Part shown: piece by piece, positions 1-64,000 of the stretch
Layout of the letters: the number at the start of each line of letters is the position of its first letter
How positions within the stretch are numbered: the stretch's first letter is position 1
From: Trichosphaerium sp. ATCC 40318
Lineage: Eukaryota; Protista; Tubulinea
DNA length: 64,000 nucleotides
Reading direction: 5' to 3'
Assembly: GCA_038496445.1 (NCBI GenBank)
Contig: JALMLS010000573.1
Location: 62,001 to 126,000 of the forward strand
Notes under the pieces: generated by a model
The model's input: the letters and a program-made list of their open reading frames with translations, nothing else
Databases searched by the model: none
What the model was told of the DNA's origin: nothing
Made by a program: the position numbers and the translations under genes

Positions 1-2144
1 ACCACCGGGAACATCAATTTCAAAATGAATGGTTATCTTAGAGCTCATGGTAATACCACACATAGTGTTGAAATAATCGGAAAGAATATAAGAAGGACAA
101 CGCTTGGTGATGATTATACATTTAGCAATGCAATCAATATCCAATACGGAGATCTTTCAAACTTGGCTTTCTTCACACGAAGTACAAAGGTTAACAATAT
201 CAAATGCGAAGACGTTAATATTATAGTTAACGCACCTGTCGAAGACGGATACAGTTTTGTTCAAATGAGAGAATCAACTATAAGCTATACCTCCAAGGAA
301 CTTATACTTTTTGATGATAGTACTTTCTTCAACACCCAGATACTTCCTATTTTTTATCATTACGATAAACCTTCAATAGTGTTCCGCAGCAGTATCTTCT
401 CAACTGATGATTCTTTTAAAATACAAGCTCATCCTATCCTCGCTTCTGTTTACCTCTCTAAAAGTACATGGAACACAAAAGGTATTGGAAAGAATATTAT
501 TATCTCTCATGCTATTCACTCAAACATAACAATAAACAGTCCACGTGATAAACACAACGCTATGACGATATACCCAATCGAAATAACTTTTTCAACGTTC
601 ACAGTAACTAATACAGATATAACCATTCAATTCTGTATTCTACCATCACGTGACAATGGTTGTGATTACTGTGGACTCGATTTTAGCTATAACACTTTGG
701 ATGCCGATAAACGCTCATCAATATCCATCTTTAAAAAGAAAGTCAGTCTGAGCGAAGTTTCTGATAATATTCTTGTTTCATCCAATATATTCTTGTACAA
801 TTCATTAGGAGTTATGTCATTCAACAACACTTTTTCGCCTTCACGTGATGATAGTACGAATAACGGAGTATTGACATTTACTGGGATCTTGTACCAAAGC
901 AGAATCAACAATATGAAGGTAAACATACAAGGATCAATAGAACAATCTTCTTTGTTAAACTCTACAATTAACTTGATAGATGCGGTCAATGCATACTTAG
1001 GAAGTAATTATTGGGGTACAACAAACTTGACAGATATCAAATCAAGAGTTTGTGACGTACACTGTAACGCTTCAAAAGGGTTGGCTACTTTCGAACCTAT
1101 ACTTTCACTTCCTTACATGTCTCCTGTTACCCCTTCCCCTCGAGCTCCTACAACAACACCATCGCCAACAACAATCCCTGCTGTACCAAGTGCTGTACCA
1201 CCTACAGAATCGCCTCCATATCATTCGCCGAATACAAATACAACAGCTCCAACATATAACACAACAGCTCCTACAACACCAGGTCCAACAACAATTCCTG
1301 CTGTACCAAGTGCTGTACCACCTACAGAATCGCCGCCATATCATTCGCCGAATACAAATACAACAGCGCCAACATACAACACAACAGCTCCTACAACACC
1401 AGGCCAACAACAATTCCTTCTGTACCAAGTGCTGTACCACCTACGGAATCGCCTCCATTTCATTCGCCGAATACAAATACAACAGCGCCGACATACAACA
1501 CAACAGCTCCTACAACAATACCGTCTGTTCCAAGTGCTGTACCACCTACGGAATCGCCTCCATATTATTCACCGAACACAAATACAACAGCTCCAACATA
1601 CAATACCACAGCACCAACTGAGGCACCATATTACAACACTACGGCCCCTACAACACCTACAAGTACGCCTGCGAGGCAACCCATAACTCGTGCGTCCTTA
1701 TTGTTTAGATGACTAATACTAACCTACACCACAGCGCCAACATCAACACAGCCACCTGCTAAACCACATCCTCCAGCCATCGCACCGTCACTTCCTCCAT
1801 TTGCTCCACCGAGCACATCCCCGCCCACACATTCCTCTCCACCAAATGTGAATCCTGGCACACCAACAACAATAGTACCATCGTTTAGTCCCACACATTC
1901 TCCTCCACCTACTGTGAATCCTGGCATACCTACAACAACGGAACCTTCGTTTAGTCCCACGAAAAAACCCACGATCACTCCAACTTCAGCTACAACAAAA
2001 TCTGGTCATTCTGGTTTAGTGCTTGGATTAGTAGCTGGTATTTTGTCTCTGATTATAGTAGTACTTGGTATTGTCGTTGCTATACTTATTTTCAAGTTAT
2101 CAAAAGGGAGACAAACAGGAGAGGAGTTCCAAGGTTTGATTTGA
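1..2144 (+). CDS. Type I membrane surface protein (probably 5'-partial): beta-helix-like ectodomain, Pro/Thr stalk, TM helix, short tail; 1-nt frameshift at ~1404
   Basis: Open frame from the window start; motif NYWGTTNLTDIKSRVCD..GLATFEPIL; PT repeats; intron ~1690-1734 (GTGCGT..CAG); hydrophobic GLVLGLVAGILSLIIVVLGIVVAILIF before TGA at 2144. Confidence 0.7.
1165..1620 (+). repeat. ~120-bp coding tandem repeat (PTTIPAVPSAVPPTESPPYHSPNTNTTAPTYNTTAPTTPG), ~4 units
   Basis: Units begin near 1165, 1285, 1404 and 1510. Confidence 0.9.
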
Positions 2145-2587
2145 TGGCACTTTGAAATGATTGTCAAATAAATATATCATATACTCTGCCTCAGCTTTTT
2201 CTGTCTCTACACTTTTTACTCATTTTTGCTTTCTATTTGTATATTTTAGATCACGTGCCACCGATACACAGCACGTGAACGTTTTGCATTCTGTGATGTT
2301 CTGAAAAAGTAAGTTGTAAAATGTTTCAAAGTGAATTCTAGAATTCTCTTTGACAGCGACAGTCAGAGCGTTTAGCTAGAGTATAGAACAACGAGGCGTA
2401 TAACATACTGTAGCATAAATAACCTTTCGTAAACTCACTTGCGTTGTTTAGTTGTTTGAGCCCAAACCTAGCTTGTGAGGTTGCATCTCGATATCTAAAA
2501 ATACATCACAAAGAAAGGCAACGACTGCCATAGTTATCATTACCATACAAGGACCATAACAACTCAGAAACAGTATATACATACGTA

Positions 2588-3493
2588 ATGCTTTCAAATA
2601 CTAAGAGGATAGGCAATAACCAAACTGTGACAACTTGCACACTCATCGAACTACCAATTGAAATGATAGTTTATATTTTTGACTTTGTAACCTCTACTGC
2701 AAACGTATCTACAGTTTCCCGTCTTTTTCGAGATATTGTGGATAAATACGTCGGTTACAACGATATTTTCATTACAAATGAAGAACAGTTTGCCATGTTG
2801 TGTGGTGGACCTTTACTGAAGAACACAGCAATCCATGTTAAGATGCAATGTGTCAAACCTGAATTGTTTCGCTTTCTTGAAGGTGTACATACCATTTCCT
2901 TATGGGGTTGTAAGGAGGGTGTTATAGACGAATGTATAGCACCTTTAGCCGGAGTACACACTATTGATATTCATCATACAAATATAACAGATAGAGCACT
3001 AAAGATTTTGGTTGGAGTACATACAATAAGCGTGGCACAATGTAAAAACCTTACAGATGATGGTATTAAGTCTCTTGCCGGTGTACATTCTATTGACTTG
3101 ACAGGTACTAAAGTAACAGATAATGGTTTAAAGGCATTGGCGGGAGTACACACAATTGATTTATCAAATTGCCGGAGAGTTACAGATGAAGGAGTCAAAG
3201 CTTTAGCAGGAGTACACACAATCAACTTGTGGAATTGTAAAAAAGTCACAGATGAAGGGTTCAAGGCTCTTTCTGGAGCTTACAATATTGGTTTATCTAG
3301 TACAAATGTAACAGACGATGGCCTGAAGGCGTTGGTAGGAGTACACACTATAAGTATAGCGTACTGTGACGCAGTTACTGATAAAGGAATTAACGCTCTG
3401 TCAAGCTCACATAGTATTCTATTATCAGAAACGATGGTGACAGGATGTTTAAAGGAATTTGATGAGTCTGAAACCATTTATTACTTCATCTGA
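2588..3493 (+). CDS. Intronless F-box/leucine-rich repeat protein
   Basis: F-box-like LIELPIEMIVYIFDFV..VSRLFRDIV followed by ~9 GVHTIxLxxCxxVTDxGxKAL repeats. Confidence 0.85.
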   Translation: MLSNTKRIGNNQTVTTCTLIELPIEMIVYIFDFVTSTANVSTVSRLFRDIVDKYVGYNDIFITNEEQFAMLCGGPLLKNTAIHVKMQCVKPELFRFLEGVHTISLWGCKEGVIDECIAPLAGVHTIDIHHTNITDRALKILVGVHTISVAQCKNLTDDGIKSLAGVHSIDLTGTKVTDNGLKALAGVHTIDLSNCRRVTDEGVKALAGVHTINLWNCKKVTDEGFKALSGAYNIGLSSTNVTDDGLKALVGVHTISIAYCDAVTDKGINALSSSHSILLSETMVTGCLKEFDESETIYYFI

Positions 3494-3714
3494 AAATGTT
3501 GTGCTTTACAAAACATGTCCTTGTAACAAAGTATGGTTAATTGCCAGTTTATCTTGTGACGTTTGCTAACTTGAGTGTAAGAAAAATAAATGTTCATACT
3601 TGTAATACAAGTGAAGCAGGATTTGATTAATAGAACAAAAAAAAAAAATGAGGCTGACTTTCTTTGAACAACACCAACATAGTTGGGGTTTTTTTTTTCT
3701 TTTTATTACTCTAA

Positions 3715-4849
3715 CTACTTTACATATTTGTTCAAGAATCGTTTGTGAAAGTCATTACGAATAGTATCATTAATAAATCTTTTCTTTTTACGATCTGGTT
3801 CACCACGTGTTTGGTTTTTAAATACGACTTGCTCATACCACCTAAAAACAGTTATTAGCCACAGAAAGAGGCGTACAGAAAAAAAATTGAGATGTAAGTC
3901 AAATATGTGGGAGTTCAGATAACGTCAACTGACAGCACAGAGCAAAAAAACTAGTCTGGCTGTTTGCGATTTTCTCCGTTAGATGTTTTGATAAGCGTAC
4001 TTTTTCTTTACTGTAGCATCACCACCTTGGGAGGCGAGTAGAGGATTACCACTCATTGTTTGTTCTTGGTCACGTTCCATCTCTTCTTCTGCCTCTTCTT
4101 TTTTTCTCCTTTTGGCATCAACTTCTCTTTCTGCCTTAATACGCTCCAACTCTCTAATGAGTTCTGCGTTCTCATTCTCATCACTTAATAAATAATAAGC
4201 AAAGATCCATAAGAGCAACTTTTGAAACGATTTTGTCACGTGTGTTAGCACGAGAACGACAAACTAAAAAAAAGGGAATTTTCTCAAAGAAATGTAACTA
4301 GTTTACGCGTGCAAGCTCTGCGTAGAGGATTAAAAACGTATGGGTTCACTGAAATAACGTACTCTGAGTCAAAAGACGATTCATCGTCGGAATCAGAGTC
4401 GTCTCTGTCAAGAGCAGCATATTCATTTTCTTTAATGTCGTCAAGCTTTCTCTTGGTACCTCTGCCATCTTCAAGGAGATTACCAGGTGTTTTATTCTGT
4501 TCAAGCATTTTAACATCTAGGTAATTGATTAACGCCTAATTAACGCCGTGTAGCATTACCATCTAGTTTGCCTATTTTTTCAAGATGTATTCGTTCTCTG
4601 GCGTCTAATTCACTTTTAAGATCCCTTTCGGCGATTTCGTCGGTCGTGGTTTGGCCTGGCTGCCTTTGGCGGTTTATTTAATACAAATCGCCGGTATTTT
4701 AATAATATTAACGTTTAGTACCTCATTTTTAATTTAGTAAAGCCAGGTATATCCCTGGCGTGCATGGTGCGTGAAGCAACAATACTGCGACCTCCACGGT
4801 CATCATGACCGCGAGCTGGGTTCCAAGTAGGCTTATGAGCAGTGGTCAT
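3715..4849 (-). CDS. CWC15: Pre-mRNA splicing factor Cwc15 (multi-exon)
   Basis: N-terminus MTTAHKPTWNPARG..HARDIPGFTKLKMR; ELIRELERIKAER; C-terminus VVFKNQTRGEP..RFINDTIRNDFHKRFLNKYVK*. Confidence 0.95.
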
Positions 4850-4983
4850 AGTAAATTAGCCTTATTCGTTGGCGAAACTGCAATGCAAAATCTACCAGAG
4901 TTGAATTGCAACGACGCTAAATTGTGCCTGTCATTTTGTTCCGCTTTCGTTTGTGGGTTCAACCACCTGTCATAGAAGTACTT

Positions 4984-6506
4984 ATGCTACCAGGGAGTAT
5001 ACGAATATGTAGAGCCTCGGCAAGAACGACTAGAGTATGTACCGCAATTTATAGGTCAAAGAAGACGCTGGCAATACGTAATAGTGTATGCCGTCCTGTA
5101 ATTCGCGATTTTGCCAGTGAGGCAGTTTCATCTACCCAAAGTACCTTAAAACTAATTTCTATAGTCGTTAACGCACTTTTAGATATACTGGATGAATATT
5201 ACAGTGTTTTAGAACAACCTGGGCTTGAAAAAGATTATTCAAACAAATACGTTTCTAGTATGAAGAAAATACAAAATTACGATATTGCGCTCACTGAAAT
5301 ACAAAGACTGAAGCGTATTACTACCCCAGACAAGAATGCCTATGGTTTGGTAATATCACTGGCAACACATTCAGACGGTGAATCGTGTATGTCGTTGTAT
5401 ACTGATATGGTTAAAGCAGGTACTTTAACAAAATTTTTTTGACACATTGCGTTTTTTATTTTTTGACACTTTATTTTCGGAAGGTCATGTTCCGTCACGT
5501 CAAATATTCGCTATGCTCCTTAGTTTCTGTATAAAAGATAATGATATCAATAGATCATTACAAATACTAGAAGATATGCATAAGCTTGGTGTGAAACCAC
5601 ATTTATTGGTAGTGAAGGCTTGTAAAACACTTTTTGATATGGCGTTAAAACATAATAGTATAAACGAAATTGAGTCTCTTTTGTCAATCACAAGAAAATT
5701 AAAACTCTCAGCAGCTAGTACAGAAGTATATAATCTATTGATTGGTACATATGTAAGAGGAGATCTAGAACTTGCTATGAAGTTATTCACGCAAATGAAG
5801 CAAGAAAAAATCAAACCTGATGAGAAGACATATTCTTTACTTTTAAATTCAGTTGTTTCTCATCCGCGATTTCTTCGTGGGTCTTACTACCAAGAACTTT
5901 CAAATGAGATTACAGCTGATATGAAAGCACAAGGTATTAAACCTGGTGCTGCAATTTTTTGTACACTAGCAGAGTTTTATGGCTTAAAAGGGTGCGATGA
6001 ATGTGATATTCTTTTTTTTTTTCATTTTTTACTTGTTATCTTTGTTTGGCTTTGTGTTACTTTCAACATGTTTAGTAATATTTTTTTAGGAATCTCAGCA
6101 TGGCGTTTAAGCTTGTTGAGCATATGAAGAATATGTCAATCCCTCTTCAACACGATTTTTTTGTAAAACTTTTTCGAGTTTGTACCAAAAGTAGAAAATG
6201 GATTCAAGCTTGTAAGGCATACGAGTTAATGGTAGAAGTACGATCTAATAATTTTAAGAACATCATAAAATACTTCAATCTAAATTAAGCTCCTGATATT
6301 TTGATTACTAGGAAGGCCTACGTCCAAACTTGATGCTGAGAAAAGATATCATTAAAATGGTTGCAAAAGTTAATGTTGATAGGGAAACTCTTGCTCATAT
6401 ACAACACGTGAAAGGTAGTCCTGATATGGTATTGACTCAAGAACAAACAGAAGAGCTTAATGATGTTATCTACGCTGTAAAATCTCATCTTCAGAGTAAA
6501 CGATAA
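4984..6506 (+). CDS. Pentatricopeptide-repeat protein, probably mitochondrial
   Basis: Arg-rich presequence; PPR motifs such as VYNLLIGTYVRGDLELAMKLFTQMKQEKIKPDEKTYSLLLN; divergent from CWC15 across ~135 bp. Confidence 0.85.
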
Positions 6507-6957
6507 AAGAGACAAAAAATAGTTTTGACGTCATCAAAAAAATTGACAAAAAAATGGTTGCAGATGACTGTTACGTTGTAAATACCGTACACATCGTTAT
6601 TGACGCAATGTACTTGTTAAAGTGCATTACTGACGCATGAGGAGTGATTGGATAGAAGTTGTGCGACAACAACACCGTTTTTGTAATTTTAGTGAAAAAC
6701 AGTTGGTTAAGACAGTCAAGGATATGATAATCGGTAGGTAACATCACTTGAAAGCGTTAAGTGTTTTACCTGTATTTTCAAAATACCAAAACGCTTCCAT
6801 AACGACTAAATAGTAGCTGTTGTTAATTACAAGCGTCGGTTGTTTTGCTTAAGCGCGTTTCCCATTAATTTAGGATTCGTCAGGTTCTAGGCAAAAAAGT
6901 TGAGGTATTCGCAGTTCAACCTCGTTCCACGCGCAGCTCATCTCAATTTTTCTGACA

Positions 6958-9900
6958 ATGTCAGCTTCCTCAAGACCTCGTAAACGTTATAAGAGTGTAA
7001 CAGCAGTAGCTTGTCTTGTTTGTAGACAAAAACATGAAAAATGCGATGGCGGTGAGCCTTGTAGTTTGTGTGCACGCCTAGGAAAAGATTGCGTGTATAT
7101 CCAGCCAAAGAAGCGTGGACCACGAAAAGGTTCAGTTTTTTACATTAATTGTTATTTGTGGTGTAACGTTTTTATGCACCCTATACAGCGATTTGAGTTG
7201 TACCAACTGACATTTTGACACAATAGGTTTCCGTAAAAAACTTGATGAACGCCTAAATGACCTAGAAACAGCACTAAGGCAACAAACAGAGACAACAGAA
7301 AGGTTTAGACAGCAAGTGCGCGAATTACAGACATCTCAGGCCAAATCGCTTACAACAACGCCACGAAACGCAATAACTAACATAACAGCTTCAACTGACC
7401 TCACATCGCAATTGGTACGTCACACTCATCAGTTACAAAACGCTATTAGCATCGATTCCCTTCTAAACAATACCAACGGGATCTAGTTTTTGTCCAAAAC
7501 ACCGCAATTTAGAAAAAGGGCAAATTAACTACCCGCGATTGTACTTTAAACTGATTCAACCTATTAGCTCGCGTCAACAAGTGTTAATCTATCATTCTAC
7601 ACGCAAATTTTCCACAAATTCCATAGTCCGTTTACACAACTAATCAGAAATAATATTGGAGATTACAGCGAGTTTCTATCACAAAAACCATGGGACTATT
7701 TACGTAAACTGCGTACGTTTTTTTTTTTTCTCTTTGTCTTTTTCGGACAAAACAAGAAGTTTTGATGAGTACTTCCTTACCAACCACACCTTCAATATGT
7801 GCTACCACTATTCTCTTTATTACACTTTATTGGGTATTGCAAGCAACTCCTATCCTTCGTGTAATAACGTGGATATGATTGGAGAAAACAACTCGTCGAC
7901 GAACTTTTTTTTTATGTCCTCCTTGGCTTTTTTTTGTTGACAAGTTGTTTGTTGACTTCCTTTAGCTACTTTGGAGCTTCTTAAACTGTATTCTATATGT
8001 ACATGGAGCGCTATGCATGTAGGACATTTTGACCAAGGTAAACGATTTGCTTCTATATCACAGGCGCTAGCAAAAGGTTTATACGATCAACCACAAGTTG
8101 ACACAGCAGGTACATTTTTTTAATCTCGTTTTATTTTATTTTTTAGTGAAATTTCTGCCAAATCTATCAATAAGGGCAAATATCCGGTCACGTGATAGAT
8201 TCTTATATTGTTAAGAATATTGCTCCGGTATACCCGTACCCGATCTCTTTTTTGTACAAGTAGTTCGCTTACTGACTTATTGTTACAATAGCTTGTTTTA
8301 TGCTTCTTTCTGCGTATTATGCAGTTGCCGCGGAAATTCGAACATCTCATTTTTACGCGTCTACTACTGTAAATCATCTTGAACATGTTATGGCTTACAA
8401 CAATGGAGGTATGTGGGTATTACTGGGAGTGATTTTTTTGACTGTGGTTTTAGATAATGATAGTGTTAAAGCTTTTTTGATGATTGCAAAACTACATAAG
8501 ATTCAGTTCGGAAGTATCAGTTCACAGCTTGTTTCAATGCAAGTTATAATTGAAGAGCTTTTGGGATGTTATTATACACTATCAAAAGAGTGTAAGATGA
8601 CTCTTGCAGAGATTTTGATAGAACGGGTTGTCGTGCAGGTCCGTGAGATTATTTTCAATGATTTTTTCTCTTCAGTGATTTTACCCAGTATCACGTTATC
8701 TTTTTTCGTTGAAAAATACCTTTGGGCGGGATTAGTTCTTGTATTTATAGTTTTTAGTGTGAAATGACGATGCAAAATAAGCTTCCTATGACAGAAGATA
8801 AAAAATCTGAGTGTGTGGTACGGTTTATTTGTAATGACTTTGTTTTTTTGCGCAAGTTTAAAAGTTTTTTTAAGTTAAACTTATCATTTTTTTCTCCCTT
8901 TAGCTTCACTTGTCTAAGGCCAGTGAAATTATTTCTGAGAGTAAGAAAGAAGCGTATGCGGATTTATTTGATTTACATGATTCCGCGGAAACTTTATACT
9001 TTCTTGTAACTGAACAGTTAGAGGCAGCACGCAACGTATGTTATTTTCTTTTTTCGAGTATTTTCTTTGTAGTTGTCAAAGTTTTTAATGGTTTCTGACT
9101 CGTTTTCAAGGGTGCTGACAAGATTCTGACTACAATGCAAGTTACAAAGAAGTATATGCATGACATTTCAAAAGTATTACAATTACGTAACTGCTGTTTT
9201 GTACGTACACTTCGAGGAGCTCTTTGTTTTTTCTTGCAATCGATATAATTTTTTTACCCTTCTTTTTTAACTTTGTTGAAGGTCTATATGGCTGTTAGAG
9301 ATCAAGAAAAGGAGTTAACGTGTATGAATATGATGGTAGAAATGGGAAAACGATGGCCTATTTTAAAAGCCGTGTCTGGTGTGCGTACACGATTAAATGG
9401 AACTCTAGAGTGTTTTTTTTTTGACTCAATTTTTTTTTGTTGTTCGTCTTGCTTATTGTTCACTTTTTAGACAATGAAAAAACTAAGAAAGGATAACAAA
9501 ACAGAGAATTATATGGAAACATTAACTCAGTTGTTCTTCTCGCCTTCAGGGCTAAGTGGCCTAGACAAATTCGTTTCGTATGCGTTTTTTCTAAAAACTA
9601 CTTTCTTGTTTGTATATTGTAGTATTTTACGCTGATGTATGTGTTTAGTGCCTACAAAGATGATCAAGCAAAAGTTGCAGGTAAAAAAAGAAAGCTTGAA
9701 GATATGGTGCCACAAGAAACGCATTCAACAGGTATGACTTTTTTGTTTGATTTTTTCTTCTTTTTTTCGTAGTCTTTGATTTTTCTCTTTCCTCTTTTGA
9801 TGGCTTTACTGACTAATTACTTTTTTAGATGCACGTGATGTTTTACCTCTTTGTCAAATAGAGAGTACTCCATCTCTTAATGGAAGCTCAGAGTATTACG

Positions 9901-10109
9901 ACATTGTCCAAGCTGATTCCAATGTCGCAAGTGTTGCGACAGATTGGAATATTAATTTAACACAGCCTCAAATAATGACTCCTGGAGGTGTTGGTAGTAA
10001 CTTTGATCAAATGATATTACCTTCACAATCTACAAACGAACTAGATATTATGGGTAGCCCTGATTTTTGGGTTGACATACCTCAAACAGGGCCACTTTGG
10101 TCTCCTTGA
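6958..10109 (+). CDS. Zn(II)2Cys6 (GAL4-type) transcription factor, multi-exon
   Basis: ACLVCRQKHEKCDGGEPCSLCARLGKDCVYIQPKKRGPRKG, then coiled coil, helical middle region and acidic C-terminus. Confidence 0.85.
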
Positions 10110-10596
10110 AAATAATACGAAAAAAAAACTAAGACGTATTGATAAAAAATTCCTTGTAAAATAACTGAAAAACTAAGACTGTAAATAATACACAATTGTG
10201 TGTAGTGTATCTTCTGTATTCCAAATTTTCGTATACAATAAACAAAAAAACTATACTGTAACTTGGTACTTAATTGTGCTTTCTTCTTTTCTTCTAATCT
10301 AAACCGATCCTAAGCATTTTTTTGTGTCGTTTTTTTATAAATGGTTGACTACCAAACCACTGCTCAACCTATTCATTCTCATGCCACCCTTTACACTCAC
10401 CTTTTACTTGAGTTGTCCATTTTCATACCAGGCTTTTGTTAAGCTGTCTAAGTAAGCTTCTGAAAAATATCATCAAGCTTTTTTGACAACAGTGTTGGTT
10501 CAGAGAAAGGTTTCAAAAAGTCGGATCCTGTTCACGATTTTAAAACGCATTGAAGCAGCTCTGGTTTCCTATTACTGCTGTAATAGCCTTATACTA

Positions 10597-12108
10597 ATGG
10601 TAGTACATGATTTTAATCGTTTTAATGCTAAATAGTGTATTTAGCGCTTGTTTAACCGTTCAATATCAAATCGTATTAGAATTACGCCTAAAACATACGT
10701 TACGCGAAGAAAATGCGTTAACGTTGTACGTGAGTACGCTTGGACGCAACAAAAGCAAAAAATCAAATTAAATTCACTAAACTCACTGAAACGCTTTCCA
10801 AACCGAGTAAATACACGATGGTACTGCGGAATAAATAAAAACAACGACCAAAATACAAGCAAAACGAAGACAGATAGCAACGACTTTGATTATTATTTTT
10901 CTGCCGCCAAATCCGCTTTTGAGTACTTTGTACCTACTGTTTACAAGGTAGATGAAGTACCTAACCCAATGGAAGTACGTATAATGTAATTGGTAATCTC
11001 CAGTATGAGTAATACGGATGACAGGAGCCAGAGAAAAATGGTAGCAGAAAAGTTAAATCTTGGGTTTCAAATCCAAATGACATTGTATCACAGCAGACTT
11101 GTAATATGGTTGATTCTGTTATTAATGGCTTGAAAGATATAAAGATAAATAATGATAAACACCCACAAGTTGCTTTAGCTATCATTTCTCAGATGCATAA
11201 AGAAGAAAACGAAACAGATATGAATACTGCACGTGACAAGTTTTTTTTTTTTTCCTATTTAGTTCATTAACAGTTTATGTTGCTTTAGATTGGAATGAAG
11301 TTTGCTTCTGACCTACATAATCTATGGGGCGTAGGGTATGTGTTAATAATATTTACTGACGTCGTATTTAAAGTCAAGGTAAGTTGATTTCTTTGAATAT
11401 TAGGTTTGAAGATTGTCATTCTGGTGTTTTATTTCTTATCTCGAAAAATGATAATGTGGCATACATATCAACAGGTAAAGATATTATGAATCTCATTACA
11501 GATGTAAACGCAAGAAAGATTATTGACCTAATAATACCACAATTGGAGAAAGGTAATGAAGTTTCTTTTAAAATTATTTCGCACTTGTATTGTTTCGTAA
11601 ATCTCTGAAACAACTTACAACAACACTTGCATTCAAGTGAACCAACTAAATTTACAAGTATTTTACTCTCTTTTTCATCATGTTCAAGTCATACCTATGA
11701 AAAGGAAATAGAAGGAGATTGATTTACCTTCTGTTTTAATAAGCAGCAAAATCTAACTTTTTTTAATAGGAAGCTATGATGAAGCTGTTCTTGAAGGAAC
11801 ACGTCTTATTAATGAAGCCCTTCGTGGTAGAGGAGTAAGAGGAATGACACCAAAAATGAAAGAGAAATTAAGGTTATGGGGAGGTTGGATTGGAGTAATA
11901 GGGTAAGTAGCTTGCAGAGCTGTTTTTTTTTTCTCCTCATTGTGGTTATAGGATACTGTCTGTTTTTCTATATCTCAATATTAATATTGGAAGTAATGGT
12001 AGTGCCAGTGGTGGTTTTGGAGGTGGATCTGCAACAGGTGGAGGAGGAGCTGTATGGAAAGGTTTATCCTTTTTTGGAAAGATACTAAAATTCATACCAC
12101 ATAAATGA
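10597..12108 (+). CDS. TPM-domain (DUF477/MOLO-1-like) protein with TM segment and Gly-rich tail
   Basis: WVSNPNDIVS..QVALAIISQM..FASDLHNLWGVG..GVLFLISKNDNVAYISTG..GGFGGGSATGGGGA; ATG at 10597 followed directly by an intron. Confidence 0.8.
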
Positions 12109-12607
12109 ACTTTGTCAAGTATAATCTATTTTATTTGTACGGTTATACTCACCAACTAAAACTGAGGCAAAGCTAACTTATATTCATATCGATAGAGAAA
12201 TGTTATAGAGAAATTTTACAAGAATACATGGATGAAATGCCAGACTCTCTAGATAAAGCGAAATCTTCTTGCTTACTACGAACAACAATCAATTTATATC
12301 GCCTCTAGTACTATGCCGTTAGACTCTGTGTCTCCTGATTAGTGGATTCACTGTGTTGTTAAATAATAAGCGTTGTTAGAAGCGTACAGACTATATCGTA
12401 TGTAAGAAAAATACAGGACAAACGTATTTTGGTCAAAAGTCAAAAATGGAGACATCTAAAATTAAGCTTGATTTTGAAATACGGAGTATGTGGGCACTCT
12501 TGTGTTATTTATGTTTCCTGGACTACTAAAAAATCCTGTCATTGTAGTGAAACATCACCAAAAAGAGTGAAACAGAATTTATTGTAAAAATTCAAGTGTT
12601 GAATACT

Positions 12608-15600
12608 CTATGGGTCCCAAACAGCAATAGAACGACCACTCAATGTAGCATAGACCCTGCCTATGTGCCTTGGATCTACGCCAATTCCGTTCAAGAAAGC
12701 CAAGTGAAAAGTGTCGTTAGTCAATCGTTGCCAAGTCTCTCCAACATTCGGAGAATAGTAAACGCTAAATCCTTCTGTATCTTCAGGTCCTAGTCTTCGT
12801 AAAAAACAACACCTTGTCTTTACTCTAATTGCTTACCTTTAGCCCATAGAGCTACACGACCGTCATAGGCGGATATAGTAGCAACTTCAATACCTCCAGG
12901 TTTACCTGAACACTTGTAAGAATTGTTGTACGAAAGACAAAGAAAACACGTGCCAAATAATTCTTCAACTGAGAAATTACCAACTTGTTTCCTGCACTAT
13001 TCATCAGTATTGTAACATCACCTGTGATTCAGACGCACCAATTATATCCTCCATCTGTAGAGTGCCATAAAGCTTTTCCTCTATTTTGAGTACCGTTTGT
13101 GAACATCAAAGCCCAAAGATGACCAGATCTCGCCTGATCAGAAGCAAGAGCACCGTACACTGAAGGAAAAGCAGAATGCCAATCCTTCATGTGTGTGAAA
13201 GTATCTCCTCCATCATTCGATGTCCATAAACCCGAACCAAAACCCATAACATAATACTTTAGGTCAACAGTAGCATCTACAAATCGACTTAAGTTGGTAA
13301 TAAGTAACTTAATACAAAAAAAAGTGTTGTTGCGCTATGATGTCTACTTTGTGACACTGATGTAAAAGAAGCGATAAAATGAATTGCTTCAAATAGCGAG
13401 AACGAGAATTTGAAGCATGCTAATGGATAACAGTTTTCCCAAAACGGGACATGTTAAGTCGTTCGTACCTCTTGTCATTAAGTGCTTCTCTACGTATTGG
13501 TTCCCTTGGAAAGTTTCCCATAACATTGTAGCAACACGCTTCCATGTTATTCCACCATCTTTTGTTCTCCAAAAGCCACCTTTATCTTTTACAAGATAAT
13601 CGTTTGGATTTGTTAAAGAACCAACACAATCAATAAAATTAAAACCCGTCATTGTTTTGTTTATTGGTTCCTCCTGCTGAAACAGACGTGTCCATGTTTT
13701 TCCAGAATCATGTGTTGTTGCTATCCATCCCTGTCCACCTCTTTGGTTACCTAATACAACCCATGTGTCTCCCCAAAACATTGCACGATGAGCTTCACCC
13801 AAACTGAAAGAGTGTTGTTATTTTCAATGAATAGGTTTGGATCGTACTGGACTGTAGGATTGGTTAATACGCCTCTCATATTAATAATTATTTCCTCTAG
13901 AGTTCCGAAAAACCCTGCAAGGTCCATTGAACCGAAATAAGCGAGGTCACGATCAGGATGAAAATCAACTGTGAACATAACAACCTAACCTAGTAAACTA
14001 ACAAGAAGGTATCATTGTTTTCTTCTCATCTTTTACTTACCTCTCCAACACCTTTAGCTATAAATTGCCAAGTATTTCCGTTATCTCTACTCTCCATAGG
14101 ACCGTCTCCAGTTCCGGTTATCCAATGATTTTCGTCTTTAGGATCTTGAACCTATAAATAGAATAATTACACTGCGCAAGAATAAACAACGTACAAATGC
14201 AGCACGACCGTATGGTAGCCCAGTGGTATTTGGGGCTCTCCATATTGGCATCTTTCCTGTAGCTTGCATAGCAGAATAAGTGTATGTCTCTCCCTTATCA
14301 TTAGATATACCAAGTGATCCAAGCCTGAAAAAAATCAGAAACAACATCATCTCAGCTACGAAGCAAACTGTATTGCACTCGTACCCTGTAGCTGTAGCAT
14401 AGACTAAAGATCCGTTCTTAAGAATATGAATTAAATCAGGTTCGCCATCACGTTGTAAGAACTTATGCGTCAATTCTTCAAATACATACGTCGCTAAACT
14501 GATGAGTGAAAGGCGTCAACTAAAAAACGAAAAGAGCTTCACACATTTTCACCTGACGGCTTGAGCTGTTAAGTGCTCAAAATACTTGGTTAGGCACGTA
14601 CAAGTATCTACCCAGTTTGATGATGTTACTCTGTAATAAACACCTTTTGTATACTTACTACCTTGATTTTCATTTCCGATAAAAAAAGTAGTTCCATCGT
14701 TCATTCGTACAACTCTTCTTACACTAACGAGTGTGCCCTTACCAGTATTAACAGTTTCCCATGTTTTACCATAGTCAAGGGATAGATAAAGGCCAGAACC
14801 ATAACCACCAACCCAGACTTGTCCAGCGAACTTTGGATTTTCATGGATATGTATAGTTCCAACAGCCGTGATATTGTTAAACACCTTTGGCGCTACAGCC
14901 ACCCAAGTTTCTCCAGCGTCTTCAGTCATAAATAGACCCTGCCTTGCACCAGCCCAAACTTTATTGTTATCAGCTGGATCTATAACAATGCATTCGCCAC
15001 CAATGCGAAGAGCATCATTGCCTGGAAACAAGTCAGATTAAACAATTGCGGAGTATCCAAAAACCCGCCTGCGAAATTAACGTGTAGAACGCGCTTGTAT
15101 GTCTTTCCTCCATCAACAGTCTTCCATACACCTTGCCCTGGGTCTTTTGGATAAGGTTCTTGGCCAAGCGCTAAATACACCTCAAAAAAAACCGTTAACT
15201 GCTTTGCCAGGTTGAACTTATTCTTCAAAACTCACTGTATTGACATCCTTTGGGTCTATTGCAATGCCTTGCGTTGACCAAGAGCTTGGATACGCAAAAG
15301 AAGAAGATATCCAGTTCCAATTTTGGCCCATGTCATCAGATCTATAAGCACCGCCTTGGAGAAAATTAATCACGTGACAAAAAAAAAAATTTCATTATAT
15401 TTTGACCCAACATAAAACCCCACGTGAACCTTCGATAAGGTAGTACTTATTGCGATTCAACCACGTGGTAATTATTTTCGATAGTAGTGTCGGTTTGAGG
15501 ATCAGAAAAGTAAATAGAAAGCTCCAGTAACAGTATAACGTACCAACATCTGTTCTACCGTACAATATACCACTTGGGTGTACAGCAACACCTGTGAAGT

Positions 15601-15734
15601 ATCCTCCGCCTGAGAAGTTCATCCATTTCCACTCGCTTTGAACATACGGGATGAAAAGCACTATTGACACGAAAATAACAGCTAGAACATCGTTACTTGC
15701 TTGCTAGTCACAACTTAGTACCTTGAAAGTGCAT
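12608..15734 (-). CDS. Secreted GH74 xyloglucanase-like BNR/Asp-box beta-propeller protein
   Basis: Signal peptide, then WKWMNFSGGGYFTGVAVHPSGILYGRTDVGGAYRSDD; many SxDGGxTW boxes; ends DPRHIGRVYATLSGRSIAVWDP*. Confidence 0.8.
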
Positions 15735-15871
15735 CTTATTATACTTGTATCGACAGTACCCTTTGAACACCTTTGTAAACTTGTTTGTAATGTTAAGTTT
15801 ATTGTAGTTACACGTGCATTGACTTAATATAGTGTCGCAAAATGATAGGAAAGTGAAGAACTTATTCACTA

Positions 15872-16384
15872 TCGAGTTGTTCTGAATATTGATACTTGGT
15901 TGTTCTAGTTAACCTCACATTTATAAGGACCCTTTTGAGTCTTATGGACTGGAGTCACTAAACTGAACTTCACTTAAAAACGGGCTGAGGCAGCTTTGCT
16001 CTATGTATTGATCACGCCAAAAAGTTAAGAGTGTTAAGAAGTCATGACTGACTCCACTCGCTTTAGCATCCAAAATGACATATTCCTTCAGCTATCACCT
16101 TTCTCTTTAGGAACGATACCTGTTATCTATGTAACATCTAAACTCAGTGCTATTAATACTGTAGAAAGTACTTATAGAACGTACAAGGGCTTTATTAACA
16201 TAAAGTATGTTGCTAGGTGATTGCAACCACAAAACCAAAGTATCATTCTGTAAACATAAAGTTTTCAACTTTCACGTGATCAACGAACGTGATTATTGAT
16301 TCCATCAACGAATGTGTGCTTGCAGTGTTCAACACAGTGGGCTCGATTTAGGTAGAAGCAGCATTACCGAATTTAAAAGTTGTG
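15872..16384. repeat. Dispersed repeat A, copy 1 (inverted copy at 50419-50929)
   Basis: High similarity to the reverse complement of 50419-50929 except for a non-matching central segment. Confidence 0.9.
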
Positions 16385-17573
16385 AACAGGCAGAAAAAAA
16401 TTGTAAAACGTTCGAAAAAGTTTACAACCAAATAATAGCGAAATACCTCGCACACCAACAAAGGTATTATCATAACACCAGAATTGTAAGGAGAACAAAA
16501 ATGTTATTATTTAATAACGAGAACCAGTATACTGTTCATATCTTTTCGCCACATGAGGAGCCATAGACTTTATTATAATTCTCACAATTTTAGGGTATTA
16601 CACAAGCACTTTCGCACAATGGTGCGTAGCAGTGGCTATTGGACTGGTTTTATTTGCGTTTAACACTTGGTTTTTATACCGAGGCTGTGGTATGCGTATA
16701 AACATAAATAAAGCCGTCAGTGAAACAAGCTAATGCCTGAATGAAGAAATACCTCAGTTGGAGTACATCTCTGGAACACAACCTCATAGGAGTCTCAGTA
16801 CTTACCACCGACTGCAGTGTTAAAGACAGAGTAGCTACTGGCGCAGTTGTTGGATGATAATTAAGACAGTATTCCATATTAACTCAAACAGTTCTGAACT
16901 CGAGGCTATTGAGATAGAGATCAGTACATCATAGTCTGAATCTCCCATTTTTATTGTCACAGATTCTTTTAATTCAAAAAATTACAGATGATTTTTTTTT
17001 GAGTCGACTCCGTGTTCTCAAAAAAAGTCGAGTTGAGTTGAGTCGGACCGTTAACAGTACTAATTGTTGTATCTCATCATATCATATTGTTTGCTTTCAG
17101 AGTCACCTTTTTGCGTTTGTTTTCATAGGCAACCTAAAGCATGTAACTTTCTTAGAAGAAAGAGAATTAATTGTCCTAACCCTTATTGTTCGCTATGCCA
17201 AGGGTCAGCTGAGAACAATTGTCAAAGGTCAACAACAATCCCTTTGTTTCTAACTCTTTCCAATTACTGTATAGAGTTAGGGCGTCTCTTTATTCAAAGT
17301 TACAAGCAAGTACAAGTATAGACTATTCTTATAGAAGACGACATCTGTGTGGACACGCTGATTGAGCAAAAAAGGCTTGGCAAGGTAGTAAACCAGTTTA
17401 TTTAAGAATATGGATTTCTGGGTGATTCTTCTCAGGAACAGGCATTCAAAGAGGCTCAAAGTTGGATTACAGATGAACTGTTGGGCATATACCAACATAT
17501 TGGGTCGGTGTAAAGCATCAGTGAAAGTCGGCTCAGCACTTTTTTTTTCAACGCGTTTCAATGAAAACCAAGC

Positions 17574-18070
17574 AGCGAAAATATTTTATTGCAGTTTTAT
17601 ATGCACATATACATGTCGCATTAGTGTGCAAAGAATCAGGTCAAAAATCGATTTTTCAAGCCAGATATTATGACTTCTTTCTGGTTTTTTTGAGCCAAAA
17701 ACGGGGAAGGTACATTCAGTTTCAAATACAAAATACGCGCATTGACATGTACATCTGTTGTGGAAAAAATTAGAACTGAACTGGACCGTGTTTGCCATAA
17801 ATGTTACAATTCTTATTTTTTTCTGTATTTTCTGCCGCGAGATAAAACGCACGTGTTTCATAAAACTTGAGCGAAATAATATTTTTGGTACGGTTATATG
17901 TGCACATACATGTTGGATTTGTGTGTAAAGAATCAGAGTCGAAGTTGGATTGGTAAGCCAGAAATTATGACTTCTTTCTGGTTTTTTTGAGCAATAACAA
18001 TCTCATGTTTATTTCAGCAAGTAAAAAGACTCAACCGATGTCTTAGTGTATTGTGGAAAAAAATTGGGCT
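17574..18070. repeat. Diverged ~296-bp tandem duplication; related partial inverted copy at ~47775-47900
   Basis: agcgaaa..atgcacata..tgcaaagaatcag..ttatgacttctttctggtttttttgagc occurs at ~17574 and ~17870. Confidence 0.8.
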
Positions 18071-19018
18071 TAAATTTATGGATGAATATGTAATTATTTC
18101 TGGAGTTTGAATTCGTGAGACCGAAGCTCAACATTGAACTCAACAGAAGACGCATTAACTCAATTAACTATGGCTAATATCAACAACACCCACAAACCCC
18201 CTATCCAAATTCAATCAAACCTAATGTTACTAAACCGCCAAACCTTGCCGCCAGAGCAAGGTTGTGTTTAGTGATCAGTGTGTAATAATAGGGACACACT
18301 CAAGGGATATTGGTCAGCAATCAAAGTATTACGGCACCTCGAGTGCCAAGTGATTGAAAACTATGGTGGTAGAATAATAACACCCATAACCACCCTAGCC
18401 AAATTCAATCAAACTCAAACATGACTAACCCTTGAAAACTTCAAAACTTTTTCTTATTCTACTTTTCACTTTTTTTTTTTTTCAAATTCACATCTTGAAT
18501 GTAATGTAATTCGCACAAGTGCGCTGTAGTGTTTTTTATATACAAATATACACGATATCAGTGCTATAGATAGCCACTAAGACGTTGTCTTTCCTCCCAA
18601 ACAATCGCGTATTAGTTGTCTAGCTGGCGTTTGAGGAACTTTGCTGACCAACCAAATTTAAGGATTATCATAGCATGACAAGCACAGAAACATTGATGGC
18701 AAGCAACGATCACCCCCTTCCCCGCCCAATCAAAGGCGAAACTTTTTGATCCTAAAACTGAATTTATTTGAAAAACAAATTTGAGGATCCCTTTTCCTGC
18801 ATAAATACCACTTGTAAATGTATGTTCAAGAGATAAACACTTACTCGTGTGTTGCGTTAGAGCCACCGAGACGTTAGGCTTCCTCCAAACCGGTCCTGTT
18901 CTCTCTGTTGTTCACACAAAAGCCTTTTCATCTAACAACGGGTATTCTAATGCAAGTATCATAAATTACAAATTCTTATTGGTCTGGTGGCACCAATAAA
19001 ATATCAACAATACATACA

Positions 19019-19270
19019 ATGGGCATCTTGTTATTTATCTACAACATACACCTCTTACCTTCCAAAGTTGAACAAATTACAATTGAACGTTGCACTTATA
19101 AGTATCCTTTATCTTCAGTGCAAGGTGTATGGTATCGCGATTATGGTGCCATGGATGTTTCTATAAAGAGATTAAAAATGCAGGATACTCAAGAATACTA
19201 CAAGAAGTTCACACATGAAACTCAACAACTTTGTAAGAATTTGTTATTGGCCATTTATGAGGAAAACTAA
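19019..19270 (+). pseudogene. Protein kinase (TKL-like) N-lobe fragment
   Basis: VQGVWYRDYGAMDVSIKRLK..KKFTHETQQL resembles subdomains I-III; no Gly-rich loop and no downstream subdomains. Confidence 0.45.
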
Positions 19271-19322
19271 ACTGTGGTTGTTTATTGATAAATGTTGCTT
19301 GTTTACAACAGACGCATTAGAA

Positions 19323-22300
19323 TTACTTTGCTGTACTTTCAAGGAGAGCTATTTTTGCCAGAAGAATGGTATTCCTCTCCTTTAGGCTAGTGTTGTCTCG
19401 CATTAGATCTTGGACGCTTTCCTTGAGATTGATAATGGTTTTCTGTGAATTCTGATGAAGTTCAGCCAGGCTCTTCTGTAATTTCTCTACCTTGCTGTTT
19501 GATTCTTGTAATTCTAGTTCGAGATTGACATAATTATAACTTGACTGTTCATCATCAGTTGAATCATCATGGGCAGCCCACAGTTTTCTAGTACAAAACT
19601 TAAGTTTAAAAGAAAAGAGATATAAAATTATACCGGTTAGAAATAAAAGTGTCGTCAGAATCAGATAGTTCATCAGATAGCTCGCCAGCTGAACCATCAA
19701 TATCTACCTTTGAAGCTTGATCTTCAGTTTGTTCATTATCGCCTTTCTCTTTCTTTGTCTTTTTATCAACTTTCTTGGCTTTTGAAGTTCTACGTTTTTT
19801 TGTACGTTTTTTACGTTCAACTTTGATGATGTACCGAGCAACAGCTTGAGTATCTAAAATAGTGTTTGTTTTTTCAATTGTATTGCTGAGTGTACCTTGT
19901 GCCACTACCAGCTCATCGTATACTGCATCTTCAAGTTTATCTGGTGGCAGAAGTTTACCAGCGCGGTCTACCAATGCATAGTGACTTTGATAGCCTGGTT
20001 TTATTGGCCTTCCGTGCAAGCTTTCATTCAAGGTTTTGGTACCATCAGTCTCATATACAAGGGGATCATGCTTTTTATCAAGTAAGTAAAGAATATCTAC
20101 ATCAATATTATTGTTTGCTTACTGGATAAACGTTCCCAGGAGTAACAAGACTTAAAACCAGTGTTTTAAAAGTTCTTCCTTTTAAATCATATGAAGTAGC
20201 ATACCGTATGCTTCTCTATTGCCGAAAATGAATATTGACCACCTGCAAAAATTGGGTAATAACGTACAGTGAAGTATATCCCTTGACCATAGTATCCAGC
20301 ATCTAAAGAACTCACAGTTCCAAAACCAGCCTTTACAATACTGTAAGCTGCTTCTTCGCTTGTTCCATGGACCATCAATATCACTGGTAACTAAATAAAA
20401 TGTTTGTAGTGCACGAGAACCAAGAACATTACCTTATCTTTTTTTTCAGTATAACAATCATTAAAAGTAGTGAAGGCATTGCACTTTTGGTACAGTCTCT
20501 TTGTATGCCTTGTAGATACTTTCTTTCCAATTTTTTTGTTTAAACAACTTGGGCAGTTCTCTAGTAGGTGCATGTTTAGAATCACAAAAATGCCTATGAA
20601 GTGTGGAGCAACCGTACTGATGTCTGTGTGTCAGTATTTCGTTGATTCGACCAAAGTTTTCTGTCAAGATGTCATTATAAACGAGAGTCGCTTCAACGAT
20701 ATTGTATTTGTCATAGCCGTGTAGCTTTGACATCTCCTGTTTGAGGATGTTGAATTCTCTGACAGCCACTTTGTCGTTTTCATCGAGGAGATTCAGTGTT
20801 TTGTAGTGTGTCGCCTTTGCAACAATGCCTCTTTTTATAATATAAGTATTAATAAAAACTAATTGAACGCACGTGTTAGAGCTATTCCAATTATTTGCAA
20901 AATACAATCGCGGATTTAAACTCCATGCGTTTTCACCTTTTAATCCTTTTGAAAACTTTTTTTAGTATTATATCACCACATGCTTCTTACCTTCAGTACA
21001 CTCTTCTTTTAAGGAATCATCTTGACTGTTATTAACCCAAGCATCATTGGGCATATCATGCAGAATACCTCGCATTAATTGCCCATCTTGTTTCCAGAAT
21101 TCCTGTAGAAAAAGAAAGTTGTTTGTAGTGTATACGTTAACAGTGAAGATATCGTACTGGAGACAATACAACTTTGGGATCGCATGCAGAACAAATTAAA
21201 TGACAAATGCCTTTTTCCATTGCCAGTTTGAAATAATACCATGTTGGCTAAACGTTGTATGGTTAATTTAAGGTATTGGTATTCAATAAAGTGTACCAAA
21301 CGGTGAAGCCATTCTTCAAACTCTTTTCTCTCCTCTACGTTGACATTTTGTGAATAGTGCTTTTTACAGTATCTCCACAGTGGATGGCATTGTTTACCAC
21401 TTGGACAGTATTTTAAGAAAGTTATGAATTTTTCAACAGCTGAGGGTGTATTTGATACCACTTCTCTAATTAAAATGAGCATAAAGTATTGCCACTTTCT
21501 TTGGCACGGAGTTACTACTTACAGTGTTAGCTATTATTTCACCAAATTTTTTTGAAATGTGCCCAATACCTGAATCCTTGTTGGTTTTACTTTCATCAAT
21601 AGTATCAATATTATTTGCGTTTGGTTTGATTAAATTCAACATTAGCATTGATATTTTGTCAAAAACTCAAATGATAGTAAATAAACACAGTTTTTATCTC
21701 ATTTGTAATATTACCTGTGTAAATCAAAGCTGTGTTTCCATATTTATCAACAACTTCAATATTGGCGTTGGCATTGAGTAATGTTGATACAACTTCATTG
21801 TGTCCATGTTGTACTAAATAGTAGAGTGAGATATGTACATGTTGTGTATCTCATCATATCATGTTACCTGCATATATTAAAGCTGTCTTTCCATCTTCAT
21901 CAACAACATCAATATTGGCGTTGGCGTTTAGTAAGGTTGATACAACTTTATTGTGTCCTTTTTGTGCTAAATAGTAGAGTGAGATATGTACATGTTGTAT
22001 CTCATCATATCATGTTACCTGCACATATCAAAGCTGTCTTTCCATCTTCATCAACAGCATCAATATTGGCGTTGGCGTTGAGTAAGATTGATACAACTTC
22101 ATTGTGCCCTTCTTGTGCTAAATAGTAGAATGAGATATGTACATGTTGTATCTCATCATATCATGTTACCTGCATATATTAAAGCTGTCTTTCCACCTTT
22201 ATCAACAGCATCAACATTAGCGTTGGCGTTGAGTAAGATTGATACAACTTCATTGTGCCCATGCCATGCTAAATAGTAGAGTGAAATATGTACATGCTGT

Positions 22301-23475
22301 ATCTCATCATATCATGTTACCTGCCCATATTAAAGTTGTACTTCCATGTAAAGTAACAGCATCAACATTAGCATTGGCATTAAGTAAGGTTGATACAACT
22401 TCATTGTGCCCATTCCATGCTAAATAGTAGAGTGAGATATGTACATGCTGTATTTCATCATATCATGTTACCTGCATATATTAAAGCTGCCCTTCCATAT
22501 GTATCAACAGAATGAACATTAGCATTGGCATTGAGTAAGGTTGATACAACTTCATTGTGTCCTTCCCATGCTAAATAGTAGAATGAGATATGTACATGTT
22601 GTATCTCATCATATCATGTTACCTGCATACATTAAAGCTGTCATTCCACTATATTTATCAACAGAATCAACATTAGCATTGGCGTTGAGTAAGATTGATA
22701 CAACTTCATTGTGTCCTTTCCATGCTAAATAGTAGAGTGAGATATGAACATGTTGTATCTCATCATATCATGTTACCTGCCCGTATTAAAGCTGTCATTC
22801 CACTATATCCATCAACAACATCAATATTAGCATTGGCGTTGGCGTTTAGTAAGGTTGATACAACTTCATTGTGTCCTTTTTGTGCTAAATAGCAGAGTGA
22901 GATATGTACATGTTGTATCTCATCATATCATGTTACCTGCATATATTAAAGCTGCCCTTCCATATGTATCAACAGAATGAACATTAGCATTGGCGTTGAG
23001 TAAGGTTGATACAACTTCATTGTGTCCTTCCCATGCTAAATAGTAGAATGAGATATGTACATGTTGTATCTCATCATATCATGTTACCTGCATACATTAA
23101 AGCTGTCTTTCCACCTGCATCAACAGAATCAACATTAGCATTGGCTTTGAGTAAGATTGATACAACTTCATTGTGTCCTTCCCATGCTAAATAGTAGAGT
23201 GAGATATACATGTACATGTTGTATCTCATCATATCATGTTACCTGCCCGTATTAAAGCTGTCATTCCATCGTTATCAATAGAATCAACATTAGCACTGGC
23301 ATTGATTAATGTTGAAACAACTTCATTGTAGCCATTTGTTGCTACACTTTGTCAACTTTTTGCTTAGTAAGCATTACAAACCTGCAAAAGAAAACACAAT
23401 ATCAATTATGGGGATGTTGTTGGTCGGTTCTTCCTGTTCTAAATGTTGGTTTTTGTCATTCTGCGATTCTGTCAT
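19323..23475 (-). CDS. Ankyrin-repeat (11 units) + helical linker + H-Y-E ADP-ribosyltransferase (PARP-like) + basic/acidic/coiled-coil tail; apparent frameshift at ~20490
   Basis: ATG at 23475; spliced AAxxGHNEVVSxLLNANANVDxxDxxGxTALIxA repeats; MVHGTSEEAAYSIVKAGF..AGYYGQGIYFT..RYATSY..VTPGNVYP..GYQSHYALV..YDELVV. Confidence 0.85.
21715..23341 (-). repeat. 151-bp exon+intron tandem array (99-nt ankyrin exon + 52-nt intron)
   Basis: Donor motif gttacctg at ~21863, 22014, 22165, 22316, 22467, 22618, 22772, 22932, 23083 and 23238. Confidence 0.95.
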
Positions 23476-24099
23476 GACGTGTTGTCACTCTTGAGGTTAT
23501 CACAACGCAGTATTAAGTCGGTGTTACTTTGATACATGAGATTTTTCAGTGAAGTGTTATTGTAATTTGTGCTGCGGTTCTGGTTTTGTGCGTTTTGTTT
23601 AACCACTTGGAGACCTTCAATCTGTTTATTTAAGTAAACTGAGTTACAACCTGGTGACAAAACAGGCCAGGTACCATCATTGAAACACAGGTTTTTCAAA
23701 TATTACACCAAATAGTAGCGATACCCCTCGCTCAACTTTGTTGCTCGAAAGTGCCGAATACTCTTTTGCGGGCTATTTTTTACCCCGTAGGCAAGCACAA
23801 AGGATATTATCATAATGCGTTATTGTAACCAGACAGAATTAGCATTAGAATAACGAGAACCGGACGCCAAAATACAAGAACGTGTTGTGCTGTCGTATCT
23901 TTTCGGTGTAAAAAATGTTGTTGTTTATTTATTCCAGGTGGTGCACTTTATTTTTGTTTTTCTATCATGTCATTCAAGTTTTACTAATATTCTAGAAAGT
24001 TAGTCCTAGTAAAAATTGACACTTCTGTCAAATGAAGGTGTAACAACGTCAAAACCGTCCCCAAGCACCACCAGTGTTGCTGTAGGCTTCGTAAACTTC

Positions 24100-25130
24100 A
24101 TCAAAACGGCTCAAAACAACTGGAAGGTTCTCCCAGACGCAAAAATATCGCTAGAGTGTTTACCAATATCAGGCCCTAACTTGGGTTATTTTGAGCGTAT
24201 TCAATCTAACAGCGCACTCACCTACAAAACAAGTCTATTTACATTTATTTAAAAACAACATTTGGAATCACGTGTTTTACCATACGGAAGAAAAGCGGAA
24301 ACAACTTGTTGCACAATTCCAAACAACCAATCCGAACTACAATACATCGTAGAACACCAATCAAACCTGAAGAGGTCATGAAATTCATAGGAACATTGTG
24401 GATTTTGGAGCAAAGAAGTCATCCACAGCAAACCAAATCCAAGTGGCTTGATGATCTATGTACATGCAATGTTCTCTGACAAGTATAGTAGGAAACCTTA
24501 CAGTACTTGGTATTGTTCCTCACTGGGGACCTGGTACTGGTGGGCCCGCTAGATGCTGCCAAAAAATTAATAATTAGATTGAGGAGTTTTACAAGTATCA
24601 ACATGGTGATGGATTCTAGATTTATGGAGTCACAATGTGATTTCACACCAGAAAAGATGTATGCATTATCGGAGAAGCAACAGCAACACACAACTATAGA
24701 CAAACCAACAACAAAATGTAACAAACTGACGAATTACATTGTATTGAAGATGCCTATAATACATAACAGAATTGACTGGTACACAAACCTGTCGGAGAAA
24801 TAGTTACAAAGTAGCGATTGGCCATGAGGGCTGTATTTATCGTAGGGGTAGAGCTGTTAGCAAAGGAAGAAAGTAAATCCGTGCTGGTTGGGTTTTTGAA
24901 CAGAAACTTCTCAAATACGTTGGCGAGTATTCTAAATGCATGGTTTGTGTTAACGTGTAGTTTTTAGTCTAAAAGCCATCATACCTTTTTATATTCCCCT
25001 TCAGCTCTGTGATGCTTTCTTTGGTTTGTGTAGCGTATACATGCGCACTTGATAAATACTATGGTCATTTTGCTTGAGTTACTTCGTTGCGTTGCAATTG
25101 CAACATTACTTGCACTTAAGGTACATAAGG
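24100..25130 (+). mobile_element. Decayed piggyBac-like (DDE_Tnp_1_7-type) transposase remnant
   Basis: Across frameshifts: SLFTF..NIWNHVFYHTEEKRKQL..TPIKPEEVMKFIGTLWILE..MVMDSRF..LDKYYG..TSLR..ITCTxGT, in piggyBac motif order; many stops. Confidence 0.5.
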
Positions 25131-25530
25131 GTCATGTGATAGGTACACATTGCTGATTGCACCTGCATCCTAAACACTAGTGACATGTAACCAGCTTCAC
25201 ATTGTGATAGTTCTCTCAGAACTGTCATGTCTTGTAAGGTCTGAAAGAGTTGCAAGTTTTTGCTAGAAATAGATAACAATCAAAATTTTCCCATGCATAT
25301 TTCTCAGCGCTCTTTTCAACTTTCTCTGATATAAGCATAATCCATCTTGATCATGGTTGTAAGTGCGACGTGCACTCCATATTGAATTTAGCATTTACCA
25401 ACAAAGCTGTCGAAGTACAAAGGGGTTAGAACGTCTAGATTGGTCGGTCTCTTTGGTTTGTACCGATTAAAGCCAAACACGTGTTCACTTGTTTATCTCT
25501 GTCCGTCATAGGAAGCGAATGGTTATATTA

Positions 25531-25754
25531 GAACAGATTCTACTCAATCTACGAAGGCGGATGCTCTCGCGGCATGGTACTATATAGCAGTTATCAATGA
25601 AAGTAATATTTTACAACAAGGATACCATGCTTTTATTAATTGCGCCAAAGACAGAGTCGTTCAAGAATACGGAGCTGGTATTTTAATCGACATTCATGGT
25701 GCATCAAGCCACTCATAACGCAGTGCCAAGAACTAACTTAACCAAAGACGGTAC
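25531..25754 (+). pseudogene. Duplicated internal fragment of the FGase-like gene (source ~53767-54013)
   Basis: High identity to the reverse complement of 53767-54013, including an intron, with small deletions. Confidence 0.9.
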
Positions 25755-26362
25755 AAAGTTGAATTCTATTTGTTGTTTAGTGTCCAACTTTTTGGCATTG
25801 TTGTTGTGTTGTCTTAATTTGTAAATCATCTTAAACACTATTCAATAGAATTCAATAGAATCTTAACCCGGCCAAAATTTTTTGAGCGACTCAGTCGAAG
25901 TCAGTCATTACTGACTGCAGTCATGTTAACATCTACCAGAGCAAGGTTTGTGTTATTCAGGTGTTGTCAGTGCTAATAAATTATGAATATTGTAAAAAAA
26001 TCAATCTAAAGTTCTTACCAAGGCAACTAATAGTTCATTAGGTGCTCTAGTGCGCTGTCACAAGATAGATTACCTCTACTTAAGATGACTTCCACTAACA
26101 TAGCACCAATACAAAAAAATAGAAGGATGGAAAAGAAGTAGGTACCTGCTATATCAATTTCATTTACCCGCATGGACTTTATCTTTGCTTGTGCAATGGC
26201 CACTACACCTCATACGAAATTATTTGAAAAAAAACATACTTTCGATTGCCCAATTCGCCAAATGTTGCTCAAATACGCTATGAAGGCACAAGATGCGATT
26301 GCTTATTTATTTTGAGTTTTGTATGTGGATGTAATAATCAATTTCTGTTTCAATGTCTTTTA

Positions 26363-27032
26363 TTCACTGAAATGCACGAAACTACGTTCGGAACAACTTG
26401 ATGCTTTCGGACATATTACATACGGATCTATTTTAATAGAACCGTTACTATCTGTTTGTTTTACGTGTCTTCAAGTGTCATTTTCTTTGTCTAGCACTGT
26501 GTAATCAGAAAAAAAACAGTTTCGTGAACACCCGAACGGTTTGTCCAAAAAAGGAAGAAGAGGGTTGATTTGAACAAGCAGATTGTGAAATATTTCCTTA
26601 CTTATTCATTATGCAAAGAAATTAGAAGAAGCTAAACAGTGGAAGAAGAAATGTGAACAAATTTTACTAGCACGAAACAAAACTGTTCCCATTTTTTAAG
26701 GATTTGGTGATTTGTTCGCCTTGAGGATTCCAAAAACCTATCCTGGCCTTCAAAAGAAGGTGCTACATATATTTATGTATTCAGCAGGAGTATTGTTTTG
26801 AAAAGTGTTTCGTACGAAGCCAGTGTTCAAAACTGGTTTTTTTGATTTTATTGACTTTCTGAAAAAAGAACATGGTGCTTTTAACAAGCTTGTGTTGTGC
26901 GTAAAAATTATCTTGAAGCCTTAGCTAATACTGAAAGACGATTTCTCGGTCGTAAAGGGTAAGAAGAAATACATAATATGTTCGAAACCAATCGTTCCGA
27001 ACCTTTGTCACAGTTTCGTGCATTTCAGTGAA
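26363..27032. mobile_element. Non-autonomous TIR element (~670 bp)
   Basis: Perfect 21-bp inverted repeats TTCACTGAAATGCACGAAACT / AGTTTCGTGCATTTCAGTGAA plus an inner TTCGGAAC match; no TSD seen. Confidence 0.6.
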
Positions 27033-27092
27033 AAGCGTACAAACTTGTTAAAAAAAAATTAACCAATTTTTTTAAAACAGTTTTAACAACAC

Positions 27093-28044
27093 ATGGCTCG
27101 CACCTCAGCTAAAATACAAGCTAAAAAGACAATTCTCGTATCGTTTGTAGAAATGGCGTGGCACTACGAAGATCTTGCCGAGAAATGTACTGTACGTTAC
27201 AACTTTCTTACAAATAAGCAACAGTCTTATTAACTTCCAAAAGGTAAACTTAGAAACTGGTACAGTACCGGGGTTGAAAGTTTATATCGACCAAAACGAT
27301 TTCGTGATACTTAGCAAGATTAGTACAACCCATGACTCTTTAATTAGGAATCTATATAAGTACTGTATAAGGTCTACAGTAGAAGTACGTATCAACACAA
27401 CATACTTTACACCCACAAAAACAACTCGTTTTTTAACTTCTTTAAGGGAAGTCGTGTTAAGTTCAACACTTTTGAACACAACGGCGTATACTTGTATGAA
27501 TTTGTTATCTTCCACCCTGAAGTTTCTTCCTTGGATTCTGACGTTAACCCAAAGAGCTTCTATGAAATTAAGCAATTTAAGATACTAGGTATGAAATTAT
27601 CATTTTGCTACCATTTCTTACTATTATCAAGGCTTTAAAAGCGTTTCAGATTATAAAATGGATACAGAAACACCTATTGAAAACTACTGCTCAATTTCTT
27701 GTCGTTCAATTGCAACCCAAAGCTTCAGTGAAGAAGATGTGTTTAATTCCAGCGCTTTGTGTGACTGCTGTCCGCTCGCTTTACCACCTTTAAACCCCAA
27801 CGAGCCCATCACTCATGACTTTGAATATCCGCAAGACGTAGAAATGCAAGTTGATACCCCACATTCGCCATTAACAGAGGAACTTGAAGATGACATATCA
27901 TTTCAACAAGAAAAGTGTTCACATTGCAATCTATATTGGGAATATATGGCTCTCAAAGAGCGCTACAATGACCTTTTAGCAAAGTACCAACAAACCAAAT
28001 TGTGCCCTTACATGATGGAAGAAGATAGTGGGTTCTTAAATTAA
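27093..28044 (+). CDS. Hypothetical multi-exon protein with Cys-rich, acidic C-terminus and short coiled coil
   Basis: ATG at 27093; GT-AG introns join open exons; ends EKCSHCNLYWEYMALKERYNDLLAKY..FLN*. Confidence 0.5.
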
Positions 28045-28267
28045 CTACTAATCTCACAAATGAAAGAAGCTGTAAGCCTCTAAATGTACAATAAATCACG
28101 AAAAACACTTTACTTTATTTTTTGTGTCCTTGGTTTATAATGGATGGGGTTTTTTTAAATAGGTTTTCTTTATTATGTGCAATTACTTCTTTGCTACTTG
28201 TTGTAAAAATACATCAAAAATTGGTCATAGTGTTAAGAAAGCAACTGAAAAACAAAAGTTAGTCAAG

Positions 28268-31200
28268 TTAGATTCCTGTTGTTTTAAATGACGTACTCAT
28301 GCTCAATACTATATAGAAAGGTATACAAATACGTGTGTATGCACTAGAAGATACCTGTCGACTTCTCGAGTAAGTGACAGTATCAGGTTCAACAGTTGAA
28401 ATAGGCTATTAATAGAATTAAATCAATGGTTTTTTGATATCGCAAACTTACGCCAACAGTGGCCATCAGATCACCCTGAATCTCGCTTCTGGTGTTTTGT
28501 ACGTTTGTGTTGTCGCCCACAAAGTTTCCTACAACTGTAGTAGGCTGTACAGAAGAGCCTAAACGGGATCATAAGCGAACTTGTTGAGTTTTGGATGGCG
28601 TTTTAATTTACCTGTGACTGTTACGGTTACAGTAGTGCTTGCTTGTCGTTTTGTGCTAGCACTTGAAGTAACTTCCAAAGCGCTTATAGGCACGTTCATT
28701 CTGTTGGCCATTATATTCTTTAAATTATCCAACATTGACTGATCTACTGGACCCTGTGCCACAAGATCCATCTCAATAGACGCTTCTAAAAAAAAGTTAG
28801 AAAAAGAAATAAACAAGAAATGTCATTTAGCTCCAACGAACTTGAAGAGTTTTAAATAGTATCTTCAAAATTAAACAACAAAATAAAGAGCATAATGACA
28901 TAATGCCGTTATGAGGTTGTTCATAAGCGTTTGAGAAAGAAACAGTTTCAGAAATTCGAAATACAAAAAAAAAAGTAATTACCATCTGTTACGCAACGAG
29001 TGCTTAGATCATCTCCTGAAAAAGTAACCTCACCGCTTCCGAGTACCCACGTCGTTGGTTTACCATCAAAAGAAAGTTCGAATAAACCAGGTGCAGGGTA
29101 AAAAGGTGCATCAAACTCAAATCTACTCCTTGGTATGTCTGTTGTTCTTCCAATAGGAAAAAACATATTATCTTCACCAGGTTCTATCTCAATCAAAGAA
29201 AACTAAAACAAAAAAAATCAATAAATCACGTGATACCATTAGAGCTAACAAAAAAATAGATAGTTTCAATGCTTGTGTGTACCTCTGTTTCCCAACCTAG
29301 TACTGCTACAAATGACTCTTCACCAATTTTTTTCACGCAATCTGCACGTGGTTTAATCTAATAAAATAGTGAGACGCTAACTCTAATTTCAAGTAAATCT
29401 CAGTACTTGAGGGAACATCGTTGGTGGATTTGGTTCTGTTGGCGGCACAGTTGTAGGAGGCAGAGTCGTTGGGGCTATTGGAGGTAGTGTAGTTGGTGGC
29501 GCAGTCATAGGAGGTAGAGTCGTCGGTGGTAGTGTCGTTGGAGGTAAGGTAGTTGGTGGCTTGGTTGTTGGAGGTTGAGTTGTTGGTGGAGTAGTCGTTG
29601 GAGGTGCGGTTGGTGGAACTTATAGCTCATAAGTAAATATTTGTTGTTTGTAGGTTACCTGGACACATGAATACATTTGATGCTTCTGATATGAAAGCAA
29701 TCTCAATGTCACCATCAACACTTTCTGTAATAACCTATGGGCTATCAGAAAAAAAATATAAAAACGGAGAAACTAAACGTAATGGTTTCAAAAAAAAAGG
29801 CGTACAATTACTTGGCAACTTTCTGGATCATGTATTGCTCTTACTCTGTTTACAGTCGATCCACTATTTGTCGATAAAGTAAAATTCGTATTATTACTTC
29901 CACTAACACCCTGTTCAATAGAAAAAATCAGGTTAGAAAAGACACGTGATAATGAGAAGGATTTTAAAATAAATTTGAAGAAAAAAAGAAGAAAACAAAA
30001 AAACAAAAAACCGTACCAAGCCGACTAACTCTACTCTTTCTTCTATTGCTGAGATGATAACAAAATTCGAACTTCCATGCACAAATCGTGTACTTACAAT
30101 ATCAGTATAATTTCTTAGAGGTAGGCCCGTTACGACATGAAAAGGCACTAAATCAAGATCGAAATTAAAGAAATCTGTTGACACGTTCGTTTTGTAAGTA
30201 AATAAAATGCTCTCCGAGAAAGTGCTATATGTCAAATATATTTCTTCAAAATCTCTCTTAAATAGTTCTTCAGAAATTCCCTAGACCATATTCAATTAAA
30301 CGCGATTAATGAAGAAGTTACGTCTTTGTTAACAAAAAAAAACTTATGAAAAAACCCTCGCTGCTATTCATTTGTTCGAAGTTTTCAACGTTTGTCACGC
30401 TGCTAAGACACTATATAGCGCCTTCGTGGTAACTTGAGTTTATACGTACTGGTATGTTATTACAGAAGTATTGTAAGAAAGCCTCTCCATCGGATATATA
30501 CGCCTGAACAAAACATGTATCATTTACCTTTACAAAAGGAGGCATTCCTTCTAACTCATGTACTTGATCGACTTGATTTATACGTGTCAGTTAAACTCTG
30601 TAAAATATAGAACATACCAGTTAGAACATCAGAGACACCGCTTTTTCTAACTTCATAAAAAGTAGTATCAAAGGTAGCATTAGTTGTATTGGAAGTGTAA
30701 ACATTAACATGGAAGTAGTCGCCAACTGATACCCATAACAGAATTTAGATTCGTGATGATACGTGATAAACGTTACCTTGATGTGCTATATACCCCTTAA
30801 TTGTAAATTCTGGTGTACTTGACGTTATTGCAGTAGTGGCGGAATCGTCCAACACAAATCCCTTCAAAATATGTTAGTCGAAATACAGAAAAAAAAAGAT
30901 CATTTGTTCGGTCTTGGCAGCGTCATCTCACAGATATACATCTGTAATATTTCTTTTTTTGAACGAAAGTCTGTCGGTGTTTTTAATATGGAATAGTTAC
31001 CGAAGAATTAGATGTAAAAGCGAGGTAGCTCACTGTGAGCACATTATCTTTGGTGTAAAAAACACTAATTTCGGAGTCGCTTGTAAATTGTGGCACGTGC
31101 GCAGATATCGCGTCAGGTATGAATATAGGTGGATAAGTTGCATTGAGCACGCGTAAATCTTATTGTATGATTAGAATACATTATTCCCATAGCTAGGAAA

Positions 31201-31741
31201 TTTGCTTCAAACTATTTGTGATACAAAAAAAAAGAGAAAAAACGAAACGTTACCTTGAGGCTTGACAATATAAATACTCGCTCCTGATTGCGTCACGTTA
31301 TTAATAGTACGCTCTAAAACCCATTAAGCATCTTTATGACTAAAAATAACAAATAGAGCGAGAATAAAAAAGAAAACTCGCTCAAGAAGGAAGATAATCT
31401 GGTATTTAGCTTCCAAAAAATAAAAACAAAATAAATGTCGCTTGACGCACGTGTATTTACTGAGTAAACATAAAACGTTGTGTTGTTCAATACACCATAC
31501 GTAATTTCTGGTTTGTCAAATGTAGCGGTAACACCAGGGAGTGACGTGAAGCTTGCCGTATCAAGAAAATCGTCAAGAGTTGCCGAAACAAACCCAAATG
31601 GTACAGACACTAACACGCATGTCAAGGCAAGCACAAATACGCGAGAAGGGGAGAATACGGGCAAATATTAGAAGATGGTGTCGTACCGTGTATGAGGCTT
31701 AAAGCAGCCAAAAATATCCACGGCTTAGTGAGGAAGAGCAT
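28268..31741 (-). CDS. Secreted/surface protein with signal peptide, Pro/Thr linker and C-terminal beta domains
   Basis: MLFLTKPWIFLAALSLIH signal; PPTT repeats 29420-29620; domain IKPRADCVKK..FVAVLGWETE..GEDNMFFP..FDGKPTTWVLG; 3' end uncertain. Confidence 0.7.
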
Positions 31742-32499
31742 CAGATATTTTTACCCTTTGGGGAACTTGCGCAAGTCAACAGAAATGACTGAAATTGAAA
31801 AAAAAAAGGCTTGCTTAGTGGGCGATCTAATATTGTTATCAGAATCGTGTTGATCATCATTTGTGATATTCTATTATGCATCTAACGTTGTTTGGAGGAC
31901 TAATGTAGTGATGGTAACGTCATTCTTTCACATTCCCGGTTTTATGAATTACTACGTGCAGAACAAAAAGATCCAGTGGAGTCGTTTTCAAAACAAATCA
32001 CGTGATTATACAAAGTTGAACTTAAATATGGTTGTCACTACTCACCACTGTCCCGCTGTGTTTATAACTACATAGCATATAGGTAACTTATCGTTTAAGT
32101 CTTTTTTTTTACTGGGACTTTCCGGTACAATCTAGACGGCAACCAAGGCGAAGTCTTTTGATTATACATTTAGTTTACCAATACGACAATATGCCAACGA
32201 GTTGTGCCTGCAAACTAGTTACTTTTTATTCGCGTTTGTTTCATTTTTTGGTCTGGCAGTTTGTGTGCAGTCAGAGACGTTTTGTCACTTGTGATCTGTA
32301 AACAAAAATAGCCACAAAAAGCATCAAAGCTCACCAAAAAGTGCGTGATATATAATGGGCTCCCTAGGCGTACCCAGTGCAAATATTGAAACACTTCTTC
32401 GCGTATGTGTAACAAAACAAGAAGCAAACTCAAACAAAGCTTTGTTTTGTTTTAATTTCCTCGTGTATTGGATGCCTTCTCTTACATCTCCACGTGTTT

Positions 32500-34700
32500 A
32501 GAGAAAGAAAATATTACAAGCTACATTATCATGGTTACAATCAAAAGATATCACGTGCGCACATGATTCCTCATGGACTGCATGTAACAGGTAAAAGTTG
32601 TTTTGAGTTTTGGCGTACTCTTCTTATTAAATGTTATTTTTAAGGATATGTATGTATATTACTACGCATGATGAACCTCTAGGACGTCCTGTAAGTAAAC
32701 CTAAAACACCTACAAGTACAAGAAAGAAAAACGTTAAGGCACCTCCGGTTGACAGTAATGACACCTTGAGGTGTTTATTTACAGGTTAGTAACAGTTTAA
32801 ACACCTTTTATCTCAAGCTTTTTGGTGGATTTTTGTACTGCTGTTTATGGGATTATTAAACTCTTGTTTTGGCTCTAGAACTACCTTTGGAGCTATTTTG
32901 TAGGATCCTTAAACAACTTGATAGTGGTTCCTTAGTTTCTGTTTCATTTACGAATAAAGCACATACAAATTATTGTCAAAGACACTTCAGACACGTGTTT
33001 GAACGCCACTGGGTACAAAAAAAGAAATTAACTGGTTTTTCCGCTTATTCGATCCTAGAACGCTCTTGGTACCAAGCATTTCCTTGATAAGTACTACAGT
33101 GTTAACCAGAACCCTTGGCGTACGTCTAGAAGTAATTTTTATTTGGTGGCTGTTCACCGTGACCTTGTTTTTTAGATGTGACATCAAAGTCTATTTCTTT
33201 TTTTAAAGCGAAACATAATGTACGTATGATGAAAAGAAGCAAGAAGCAACAGAAGACATCACAGGATATAAACAAAGGATTAAAAGCGTTAAAAATAGAA
33301 AGTAAGAGTATAGACGCACGTGTAATGTGTACAGGGAGTAAGAGTAAATACGCGCTAGGTACGTCCTTGATTCTTCTGTTGAAACAAATCCAAAGGGTTT
33401 TTTTGAAGGTATTTTTGGCATCACTTCTGAAGTTCTTTCCGACGACACTTACTCCGTATAGCTATACGTGATTACTTGAGTTTTAATGATAGAGAATATA
33501 ACGAAATGGATGCATACGATTTTATCCCATCACTGAGACCGTTGATGGAAGACTTTAAGAAATATATTTATAACTACATTTTAATGATGCTTCGAAGAAT
33601 AACAACAAAATATATCGACACTACCACTCTCACAGATGAAGATAAGGTACGTATGATAACGCATTGATAACAAACTCATTAATATAGGCTATCATAGATG
33701 AAATAATGAAACCTGTAACGAGCGTAGAACTACTCAGAAAGACGCTAAAACACTTCACAACTCCATTTTCAGAACTTCTTAACAGACTTCTTATTATACC
33801 ACGTGACGAATCAACAGACTTCTTTAGCTAGTACGAGTTGTTGAATACTTTTTATGCCCATCTGAATTAACAAGAGCAATAGCTTCCTACACAACATCGA
33901 TCACATAACAAACAAAGCATACATACCAACAAAAAGCGATTTGAAAAAAGTTCCTCCACATCATCTTTTCGAAAAAAACAAAGCATGTGATCTTTGTGTT
34001 GATGTTGACGGTTTTAATGTCAAGTATGTTTAGAAAAGATAATATTATTTAATGCTAATAATACCGTTTTATTCAAAAATATCTTCATTTTTAATCACGT
34101 GATAGATTCACTTTGTTACCGAGGATGGACTTCAAAGTTATAAAAATACTTCAAAAAACAGCAAATGTTGTTGCGTTTTTTGTCACACTCACAGATTACT
34201 CACTCCCTGATAATAAGTTCCCTACAAAACTACACAGAAGTGCTTTCAATTTTAAACTTCTCCTGGATGTCGTAGATATGCCTGTAGTTCTTACATTTGA
34301 CACTTTTGATTTCGAAGAAATGTGCGAAAAGAAACCGTTTACAACTTTTTTCCCAGATTGTCAAGATGGTACGCTCAACGCAATATGGCGACTCTACTCT
34401 GTCTCACAACCATGCTAGATGATGTAGATAATGTTAATGCACATATACTTTCGTTGTTCAGCGAAGATGGAGTACATAGTAGCGTACGTGATCAAGTACC
34501 TTGAATAGATGAACAAACCTCTAACTTTTTTTGAAACTAGTTTTTCGTTAACTATTTCGATGGTGTCTCCAGTCGTAGTTGTCTACGGTTTAATGAAATT
34601 GTACAACACGTTGCAACGTTTAACCACCCATAAACTACGTTCTTTACCGGAGTAGTAAGTTTATTAAAAAACACGCTAGAAGCGCGAACAAAGTGTAAAT
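32500..34700 (+). pseudogene. F-box-containing gene, probably degenerate
   Basis: ELPLELFCRILKQLDSGSLVSVSFTNK F-box at ~32880; downstream exon-like stretches contain stops and frame breaks; boundaries approximate. Confidence 0.45.
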
Positions 34701-34753
34701 CTCTTTAGTGCAAGAATTTTACTAGCTTGAGGCTGCAAAAGCAAAAGGTTATT

Positions 34754-34835
34754 CGACACGAGCAGGATTTGAACCTGCGCGGGCAGAGCCCAATAGATTT
34801 CTAGTCTATCTCCTTAACCACTCGGACATCGTGTC
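34754..34835 (-). tRNA. tRNA-Ser(AGA)
   Basis: 82 nt; GACACGA/TCGTGTC acceptor stem, G73, CT-AGA-AA loop, long variable arm, GGTTCAAATCC T-loop, downstream T run. Confidence 0.95.
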
Positions 34836-35542
34836 ATGCGATGGATTTCTAACAGGATCCTAACGATCCGGTTCGGCAGGGTGACACTCACCCATCATTG
34901 CGAAATTGGCTGTCCAACCACAAGGCACTGCCCAATGCATACATTTCCGTGCTTTCGAGCATTGACGATATACCCTTTATAGTGCCTTTCTGCAGAACAA
35001 TCCCTTATCTTCCAATTTCACGCTTACCAACGATTTGAATACCTTGGAACAAAACATTGTTTTGTTAATGCGTAGGTGCAGTGCGCGAATGCCTACAGCG
35101 CGAATTGTTTTAAAGCTGAAATTATACGCACAAGAATTACACCTACGCGTAGAAAGTACTATCAAACGATTTAGAGTGAAACGGCGGTTTTTTGCCGCCC
35201 TATATCCTATATGTACCAGGCAGTGTTCAAGAGAAGCTAGAAGAGAGAACAGTGGTTATTTTGCGATATAGTGGACCACAGCTATTAACAAATGGAAAAA
35301 ACTACGGAAGAGAAAGTCTTTGAATGTCAACTGTTCCTTTTACCGCCCTAAAGGTGTAATACTCTTACAACAGTTGCCTGTAGATAACGTTGCTACTAAC
35401 AAAGTCCCTTAGGCATCTCGCTGTGCAGACCCACTGTTTCAAATCGTTGCGACTGTGACATAAAAAAAAGGTGTTTGTATTTTAATCAATAGACGTCTAT
35501 TTACAATGTACAAAGTAACATAAAATTTGGTTGTGTAGTTGC

Positions 35543-37792
35543 TTAACCAAGCTGATACCGCCATCTAAGAGAAAAAAAATCAGCAAGTCAACCCAATAAA
35601 CAAAAAAAAATAAGAAAAAGGTCTTTGCTCCTTTCTAGAGTTTCGTACATTTTTAACATCCTATCTTTTGAGCCTGAAGCAACACGCTCTCCATCAGGTG
35701 ACCAATCAACAGTATATACCTATTCAGCATAAGCCATTTTTTTGAAGAAGAAAAAAGGAACTTAAAACGTCTTTCAAAGAAAAAAAATCAGAACACTAGT
35801 TGTGCGTCATATAAACTCAGATGAGCTGGGTGTAATTCATCACGTAAATAAAGTCAAAAAAACTCAACAAATAAAGGGAAAACAAATCCTTTTGTGTTTG
35901 CAAACAACGTACTTCATCAAGATGGCCAGGCATATCCATCTTTAATTTTTTTGTTTTCAAATCCCAAATTTTTACTGTAGAGTCTCTGCTTCCGCTTACA
36001 ATTAATCTAGAGTCTCCAGACCAACACAGTTGGTAAACCTCACTAACATGGCCACGCAGGGTGGCTACATAGCGTCCGGAACTTGTCCATAGTTTAACTG
36101 TTCTGTCAAACGATGCAGAGGCTATCCACTGTCCATTTGGAGAAAATTTAGCAACTAGTAAGACCGTTAGACGATATGTATAAACGCGTAGACGTGGATC
36201 ATTTACGCGTACCATTAATGGGTTTAGAGTGACCTGTAATCCTTTTAAAAGGTTTAAAAGATGTAAGAGGGTTCCACAAGAACATTGTAAAGTCATCAGA
36301 GCCAGATAATAGTTTCTCATGAGATTTTCCTTTAGCTTCACAATAACGCTCATAAGCAGCCTTTACAGCTTCTTTATCATCTTCTGGACGTTCACCATGA
36401 TAATCAAAAGGACCTGCGCGAAGCGCATAATCAGTGTTTAACGCTAGAGTGTTCACCCAGTGACCATGACCTTGAAGTCTGTGTAATGTAGTTCCCTTTA
36501 GATGAAACGTTAACAAAACAGAGAAAGACTGCTTAAAAACTACCGATTGTGTACCTTGTTGGCATCCCAAACGCGTATTGTCTTATCTTCAGATCCTGTG
36601 TATATGAATCCTTCTCCTCCCCATTTAACGCATGTAACAGCACTAGTATGCCCACCAAGTGTAAAAATCCGCCTTCTGTTGTCTACATTCCATACAATCG
36701 CTGTACCATCTTTTGATGCTGATACAAGGCGAGTGCACTTTGGATTTCTTGAATAAGAGTAAGAAATTATGAGATGGAAAAAAATGTGTCATGTTGTCCA
36801 CTCTTTAGAGTAAGATCGTCCTTTTATTGACAAAAGCAAACGTACGCGTGGAATGGTTCCCATGAAAGAGCAGTGATGAACTAAAAGTACCACTTGTTAG
36901 AGAAACATCAAAGGCTTTAAAAACTTTCGAATAAAGACACAAATTCTGTGAATTTTTACAAGTTGCATTGATAACTCAGAGCGTACCTTTTTGTGACCTG
37001 AAAGAACGCCCCTTGATCTGCCTTCTCTGGTCCATAAGCGCACTGTAGGATCTTTTGAAGCAGAACCAGAAGCAAGTATTCTTCCGTCTGGTGACCATTG
37101 TACATACAACACCCAATCGCGATGTGCTTTTAGTTCCTTTAGAGGTAATAAGTACGAGAAAACGTCAAAATAAAAATTTCACAAAAATAATGACGCCAAA
37201 AAGCGTGTAGTGCTTTAATGCTGATGTAGTCTACGTACTTTGATAGGCGTTTCAGTGAGCATATCCCAAATACGCACTGTGTGATCGCCAGAGGCTGAGG
37301 CGAGTAATTTGCCATCAGGGCTGAAAGAGACGTTCAAAATTGCTTCATCGTGTCCTAGGATTAGTATGAGCGCGTGCCATATGCACTACGATCGTTTAAA
37401 AAGTGTACATTACCAGGTAAGGTGGAGGAGCAATGAGTAACGCAACGAACGCGGAAAACAGCTTGTGGGTGGTACACGATGGGTATTGTTACTTCATCTC
37501 CACCATCAACAGCCAAATTTGTTTTCTCAATACAGTTATTTATGCTGTCAGTTACTTCTACGTCATCAATAGAAAACGTGTACGGTAGTGGGTCTTCCTG
37601 AGCGTTAGGTAAGACAGAAAAGTGAGAAAAACTAGAGTAAAACATGCTTACATTCTTTAGAATAGACTTATTTAAGAGTACGTGGAGCGCCTGAGCATTA
37701 GTTTCTAACGGTATAGAAAAAGGAGCTCCAGCTTTGTCACCGTCACTTGTAACAAACTGAATAAGACCTGTTCTACCCTCAAGCTCGGTCAT
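35543..37792 (-). CDS. NLE1: Notchless (NLE domain + WD40 repeats), ribosome biogenesis
   Basis: [24 protein letters not shown]; [25 protein letters not shown]; [13 protein letters not shown]; [19 protein letters not shown]. Confidence 0.95.
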
Positions 37793-37883
37793 ATTGAATG
37801 TAAATTGTACTATGCCAAAATACTCACAGAACAGGCGGTGTTTTAAGTTTGAGGATGGCTTAAAGCAACGGGAAACGCCAACG

Positions 37884-39249
37884 ATGCATGCGTTGAACTA
37901 CGGTGGCACCTACCTTCGTAAAGCTTTTGGCTTGGTTGCCCACTTTCGAAAGCCAGAACAGGCAAATTGATACATCAGCTCGTTCTGTAGTCTAACTTGC
38001 GTACAGGGCATCCACAACTACGAAGAGCTCTCTCGCGCAAGTGCCTTCTTTGTACCTTGCAATACTGGCAAAAAGTGCGCTATTACGATTTAGGCAACCG
38101 CCGTTACCTAAAGAACTCACAGAAAATACAATGTGGTAAGCATAGCGCACACGCCTCGTCCTTGGCTATTTCCAAGCCTGTTCCCAAAATCAAACCCACA
38201 GTACAATTTCGTTCATGTACGATAACCACCAGAGCTAATCCAATAGCCAAACCAACCAAAATTAAAAAAATATTTTTACTTTTTGTAAAAACGTGCTGTA
38301 TTCGAAACTAACTCAAGTGTCGCGTAGTGGCTAAACGACGATGATATTCGTATTTCTATTACACTGAGGGAGCTACGGAGTGGTAAGCCTCTTGCGCAGG
38401 CTGTGTGTAAAAAGAACCCTCACGTTAGTGTGAAGGACGATATAATTGTGTTGCAGTTGGAGGTTTGTTTAGCTTAATGCAGACCTTTTTGTTGAGTCTC
38501 CTCTCCTTGAACGGTTACCGACTATGGTTAGGATGAAGAAGGTTTTGAAGACGATTTGGACGAGCATGGCGTTGTCATAGATGCTCTTGATATGCAATTT
38601 GAAAACGATATCCACATGGCAAGATTTATTTACAAGTTTTCTTCTTCACTGAAACTAACAAAAAGTTTGCAGCCCGTTAAAGTAATTGGTAATGAATTCA
38701 AGCAAGATCCTACAGATATGGGTACTGGTTTAATAGTACCTTGTTCTATTGATGGAGAGCACTGGGGTTTTTAGTACGTGCCAGTTCTGGAAAAAACAAA
38801 ACAACTTTTTGATTTTTTTTCTGCCTTTACTTATTGTTTCTTGTAGCAAAGATATGTCTAATATACTTATAAAACATCAACTGGGACCAGATTTAGATTT
38901 GGCTGGATTATGTGGGTCTCCAGTAGTTGTTAAAGAGCCAGCGCAGCCAGGAAGCCCCTTCCCGTTTATGGTATGCTTGATGTTTACTAAACAAGTGCTC
39001 ACAAACCTTTTTAGCTAACGTCTAGATTCATTGGTGTTGTAACAGGAAAGATGGTACCAGATTTTACGCAACAAGGCGCCGATAAGTCGGAGATAAGGGA
39101 AACGCTTGAAAAAGTACATAATACATTGCAAGTACGTGCAGGCAATACAGCATTCTTAGATTTGACGTAACACCTTTTTGTAGGTCACAACGGCAGCTGC
39201 TTTACATCAAGCGCTAATAGATGCTGAAGGTCGTACAGGGAATGATTAA
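37884..39249 (+). CDS. Chymotrypsin-fold (PA clan) peptidase-like protein with Cys at the nucleophile position
   Basis: Spliced motifs RASAFFV..VVSIAH (His)..DDIIVL (Asp)..AGLCGSPVV (Cys; TGT at 38911). Confidence 0.6.
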
Positions 39250-39439
39250 AGGTAAGTTAGACAATGTTTGATGGTTTAATAATCAAAAGTATAGAAAAGG
39301 AAATATTTTTGTGAGCTTTAAATGTCTCTAGAGAGGTTTTACTTCGCCTTGATATGTAAATAAACAATTTGTACCAAGAAGCATGCTTTACGTGGCCTCG
39401 ATTTTCGCTTAACGATCAGTATGTTATAATAATACTGCA

Positions 39440-42156
39440 TAAAGGATTGAATTAAGGATATTCGGCGACTACAAGAAGTTGTAGATTGAAAGGTACGTGA
39501 TTAGAGTTTTTTTCTTGACTTTGTATGACATTTTCTTTTTTGATTTATGCTAGCGATAGGACGAATATCACCACAAGAGTCTTTTTTTTTTAAATTACAA
39601 CGTACGTACTCTAAAATATATACAGTGGCGTTTTATATCGATATTTATGTTTATTATTAAGCGTATATTTCATTCATGGCATCACAAAAACACGTATCAT
39701 CAAGGCACGTTTTATATAAATATATTTCTTATATATCTCAGTGGACTACAAAACAAACAAAAAAGAAAAAAAAAAAAAAAACCAAAAAAATCGCTCTACT
39801 CGTTTGCTGTCTTATTTTATTTTTTTTTAATTCATATATTTATATATTATTTAGGGTAGAGAAGGTTATTAGAGATACAGGAGAAGATATTAGCATCTTT
39901 GATTTTTTTCATAAATGTATGGCAAAACGTGTTTCTAATTCTCTCGATACTCTATCAAGGTAAATAAAAACCCTTTTTATTATTTTATATTATATCTTCT
40001 CACTGTTATTATTCGTAGAGAACGTGTTTTAAGGTCTACTTGGTATCGCGTAAATAATAAAGGGTTTTATACTACTTGGAAGGTACGCGTACCTGTTGGT
40101 TTTTTTGAAAGATATTTTAGCCACTTTATAAAAAAAAAAGGGTAAAGTAAAGAGCCTGTGTGAGATATCTTTTTCTTTTCTTTTTTTTTTTCGAATGTTT
40201 TTTTCTTTTTTCCTTTTTGCTTGTTTCTTTCTTACGCTAGGCTTCATTACCATTTCTTGTGGTTAATTATTCGCTTAGGAGCGCCAGATAATAGGTATAC
40301 CAAATGATATCGCAAAAGTACGACATGTAGTGCTACAGGTCCTAAAGGATAAAGAATATGCGAGGGGTATGTTATTTCTGTCTTTGCAAGTCTGTTTGCG
40401 ATCGTCTCTTTGAAAAAAAGTGCACGATTTAATCACGTTTATTGTTTAATTCTCCCCTGAACCTTATTTCATGCGCGGAGGGTTTTCTAAATGGTTTGTG
40501 ATAGGTGCTTGGGCCGAAAAGCAAATTACCGCAAAATTTATCTCAAAACTCGACGAGGAGGATATACCTGGTAGTGTGGATCGATTCGCATCAAGCTTAA
40601 TGATTTTTATCTCGCGAGTAAGCGTTGGCGACATTGTAGTTACAAGGTACTTAACTGAACTGATCAAAAATGCTTTGACTTAACCAAACTTTTTTTAGAG
40701 AACCATGCACACAGCGTGCTAGAGGGGCGTTCCTTGTTGGTCAAGTTACATCTAAACCTTATATCATGCCTATGGGCGGTAAATCAGGTACGTTATATGA
40801 GCTCAAAAGGCATCAGAATCTTAACAACTTCTTATTTCGGGGTGAATTAGCTATGCAGTTTATTAGTTTTCTAACGCTCTTAGGTGGTCACTTTCTTGTT
40901 AGAAACGTAGAGTGGGTGTATCAAGGCAATGTAGGAAACATATCACTTTTAAACGGTACGCAAAAAAAAAATCACGTGATTTTCATTAAACGCTCACGTT
41001 TTTTTTTAAGGTCATAAACGTGGTGGACTATTTAAAATAGGTGGTGGGTATCTTATAGGAGAATTAGGGAAGAGAAGTGAGTGAAGTCAGTTGAAGAAAT
41101 ATACTAATCTTGTTTAGTTACAAAGTCTATAATATACGATAATTCTCATTCGATTGATATGGGTCATGGTACAGATGATGATGTATCAACGTCAGAGAGT
41201 GCTGAAGACAGTGTAAGTCATAAACAATCCATTTTTTTTTGTTTTTTGCTTGCATCACGTTAACTTGTTTTTAAGGCGTTCTCACGTAGCGAAAGTGAGC
41301 CAAACGGTGATTCGAATCAATTTTCGTTGATTGCGGATTGGCTGACTGAAGAACAAGAAGAACAAGTTGTTGATAACGAATCATCAAACGAAGAAGGGTT
41401 TCTATCGCCAGTATCACAGGATTGGAGTGATATTGATGGAATGTATGAAGACGATGATGCAGTTTTATCTGATTCTCTTAAAGCAATTGAAGAAAATAGT
41501 AAGGAGAGTGTACATACGAGTACTGAAGGTACGTTGAGTCATTGTTGCATAGTAGTGGAAAAGAAGCTAAAAATCTCGTTGGACCTTTTTTTTTTGCCTT
41601 TTGAAACCTCTTACAGTTGTTAATAGCTAAACCTGTTGAAGATATTCCAGAATTCCAAAAGAGTAGAAAACAGGATTCGTGTTCAGAGTCAATATCTCCA
41701 AGTCAATTTCCTTTAAAGAAGAGAAAACTTCAAGTTGATCAAGAAGGTATGGACTCCTCTCTAAGCGATCAAGAGCCTTCTCCAAAGAAACAAAAGGTTG
41801 GACATGAACCTGTAAAAGCAATTGAGTCTAAACAAGACAAGATTTTCCAAAACACACCTGAACAGAACACAAGTACGCGCTGACAAGAGTTTTTTATTTT
41901 CTTTTTTTTTTCATTTTTTGCATTTTGACTACGCGTTACCTTGTTTTCTTACATTTTTTTTTTTCGCGTAGTAGCACCCTCAGAAGATCCTTTATCATCT
42001 CAAGATGTTATAGCCACAATTGGCAACCCTGAAAAAAATCATGATGATGATAGTAGTTCTAATGTACATGTTTATTTTATCCCTTTTCAATGCTTGCCTA
42101 TTAAAAAACGGCGGTTGAGTTACTTTGAAAATAATAATAAAAGCACTTACACGTAG
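39440..42156 (+). CDS. Protein with Mrr/McrB-N-terminal-like PUA/EVE-type domain and a long acidic, NLS-bearing tail
   Basis: WYRVNNKGFYTTWKERQIIGI..FISRVSVGDIVVT..FLVGQVTSKPY..HFLVRNVEWV; PLKKRK and PSPKKQK in the tail; ends uncertain. Confidence 0.5.
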
Positions 42157-42298
42157 AACGTAACGTCATGTCACACAAAACTTCAGTTTTGAGACGAAAG
42201 TCGAAGAAAAAAAAAAAAAAAGTCAAAAACACTTGAATCTCGCAGTTTTGTTCATTTATACTGCCTGTGACTCACAGCAGGTAGCCTTAAACAAGTCA

Positions 42299-44800
42299 AT
42301 GCTCTTACACGCTTTATTGGCTAGCGTAGTCATTACGTTCATTGGAACAAACTGCCAACAGTTTATTGATGGTGATTGCGTTGCTTATATTCACAATTTA
42401 ACTGGTATACCACATCGGTACGCGTTACCAATTTAAAGCTGTACTCAAATAAAAACAGATGTGATGCCATTATTGAGCAAGGAGAGCTTGTGTTTTTGCA
42501 TACGAACGAATCTCAGGCGGATAGGCAACAGTTACGGGATTGTACCACCAAGTGAGCTAAAATACTCTTTGTTAGAGACTTAGAGATGGAGCTGTCTGGG
42601 ATAGACCTATTGGACGTTGTTGGAGGCTCTCAATGCAAACAAACATCAGTATCGTTTGGGTGTCAGTCAATGTTTCAAAAGTGCAATGCATCACTTCCAG
42701 GAGGCGTTACAATACCATGTATCACGTTGTGTGAACGTATAGCTATTGATTGTGAACCATTTCTATCCTTTGGCACGTTACGTCCTCCTGACTGCACGAA
42801 TACTACAATAGCATCTACTGAATGTAATGAAACAGTTTCTTCAGGTAAATAGCCTTACTGAGGGTGAGATTCTGATGAAATAATTTAGATGTCGAGAACG
42901 AACTGACGTGTTTTCCGCCTCACCTTCTACCTGATACGAAGACTACTGCTGTTGGCCTAAGTATGACTTGAAATACTCATTGACTTAATAAGTAACATTA
43001 TTATTAGATGAAGCTCCATGTTTTAAGTGTCCAGCACCTGTATACTCAGGTAAGCAATCGAGCTCCCACTTCATATATTTCTCGTTTTTTTCTGACATAT
43101 TTATTACTTCCTAGACAAGTCGTATGATATTCTATTTGGGTTCAGCGCCGCACTTGGGTTCATTGGTCTTGTTTTAATGCTTGTGGCGTTTTTTGTGTTT
43201 TTATCAGCAAAGGAGTACGTCCGCTTCTAATCGAGTAATTTTCTTATTATTTTATCAGTTCTTTGGATTTTCAAAATCAATTCTTTCTAATCATCTCTGC
43301 GGACTCGTTTATTTCTGGACTTTGTATGTTTATTTGTGGTGTTGCACCAAAGTTCATATTGTGTGAAAATGATGCCCGCATGGCACATACTTGGCATGTG
43401 CCGTGTACTATACAAGGTCGAAGAAACTTTCCTTCATTAAGTACCTTATTAAGTATTAGGAACTGTTTTCTACTTCTCTGGTGTTCAAATAGTACTCACA
43501 TGGGGAGTGATGGCGTTCAATTTGGCTTATATTACGAATAGAGGAATAAAATTCATCGCTGGAAAGTACCCATTGTGGTATAAAATTGTACTTACACTTT
43601 TTGTTGTGATACAATTCTTACTATATTTGTAGGTCATCTCTTGTATAATATGGGGACTACCAAGCGTTATGTCGTTTATTTTATTGGTTTCAGGATTGAT
43701 TGAAAGCGTTCCAGCTTTAACACTTTGCTTCAGTACGTCATAAACTTTAGAATGTTTATAATTATCCCATTTTTTTCTTATTATTTTCAAGTATCTGTAA
43801 GATACGAGTGGGCTCAATGGATGTTCTTTTTCGGTTTCCCAGTTATACCCGCTACATTAGTAGGTTTTATTAGTTTCTCATACGTGATATATAATCTATA
43901 CCAAGTACGTGAGGTCAGCACCATTTTTCTTTAAACTTACCATCGTAAAAAAAAAAGGGACCTGCTTCCAGCACTTCAAAAAAGAAAGAGCAAGCACGTA
44001 ACCTTGTTTTTGCGTTTATCATTACATACTTTGCGATGGTGTTGTACATATTCTCGTACGTTTGCTCTCTACAAGTCATAGTCCTCGTGTTTTAATTTCG
44101 TCTTCTCCTTTTAGGTTCCGATTTTATGCAGATTATCGAGTTGATAGTATTTCTTTTCCTGACCTGTTACAGTGTATAGTACTTAATGGAGGAATTGAAA
44201 ATTGTGAAGTAGAAGTTATAAAATTACCTGCAGTGATATTATTCATATTCTTCATAGGATGCACGTGCACACAATTGTTATACTTTACATTTTTTAACAT
44301 TGTTTTTTTTCCTGCCTTTTTTTTTTTTTTGGCGTTGGTTTCATTATGAAGCTGACTACTATGTTTCAATTTAGTTTTTTATGTATGTTTGGTTGTTCTT
44401 ATTTGGTTGTTAGGTAATGGGTCTCTCTTCTTTATAGCGTTTATGTTCTCAAGGTATCACAACTTTTAAACAATCACGTGTTCTCTGTATTAAGTACTAA
44501 TTGTTTTCTTTACAGAAAGTTCAGGAAGCTTGCTTTCAATGCTATCAACCCGCTGTTAAAAATGTCCAAAACGAGTAGTTCAGCAGCTAGTATAGATACA
44601 AACTCTAAACCAGAGTGACACTTTTTTTTTTGTGTCTTAACAAATACTTGTAGTTTTAGTTCAGAGGTAAGCTACGTTTCTTCTTAATAGCGTTTTGACA
44701 ATGCTGAACAAACCTTGAATGCCATAATATTATTAACATTACATAGACAGTATTCCAGACCTCGCATTGGAAAGAACAACATATCTTTTACCTTGTCCCC
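42299..44800 (+). CDS. Frizzled/Smoothened-like 7TM receptor with Cys-rich domain
   Basis: Signal peptide; CKQTSVSFGCQSMFQKC..IPCITLCERIAIDC CRD; CFKCPAP; ILCEND..CTIQG; multiple TM exons; 3' end approximate. Confidence 0.8.
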
Positions 44801-45499
44801 TTACACCATCTGTAGCGTATTTCCATCACCAAATATGTGGAGATTTCGGGTTTCTAATTGTGGTAGCGCGAACAGAAAACCTAGCAGGTATTGGACAGTG
44901 ATAACGTAGTACCATATAGACAAGGTATTTAACGTGGACAGTGTTTGGCCTAAATTGGAACAACCAAGTTGCCAGCCAGAACGTAGAACCCCAAAACAAG
45001 CTTGTTTGAGAACAGGAGATGGGTTAGCGCAACAGCAGTGGTGGGCGAGGTCGTCAAGGGTTACTAGACAGAGATATATGTATACGAGGTGCACAGAGAG
45101 TCAGAGGAATCAGACAGCTGGTCAAGAAACTTCTTTTTTTGAATTCATGAATAAAGTCAGTTTTCTTCTCTGACACTGATTAGCACTTTGTCCCTTTTTT
45201 AACCACAGCACTTTCCAAAAGCTACCACAGATAGATTAAGCGCTAGTTTAACATATCTACCGAGGTGTGAGTAAAATAACTATGATTTAAGAAGCGTACA
45301 ACGGAGTATAATCAAGAAATTTTACAATTCCGGCGTTTAGCCAGTTTTGGTCTTTGTTACGCTCGTAAACTGTTTAAAAGCGTTTACGAAGTACACTGAA
45401 GGGCTAAAATCCAGTTAACACTCAAAACAATCTTTTATGGAAGGTGTATTCGGGAATTTATAGCAAAACTCACAAACTCAAACAACAACAACACGTGGG

Positions 45500-46900
45500 T
45501 AATGCAAATCTACGTACACTATTGCTTATCGCAGTATGCGTATTATTTGCAGCATGTTAATTTCTTAAACAACCCTTCGCAGACTGTCTATCTGGAATCT
45601 ACCTGTCGGTTGTACGTTGCAAAGTCGACGTATTTTACAGAGAATATTCTTTACAAAATTGACCAAACTTCTTCACAAGCTCTACAAGAACAAACGACCA
45701 AAATGCTGGTGGTCTTTTTAAGGCTGATGGACAATCTATCATCCAAATTCATCCTTTTTCTAAATGTGCAATCTTCTTTACTCTTTTGAAGAGGGGCTCA
45801 AGTCAAATTGTGAGGCGAAAATACACTTTCTTGTTTTAGCCTTCCCTAACGCCAATCTCTACACCGGAGGTAGACCAAGTGCCCGCGGTGGCTCTGGATT
45901 AAGTTTTATCAGAGTTACTGAATGTGTTCGAGAAGTCATTTGTAAGTATGGAGCACCAAAACGCGCTATGATATCAATCTTTTTGGTATAACAGCTCACT
46001 TGTATGGTGTGTTATCCTATCTCTTTGGAGCTCTGAAGCTCATAAATTCTATCCAGACCAGCATACCATGATGATGCGTGCTGCAAGAGAATACTTTGGT
46101 AAAAACAGAAAGGTTGACATGAGATCACTCCTCGAGAATGGTAGAAGTAGACAGCACAAGTTACAGTTCAAAAGGGTAAAGGTGTTATAGATGTCAATCA
46201 ATATACCTGGCTGGCTAAACAGATGTGGCAGTTACTTCCTACAAGCTAAATTGAAGGTAAGAGGCGTCAGAGATGTTACTCAATAAGTTATGTACTTGAG
46301 TAGTCCAAATCAGTTTGTTTTTCTTGAATCTATCTTTGGAGCAAACATATTTCTACACTTTTAAGAAGATTTACAGCTGATTGGATACATCAGTCTTTAT
46401 AGAATATCTAGATTTAAATGTTTCATTTGTCAAGTAAGTTTGGGTACATCGATACAAGATGCTTTACTGATGGCGTATCCTTTTTATCTTTAATAAACTC
46501 TTGAAGTATTTAGGGTCTTGAGATATGAACCATGAATTGAGAAGGGTAATAATCGTATAGTCACATGTTAGCAATCCGTATTCAAGCCACTCATTTATCG
46601 TTTCAATGCTAAGACCATCAATTGGTCGATTAAACACATAAAAGATAATAAGAGATTGCAAAGAGTCAACACAATACTTATCAGCTTGAACTTGAAGGTT
46701 AGGAGGTATGCAATCAAGGTAAGCGGTTAAGAGGTGGCTTGTTGAATAATTACAGTCTGCTGGTCTGTTTGCTCTCACTCGGCTGATATGTTGTGAGCGA
46801 TAAGAAAATGTACGTTTGCAGAACAAACTGAATTGGATACGCCTTTTTTTGTTATCTCGCAATTTTGAGTTACATGCCTCTTGTAATCCTTATAGACAAA
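45500..46900 (-). pseudogene. Degenerate BTB/BACK-like gene remnant
   Basis: LQVQADKYCVDSLQSLIIFYV resembles the BTB C-terminal helix; downstream frames broken. Confidence 0.35.
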
Positions 46901-47587
46901 TTCGGGCGTCTAAATGACACTAAAAGTGTTGATTTACCTATTCCTCAGTAAGACAATAGCAGTTATCAAAATACGCTAACATTACCACTCATGGATGTCC
47001 CTACGATATAATTAGTGAAATGAAAGTGTCATATAACCTACCTAAAACAAGTAATTATCGGAATCGTTGATTGTTGCCATTATTATTAGCTTGTTGTTAG
47101 TAGATAACAAGTTTTGTTTTTCTCATACTACCTAAATGAGATTAAAACCATAAGCTTGTACTTGTAGTAGACTTGTACTTTTTCGTCGCTCATTTACTTA
47201 TTTACGCAGTAAATACTTATAGCATGTTATTCCTTTAAGTCAGACGGCTGAAAAATAAGTTCTAAACCATTTTTTTTACAGAGGTTTTACCTATGTATCT
47301 AAAGCAAACTAATCAAAGCCATATAGAGAATGTAAAAAAAAGCATGTGGTGCCATGGTACAACACCAGCAAAATGAATGAATATCCAACAACACTGGTAT
47401 TCAGAAAGCACTACTGGTGATTATCAGCTTGTTTTTCTTTGTTTTTTCTGGTTTATACAATGGGTTTTTGTAGTTATAGATAGCATGGGTATGTGGTTGG
47501 TGGTTTGTTTTGTGTTAATAGTCGTTGCAGAGCCTTGCTTACCCTGCTGCAGCGGATTATTCGGTACCTCTTCCTATACCATCGCAT

Positions 47588-47669
47588 GACACGATGTCCG
47601 AGTGGTTAAGGAGATAGACTAGAAATCTATTGGGCTTTGCCCGCGCAGGTTCAAATCCTGCTCGTGTCG
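47588..47669 (+). tRNA. tRNA-Ser(AGA)
   Basis: Same as 34754-34835 except one variable-loop base. Confidence 0.95.
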
Positions 47670-47774
47670 AATAACCTTTTGCTATCGCGTGTTCTATGTT
47701 GTTAGAACACGCTTCAGTAAAACGCTTGTGCTCAAAGCCTAGGTTTACTTTCTCACTGAGTAAAAGTCTTCGTT

Positions 47775-47900
47775 TTGACGCCAAAAATTGAAAAAAAAGT
47801 CAAAAATCAGCCCTACCGCATCGATTTTGACGCTGATTCTTTGCACACCAATGCAACATGTGTAAGTGCATACACCACTACAATAAAATAATTCTCCGCT
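47775..47900. repeat. Inverted partial copy of the 17574/17870 repeat unit
   Basis: Reverse complement reads agcggagaattattttattg..atgcacttacacatgttgcattggtgtgcaaagaatcagcgtcaaaatcgat. Confidence 0.75.
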
Positions 47901-47949
47901 TGTTGTTCAACTTCTACTGGCACTCATACATGATATTTTAGTACAAATA

Positions 47950-48720
47950 AAAAAGACAGAAATAGATTTTGAAGCTCAGTAATGAGAGGAGAAAGTGACT
48001 TGCAGATTAATTGATCTGTTAGAAGCGAATGTATCTTGATGGGAGTTTGTGTCATTGCGCAAGTTAATCTCAGAACATTCTTTGTACAAAATAATCATTC
48101 ACTTGTTGCAAGACCTATCCTTTAAGTACAGTGCATTGGTACTTACTATTGGCATCCACAAGATGTAAGGCATGTCGCTTGGTATGTTACATAGATTCAT
48201 CGCTCTATAGTCATATAGTAAATAGCGTCTCTACATCTTTCGCATGTTGAAAACAGTCAGTGCAACTCTGATGTAAGCTCTTTGGCAGGCACCCATGTAT
48301 GTCCGTCTCAGAATGAGCCGTAGCAACGTAGACAAAGTAAAAGTAAACATACACCAGATTCCTAGCTGGTTTGATAATACCATGAACGTTAGCATAGATG
48401 GCCATCTTTTCAAGAGTGTAGAGCGATGTCTATGTGCAATAAGTAAAATAAAAGGCAAAATGAAAAAGTACGAAAACATAACCATTCACTCCCTATGATG
48501 GAGAGAGAGATAAACAAGTGAATGCATGTTTGGCTTTAGAGACCGACCAATCCGGACATTCTACCCCCTTTTGTAAGAAGAAAGGAGATGAGGAGCAAAG
48601 TGGTGGCAGGCTAATCGATTCGACGGGTAATGCACAACGAGTTTGTACACGACAAGAAAGGAGGAATCGATGTACATTCCATTCTTTTCCTTTATGCCGT
48701 AAAAAAAATGTTAAAGAAAA
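47950..48720 (-). pseudogene. BTB-domain gene remnant, 5' end next to a TIR element
   Basis: KGKEWNVHRFLLSCR (BTB VH motif) and AIYANVHGIIKPARNL; frames broken. Confidence 0.45.
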
Positions 48721-48727
48721 AGTCATA

Positions 48728-50419
48728 GGAATTGACTCAAGTTATCGATAAACTTTTGTATCGATAATTTTTTTTCACCTGCCTGAGATATTGTTTTTCT
48801 GGCTCTTTGGCCGGCTATTATTCTCAAGACCGGCCATCCATTGCACCAATTCCGGCTGATTTACCGGCTGTCAATAAAGACAATCGGTGGCTGAACTTCA
48901 TGACTAGGCGTCATGATGGGTCTTGGTTCTTTAGTACTTTGTTGACGGTGCTGGTGCTATAAAAGTAGGGCACCAATACCAAAAGGTAGCCGCCTAACCC
49001 TCCAGTAGTGTACAATCAACCACCTCCAGTGTAGAATCCTTTTGTATACTTCACATTACACTGCCTGAACTTCACCTCAACAAAGACGTACTGTTTTGGT
49101 GTAGTGCATATAAAGGTGCAATGTGAGGAACATGATAGGAAGCATACCTACAGACAAAGTCTGATTGAAATAGGTTTGCTCTGTATTTCTAAAAAGTATA
49201 TTTATAAACGTTGTAACTACATATTAACTTTGTATTACAGCAAAATATTGCTTTTCGTGTATTACGCCTTCTTTTATTTTTCGAAACACACGGTAGAACA
49301 GTTTGAACCTTCATAAATTGAAAAATTTGTCATGTGGCTCTTTTACCTGCCATGCTTGACAGGCATGTACACTACTACTACCAATTAAATTAGTATTATT
49401 TGTAAAAAACCTATACAGGCTTCAGTACTGCAAGCTCGAAATCACAAGTCACACGTGCTACTTTTGTTTTTGGTACTAGCATAAATTTATAAATTTATAC
49501 TTTGGTAACTTGTTACATTTCATGATGTTATTTTTCCTTGAGATATACCTTGCAAAGTCTGTTAATTGCTGTAGCTGGCCAGAATTCAGAGACATATTTG
49601 AATGTTAATAGAAATTCATTAGCTGTACGCAAAAAGCATTCTGAGGTGAGCAAGCAGTTTCATATGTATAATTCATATAGCAATTGGAAGTTGTAGCTAG
49701 TGGTGAAGTCGTTATCGCTGCAGGTAACAACAACAGTAATGTTGCAACTTTCTTAATTGCGAGGGTTCCTCGTGGTATAACGTGCACATCAATAAAAGAA
49801 GGGTTGTGACGAATTCAACATTTAAAAAGTGATAAATTTATGTGTCCTATCACATTGCTGGATTCAAAAACATATGAAATTTGATCCCAGTTACATGAGC
49901 CATAGCGTGAATCTTGGCCACTGACCATTATACTTGAGCCAACACTGTTTTGAAAGGCATAGTTAGCTATATACAAGCTTGTAAGCTGTACGTACTAGTG
50001 ACGAATGTGGCTAGTATTTTTAGTTGTATTGTAATCTGAATGTATATTACTATTCGCGGGTTGGTTGAACAAAAATCCAGACCTAGAAATGTATTCAGTG
50101 GGTTGTGTAGCGTTTTATTGGAGCCACAGAAGTAGCAAAATCAAAACTAGAGATATTTTCATTTAGTGCAAGCAAAGGCTTAGGCTCCAAAGAAGGACAG
50201 TGCCGTTCATTGCAGAACATGCCTAAGTTGGTATTATCACCGCATTCATTTACCTATTGTTTGTACTACAAGGCCAGCAGAACAACCAACTTCTACGGCG
50301 TTTCTTGATGCCGGCTATTTCACTGGCATCAACCAGCTTCCCCGGCTTTGTGGTTCATGGTCACGTGAAAAAAAAAATATTATCGATACAACAGGTTATC
50401 GATAATCTGAGTCAATTCC
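48728..50419. mobile_element. ~1.7-kb DNA transposon relic with TIRs and CCGGCT subterminal repeats, possibly hAT-derived
   Basis: GGAATTGACTC..TTATCGATAA..TATCGATAAT at the left end mirrors the right end ..GAGTCAATTCC; decayed minus-strand KKVATLLLLLPAA..SECFLRTA; no TSD. Confidence 0.65.
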
Positions 50420-50929
50420 ACAACTTTTAACTTCGGTAATGCTTCTACCTCAATCGTAAGCCCAGTGCATTGAACACTGCAAGCACACGTTCGTTGATCA
50501 CGTGAAAGTTGAAAACTTTATGTTTACAGAATGATAGTTTGTTTTTGTGGTTGCAATCATCTAGCAACTTACTTTATGTTAATAATGCCCTTAGTACGTT
50601 CGAAACGTATTTTTTACAGTATAAATAGCAATAATTAGCTCGTCGTTCATTTGTTCTCGTATGTTAGTTTCCCTTCCAAGGATGAGTCAAAGACTCGTAA
50701 TCACTGTACTGTCAGGAATATGACATTTTGGATGCTAAAGCGAGTGGAGTCAGTCATGACTTCTTACACTCTTAACTTTTTGTGCGTGATCAACACATAG
50801 AGCAAAGCTGCCTCTGCCCGTTGTTAAATGAATGTCAGTTTAGTGACTCCAGTCCATAAGACTCAAAAGGGTCCTTATAAATGTGAGGTTAACTAGAACA
50901 ACCAAGCATCAATAATCAGAACAACTCGA
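50419..50929. repeat. Dispersed repeat A, copy 2 (inverted)
   Basis: Matches 15872-16384; homology stops exactly at the right TIR of the adjacent element. Confidence 0.9.
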
Positions 50930-51167
50930 ATTTAATAAATTATGATAGATTTTAGCTTGGATAAATAGCTTTACTCTTTGTACAAACAGTTTTGTACTTG
51001 TTTGGTTTGAGTCAATTTCATATTTTTCTAAATCTTTGTCTGTAAATGTATAACAACTAAAAACCCAGTTGTCATGGCTAGGCGTTTTTGTAGAACGAAA
51101 AGATAAAGCTGTTCATACTCACGCAATTTGTTTTTTTAAATGTAGCTGAGTTTATTTTTGAATGTTT

Positions 51168-53072
51168 TCAAGCTTCTGTGCGTACAGCAGATGTTGCTAC
51201 GGACTTAATGGTTAATTCTGTCGAGTTTACAGATCCTTTTTTAGCGTTGTTAGGTGGTTGGAATGAATACACCTTAAAGAAGTTATTTATACAACCAAAT
51301 ACGAAAAAAATAGGAACAATGTACTTGTAGGATAGATAACAACATTTGAAGCAAATAAAATACGCCTGTACTCATTGTAGTAGCAATGACAGCCGTGTTT
51401 TTACGGGTAGGTATAGCCAGTATGATAATACTTAAAAGAAGTAAAGACATCAGAACAGTGTTGGCACTCATACGGAAACGTATCTCGAAAGGGAATTAGA
51501 TCTAATGAAAGATAATTTTGCTTTGAAATTCAAAGAAAAAAAAAGGTATGTGGTACTTTTCTCAGCGCTGTTTTCGATGTCTCCTTATCTGTTATTCTGG
51601 ATAACTGCTGGTATATCTGGATTAATACTTAGTTCATACTTATACTAAGGATGTTTGAATCACGTGCTTGATAGAGGATAAACGTGCTGTAAATCAAAGT
51701 TGTCAAGTTAGTGATAAAGTTAAGAACATGAGGCAACAATGTTACAATTGTTGGCGACTCGTTGGTAGATATGCGTGCAATCGATGATCCCACTTCAAAC
51801 AAGACTAACACGGCGAACAGAAAAAAAAATAGAGCTCTAAAGCGTTTTGTATGCAAGAACTTATGTCCAATCAAACCTTTATGAACTAGAGTCTCGTGCC
51901 TAAACATGGTGTTACAGCATAAAGGAGTAATTGATTCTTTGAGGTACCAAAACATTGTTATCATTACGTTTGTTATTGTAGTGAAGGGTGTGCTGATTGT
52001 TAGGAAGAAGGTATCTGCTTGATAGTGGTATAAACGATGAGATCCTAGAATGTTTACAATACTAACTAGTTTCACTATTTTTTTTGTTATTGATAAGTTA
52101 GGAGTGGATCTTGGCGTACAAACGCTTGCAAAAAGCTCGATGGATATAGCCATGACTCCAAGAGATAGTCCACAATATCCTTTAGAATAATATTGGTAGA
52201 ATCTACGGAAGTATAAGACTGTATATGTAGAGTGGTTCAACAGACTATTTCATTTCAGTGTACCTCAATAAACAAAGTGCTATTACACTAACGCAAAGCG
52301 CCATAAGTACAGTCTGGAATAAAGCATGCCAAACACTTGTAAAGTAATCATTACATTTGTTTCCGCCTGAACAAAAATGTGTAAGTATGATGAAAAGAGA
52401 ACTTGAGCAGGCTAAACCTGGAGTAATTTCTATCTCCAAAGTAGTGTTTGAATATAGTTTTGGTGTGTCGTCAGTCTGTATTTCAATTATTGGCGTACTC
52501 AATTGGCGAGAAGCTTGCTCTTTAACAGGCGGGTTGGTAAAGAGATAGTAAATCGACTTTCTTTGAAATTAAATAATAAAAAAATAATACAATCACGTGA
52601 CATGGCGATTGTTTTAATAAAATTCCCAATTGTGCCATTAAAGTATTCACGTGATCTACTATTAAAAGTTTTCTATGGTACCATAGAAAAAATACATAGA
52701 GCATCCTGTACTCATGTATGTGCTTGACCATGCGAGTAATACCGCTTTGTATTGTTTACTAGCTTCTATTATAACACCACTTGTCAACTCTGAGTGAAAT
52801 AAAAGAACTGCGTCTCCTTTATTTGCGTTACAATGTATGGGAAACAATAAGACTGTAAACAGGTGGTTGAGATTAGCCGGAGAAACAGTAGTACCGTTTA
52901 ATCCACTTTTGTATCGCACAAGAGAAAAGTTGTGGGCTGAAACAAATGGTGTTTCGTTTATCCATTCAGATGAAGGTATTGTTGTTCCAATTAAAGGACC
53001 AGAAAGAACGCGTAATGCGCAATACGAAGCGGAAACGAAAAGAAATAGAATAAATGGCGTAATTACGCCCAT
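51168..53072 (-). CDS. Signal peptide + PA-like ectodomain + 7TM protein, paralog 1
   Basis: KAVLLAWS..G..TPIIEIQTDD..LEIEITP PA-like pattern followed by about seven hydrophobic segments; inverted paralog at 58131-59973. Confidence 0.7.
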
Positions 53073-53348
53073 TATCGTATGTAGGTGTCGCGTGCTTTGC
53101 AGTATTAAAGTATTGGTTTGATTTGAAGCATGTTAAGTTAGATTTATTTTCTTATTTAGTTCGAGTTTGTGCAATACTTCACTAACAAGTACCGTGTGCA
53201 TTACGTAAATCTTGACCCTTACAAATCTCAATACAACCCACAACCAATATGGCTAATACACTAAAACGGAACAACCCAACTTTTAGTTTTATGTAGGTAT
53301 ACAAAGCTATATTAAGCGTATTCAAATGTAGAACAGATCAGGTTTGTT

Positions 53349-54528
53349 TTAATACTGGTACCATTCTGTCAAGAAATCTACTATAGCATCTCCTATATCA
53401 TCTCCGTAGTCAGGTATAGCAGATGACCTCCGTAAATGAAAGGGACTTTCTATTTGAATAGCATCAACTGTGCCTGAGTCTCTACTTCCGTGATTTCTTA
53501 CAATAAAACCACCAGTGTAGTATCCGTATGACAAAGGCTTTGGAGTGCCGGGAGAAGGAACAACGTAATAGCCGCTATTCTCTAGTAGAGCTCCTAGGCT
53601 TTCAATACCTCTGATTATTTGAGAAAATGGAGTTGAAGAAAAAGTTGCAGCAAGGTTAGAAATACTTCCTTTCGAAGAAATAGCGTCTAAACCAGCATCT
53701 ACAGGATTAAAACCAAGTTAGTTTTTACGTCGGTTTCTATACAAATCACGTGATATACACGTTGGCGTACCGTCTTTGTTTAAGTTAGTTCTTGACACTG
53801 CGTAGCCAAGCTCAACCCATTGTTGTGAGTGGCTTGATACACCATGAACGTCAATCAAAAGACCAGCTCCGTATTCTTGAACGACTCTGTCTTTGGCGCA
53901 ATTAATAAAAGCATGGTATTTATCCCTGGTTTAAATATTACTTCTTGATAACTCCTATATATAGTACCATGCTGCGAGAGCATCCGCGTTCGTAGATTGA
54001 GTAGAATCTGTTCTGTCACGGTTCATATCGACCTATTTTTAGAATTAACGTCATTTCGGAGTTTGTATACTATTACCTTCGCTCTCCTTATGTATGCCAC
54101 AATTGTATGTGTTGTATTACCTGTTAAGCTTGAAATTCGATTAGCAATGCGTTCAGCCAAATTTATTGTTCGGGTGTCAGCACTTGTTGATCCTAAATAA
54201 AGAATCAATTGCTATGTTTTACATAAAGAACTGTTTGACTGCTTACCGGAGGTTCTGTCTGGGATACTGGAAGGTGCTATTAACCCACCGTGTGGGACAG
54301 AGAGTATAATTGGAAGGTTTCCTGTTGTATATTTGACATATTGGTTACTGCCATCGTAGTTGATATCACCAGCGCTATGGGACTGTAGCGGACATGGATC
54401 GAAAGAGCAATAGCAATAAGATATTAATACAATACCTAATTGTATAAAAGAGTTAGGATTGGTAGGTAGAAATATGTAGTGTTATTCGTAGCCGTACCGA
54501 AAATTAAGAGGTGTGTTGTCGTTGGCAT
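53349..54528 (-). CDS. N-formylglutamate amidohydrolase (FGase)-like protein with signal peptide
   Basis: GNLPIILSVPHGG..ADTRT..DMNRD..YHAFI..LLIDVHG..VELGY..YYTGGFIVRNHG..DAIQIESP. Confidence 0.8.
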
Positions 54529-54942
54529 GAGTAGCATTTATTAATTGTTTACTTAACTTGCTTTTTCAATGAAATGATAAGACTAGCCATTTTGGCAACG
54601 TCTTATCTCCATGAAATGATTTAAAGACAACGTGTATTATTGGGATACAATTGATTCGAAGCACATACAATGGACACTTGGCATTGTTTTAACCATTTTA
54701 TGGTAAGTACAACTGATTCATAGTATTGCTCCACGCGGAAAACTGAGAAAAAAAGCTAATTTTCGATTTTTGAAAGTTTCAAACGTGCACTAATGCCAGG
54801 ATAAAAAGTAATAGAGCTAGTAAAGTTAAATCTCCAATACATCTTGAACTTTATTTGTATAGACCTGCTTAACATTAAAAGTGTCTCCGATATTTCTTTG
54901 TAACATAAAGATCGTGATCAAAAAGTGAGAAATAAATACCCA

Positions 54943-55176
54943 TCACACGAATATATCGTGCCATGGGACATATTCTTCACAAACTGACCAACGAAATTTA
55001 TTGCCATTTTGCCAATAGTAGGATGCACTGCCATGAAACATCATCCAAACTTCATATTGGAGAGTACCATCGTTCATATACATCTTTCCTAAATGACACT
55101 TATCGTTCTCAAACTGCCCTTTGTATTGAATAGTACCATCTGGAAGATACTTCTCTCCAGTACAATGAATTGGCAA
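54943..55176 (-). pseudogene. MORN-repeat fragment
   Basis: GEKYLPDGTIQYKGQFENDKCHLGKMYMNDGTLQYE..GSASYYWQNGNKF; degenerate, no real start codon. Confidence 0.55.
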
Positions 55177-55341
55177 CTTAATAGTTACCCTGTTATATTT
55201 CTGGCGTAGTGGAGCTTAATTGTGCACACAAAATAAGCGCTCTTGTCCTGAAGGTTGATCAGAATTTGGTGCACAAGAAGTGCGGTTTTGGACGCCAAAA
55301 TCTGGCTTGAATTAACACACAACACACATCAAGAAGTTCCA

Positions 55342-57505
55342 ATGCTTCGCTCTGTTGCCGCTAGGCGCTACACATGCAGTCGCATTAAAAGAAATGCGCG
55401 AAAACAACATTTGGTTCTACAAAGTCGCAAATACGCCTTTAAGATTGACGTTGGTGCGTTTGGCGCCTCTTGTAAACTATTTATGTGTTATTAGCTAAAA
55501 AGGCTAAGAAAACTGAGCTTTGGCTTTGGGGATACGCTCCAGATGGTGCTTTGGGCGTAGGAAGGAGATCAACTGTTAAAAAACCGACATTACACAAAGA
55601 AATGTCAAAACATAAGCCAGTCGCTGTAGAATGCGGTGAAAAGCATATCATAGTATTAACAGACGACGGTTAGTTTATTTACGCATTTCTCCGACGTATT
55701 TCATCAAAAACCTTACTATGAAACCAAGGAAAGCTGTGGAGTGCTGGTTCTGGTCTTTTGGGTGGCTCTGGGCAACCGGTAAACTAACAAAAACCGGTTT
55801 ATATTTTTTTACTTACAACTCGACACAAGGATGAGTTCTTACGGACATTTAAAACAATGACAGTACCTGAAGATATTCAAATCCAAAACATTATTTCTGG
55901 TAGACTTCACTCAATCATACAAGATGGTACGTACTCGCAAAACCCTAAGGTTGTGTATCGGAAGTCTTTTCTTCTTCTTTTTTTTTTTTTTTTGATGTAA
56001 ATGAGCACGTGGATATTTTTGGTACGTATGCTTTTATATTTATCTTGGTGTTAGATAGAGGTCAATTATATAGTTTTGGTAGTGGAAACAGTGTACGTTG
56101 AGGTGTTGTTTAACTGCTTGGCTACCGTTTATTCTGTCAAAAATTCTTTCAAGTCTTTTTAAGTTATTTCAATGAAAAACAAAGAAGGATTCGGATTTAG
56201 AGTTTTGTCGTTTCGTTTACCAAATAACTACAAGTGAACTTCGTATTTGGTGCTTATTTTTTTTTGATTTTAGGGACAACTTGGTGTTCCACGTAGTGAT
56301 GATAATGAGTTGGATTTTATGTCGTATAAACCAGTTCATATCGAGGAACTAAAAGATCATAAGGTAGTTACTGTTGCTGCAGGTGGTCTACATAATATAG
56401 TAGTAACTGATAAAAATAAACTTTTCGGTTGGGGACTATCTCACTTTGGACAAGCGGGTACCTATCTCTCAGTTCTACGATAAAAAAACCAATATTTTTT
56501 TGACACTTCTTACTTTGTTTGTTTTTTTTTCCAAAACGCATACTCTGTGCTCTACAACACTATCTATCATTTTTTGATACAAAGGTTTCACTGTGCATGA
56601 GTCATTTGTTCAGCAAATAGAGTACAACACCCGTTAAAAAACAGCTTTTTGACTTTCAGAAAAGAAATATAAAATCAACTTCCGAACAAACAAAGATGTT
56701 CCTGACTGTTTTTTTTAGGTATTGGATCTTTATTCACATCTATAATACCTGCTCCATTGGCAGGACCTATTGTAGACACTAAAATCAAAATTGTGAAAGC
56801 GTTTACACATCATAATGTTGCAATTGGTGAAGATAGTTCTGTTTGGTTTTGGGGTTGTAACAAAAATCATCAGTTATGTACCTACAAACCATATATGACA
56901 CCAATAGCAACACGCATTAGCATGACTATGATGCCATTCTTAAAAGCAGGTATAAATAGCTAGTCTGAGTCAAAACTCTCGGCAACGTGAAAGCAACACT
57001 TCAAGTTTGCTTTTTTGAACGACATCCAACTTACTTTTGACTTTCAGGTGAGACTATAGTAGATGTAGCAATGGGAAGCTTACACACAATATTCCTTACT
57101 TCAAAAAACAGACTTTTTGGTTGTGGTGATAATACATACTTTCAGCTTGCTTCTGATAGGCTCAGCATAAAAGGTTTTATGGAAATTAAAACTGAAAAAA
57201 AAGGATCAAAGATTGTTCAGATTGCATGCTCACAGTATGGTAATTATGCTGTAACTGAAGAAGGAGGTGTTTGGGTATGGGGTCTTAATAGTGACTATCA
57301 ATTGGGTGTAGGCACGTTCAGTGTTTGTTATTTTTTTGACAAACAAAAATATTTTTCTCATTTCTTTCTTATATTTTTCTTCATAGCTGGTGAAGATACT
57401 GTGTTCCGTCCTTACTATCATAAACCTGAAAATTTCGGTGGAGGTAAGGTAATATCCTTGGCAGCATCATATGGTACAACAGCAGTAATTGTGGAGGCAC
57501 AGTAA
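55342..57505 (+). CDS. RCC1-repeat protein with mitochondrial-like presequence
   Basis: MLRSVAARRY..; LWLWGYAPDGALGVG, VAVECGEKHIIVLTDDG, VAAGGLHNIVVT, GVWVWGLNSDYQLG. Confidence 0.85.
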
Positions 57506-58130
57506 CTAGATAACAATAAAAAAAAACAAGATTGCCGTTTGATTAAGCCGTACCAATGTAAACGTTCTTGCCCATGAGAAATTTAAAATGCAATACTTGT
57601 GTTAAAGTTCTTAGTGAGTAATAGATATCACGATAGGAGTTGAGTTAAAAAAAGCAAAACGTTTTTGTTGGTCTTCACCTTTACAAATGAAGTAATTTAT
57701 GCAGTTGCTTACATGCTCCGTGTTTTTACTATCAAAGCAATTATACTCTTTCTTTTCTTTTTAAAATCAACAAACTCTGTGACTTCCTCAAGCGCAAATC
57801 CGCCAACTCCTTCTCTTTTCCTTTCGCTGCATCACCTTAGGAAGGACCCCACTGGAGTTCTTGAAATGAAGTTGGTGCTCAGTGATGAACAACTCAAAAA
57901 TGGATTATCGTTAATCGTTTTTATTGTTAGGTAGATGGAGTTACCAAAATTGTAAGCCAACTGAGTTTTGTAAGGGTCAAGATTTACGTACTGCACGTGG
58001 TACTTGTTAGTGAAGTATTGCACAAACTCGAATGACAAAAACACTAAATAAGAAAATAAATCTAACTTAACATGCTTCAAATCAAACCAATACTTTAATA
58101 CTGCAAAGCACGTGACACCTACATCCGATA

Positions 58131-59973
58131 ATGGGCGTAATTACGCCATTTATTCTATTTCTTTTCGTTTCCGCTTCGTATTGCGCATTACGCGTTCTTT
58201 CTGGTCCTTTAATTGGAACAACAATACCTTCATCTGAATGGATAAACGAAACACCATTTGTTTCAGCCCACAACTTTTCTCTTGTGCGGTACAAAAGTGG
58301 ATTAAACGGTACTACTGTTTCTCCGGCAAAGCCCAACCGCGCTGTAGAGCCGGCTTATGATATTATTTAATTTTATTGTTAACTCCCAATTAAAGGAGAC
58401 GCAGTTCTTTTAGAACATTCAGAGTTGACAAGTGGTGTTATAATAGAAGCCAGTAAACAGTACAAAGCAGTAATTATTGAATGGTCAACCACATACATGA
58501 GCCCAGGATGTTCTATGTATTTTTTTTACGGTACAATTTTGGAGACTTTAAAAAATCCTTTTTTTTGTGAATCACGTGATACTTTATTTTTCTCTATTTT
58601 GTTGAAAGTACATGATTATCTTCTTACATTTGTTAAAGAACGAGCATCTCGTCATTTGAATGTACCTGTAGTTGAAATAAGTCGGGACGATATAAACGTA
58701 CTGTATTCAAACGATACGTTAGAGATAGAAATTACTCCTGGCACGCACTGCTCTCGTTTCTCTTTTCTTGTTGCTCTATAATCATTGCTAACTTTGGTCA
58801 GGCGGAAATAAATGTAATGAGTACTTTACCAGCGTGTGGCATGTAATATTTCAGACAGTTCTCATGGCACTCTGTGTGAGCGTTATTGCACTATGTTTCT
58901 ATAGGTACTAAACTTTTATATTTGTGTAAGCAATAACCTTATCTTTACGCCTATAGGCTATATCAATATTACTCAAAAAATTATTGTGGTATGTCTCTGG
59001 GTATTGTAGCAATATCCATCGAGCTTTTTGCAAGTGCACGTGCGTCAAGCGCCGTATTAATGTCAACTTCTGAATTTTTTTTTAAACAGTGAAGTTTATC
59101 AGCATTATAAACTTTTTTGGATCTCATCGCTTGTATCACTACCAAGCCGATGATTTTCTACTTACATTTAGTACACCTTTCACAACGATAACAAATGTGA
59201 TGGTTACGATGTTTTGGTAAGTGAATGAAACGCTTTAAAAAACAACTTAAACTAAGGAATTAAGGCATGAAGCTCTTGTACATAAAGGGCTTGCTGTACA
59301 CAAGTTCTTGCATACGACACTCTTCAGAGTTTTATTTTTCATGCTATTCGTTATTCTAGTAGCGTTCGAAGTCATGGCATCAATTGCACGGCTAGCTTCT
59401 AATGACACTCCTACTATTGTGGTATTGATACCTCATGTTCTTAACTTTGTAACAAACCTGGCAACTTTGATTTACAGCACGTTTATCCTCTACCAAGCAC
59501 GTGAATCTTAATACATAAAGCCACTTGGTATTAATGGGTTAAACCTAGGTATACAAGAAGTTATCTATCGCAGCTAAGGACACTTCAAAGAGCGTGCTAA
59601 GAAAAGTACCTGATTTAGTTGTAATAGTGAAATCTAATTCCTTTTCCAGATACGTTTCCGTATGACTGCCAATAGTGTTCTGTTATTATTACTTCTTATT
59701 TGTATTATTGTATTGGCTATACCACCTCCAAAAAAAACAGCTGTTATTGCAACAACATTGATTACTGGCGTGTTCTATGCACTTCAAATATCGCTATCAA
59801 TTCTACAGGTACATTGAAGAAAAAAAAAAGAATTCCTTTTTTTTTAGTTGTCTAATGCGTTGTCAAAGGTTTATTCGTTCCAACCGCCTACAAAACCTAA
59901 TAAAGGATCTACTAACTCTACTGAAATAACAATAAAATCTGTGGTATCAGAAGTTGTAACCACAGAAGCTTGA
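58131..59973 (+). CDS. Signal peptide + PA-like ectodomain + 7TM protein, paralog 2
   Basis: Same exon structure as 51168-53072; exon 1 nearly identical, remainder diverged. Confidence 0.7.
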
Positions 59974-60995
59974 AAAAACAAAATAAAATTATTGTCTTCT
60001 TTTTTCTTAATATGGTACTGAACTATCTTCAGCTGTGTCCCTATTATTTGCGTCATTTTTCATGCATGCATCAATTTTTCCATTGCATAACAGGCTCCTC
60101 ACGTTGATTACAATGGGTGGGTAAGAATAAGGATTAAGTTTTTAATTAAAAAGCTCTTTTGCAATCCGGTCAATTCCTGTGAAACCAAAAAAACGTTCAC
60201 CAGCCAGAAACCGTAAACTAGTTGTTTATAAAAATAAGGCGAAATTATATCCATTGGAAGTGCCACATGTGGACACGATAAAGCGAGTAGCAGTTGTACT
60301 TTTTAAGTTTCTTTCTCGTAGCTCATTCCGGAACTAGCCCGCGGAGAACCGAATCAAGTTTTAACTACAGTGTTATTGATCCTCCTTGTAGCATTTGGAG
60401 AATAATTCGAGCCTAGAAGATAACACATAACTATTTTTTAAGACTGTTTCCTGGATTTCCAATATCGGGATTACCTCTTTCTAAATATCAACCTTAAAAC
60501 GCACCTCGTTACACAAGACATATTGTTTCTTATGGCAAGTACCATATTATTTTATAGGTGCTTAAACTGGTTAATGATGATTTTAGGCTAACGCAACTTC
60601 GTTTATAGCTTGGGCTGTTTATCGCCGTTACAACATACACTCCACCGATCATGTAGATGGAAAGAATAAAACTAGGTAAGAAATATATGCATCTCCCAAA
60701 TTTTATTAGCATCACAATACTGTATGTAAACCACGTTCAGCATATCAAGGCGTGTCACCAAAATATAGAAGGCGGTTGGTACTTAATCACGTGTCTTATC
60801 CTAACTTTAATACAAAAACAGATCTAAAAGCGAGACTGTCAAAGTTGGCATTACCGAAAACTGCTGTAGCGTCTCAATAGGGAAGAATGTTTTCCGAGAA
60901 ACAACTCAAAACACCAAAACGAACATGTACTACTGCTATGTAACAACTAGGGAGCCTGTCATTTTATTGTGATACCAAACAAGTTACAAAAGGCA

Positions 60996-61453
60996 TCAAT
61001 AGAGTAGACTTGCTAAAAAACCGCTAAATGTAATGGCTAGAAAAAATGCACGAGGCTCTGTTGCCACAGAAGTAGGTGGGCTTGTAGTGGGAACAGTTGA
61101 AGGAGCAATCGCTGGAGGCTGTGGTTTTATAGTAGGTGGTAGCGTTGGGGCTACTTAAACAGTAGTTTAGATGAATCGAGTATTGTAAAAGACGTACAAG
61201 TTGAAGGTTGAGGCTTGTGTGATGGTGGAGTGGGGTAATGCTGGTAAGGTGCAGATGTAGGATTTGTGCTGTTGTGGGCTGGAGCTGTTGAGTTGCTTGA
61301 GTTTGAATACGGTGAATATGGTTCGAATGATGATGGTGTTGGAGCTACAGCACGTGGGGAAGTAGGCATATGTGTTGGTGGAGCTGTAGGTGGATCGTAT
61401 GAGGTCGAAACTATGGACATAGCACATAGCAAAACTAGCAATTGTTGCGACAT
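60996..61453 (-). CDS. Small Pro/Thr-rich secreted protein with hydrophobic C-terminus (possible GPI anchor)
   Basis: Signal MSQQLLVLLCAMSIVS; one GTACGT intron; ends AFFLAITFSGFLASLLY*; stalk resembles that of the gene at 1-2144. Confidence 0.7.
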
Positions 61454-62920
61454 AATTTCTGTCTTTTCTGGTTTGAATTTTCACACATAGTAAAGTGATT
61501 CAGTTGGTACACCAGAAGTACAGAGCGTGTTGTTGTTGTTTAAACGTTCAGTAAGGGGCAGATTCTTTGCTTTTATAAAGTGAAATGAATCACTCTTGTA
61601 ATAGCCAAAGCAAAGTTGTGCTGCACAAAACATGAGTATTGTCTAAAAGAAATGGTTTATTTCTACAGTTAAATTCGCAACCGCTAGTTTTTTACACCGG
61701 ACAAACTTGTTCTTAGCTTAAGACAAGCCAGAAATTCGCACTTTTTTCTGCGTTTCTTTTTTTTTTTACAGTAATCGTGTTCTGCAGAAAATTAACAAAA
61801 TACTACAGAATAAGCATTGAAGATTTGGGTAGCGATAAAAAAACTTACAGTTAGTCGGATTTTGCTAATTTGGCTTGAAGTATGAAGAACTAGCAACAAA
61901 TAAACCAAAAAAAGAGCTTGTCTGATGTGAGTACCAGATCTTTTATTCTAAAAACTGCAGTTAAACAATTCGCTTCTTTTTCCAGGAATCGCTTAAGACA
62001 CGTGTCAATACATCCTAACACTTAATTGCAACCGAAGAGTCTAACTTTATTATTGCCGTTGATTGTAGGCAGGCAGTTACAAATAGCTAGGCTCTATACG
62101 GAAGCACCATAAATAATACAGTTCCCACTATCCCGTTAAATATTGTCCAAACACGAACTTGCTAAGCAATACAAGCCGGAAATGACAAGAACCAACTTTT
62201 GGTGGATTTTAGTACTTTTAGCAGCAAGCTATCTTAAGTCTACAAAGTAACGAGTCATTATTAATATGTGTACAATGTAAACAAATAATACTAGTTTGGC
62301 CTACTACAACTTGGAAAAAAGTGGTATCTCACTTGCTAATTTTCTGTGAACTACATTGGTGAATGACGAAAGAAGTGGACTTTTCAACGAATGTACTTTG
62401 TACAAAATCATACAAAACCATACCCGGTTAACCACACAAGCAAAAAGCTCACAATGGGAAAATCTAGAAACTCAAGACGTGGCGTAACAGTCTCCCCACG
62501 GTATGGGAAAAAAAAAATGCACAATAGAAGGAAAAGAGCAAACACAAGATCCAACGCTGCCAAAGGAGAGTTCCATCCGGCATTAAAGCGATACACTGCA
62601 AACTGCAGTAATTGGTTGCGTTCACCAGCGAAAGTATAGGGCGTGTAACTTTGGCTTCATAGACGAACACACTTTCGAACAATCTATAAAAAAAAGTGCT
62701 TCATGGATTGTTGTCTTTGTGCCAAATAGCCTTTGCTACCTTTCAGGATTCCGTATTACACTTGAAACAAGGAACGAAGATAATTCATGTTTGTATAGTA
62801 TTGTACAATAATAAATAACTATAACCAATAAGATCCATTAATAGGATACTATGACAGTACACCACGTTCAGCTGCTCAAGGTGTCATAGCTATGCTCTGG
62901 TACTTTGTCGTCAGTTCCAA

Positions 62921-63340
62921 TTGTTTTCAATCGTTACATCACCTAACAATATCGAAATATCAACGATATTACAGATAGAGATCTCAAAGCATTGGCAGGT
63001 GTTAAGTCCCTTTATCTTCCGTGAAAAAGTGACGGATGAAGGCATTAAAGCACTCAAAAGGCGTTCAAACAAATTGATCTCTCACTCACCAAGTGACAGA
63101 CGAACGTTTGAAATTGAAAGGATACATACCATTTGGCTCAGTGAGTGCAAACACGTGACTGATAAAGGCCTTAAAGCGCTCAAAGGTGTTCATACAATTT
63201 ACCTTGATGGATGTAGTGTGACAGATGAGGGTATTAAGGCATTAAAAGGAGTTCATAGTATTCAGCTATTCAATACTATAGTAACAAAGAAAGGTGTAAA
63301 AGATATTCTAGAATACACGCCTGACATTCGCTGGACATAA
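62921..63340 (+). pseudogene. Truncated paralog of the intronless LRR family (2588-3493)
   Basis: IHTIWLSECKHVTDKGLKALKGVHTIYLDGCSVTDEGIKALKGVHSI; N-terminal part degenerate. Confidence 0.6.
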
Positions 63341-63549
63341 AAGAATAGGTAATAAACCTATGCTGGATAGACCATAATCACAGAAGAGGATCTAACAGTT
63401 GAGGGTATTACAAAGTTGCCAATCCATGCATGTGAACCTTTTATTTTAATGGGAATGGCTCTTTAATTTGGTTGTAAACGAATAAACATTTCACATTTCT
63501 TTTTACGATTGAGTTGTCCATACTAACGATTTCCAATACGAATGAGGAA

Positions 63550-64000
63550 TTTCGACTCGTAAAAAGTTGAGCGTAAAAATAATATGGTTCAGAGATTTGG
63601 TCTTTTTTTGGTTTATTTTTACGCTCAAAACTTTTCACTCGTAATCGTAATTTACATGTAAATGTTGTTAGTGAACTACTGAGGCTTAACCTATGTTTTA
63701 TTAAGTTTACAAGGTTGTTAATAATGACAGTGCTGTCACAGTGATTGAAAAAAAAACCAATTGATTCACTTCTATTGATGAGAGCCTACTGAGCACTTTC
63801 TAATGACTTTAAAGTATAACGTTGCAAAAGCAGCGTTAAACAACATTTCAATGTATCCGAAGAGCTTGTATAAGGACCAATAACAAGTGGTGATCTTTTT
63901 TGTATTAATGACTGTATTGTGCAACCAATAAATAAAGTGTTTTTGAATGAGTTACGATTTACGAGTGAAAAGCATTGAGCGTAAAAAAAACGTAAAAAAC
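63550..64000. repeat. Nested inverted repeats built on TTGAGCGTAAAA / CTTTTCACTCGTAA, probably a MITE or transposon end
   Basis: 63618-63650 is the reverse complement of ~63950-63985; a further copy at ~63560-63580. Confidence 0.55.

Follow-up and report, generated by a model that had tools for sequence, protein, structure and literature searches.

Amoebal cell-autonomous defence is poorly known, and a gene in which an array of ankyrin exons precedes an ADP-ribosyltransferase (ART) domain raises the question of whether a diversifying recognition arm has been coupled to an effector enzyme, as was proposed in an earlier note on this DNA. The gene lies on the minus strand of the window, namely, the whole 64-kb stretch of DNA analysed, where it runs from an ATG at 23475 to a stop codon at 19323; the window holds no other paralogue of it. 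Our analysis indicates that the gene, whose assembled sequence is frameshifted, probably belongs to a Trichosphaerium multigene family with ankyrin repeats, a middle domain, a PARP-type ART and a coiled coil, and that this family probably evolves by unit amplification and selection on the binding face.

The gene model was searched exon by exon, with the break kept as X (Table 1). An exon of 94 nt is followed by 11 ankyrin exons of 99, 102 or 108 nt, and TRF resolved the array as a tandem unit with a period of 151 and 10.6 copies (score 2229). Exon structure and TRF thus agree on the earlier count of 11 ankyrin repeats with one per exon, and the turn and helix-1 variants listed at that time are all present. 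The exon borders separate repeat position 11 from position 12 within helix 1, and each exon therefore encodes one repeat in a shifted register. On the 3′ side of the array, twelve more exons with GT-AG ends encode a cap, a middle domain (~160 residues, with no match in Pfam or Atlas), the PARP-type domain and, after a charged tail, a coiled coil. Introns 19854-19895, 20216-20267, 20391-20432, 20561-20617 and ~19588-19633 were confirmed by spliced contigs of close paralogues, and one array intron and intron 1 are also spliced in such transcript contigs.

Table 1 Features of the ankyrin-ART gene (window positions)
Feature	Position	Strand	Evidence or remark
Exon 1: start codon and ankyrin N-cap	23382..23475	-	Splice to exon 2 seen as loose transcript ends at 23382 and 23343
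Eleven-exon ankyrin array, phase 1-1	21715..23341	-	TRF, exon structure, Pfam, codon comparison
First four ankyrin exons	23243-23341, 23088-23186, 22937-23035, 22777-22884	-	
Next four ankyrin exons	22623-22724, 22472-22570, 22321-22419, 22170-22268	-	
Last three ankyrin exons	22019-22117, 21868-21966, 21715-21813	-	
Ten homogenised GT-AG introns (52-56 nt) between ankyrin exons	21814..23242	-	Diversity 0.038 per site; splice 23036-23087 in transcripts
Exon 13: degenerate C-cap and linker	21570..21665	-	
Unnamed middle domain, four exons (21297-21514, 21158-21247, 20991-21102, 20873-20945)	20873..21514	-	Also in paralogue P0002 and L045
N-terminal part of ART domain, exons 20618-20830 and 20433-20560	20433..20830	-	
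Break: frameshift near 20491 and premature stop 20461-20463	20461..20495	-	Two-base indel relative to paralogue transcripts
Catalytic exon with HGT and GIYF motifs	20268..20390	-	98% identical to P0001
ART exon after GIYF	20123..20215	-	
ART exon with GYQSHY and catalytic Glu (DELVV)	19896..20070	-	Acceptor at 20071 inferred; similar acceptor in L045
Last ART strand, then basic and acidic low-complexity tail	19634..19853	-	
Final exon, with a predicted coiled coil and the stop codon	19323..19587	-	

The H-Y-E signature of an ART, recognised earlier from its first two motifs and a DE pair, was found in the window exons as HGT (His 20367-20369), GIYF (Tyr 20274-20276) and DELVV (Glu 19912-19914). 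These motifs align across the family, with the Glu assigned by motif analogy. The window catalytic exon matches Pfam PARP at E 3e-4, which is below the curated cut-off, and the ART of the paralogues exceeds this cut-off (PF00644). A structure model of a paralogue ART, of low confidence (mean pLDDT 53), gave a Foldseek match to PARP10 (E 1e-6) and resembles the catalytic folds of PARP10 and tankyrase (17-20% identity). The best PDB sequence matches by phmmer were PARP12, PARP10 and PARP4 (E 0.01 or worse), and tankyrase was absent from them. By fold, PF00644 and H-Y-E motifs, the domain is of PARP type (ARTD), and it would act as an enzyme in intact copies. Its nearest named relative is an MMETSP0405 transcript protein (taxid 498012, Trichosphaerium sp. 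ATCC 40318), which is 92% identical to the window catalytic exon. In a quick tree, built without clade-1 sequences, six Trichosphaerium-type ART rows cluster with an SH-aLRT of 99. The window ART is a member of a larger branch marked by a GYQSHY motif. The same branch lies behind Roco-COR, LRR, EGF, SH3, SAM and ankyrin domains in contigs of other organisms. A viral origin of the ART was considered and rejected, the viral contigs having no relative of it.

Several further members of the GYQSHY branch were observed. Three AT-rich eukaryotic contigs of Ga0209960 and ERZ778024 (L030, L031 and L036) carry ankyrin ORFs, a long Roc-like ORF and then an ART of this branch that is interrupted by introns; a layout of one ankyrin repeat per exon is not seen in them. 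L010:43-6699 is one long ORF with a myosin-motor-like start (by eye only), ankyrin-like matches and an ART of this branch at its end. Two proteins (P0004 and P0013) each have two tandem ART domains of the branch, and Gln replaces the catalytic His in many of its members.

In the window copy the frame shifts within exon 20433-20560, and translation ends upstream of the exons that carry the His, Tyr and Glu. The frameshift precedes the catalytic His, and therefore no enzyme would be made from this copy as assembled; the fusion of effector and array that had been proposed is thus not intact in the window copy as assembled, and a transcript contig with its own letters was absent among the matches listed. 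All contigs that cover the break (three runs, among the best-supported contigs listed) differ from the window by the two-base indel near 20491. They represent a paralogue ~94% identical to the window among the matches listed, and at many ART positions the window's own letter occurs in none of these contigs, absence from contigs being no proof. The copy does not appear long dead, because the frameshift is the sole break in the gene, no splice site is damaged, and over 105 nt the catalytic exon matches that of an expressed paralogue without a difference. We lean slightly towards a recent (young) null allele, and an assembly indel or polishing error is a serious candidate that we hold to be a little short of probable. 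The Trichosphaerium assembly, the likely source of the window, was made with Canu and Pilon (PMC10521059), and such an assembly may, in our view, leave indels in multicopy genes. While the frameshift stands, the window copy is a poor experimental target, and the family is the object of real interest. A hidden intron skipping the break was also rejected: the one 40-nt GT-AG candidate requires a 12-nt micro-exon, would delete the conserved LFxxxxW stretch and was seen in no transcript.

[quoted passage not shown] In the array, replacements are concentrated at positions 2, 3, 5, 10, 13 and 14, positions 22, 30, 31 and 32 vary less, and position 33 is almost invariant. The earlier claim that variation occupies the target-contacting positions of DARPins thus holds for 2, 3, 5, 13 and 14 but not for 33, and positions 10, 22, 30 and 32 also vary. 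Two position sets were fixed beforehand, namely, the classical DARPin set and 2, 3, 5, 10, 13 and 33 (PMC4308713). For the classical face set, pairwise pN was 0.41 versus a pS of 0.19, with a framework pN of 0.10, and the concentration of non-synonymous change at these positions was significant by permutation (p = 0.0004). Omega estimated from minimum events was 2.6-3.3 for the face (p 0.002-0.005) and 0.5-0.7 for the framework, these values being based on only 8-13 synonymous events and on a synonymous yardstick that conversion can lower. An even spread of changes over the repeats, against which the earlier note had set its proposal, was accordingly not found in this small sample. Given the few synonymous events, the evidence for selection is good but not final, and the array is best described as conserved repeats with apparent positive selection on the binding face. 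A diversifying binding arm ahead of a PARP-type ART is further supported by L001, a spliced paralogue transcript in which a single contig, bridging an N gap, links seven ankyrin repeats to the ART (P0002).

The same data bear on a rather unlikely explanation, according to which a recent tandem expansion was followed by substitutions surviving only at tolerant surface sites, the protein being a PARP for housekeeping or signalling that acts as a scaffold like tankyrase and is engaged in no arms race. The variable positions of the array are naturally high-entropy positions in all ankyrins (PMC4308713), and some variation there is therefore expected anyway; the broken state of the window copy also fits. 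Outside the array (19323-20830), comparison with the nearest expressed paralogue among the matches listed revealed in-frame indels, and 23 of the 28 differing codons outside the HGT exon are non-synonymous (5 synonymous), which is near neutral; the non-ankyrin parts of the gene may evolve fast too. However, tolerance yields an omega of up to 1, not the value obtained for the face, and the 105-nt identity of the catalytic exon to a paralogue speaks against this explanation.

The introns of the array are more uniform than its synonymous sites (0.038 vs 0.14-0.19), with p = 0.003 when all exons were included and 0.07 with the core nine. This uniformity underlies a second and quite improbable explanation, in which the constant intron would act as a signal for recombination or splicing, so that ankyrin exons are reshuffled or skipped during a single lifetime and an adaptive-type receptor-effector repertoire results. 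Phase 1-1 exons would remain in frame in any order, exon 5 has a mosaic look, and many ankyrin junction variants occur among the transcript contigs; this variety, however, is explicable by paralogues alone. Recombination between units was not detected by a PHI-like test (p = 0.05; p = 0.39 when each codon contributed one site) or by a parametric test (p = 0.21, with no excess over recurrent mutation), and no recombinase or transposase was found nearby among the 20 ORFs scanned. A hairpin as the cause of intron conservation was rejected, its strength being no better than that of shuffles (z -0.38 to +0.75). The peptides encoded by exons 4 and 7 are identical; the two exons differ by 1 nt and lie three units apart, which suggests duplication of a three-unit block. 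The likeness to brown-algal repeat-exon genes drawn in the earlier note is a fair analogy in its layout, but unit shuffling is not borne out by these tests.

A relative in metagenome assembly ERZ25072490 (L045; GC 45%, low coverage) allows the steps to be ordered. It has the same order of parts as the window gene and ART intron positions in common, and its five ankyrin exons of 93-99 nt have the same phase-1 donor after Ala11. Its own units, however, are alike at only 59% in exons and 53% in introns, compared with 84% and 95% in the window array. Because the layout is shared while the repeats have diverged and the introns are unrelated, one repeat per exon is old and ancestral for this gene type; because L045 has no homogenised units, homogenisation is a later event of recent tandem amplification. 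The exon layout therefore came first, and its presence without a constant intron makes ordinary tandem amplification, acting on a symmetrical unit, a better account than a dedicated machine. The array intron pattern was absent from the metagenome contigs searched. Likeness between repeats is 80% within L001 and 69% between L001 and the window, and subfamilies therefore homogenise separately. A last and very improbable explanation takes the frameshift as real; the locus would then act as an ankyrin decoy, truncated and lacking the enzyme, or would supply repeat exons to active paralogues. In its favour, the array and its splice sites show no damage upstream of the break, and pseudogenes and inactivated repeat exons are found among the ROCO loci of Ectocarpus, but a premature stop would invite nonsense-mediated decay and no contig with the letters of this copy occurred among the matches listed.

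The surroundings of the gene had been described as a transposon-rich zone. Dispersed repeats do lie near the gene, but neither transposase nor reverse transcriptase was present among the 20 ORFs scanned in the window, and the description was not upheld. These repeats, at 89-98% identity, are located at 15872-16343 / 50459-50929, 25530-25719 / 53822-54014, 34735-34882 / 47541-47688 and 48728-50419; the set includes a 48-nt inverted pair enclosing 1.6 kb and possibly represents non-autonomous elements. An inverted duplicate gene pair (51165-53230 and 57962-59976) has blocks 74-98% alike, and a 296-nt block at 98% suggests recent conversion. The window also contains a Pro/Thr-rich repeat protein (25-2141), an F-box and LRR gene (2534-3490), a multi-exon glycoside-hydrolase-like gene (13000-15700, by eye) and a Notchless-like WD40 gene (35800-37900, by eye). 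Its GC content is ~36%, and that of the Trichosphaerium draft genome is 37.7% (PMC10521059); taken with the nearest named relative of the ART, this makes Trichosphaerium the probable host.

On the preferred reading of a family evolving by amplification and face selection, the old, symmetrical phase-1 layout would let the exon-intron unit multiply, unequal crossing-over and gene conversion would homogenise introns and framework, and selection would preserve novel residues on the concave face that binds. Homogenisation of repetitive introns has been described before and ascribed to unequal crossing-over (PMC9779670). Intact paralogues would bind a protein target via the ankyrin groove, the H-Y-E domain would ADP-ribosylate this target or itself, and the coiled coil would provide oligomerisation; in the course of evolution, duplication, conversion and selection would readjust the specificity. 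That the intact paralogues act in defence, or in another setting of conflict, is about as likely as not, by analogy with precedent and with the viral exposure of the host, whose genome is reported to contain 1581 gene models of giant-virus origin (PMC10521059). The bolder view, that Trichosphaerium has a large and actively recombining DARPin-like sensor repertoire wired directly to PARPs, is unlikely; giant viruses or intracellular bacteria would be its targets, and broken copies such as the window gene would represent turnover or donate exons. If the preferred reading is true, a PARP with an arm evolving like an immune receptor ties repeat-array recognition directly to ADP-ribosylation, and the family constitutes a natural library of ankyrin binders.

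The window gene belongs neither to the tankyrases nor to the NLR or ROCO genes. Tankyrase (PARP clade 4) likewise has ankyrins ahead of an H-Y-E PARP fold. The window gene differs from it in the 17-20% identity of the structure alignment, its homogenised repeats, and an extra middle domain and coiled coil. As noted earlier, tankyrase-type SAM and five-cluster ARC architecture are lacking: Pfam found no SAM domain between ankyrins and PARP in the window pieces or P0002, and the 11 repeats form one uninterrupted array rather than five ARC clusters. Ankyrin-PARPs without SAM are said to have arisen several times and include those of Dictyostelium (ADPRT3), C. elegans (PME-5), Naegleria and Monosiga (Perina 2014, PMC4245714); variable arrays are not described for them, and ADPRT3 and PME-5 are clade-1 PARPs, the window ART belonging to an apparently divergent GYQSHY-type branch. 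Fungal NLR ankyrin arrays combine high internal conservation with positive selection on the inner helices and beta-hairpin (Dyrka 2014, PMC4986451), and in their near-identical repeats under positive selection they resemble the window array. In contrast to them, the window gene has a C-terminal PARP as output and one repeat per exon, and NACHT, NB-ARC and Roc-COR were not found by Pfam in the window pieces or P0002. The Ectocarpus ROCO-LRR and NB-ARC-TPR genes share one repeat per exon, a selected binding face and pseudogenes (Zambounis 2012, PMC3341825), but they use LRR or TPR instead of ankyrin and a GTPase or NB-ARC output, and evidence of shuffling has been published for them. Repeat-exon genes of Tetrahymena, another protist, share fixed-length exons, one intron phase and recent clonal expansions, and differ in being LRR genes of phase 2 that are linked to a retrotransposon (PMC6564038). 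The MaSp2 and flagelliform silk genes of Argiope also consist of tandem exon-intron units with homogenised introns (97.6%, vs 95% in the window), but they encode structural proteins without diversifying sites (PMC9779670). ADP-ribosylation is unmentioned in the main text of the Trichosphaerium genome paper (PMC10521059), and our literature search, which covered few subscription journals, found no paper on the combination. The ingredients are each known singly; in this family an ankyrin exon array, an apparently selected face and a PARP-type ART are combined.

Follow-up and report, generated by a model that had tools for sequence, protein, structure and literature searches.

An ankyrin-repeat gene with a predicted PARP domain

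The window analysed here, a stretch of 64,000 nucleotides from Trichosphaerium sp. ATCC 40318, contains a 4.15-kb gene on the minus strand (23475-19323; all features below lie on this strand) that reads as an ankyrin (ANK) array followed by a Cys-rich region, a PARP domain with an H-Y-E triad and a coiled coil. The gene model (19323-23475, with the ATG at 23475 and the stop codon at 19325-19323) rests on three-frame reading and on two colinear environmental proteins, P0001 and P0002, and gives the order N-cap, 11 ANK repeats, degenerate C-cap repeat, Cys-rich region, PARP, basic/acidic linker and coiled coil. Exon 1 (23382-23475) carries the start codon and a 31-residue N-terminal half-repeat, and ends in phase 1. 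It is separated by a 40-nt intron (23342-23381) from the first ANK exon (23243-23341; 99 nt), whose 5' half is diverged and whose 3' half is array-like. There follow a homogeneous core of ten introns and nine internal ANK exons (21814-23242) and the last full ANK exon (21715-21813; 99 nt), which has diverged further than the other ten. Beyond a 49-nt bounding intron (21666-21714), a degenerate ANK-like exon (21570-21665) would form the C-terminal cap.

Single exons of the core exceed the gathering score of the Pfam Ank family. Tested singly against PF00023, four of five exons (three internal ones plus the last ANK exon) scored 21.5-24.7 bits, relative to a cut-off of 21.1, and matched profile positions 12-33. 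The first ANK exon gave weak matches to Ank_4, Ank_2 and Ank and, with 18.5 bits against PF00023, stayed under the cut-off.

The Cys-rich region and the N-terminal half of the PARP domain were mapped by tblastn to 20491-21494, a segment interrupted by short introns (~45-57 nt) that are skipped in P0001 and P0002. The exons of the catalytic core (19819-20390) were placed by motif reading, alignment to the two homologues and Pfam; direct reading together with the alignment locates H in HGT and Y in GIYF (20390-20268) and E in YDELVV (20028-19819). The gene ends with a coiled-coil tail and the stop codon (19323-19598). One window exon alone scored 20.6 bits against the PARP family PF00644, under the gathering cut-off of 26.7, and the colinear homologues passed it (P0001, 30.9 bits; P0002, 36.5 bits). 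Since the window aligns with them exon by exon at 44-98% identity, the product is predicted, through these homologues, to be a PARP enzyme with the H-Y-E catalytic triad. P0001 and P0002 were the sole two relatives among 1.8 billion representative proteins; their alignment detected no related loci in metagenome or viral contigs, P0001 had no sequence relative in the PDB, and a word-index protein search with an exon-containing ORF returned no candidate. A giant-virus source for the PARP part was rejected on the lack of a relative in the viral contigs.

Ten near-identical introns within a 151-bp tandem unit

Tandem Repeats Finder reports a single array at 21711-23329 (period 151, 10.6 copies, 88% matches, score 2229), which corresponds to 11 ANK-repeat exons and ten phase-1 introns. 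A regular-expression scan identified intron 1 at 23242-23187 (56 nt); introns 2-4 (23087-23036, 22936-22885 and 22776-22725), 5-7 (22622-22571, 22471-22420 and 22320-22269) and 8-9 (22169-22118 and 22018-21967), all of 52 nt; and intron 10 at 21867-21814 (54 nt). All ten have GT..AG ends and lie in phase 1, in line with the preliminary description of this DNA, and a 39-nt core of the intron, allowing three mismatches or fewer, matched the window eight times as against none expected from window shuffles. The nine internal exons (23186-23088, 23035-22937, 22884-22777, 22724-22623, 22570-22472, 22419-22321, 22268-22170, 22117-22019 and 21966-21868) are all readable as ankyrin repeats; seven are 99 nt long, the others 102 and 108 nt. 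The intron indels and in-frame exon lengths described earlier were thereby recovered. The same is true of the observation that drew attention to the locus: mean pairwise difference is 0.031 (3.1%) for the introns and 0.143 (14.3%) for the internal exons. If retained, any of the ten introns would stop translation after four codons, and a multi-repeat protein therefore needs them to be spliced. Their splicing is likewise suggested by further introns of this gene, 40-57 nt long, that P0001 and P0002 skip.

Two further claims held in part. The 7-bp inverted repeat said to be carried by each intron is intact in eight of the ten and has a one-sided change in the introns at 22471-22420 and 22320-22269. 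Of the two bounding introns, both described as different from those of the array, the 5' one is indeed unrelated, but the 3' one is a diverged homologue (5 of 2000 shuffles aligned equally well). Together with the edge repeats, it is among the most diverged parts of the array.

The unit is repeated, at one site, across a large gene family

At least 149 copies of the array intron are present in this 70-Mb genome, and all share one position within the ankyrin exons of paralogous genes. Position was checked over 191 BLAST hits (one a 21-nt partial match) in 13 stretches plus the window, and every full copy examined lay at the same phase-1 position of the ankyrin exon. Likewise, the 12-nt tail of the intron occurs 174 times, relative to ~23 by chance, and runs into an ANK exon start in 131 cases. 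The family comprises about 100 paralogues with arrays of variable length, and hundreds of unit copies at more than 15 loci. For comparisons within it we used 160 units drawn from 12 sequence stretches; none of the 160 internal exons contains a stop codon and 154 are exactly 99 nt long.

These arrays turn over fast, because two near-identical genes (L006 and L010; 99.2% identity across their 2.3-kb non-repeat part) hold 19 and 36 ANK exons, respectively, with differing content. The L010 array contains three-unit higher-order repeats that represent fresh three-unit duplications. Intron alleles are locus-specific: all copies in L006 carry T, and L010 has a block of 47-nt variants. Between subfamilies A and B the arrays differ by only 0.10-0.12, whereas the remainder of the genes is 68% identical (32% difference). 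The proposal that the unit acts as an evolutionary cassette is thus borne out.

Family-wide, introns are no more conserved than silent exon sites

As a neutral yardstick for the introns we used four-fold sites in preference to NG86 synonymous estimates (0.074 within and 0.131 between arrays, about twice the four-fold values), because two-fold sites count transitions only. Over all pairs of the 160 units, pooled diversity is 0.063 for introns and 0.063 for four-fold sites; within arrays the values are 0.039 and 0.036, and between arrays 0.066 and 0.066. Per site, the values were 0.042 for introns (CI 0.023-0.069) and 0.058 for four-fold sites (CI 0.024-0.097; Mann-Whitney p=0.53). Across the family, then, the introns are conserved no better than silent exon sites.

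The window array alone looks different: silent diversity of ~0.13 is 3-4 times the intron value of 0.031 (permutation p=0.011; Mann-Whitney p=0.02-0.06), although 17 silent as against 52 intron sites are too few to outweigh the family result. Silent diversity exceeds intron diversity in 7 of 11 arrays, with unweighted means of 0.068 and 0.034 (Wilcoxon p=0.067). The intron may thus be conserved about two-fold beyond the silent sites, an excess partly explained by the splice signals that occupy 9-16 of its 52 bases.

The surplus divergence of the exons is concentrated at about ten hypervariable codons

Within arrays, replacement difference reaches 0.277 at ten hypervariable codons, compared with ~0.037 at neutral sites, and amino-acid identity is 35% at these codons and 86% in the framework. 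Mean pairwise identity between repeats is 75% in the window array and 71-80% in the others. Profile alignment (Pfam), in which exon residue n corresponds to Ank profile position n+9, was used to locate the hypervariable codons on the ANK fold, with reference to designed ankyrin binders (DARPins), where six positions are reportedly randomised. By this mapping, codons 2, 3, 24, 25 and 27 fall at what we take to be five of the six. This placement suggests that the hypervariable codons line the ligand-binding face.

Whole-unit copying as the probable origin of the array

These results suggest a model in which the gene belongs to a large ANK-PARP family and the array serves as its ankyrin binding arm. 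The arm would have lengthened, and would still be reshaped, as its 151-bp units, each a 99-nt ankyrin exon with a 52-nt intron, duplicate in tandem, cross over unequally and undergo gene conversion. Being copied within the unit, the intron should be as uniform as any neutral site of that unit; the exons would seem more diverged because diversifying selection retains replacement differences at about ten codons of the putative binding face. The divergence of the edge repeats and of the 3' bounding intron would follow if exchange became rarer near the ends of the array. We put the probability of whole-unit duplication and exchange combined with diversifying selection at roughly 0.75; as part of that explanation, the array introns would be ordinary short spliceosomal introns whose inverted repeat is incidental.

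The main alternative is that the intron has an extra function under purifying selection, either as a hairpin acting in splicing or as a dyad for recombination or protein binding. The excess of silent over intron diversity in the window array and in 7 of the 11 arrays would fit this idea, as would perfect intron copies that persist inside decayed ANK remnants with ~12% diverged flanks. On direct reading, moreover, a branch-site-like CTCAY motif shares bases with the 3' arm of the inverted repeat. Besides the equality of pooled diversity, however, several results argue against such a role. The hairpin has a 7-9-bp stem and a minimum free energy of -5.8 to -7.3 kcal/mol, which is ordinary relative to shuffles (z-scores -0.4 to +0.1). 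Among 130 intron copies no stem pair had changed on both sides; the changes were mostly one-sided and pair-breaking, with a few G-U wobbles. Shortened introns of 40-44 nt, missing either an arm or the loop, separate exons that are intact and in frame. The association of variable sites 60-100 nt apart is alike across the intron (0.195) and within the exon (0.189), and does not point to exchange focused at the intron, as had been proposed. Rfam gave no credible match for the intron. A mirtron or other structured intronic RNA was rejected on the near-zero z-scores, the short stem and this Rfam result. We therefore regard an added function of the intron as unlikely; the outcomes are largely those that the preliminary description had itself named as speaking against its proposal.

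A broader reading, drawn by analogy, is of a germline repertoire of fast-diversifying recognition proteins, resembling innate immunity, in which the uniform introns would be actively used, for skipping or as exchange points, to multiply the specificities that direct ADP-ribosylation. We consider this version, with its active introns, a little less likely still. Programmed combinatorial exon skipping, by which one gene would yield many ankyrin arms of varied length and content, would fit the anatomy: the internal exons of 99, 102 or 108 nt lie between phase-1 introns, so any skip would stay in frame, and with identical splice sites throughout, none of the exons would be favoured. The exact spliced-junction pattern had no match in metagenome contigs, however, and germline variation (about 100 paralogues with arrays of variable length) already provides diversity; skipping thus seems doubtful, marginally more so than the repertoire reading.

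It is improbable that assembly or short-read polishing homogenised the repeats, so inflating intron identity and scrambling linkage. The matching published assembly drew on both Nanopore and PacBio reads and underwent Illumina polishing as well as haplotype reduction (PMC10521059), and such polishing could blur linkage among near-identical repeats, but the introns carry private SNPs and indels as well as the locus-specific alleles, and 160 of 160 exons are open. Finally, the idea of a mobile, introner-like element inserted repeatedly, suggested by the 149 or more near-identical copies across the genome, all with an inverted repeat, can practically be dismissed, given the single phase-1 position of every full copy examined, the strict 151-bp spacing and the 131 of 174 intron tails that run into an ANK exon start; no copy with target-site duplications was seen in unrelated genes or intergenic DNA.

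Relation to known systems

Fungal NLR-like proteins carry ANK, TPR or WD repeats, as in the HNWD family of Podospora, that are reshuffled within and between paralogues, vary in number and, at a handful of sites on the concave ANK binding face, show positive selection (Dyrka et al. 2014, PMC4986451; Chevanne et al. 2010, PMC2873952). The family described here shares with them homogenised tandem repeats, variation in repeat number and hypervariable positions that, from the profile, would lie on the binding face. It differs in that each repeat is its own exon, with an intron within the repeating unit, in its PARP effector and in its amoebozoan-type protist host; Pfam detected no NACHT or NB-ARC (NOD) match, and the 31-residue N-terminal exon directly precedes the ANK array. 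Moreover, identity between repeats (71-80%) is below the fungal threshold of at least 85% over at least 100 residues. A pattern known from fungal NLRs, namely a homogenised framework, a hypervariable face and fast change in repeat number, thus appears in a little-studied amoebozoan lineage, here built from exon-plus-intron cassettes and joined to a predicted ADP-ribosyltransferase. On account of this combination, the family may be regarded as a candidate system for recognition and effector functions.

Among PARPs, tankyrases (clade 4) are defined by a SAM domain between the ANK array and the PARP domain; in Dictyostelium, fungi and ciliates, ANK-PARPs of clade 1A carry WGR and PRD domains ahead of the catalytic one (Citarelli et al. 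2010, PMC2964712). The present gene resembles both in having an ankyrin array at the N terminus, ahead of a PARP domain with the H-Y-E triad. However, Pfam found no SAM match in the window ORFs or in P0001 and P0002, and no WGR or PRD match in P0001 and P0002, for which it reports PARP only; in place of these domains, the gene has a Cys-rich region, along with a coiled coil at the C terminus.

Introner-like elements are short introns present in many near-identical copies per genome, some with inverted repeats, at unrelated insertion sites, whereas every copy here lies at the homologous site within a single repeat family. The array is rather a clean natural case of intron multiplication through tandem duplication, and it illustrates that near-identical introns in a repeat array are by themselves no sign of function, the proper yardstick being silent-site divergence in the same units. 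Tandem exon duplication is said to be a general path to repeat proteins and, as in that scheme, each symmetric exon here encodes one repeat and the intron is duplicated with it. The present family stands apart in scale and youth, with units only a few percent apart and present in hundreds of copies at more than 15 loci.

Organisation of the array and its gene

The window contains a single tandem array (21711-23329; period 151, 10.6 copies, 88% matches), whose minus strand reads as 99-nt exons in alternation with short GT..AG introns. The ten array introns share one sequence, which is 52 nt long in eight of them, 54 nt in another (21867-21814) and 56 nt in the last (23242-23187), and all ten split a codon after its first base. 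Of the nine exons that these introns separate, seven are 99 nt long and the other two 102 and 108 nt, and every one of the nine encodes one ankyrin (ANK) repeat; a further ANK exon flanks them on each side (23341-23243 and 21813-21715, minus strand). Taken singly, the last ANK exon and three of the internal ones pass the Pfam Ank gathering score, with the first ANK exon falling just below it. Shuffled versions of the window contained no match to the intron core. With a mean pairwise difference of 0.031 among the introns against 0.143 among the nine internal exons, the preliminary description of the array as ten like introns in the same phase, more conserved than the exons, was correct. Its statement that both bounding introns are different applies to the 5' one (23381-23342, minus strand), the only bounding intron unrelated to the array intron, but not to the 3' one (21714-21666, minus strand), which is a diverged relative.

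A first exon of 31 residues (ATG at 23475, minus strand) leads into the array. Beyond the array, on the same strand, the gene continues with a degenerate repeat of the capping type (21665-21570) and a region rich in Cys; next come a PARP catalytic domain, whose His, Tyr and Glu are all present, a linker of charged residues and finally a coiled coil, with the stop codon at 19325-19323. Since SAM, WGR and PRD domains were not detected in this gene, it belongs neither to the tankyrases nor to the clade 1A ANK-PARPs as these are defined in PMC2964712. Among 1.8 billion representative proteins, a PARP-region exon used as query had only two relatives, P0001 and P0002, which originate from JGI/IMG environmental data and both pass the Pfam PARP threshold. 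They are colinear with the gene and skip its 40-57-nt introns, which confirms how the 3' half is spliced and indicates that an intron of 52 nt is nothing unusual here. Residues 1-20 of P0001 align to apparent intron sequence (window 21494-21435); its contig may have retained an intron at that place, or could represent genomic DNA that has fewer introns. Retention of any of the ten array introns would stop translation after four codons. Two metagenome scans, one with the exact spliced-junction pattern and one with the P0001/P0002 alignment as query, gave no match, nor did a word-index protein search with the exon-containing ORF.

Family members and array turnover

The assembly holding the window comprises 70.3 Mb in 642 contigs with a GC content of ~36%; the published Trichosphaerium sp. 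draft genome is given as 70.87 Mb, 37.7% GC and a mean intron length of 75 nt, in a paper that mentions neither ankyrin nor PARP (PMC10521059). Genome-wide, there are at least 149 copies of the 39-nt intron core (at most three mismatches), in runs spaced 151 bp on many contigs. For the part of the gene outside the repeats there are ~12 paralogues with a DNA identity of 88-92%, and dozens of others with 65-74%. Five or more additional ANK-PARP paralogues lie on the window's own contig (contig positions 52527-54958, 136892-142400, 228321-230384, 253989-255756 and 327380-331103), and the family is therefore partly clustered; one of those on this contig is encoded on the opposite strand, ~7 kb ahead of where the window begins. 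From thirteen fetched stretches, 160 internal exons were extracted together with the introns on either side; all 160 are free of stop codons, and 154 have a length of exactly 99 nt.

The proposal that the exons are interchangeable cassettes holds up on an evolutionary scale, with the exon-intron unit as the cassette. Two loci on different contigs, L006 (C277) and L010 (C553), are 99.2% identical across a 2.3-kb non-repeat part, and despite this they carry 19 and 36 ANK exons respectively, with differing residue signatures and intron alleles. Within the 36-exon array, a block (L010:1816-3170) of units with a 47-nt intron variant (5-nt deletion) repeats a three-exon motif several times, and has the look of a higher-order tandem duplication of very recent date. 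Exons 3 and 6 of the window array differ at a single base, and the introns preceding them are identical. Neutral divergence between the window gene and its subfamily-A paralogues is 0.079-0.083 in the non-repeat part, and 0.046-0.054 among subfamily-A arrays generally; between the two paralogue groups, subfamilies A and B, the arrays differ by 0.10-0.12 and the remainder is only 68% identical. The most diverged repeats are those at the array edges. Taken together, this evidence fits unequal crossing-over and gene conversion of whole units, both within and between loci.

Exon variation is concentrated at codons 2, 3, 5, 11, 14, 21, 24, 25, 27 and 32. Within arrays, the replacement difference at these hypervariable codons is 0.277, about seven times the neutral level, compared with 0.050 at framework codons, and amino-acid identity is 35% as against 86% elsewhere. 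In the Pfam alignment exon residue n corresponds to Ank profile position n+9. By this mapping, which draws on the profile alignment and the DARPin design, codons 2, 3, 24, 25 and 27 coincide with five of the six sites that are randomised in designed ankyrin repeat proteins (DARPins), and codon 32 sits one helical turn ahead of codons 2-3 of the next repeat. A like pattern has been described for the ANK repeats of fungal NLR-like proteins (PMC4986451).

Conservation of the array introns

Four-fold silent exon sites served as the yardstick for intron conservation. Measured in this way over the pooled pairs, the introns are not more conserved than silent sites: differences were 0.063 for both over all pairs, 0.039 (intron) and 0.036 (silent) within arrays, and 0.066 for both between arrays. 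Per site, the intron interior gave 0.042 (95% CI 0.023-0.069) and silent sites 0.058 (0.024-0.097; Mann-Whitney p=0.53). The unweighted mean over 11 arrays was 0.034 against 0.068, silent diversity exceeding intron diversity in seven and falling below it in four (paired Wilcoxon p=0.067). The window array alone does show a difference, 0.031 against about 0.13 (permutation p=0.011, Mann-Whitney p=0.02-0.06), based on five variable sites of 17 silent ones. Splice signals account for 9-16 of the 52 intron bases and somewhat reduce intron diversity. We conclude that conservation of the array introns lies within about two-fold of neutral expectation, and a separate intron function is therefore not called for.

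The intron dyad had also been suggested as a recombination site. In a set of 96 exon-intron-exon triplets, the association of variable sites with one another dropped nearly to background within 10 nt; at 60-100 nt it was 0.195 across the intron and 0.189 within the exon (permutation null 0.142), values read from an assembly whose short-read polishing could artificially weaken linkage. Since association is equal across the intron and within the exon, there is no sign in these triplets of breakpoints clustering at the intron.

A functional hairpin fares no better. The stem formed by the inverted repeat, 7-9 bp long (-5.8 to -7.3 kcal/mol), is no more stable than dinucleotide shuffles (z-scores -0.4 to +0.1), and it is lost in two of the ten window introns. 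Among 130 copies of 52 nt, stem changes are mostly one-sided and pair-breaking, with no two-sided changes. Variants of 40-44 nt that lack the loop or one arm are flanked by intact exons in open arrays, and in L001, L004 and L007 several independent internal deletions (introns of 40, 43, 43 and 49 nt) have taken out the palindrome or an arm of the hairpin. The dyad looks less like a conserved element than like a hotspot of deletion. The array intron has no Rfam match.

A mobile intron is excluded, since all full copies examined occupy a single, equivalent position within ankyrin exons, and this holds for the lone copies in decayed arrays too. Of 174 occurrences of the 12-nt intron tail, where chance alone would give about 23, 131 are followed by the ANK exon start. 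Perfect or near-perfect subfamily-A introns occur in decayed, frameshifted ANK remnants (L003:4890-4941, L007:2813-2864 and L005:2979-3030, the last with its acceptor AG changed to AA), whose flanks are 10-23% diverged (about 12% around the perfect copies) and nearer subfamily B. Exchange of whole units leaves these unexplained; they may reflect a short conversion tract whose ends coincide with the borders of the intron. In a non-ANK context, window 17065-17085 (minus strand) matches the 5' part of the array intron exactly over 21 nt, which may be chance or a fragment. Elsewhere in the window, and unrelated to the array, lies a 553-codon open frame (25-1686, plus strand) with tandem repeats of 120-nt and 66-nt units (1153-1612 and 1824-1960) rich in Pro and Thr codons.
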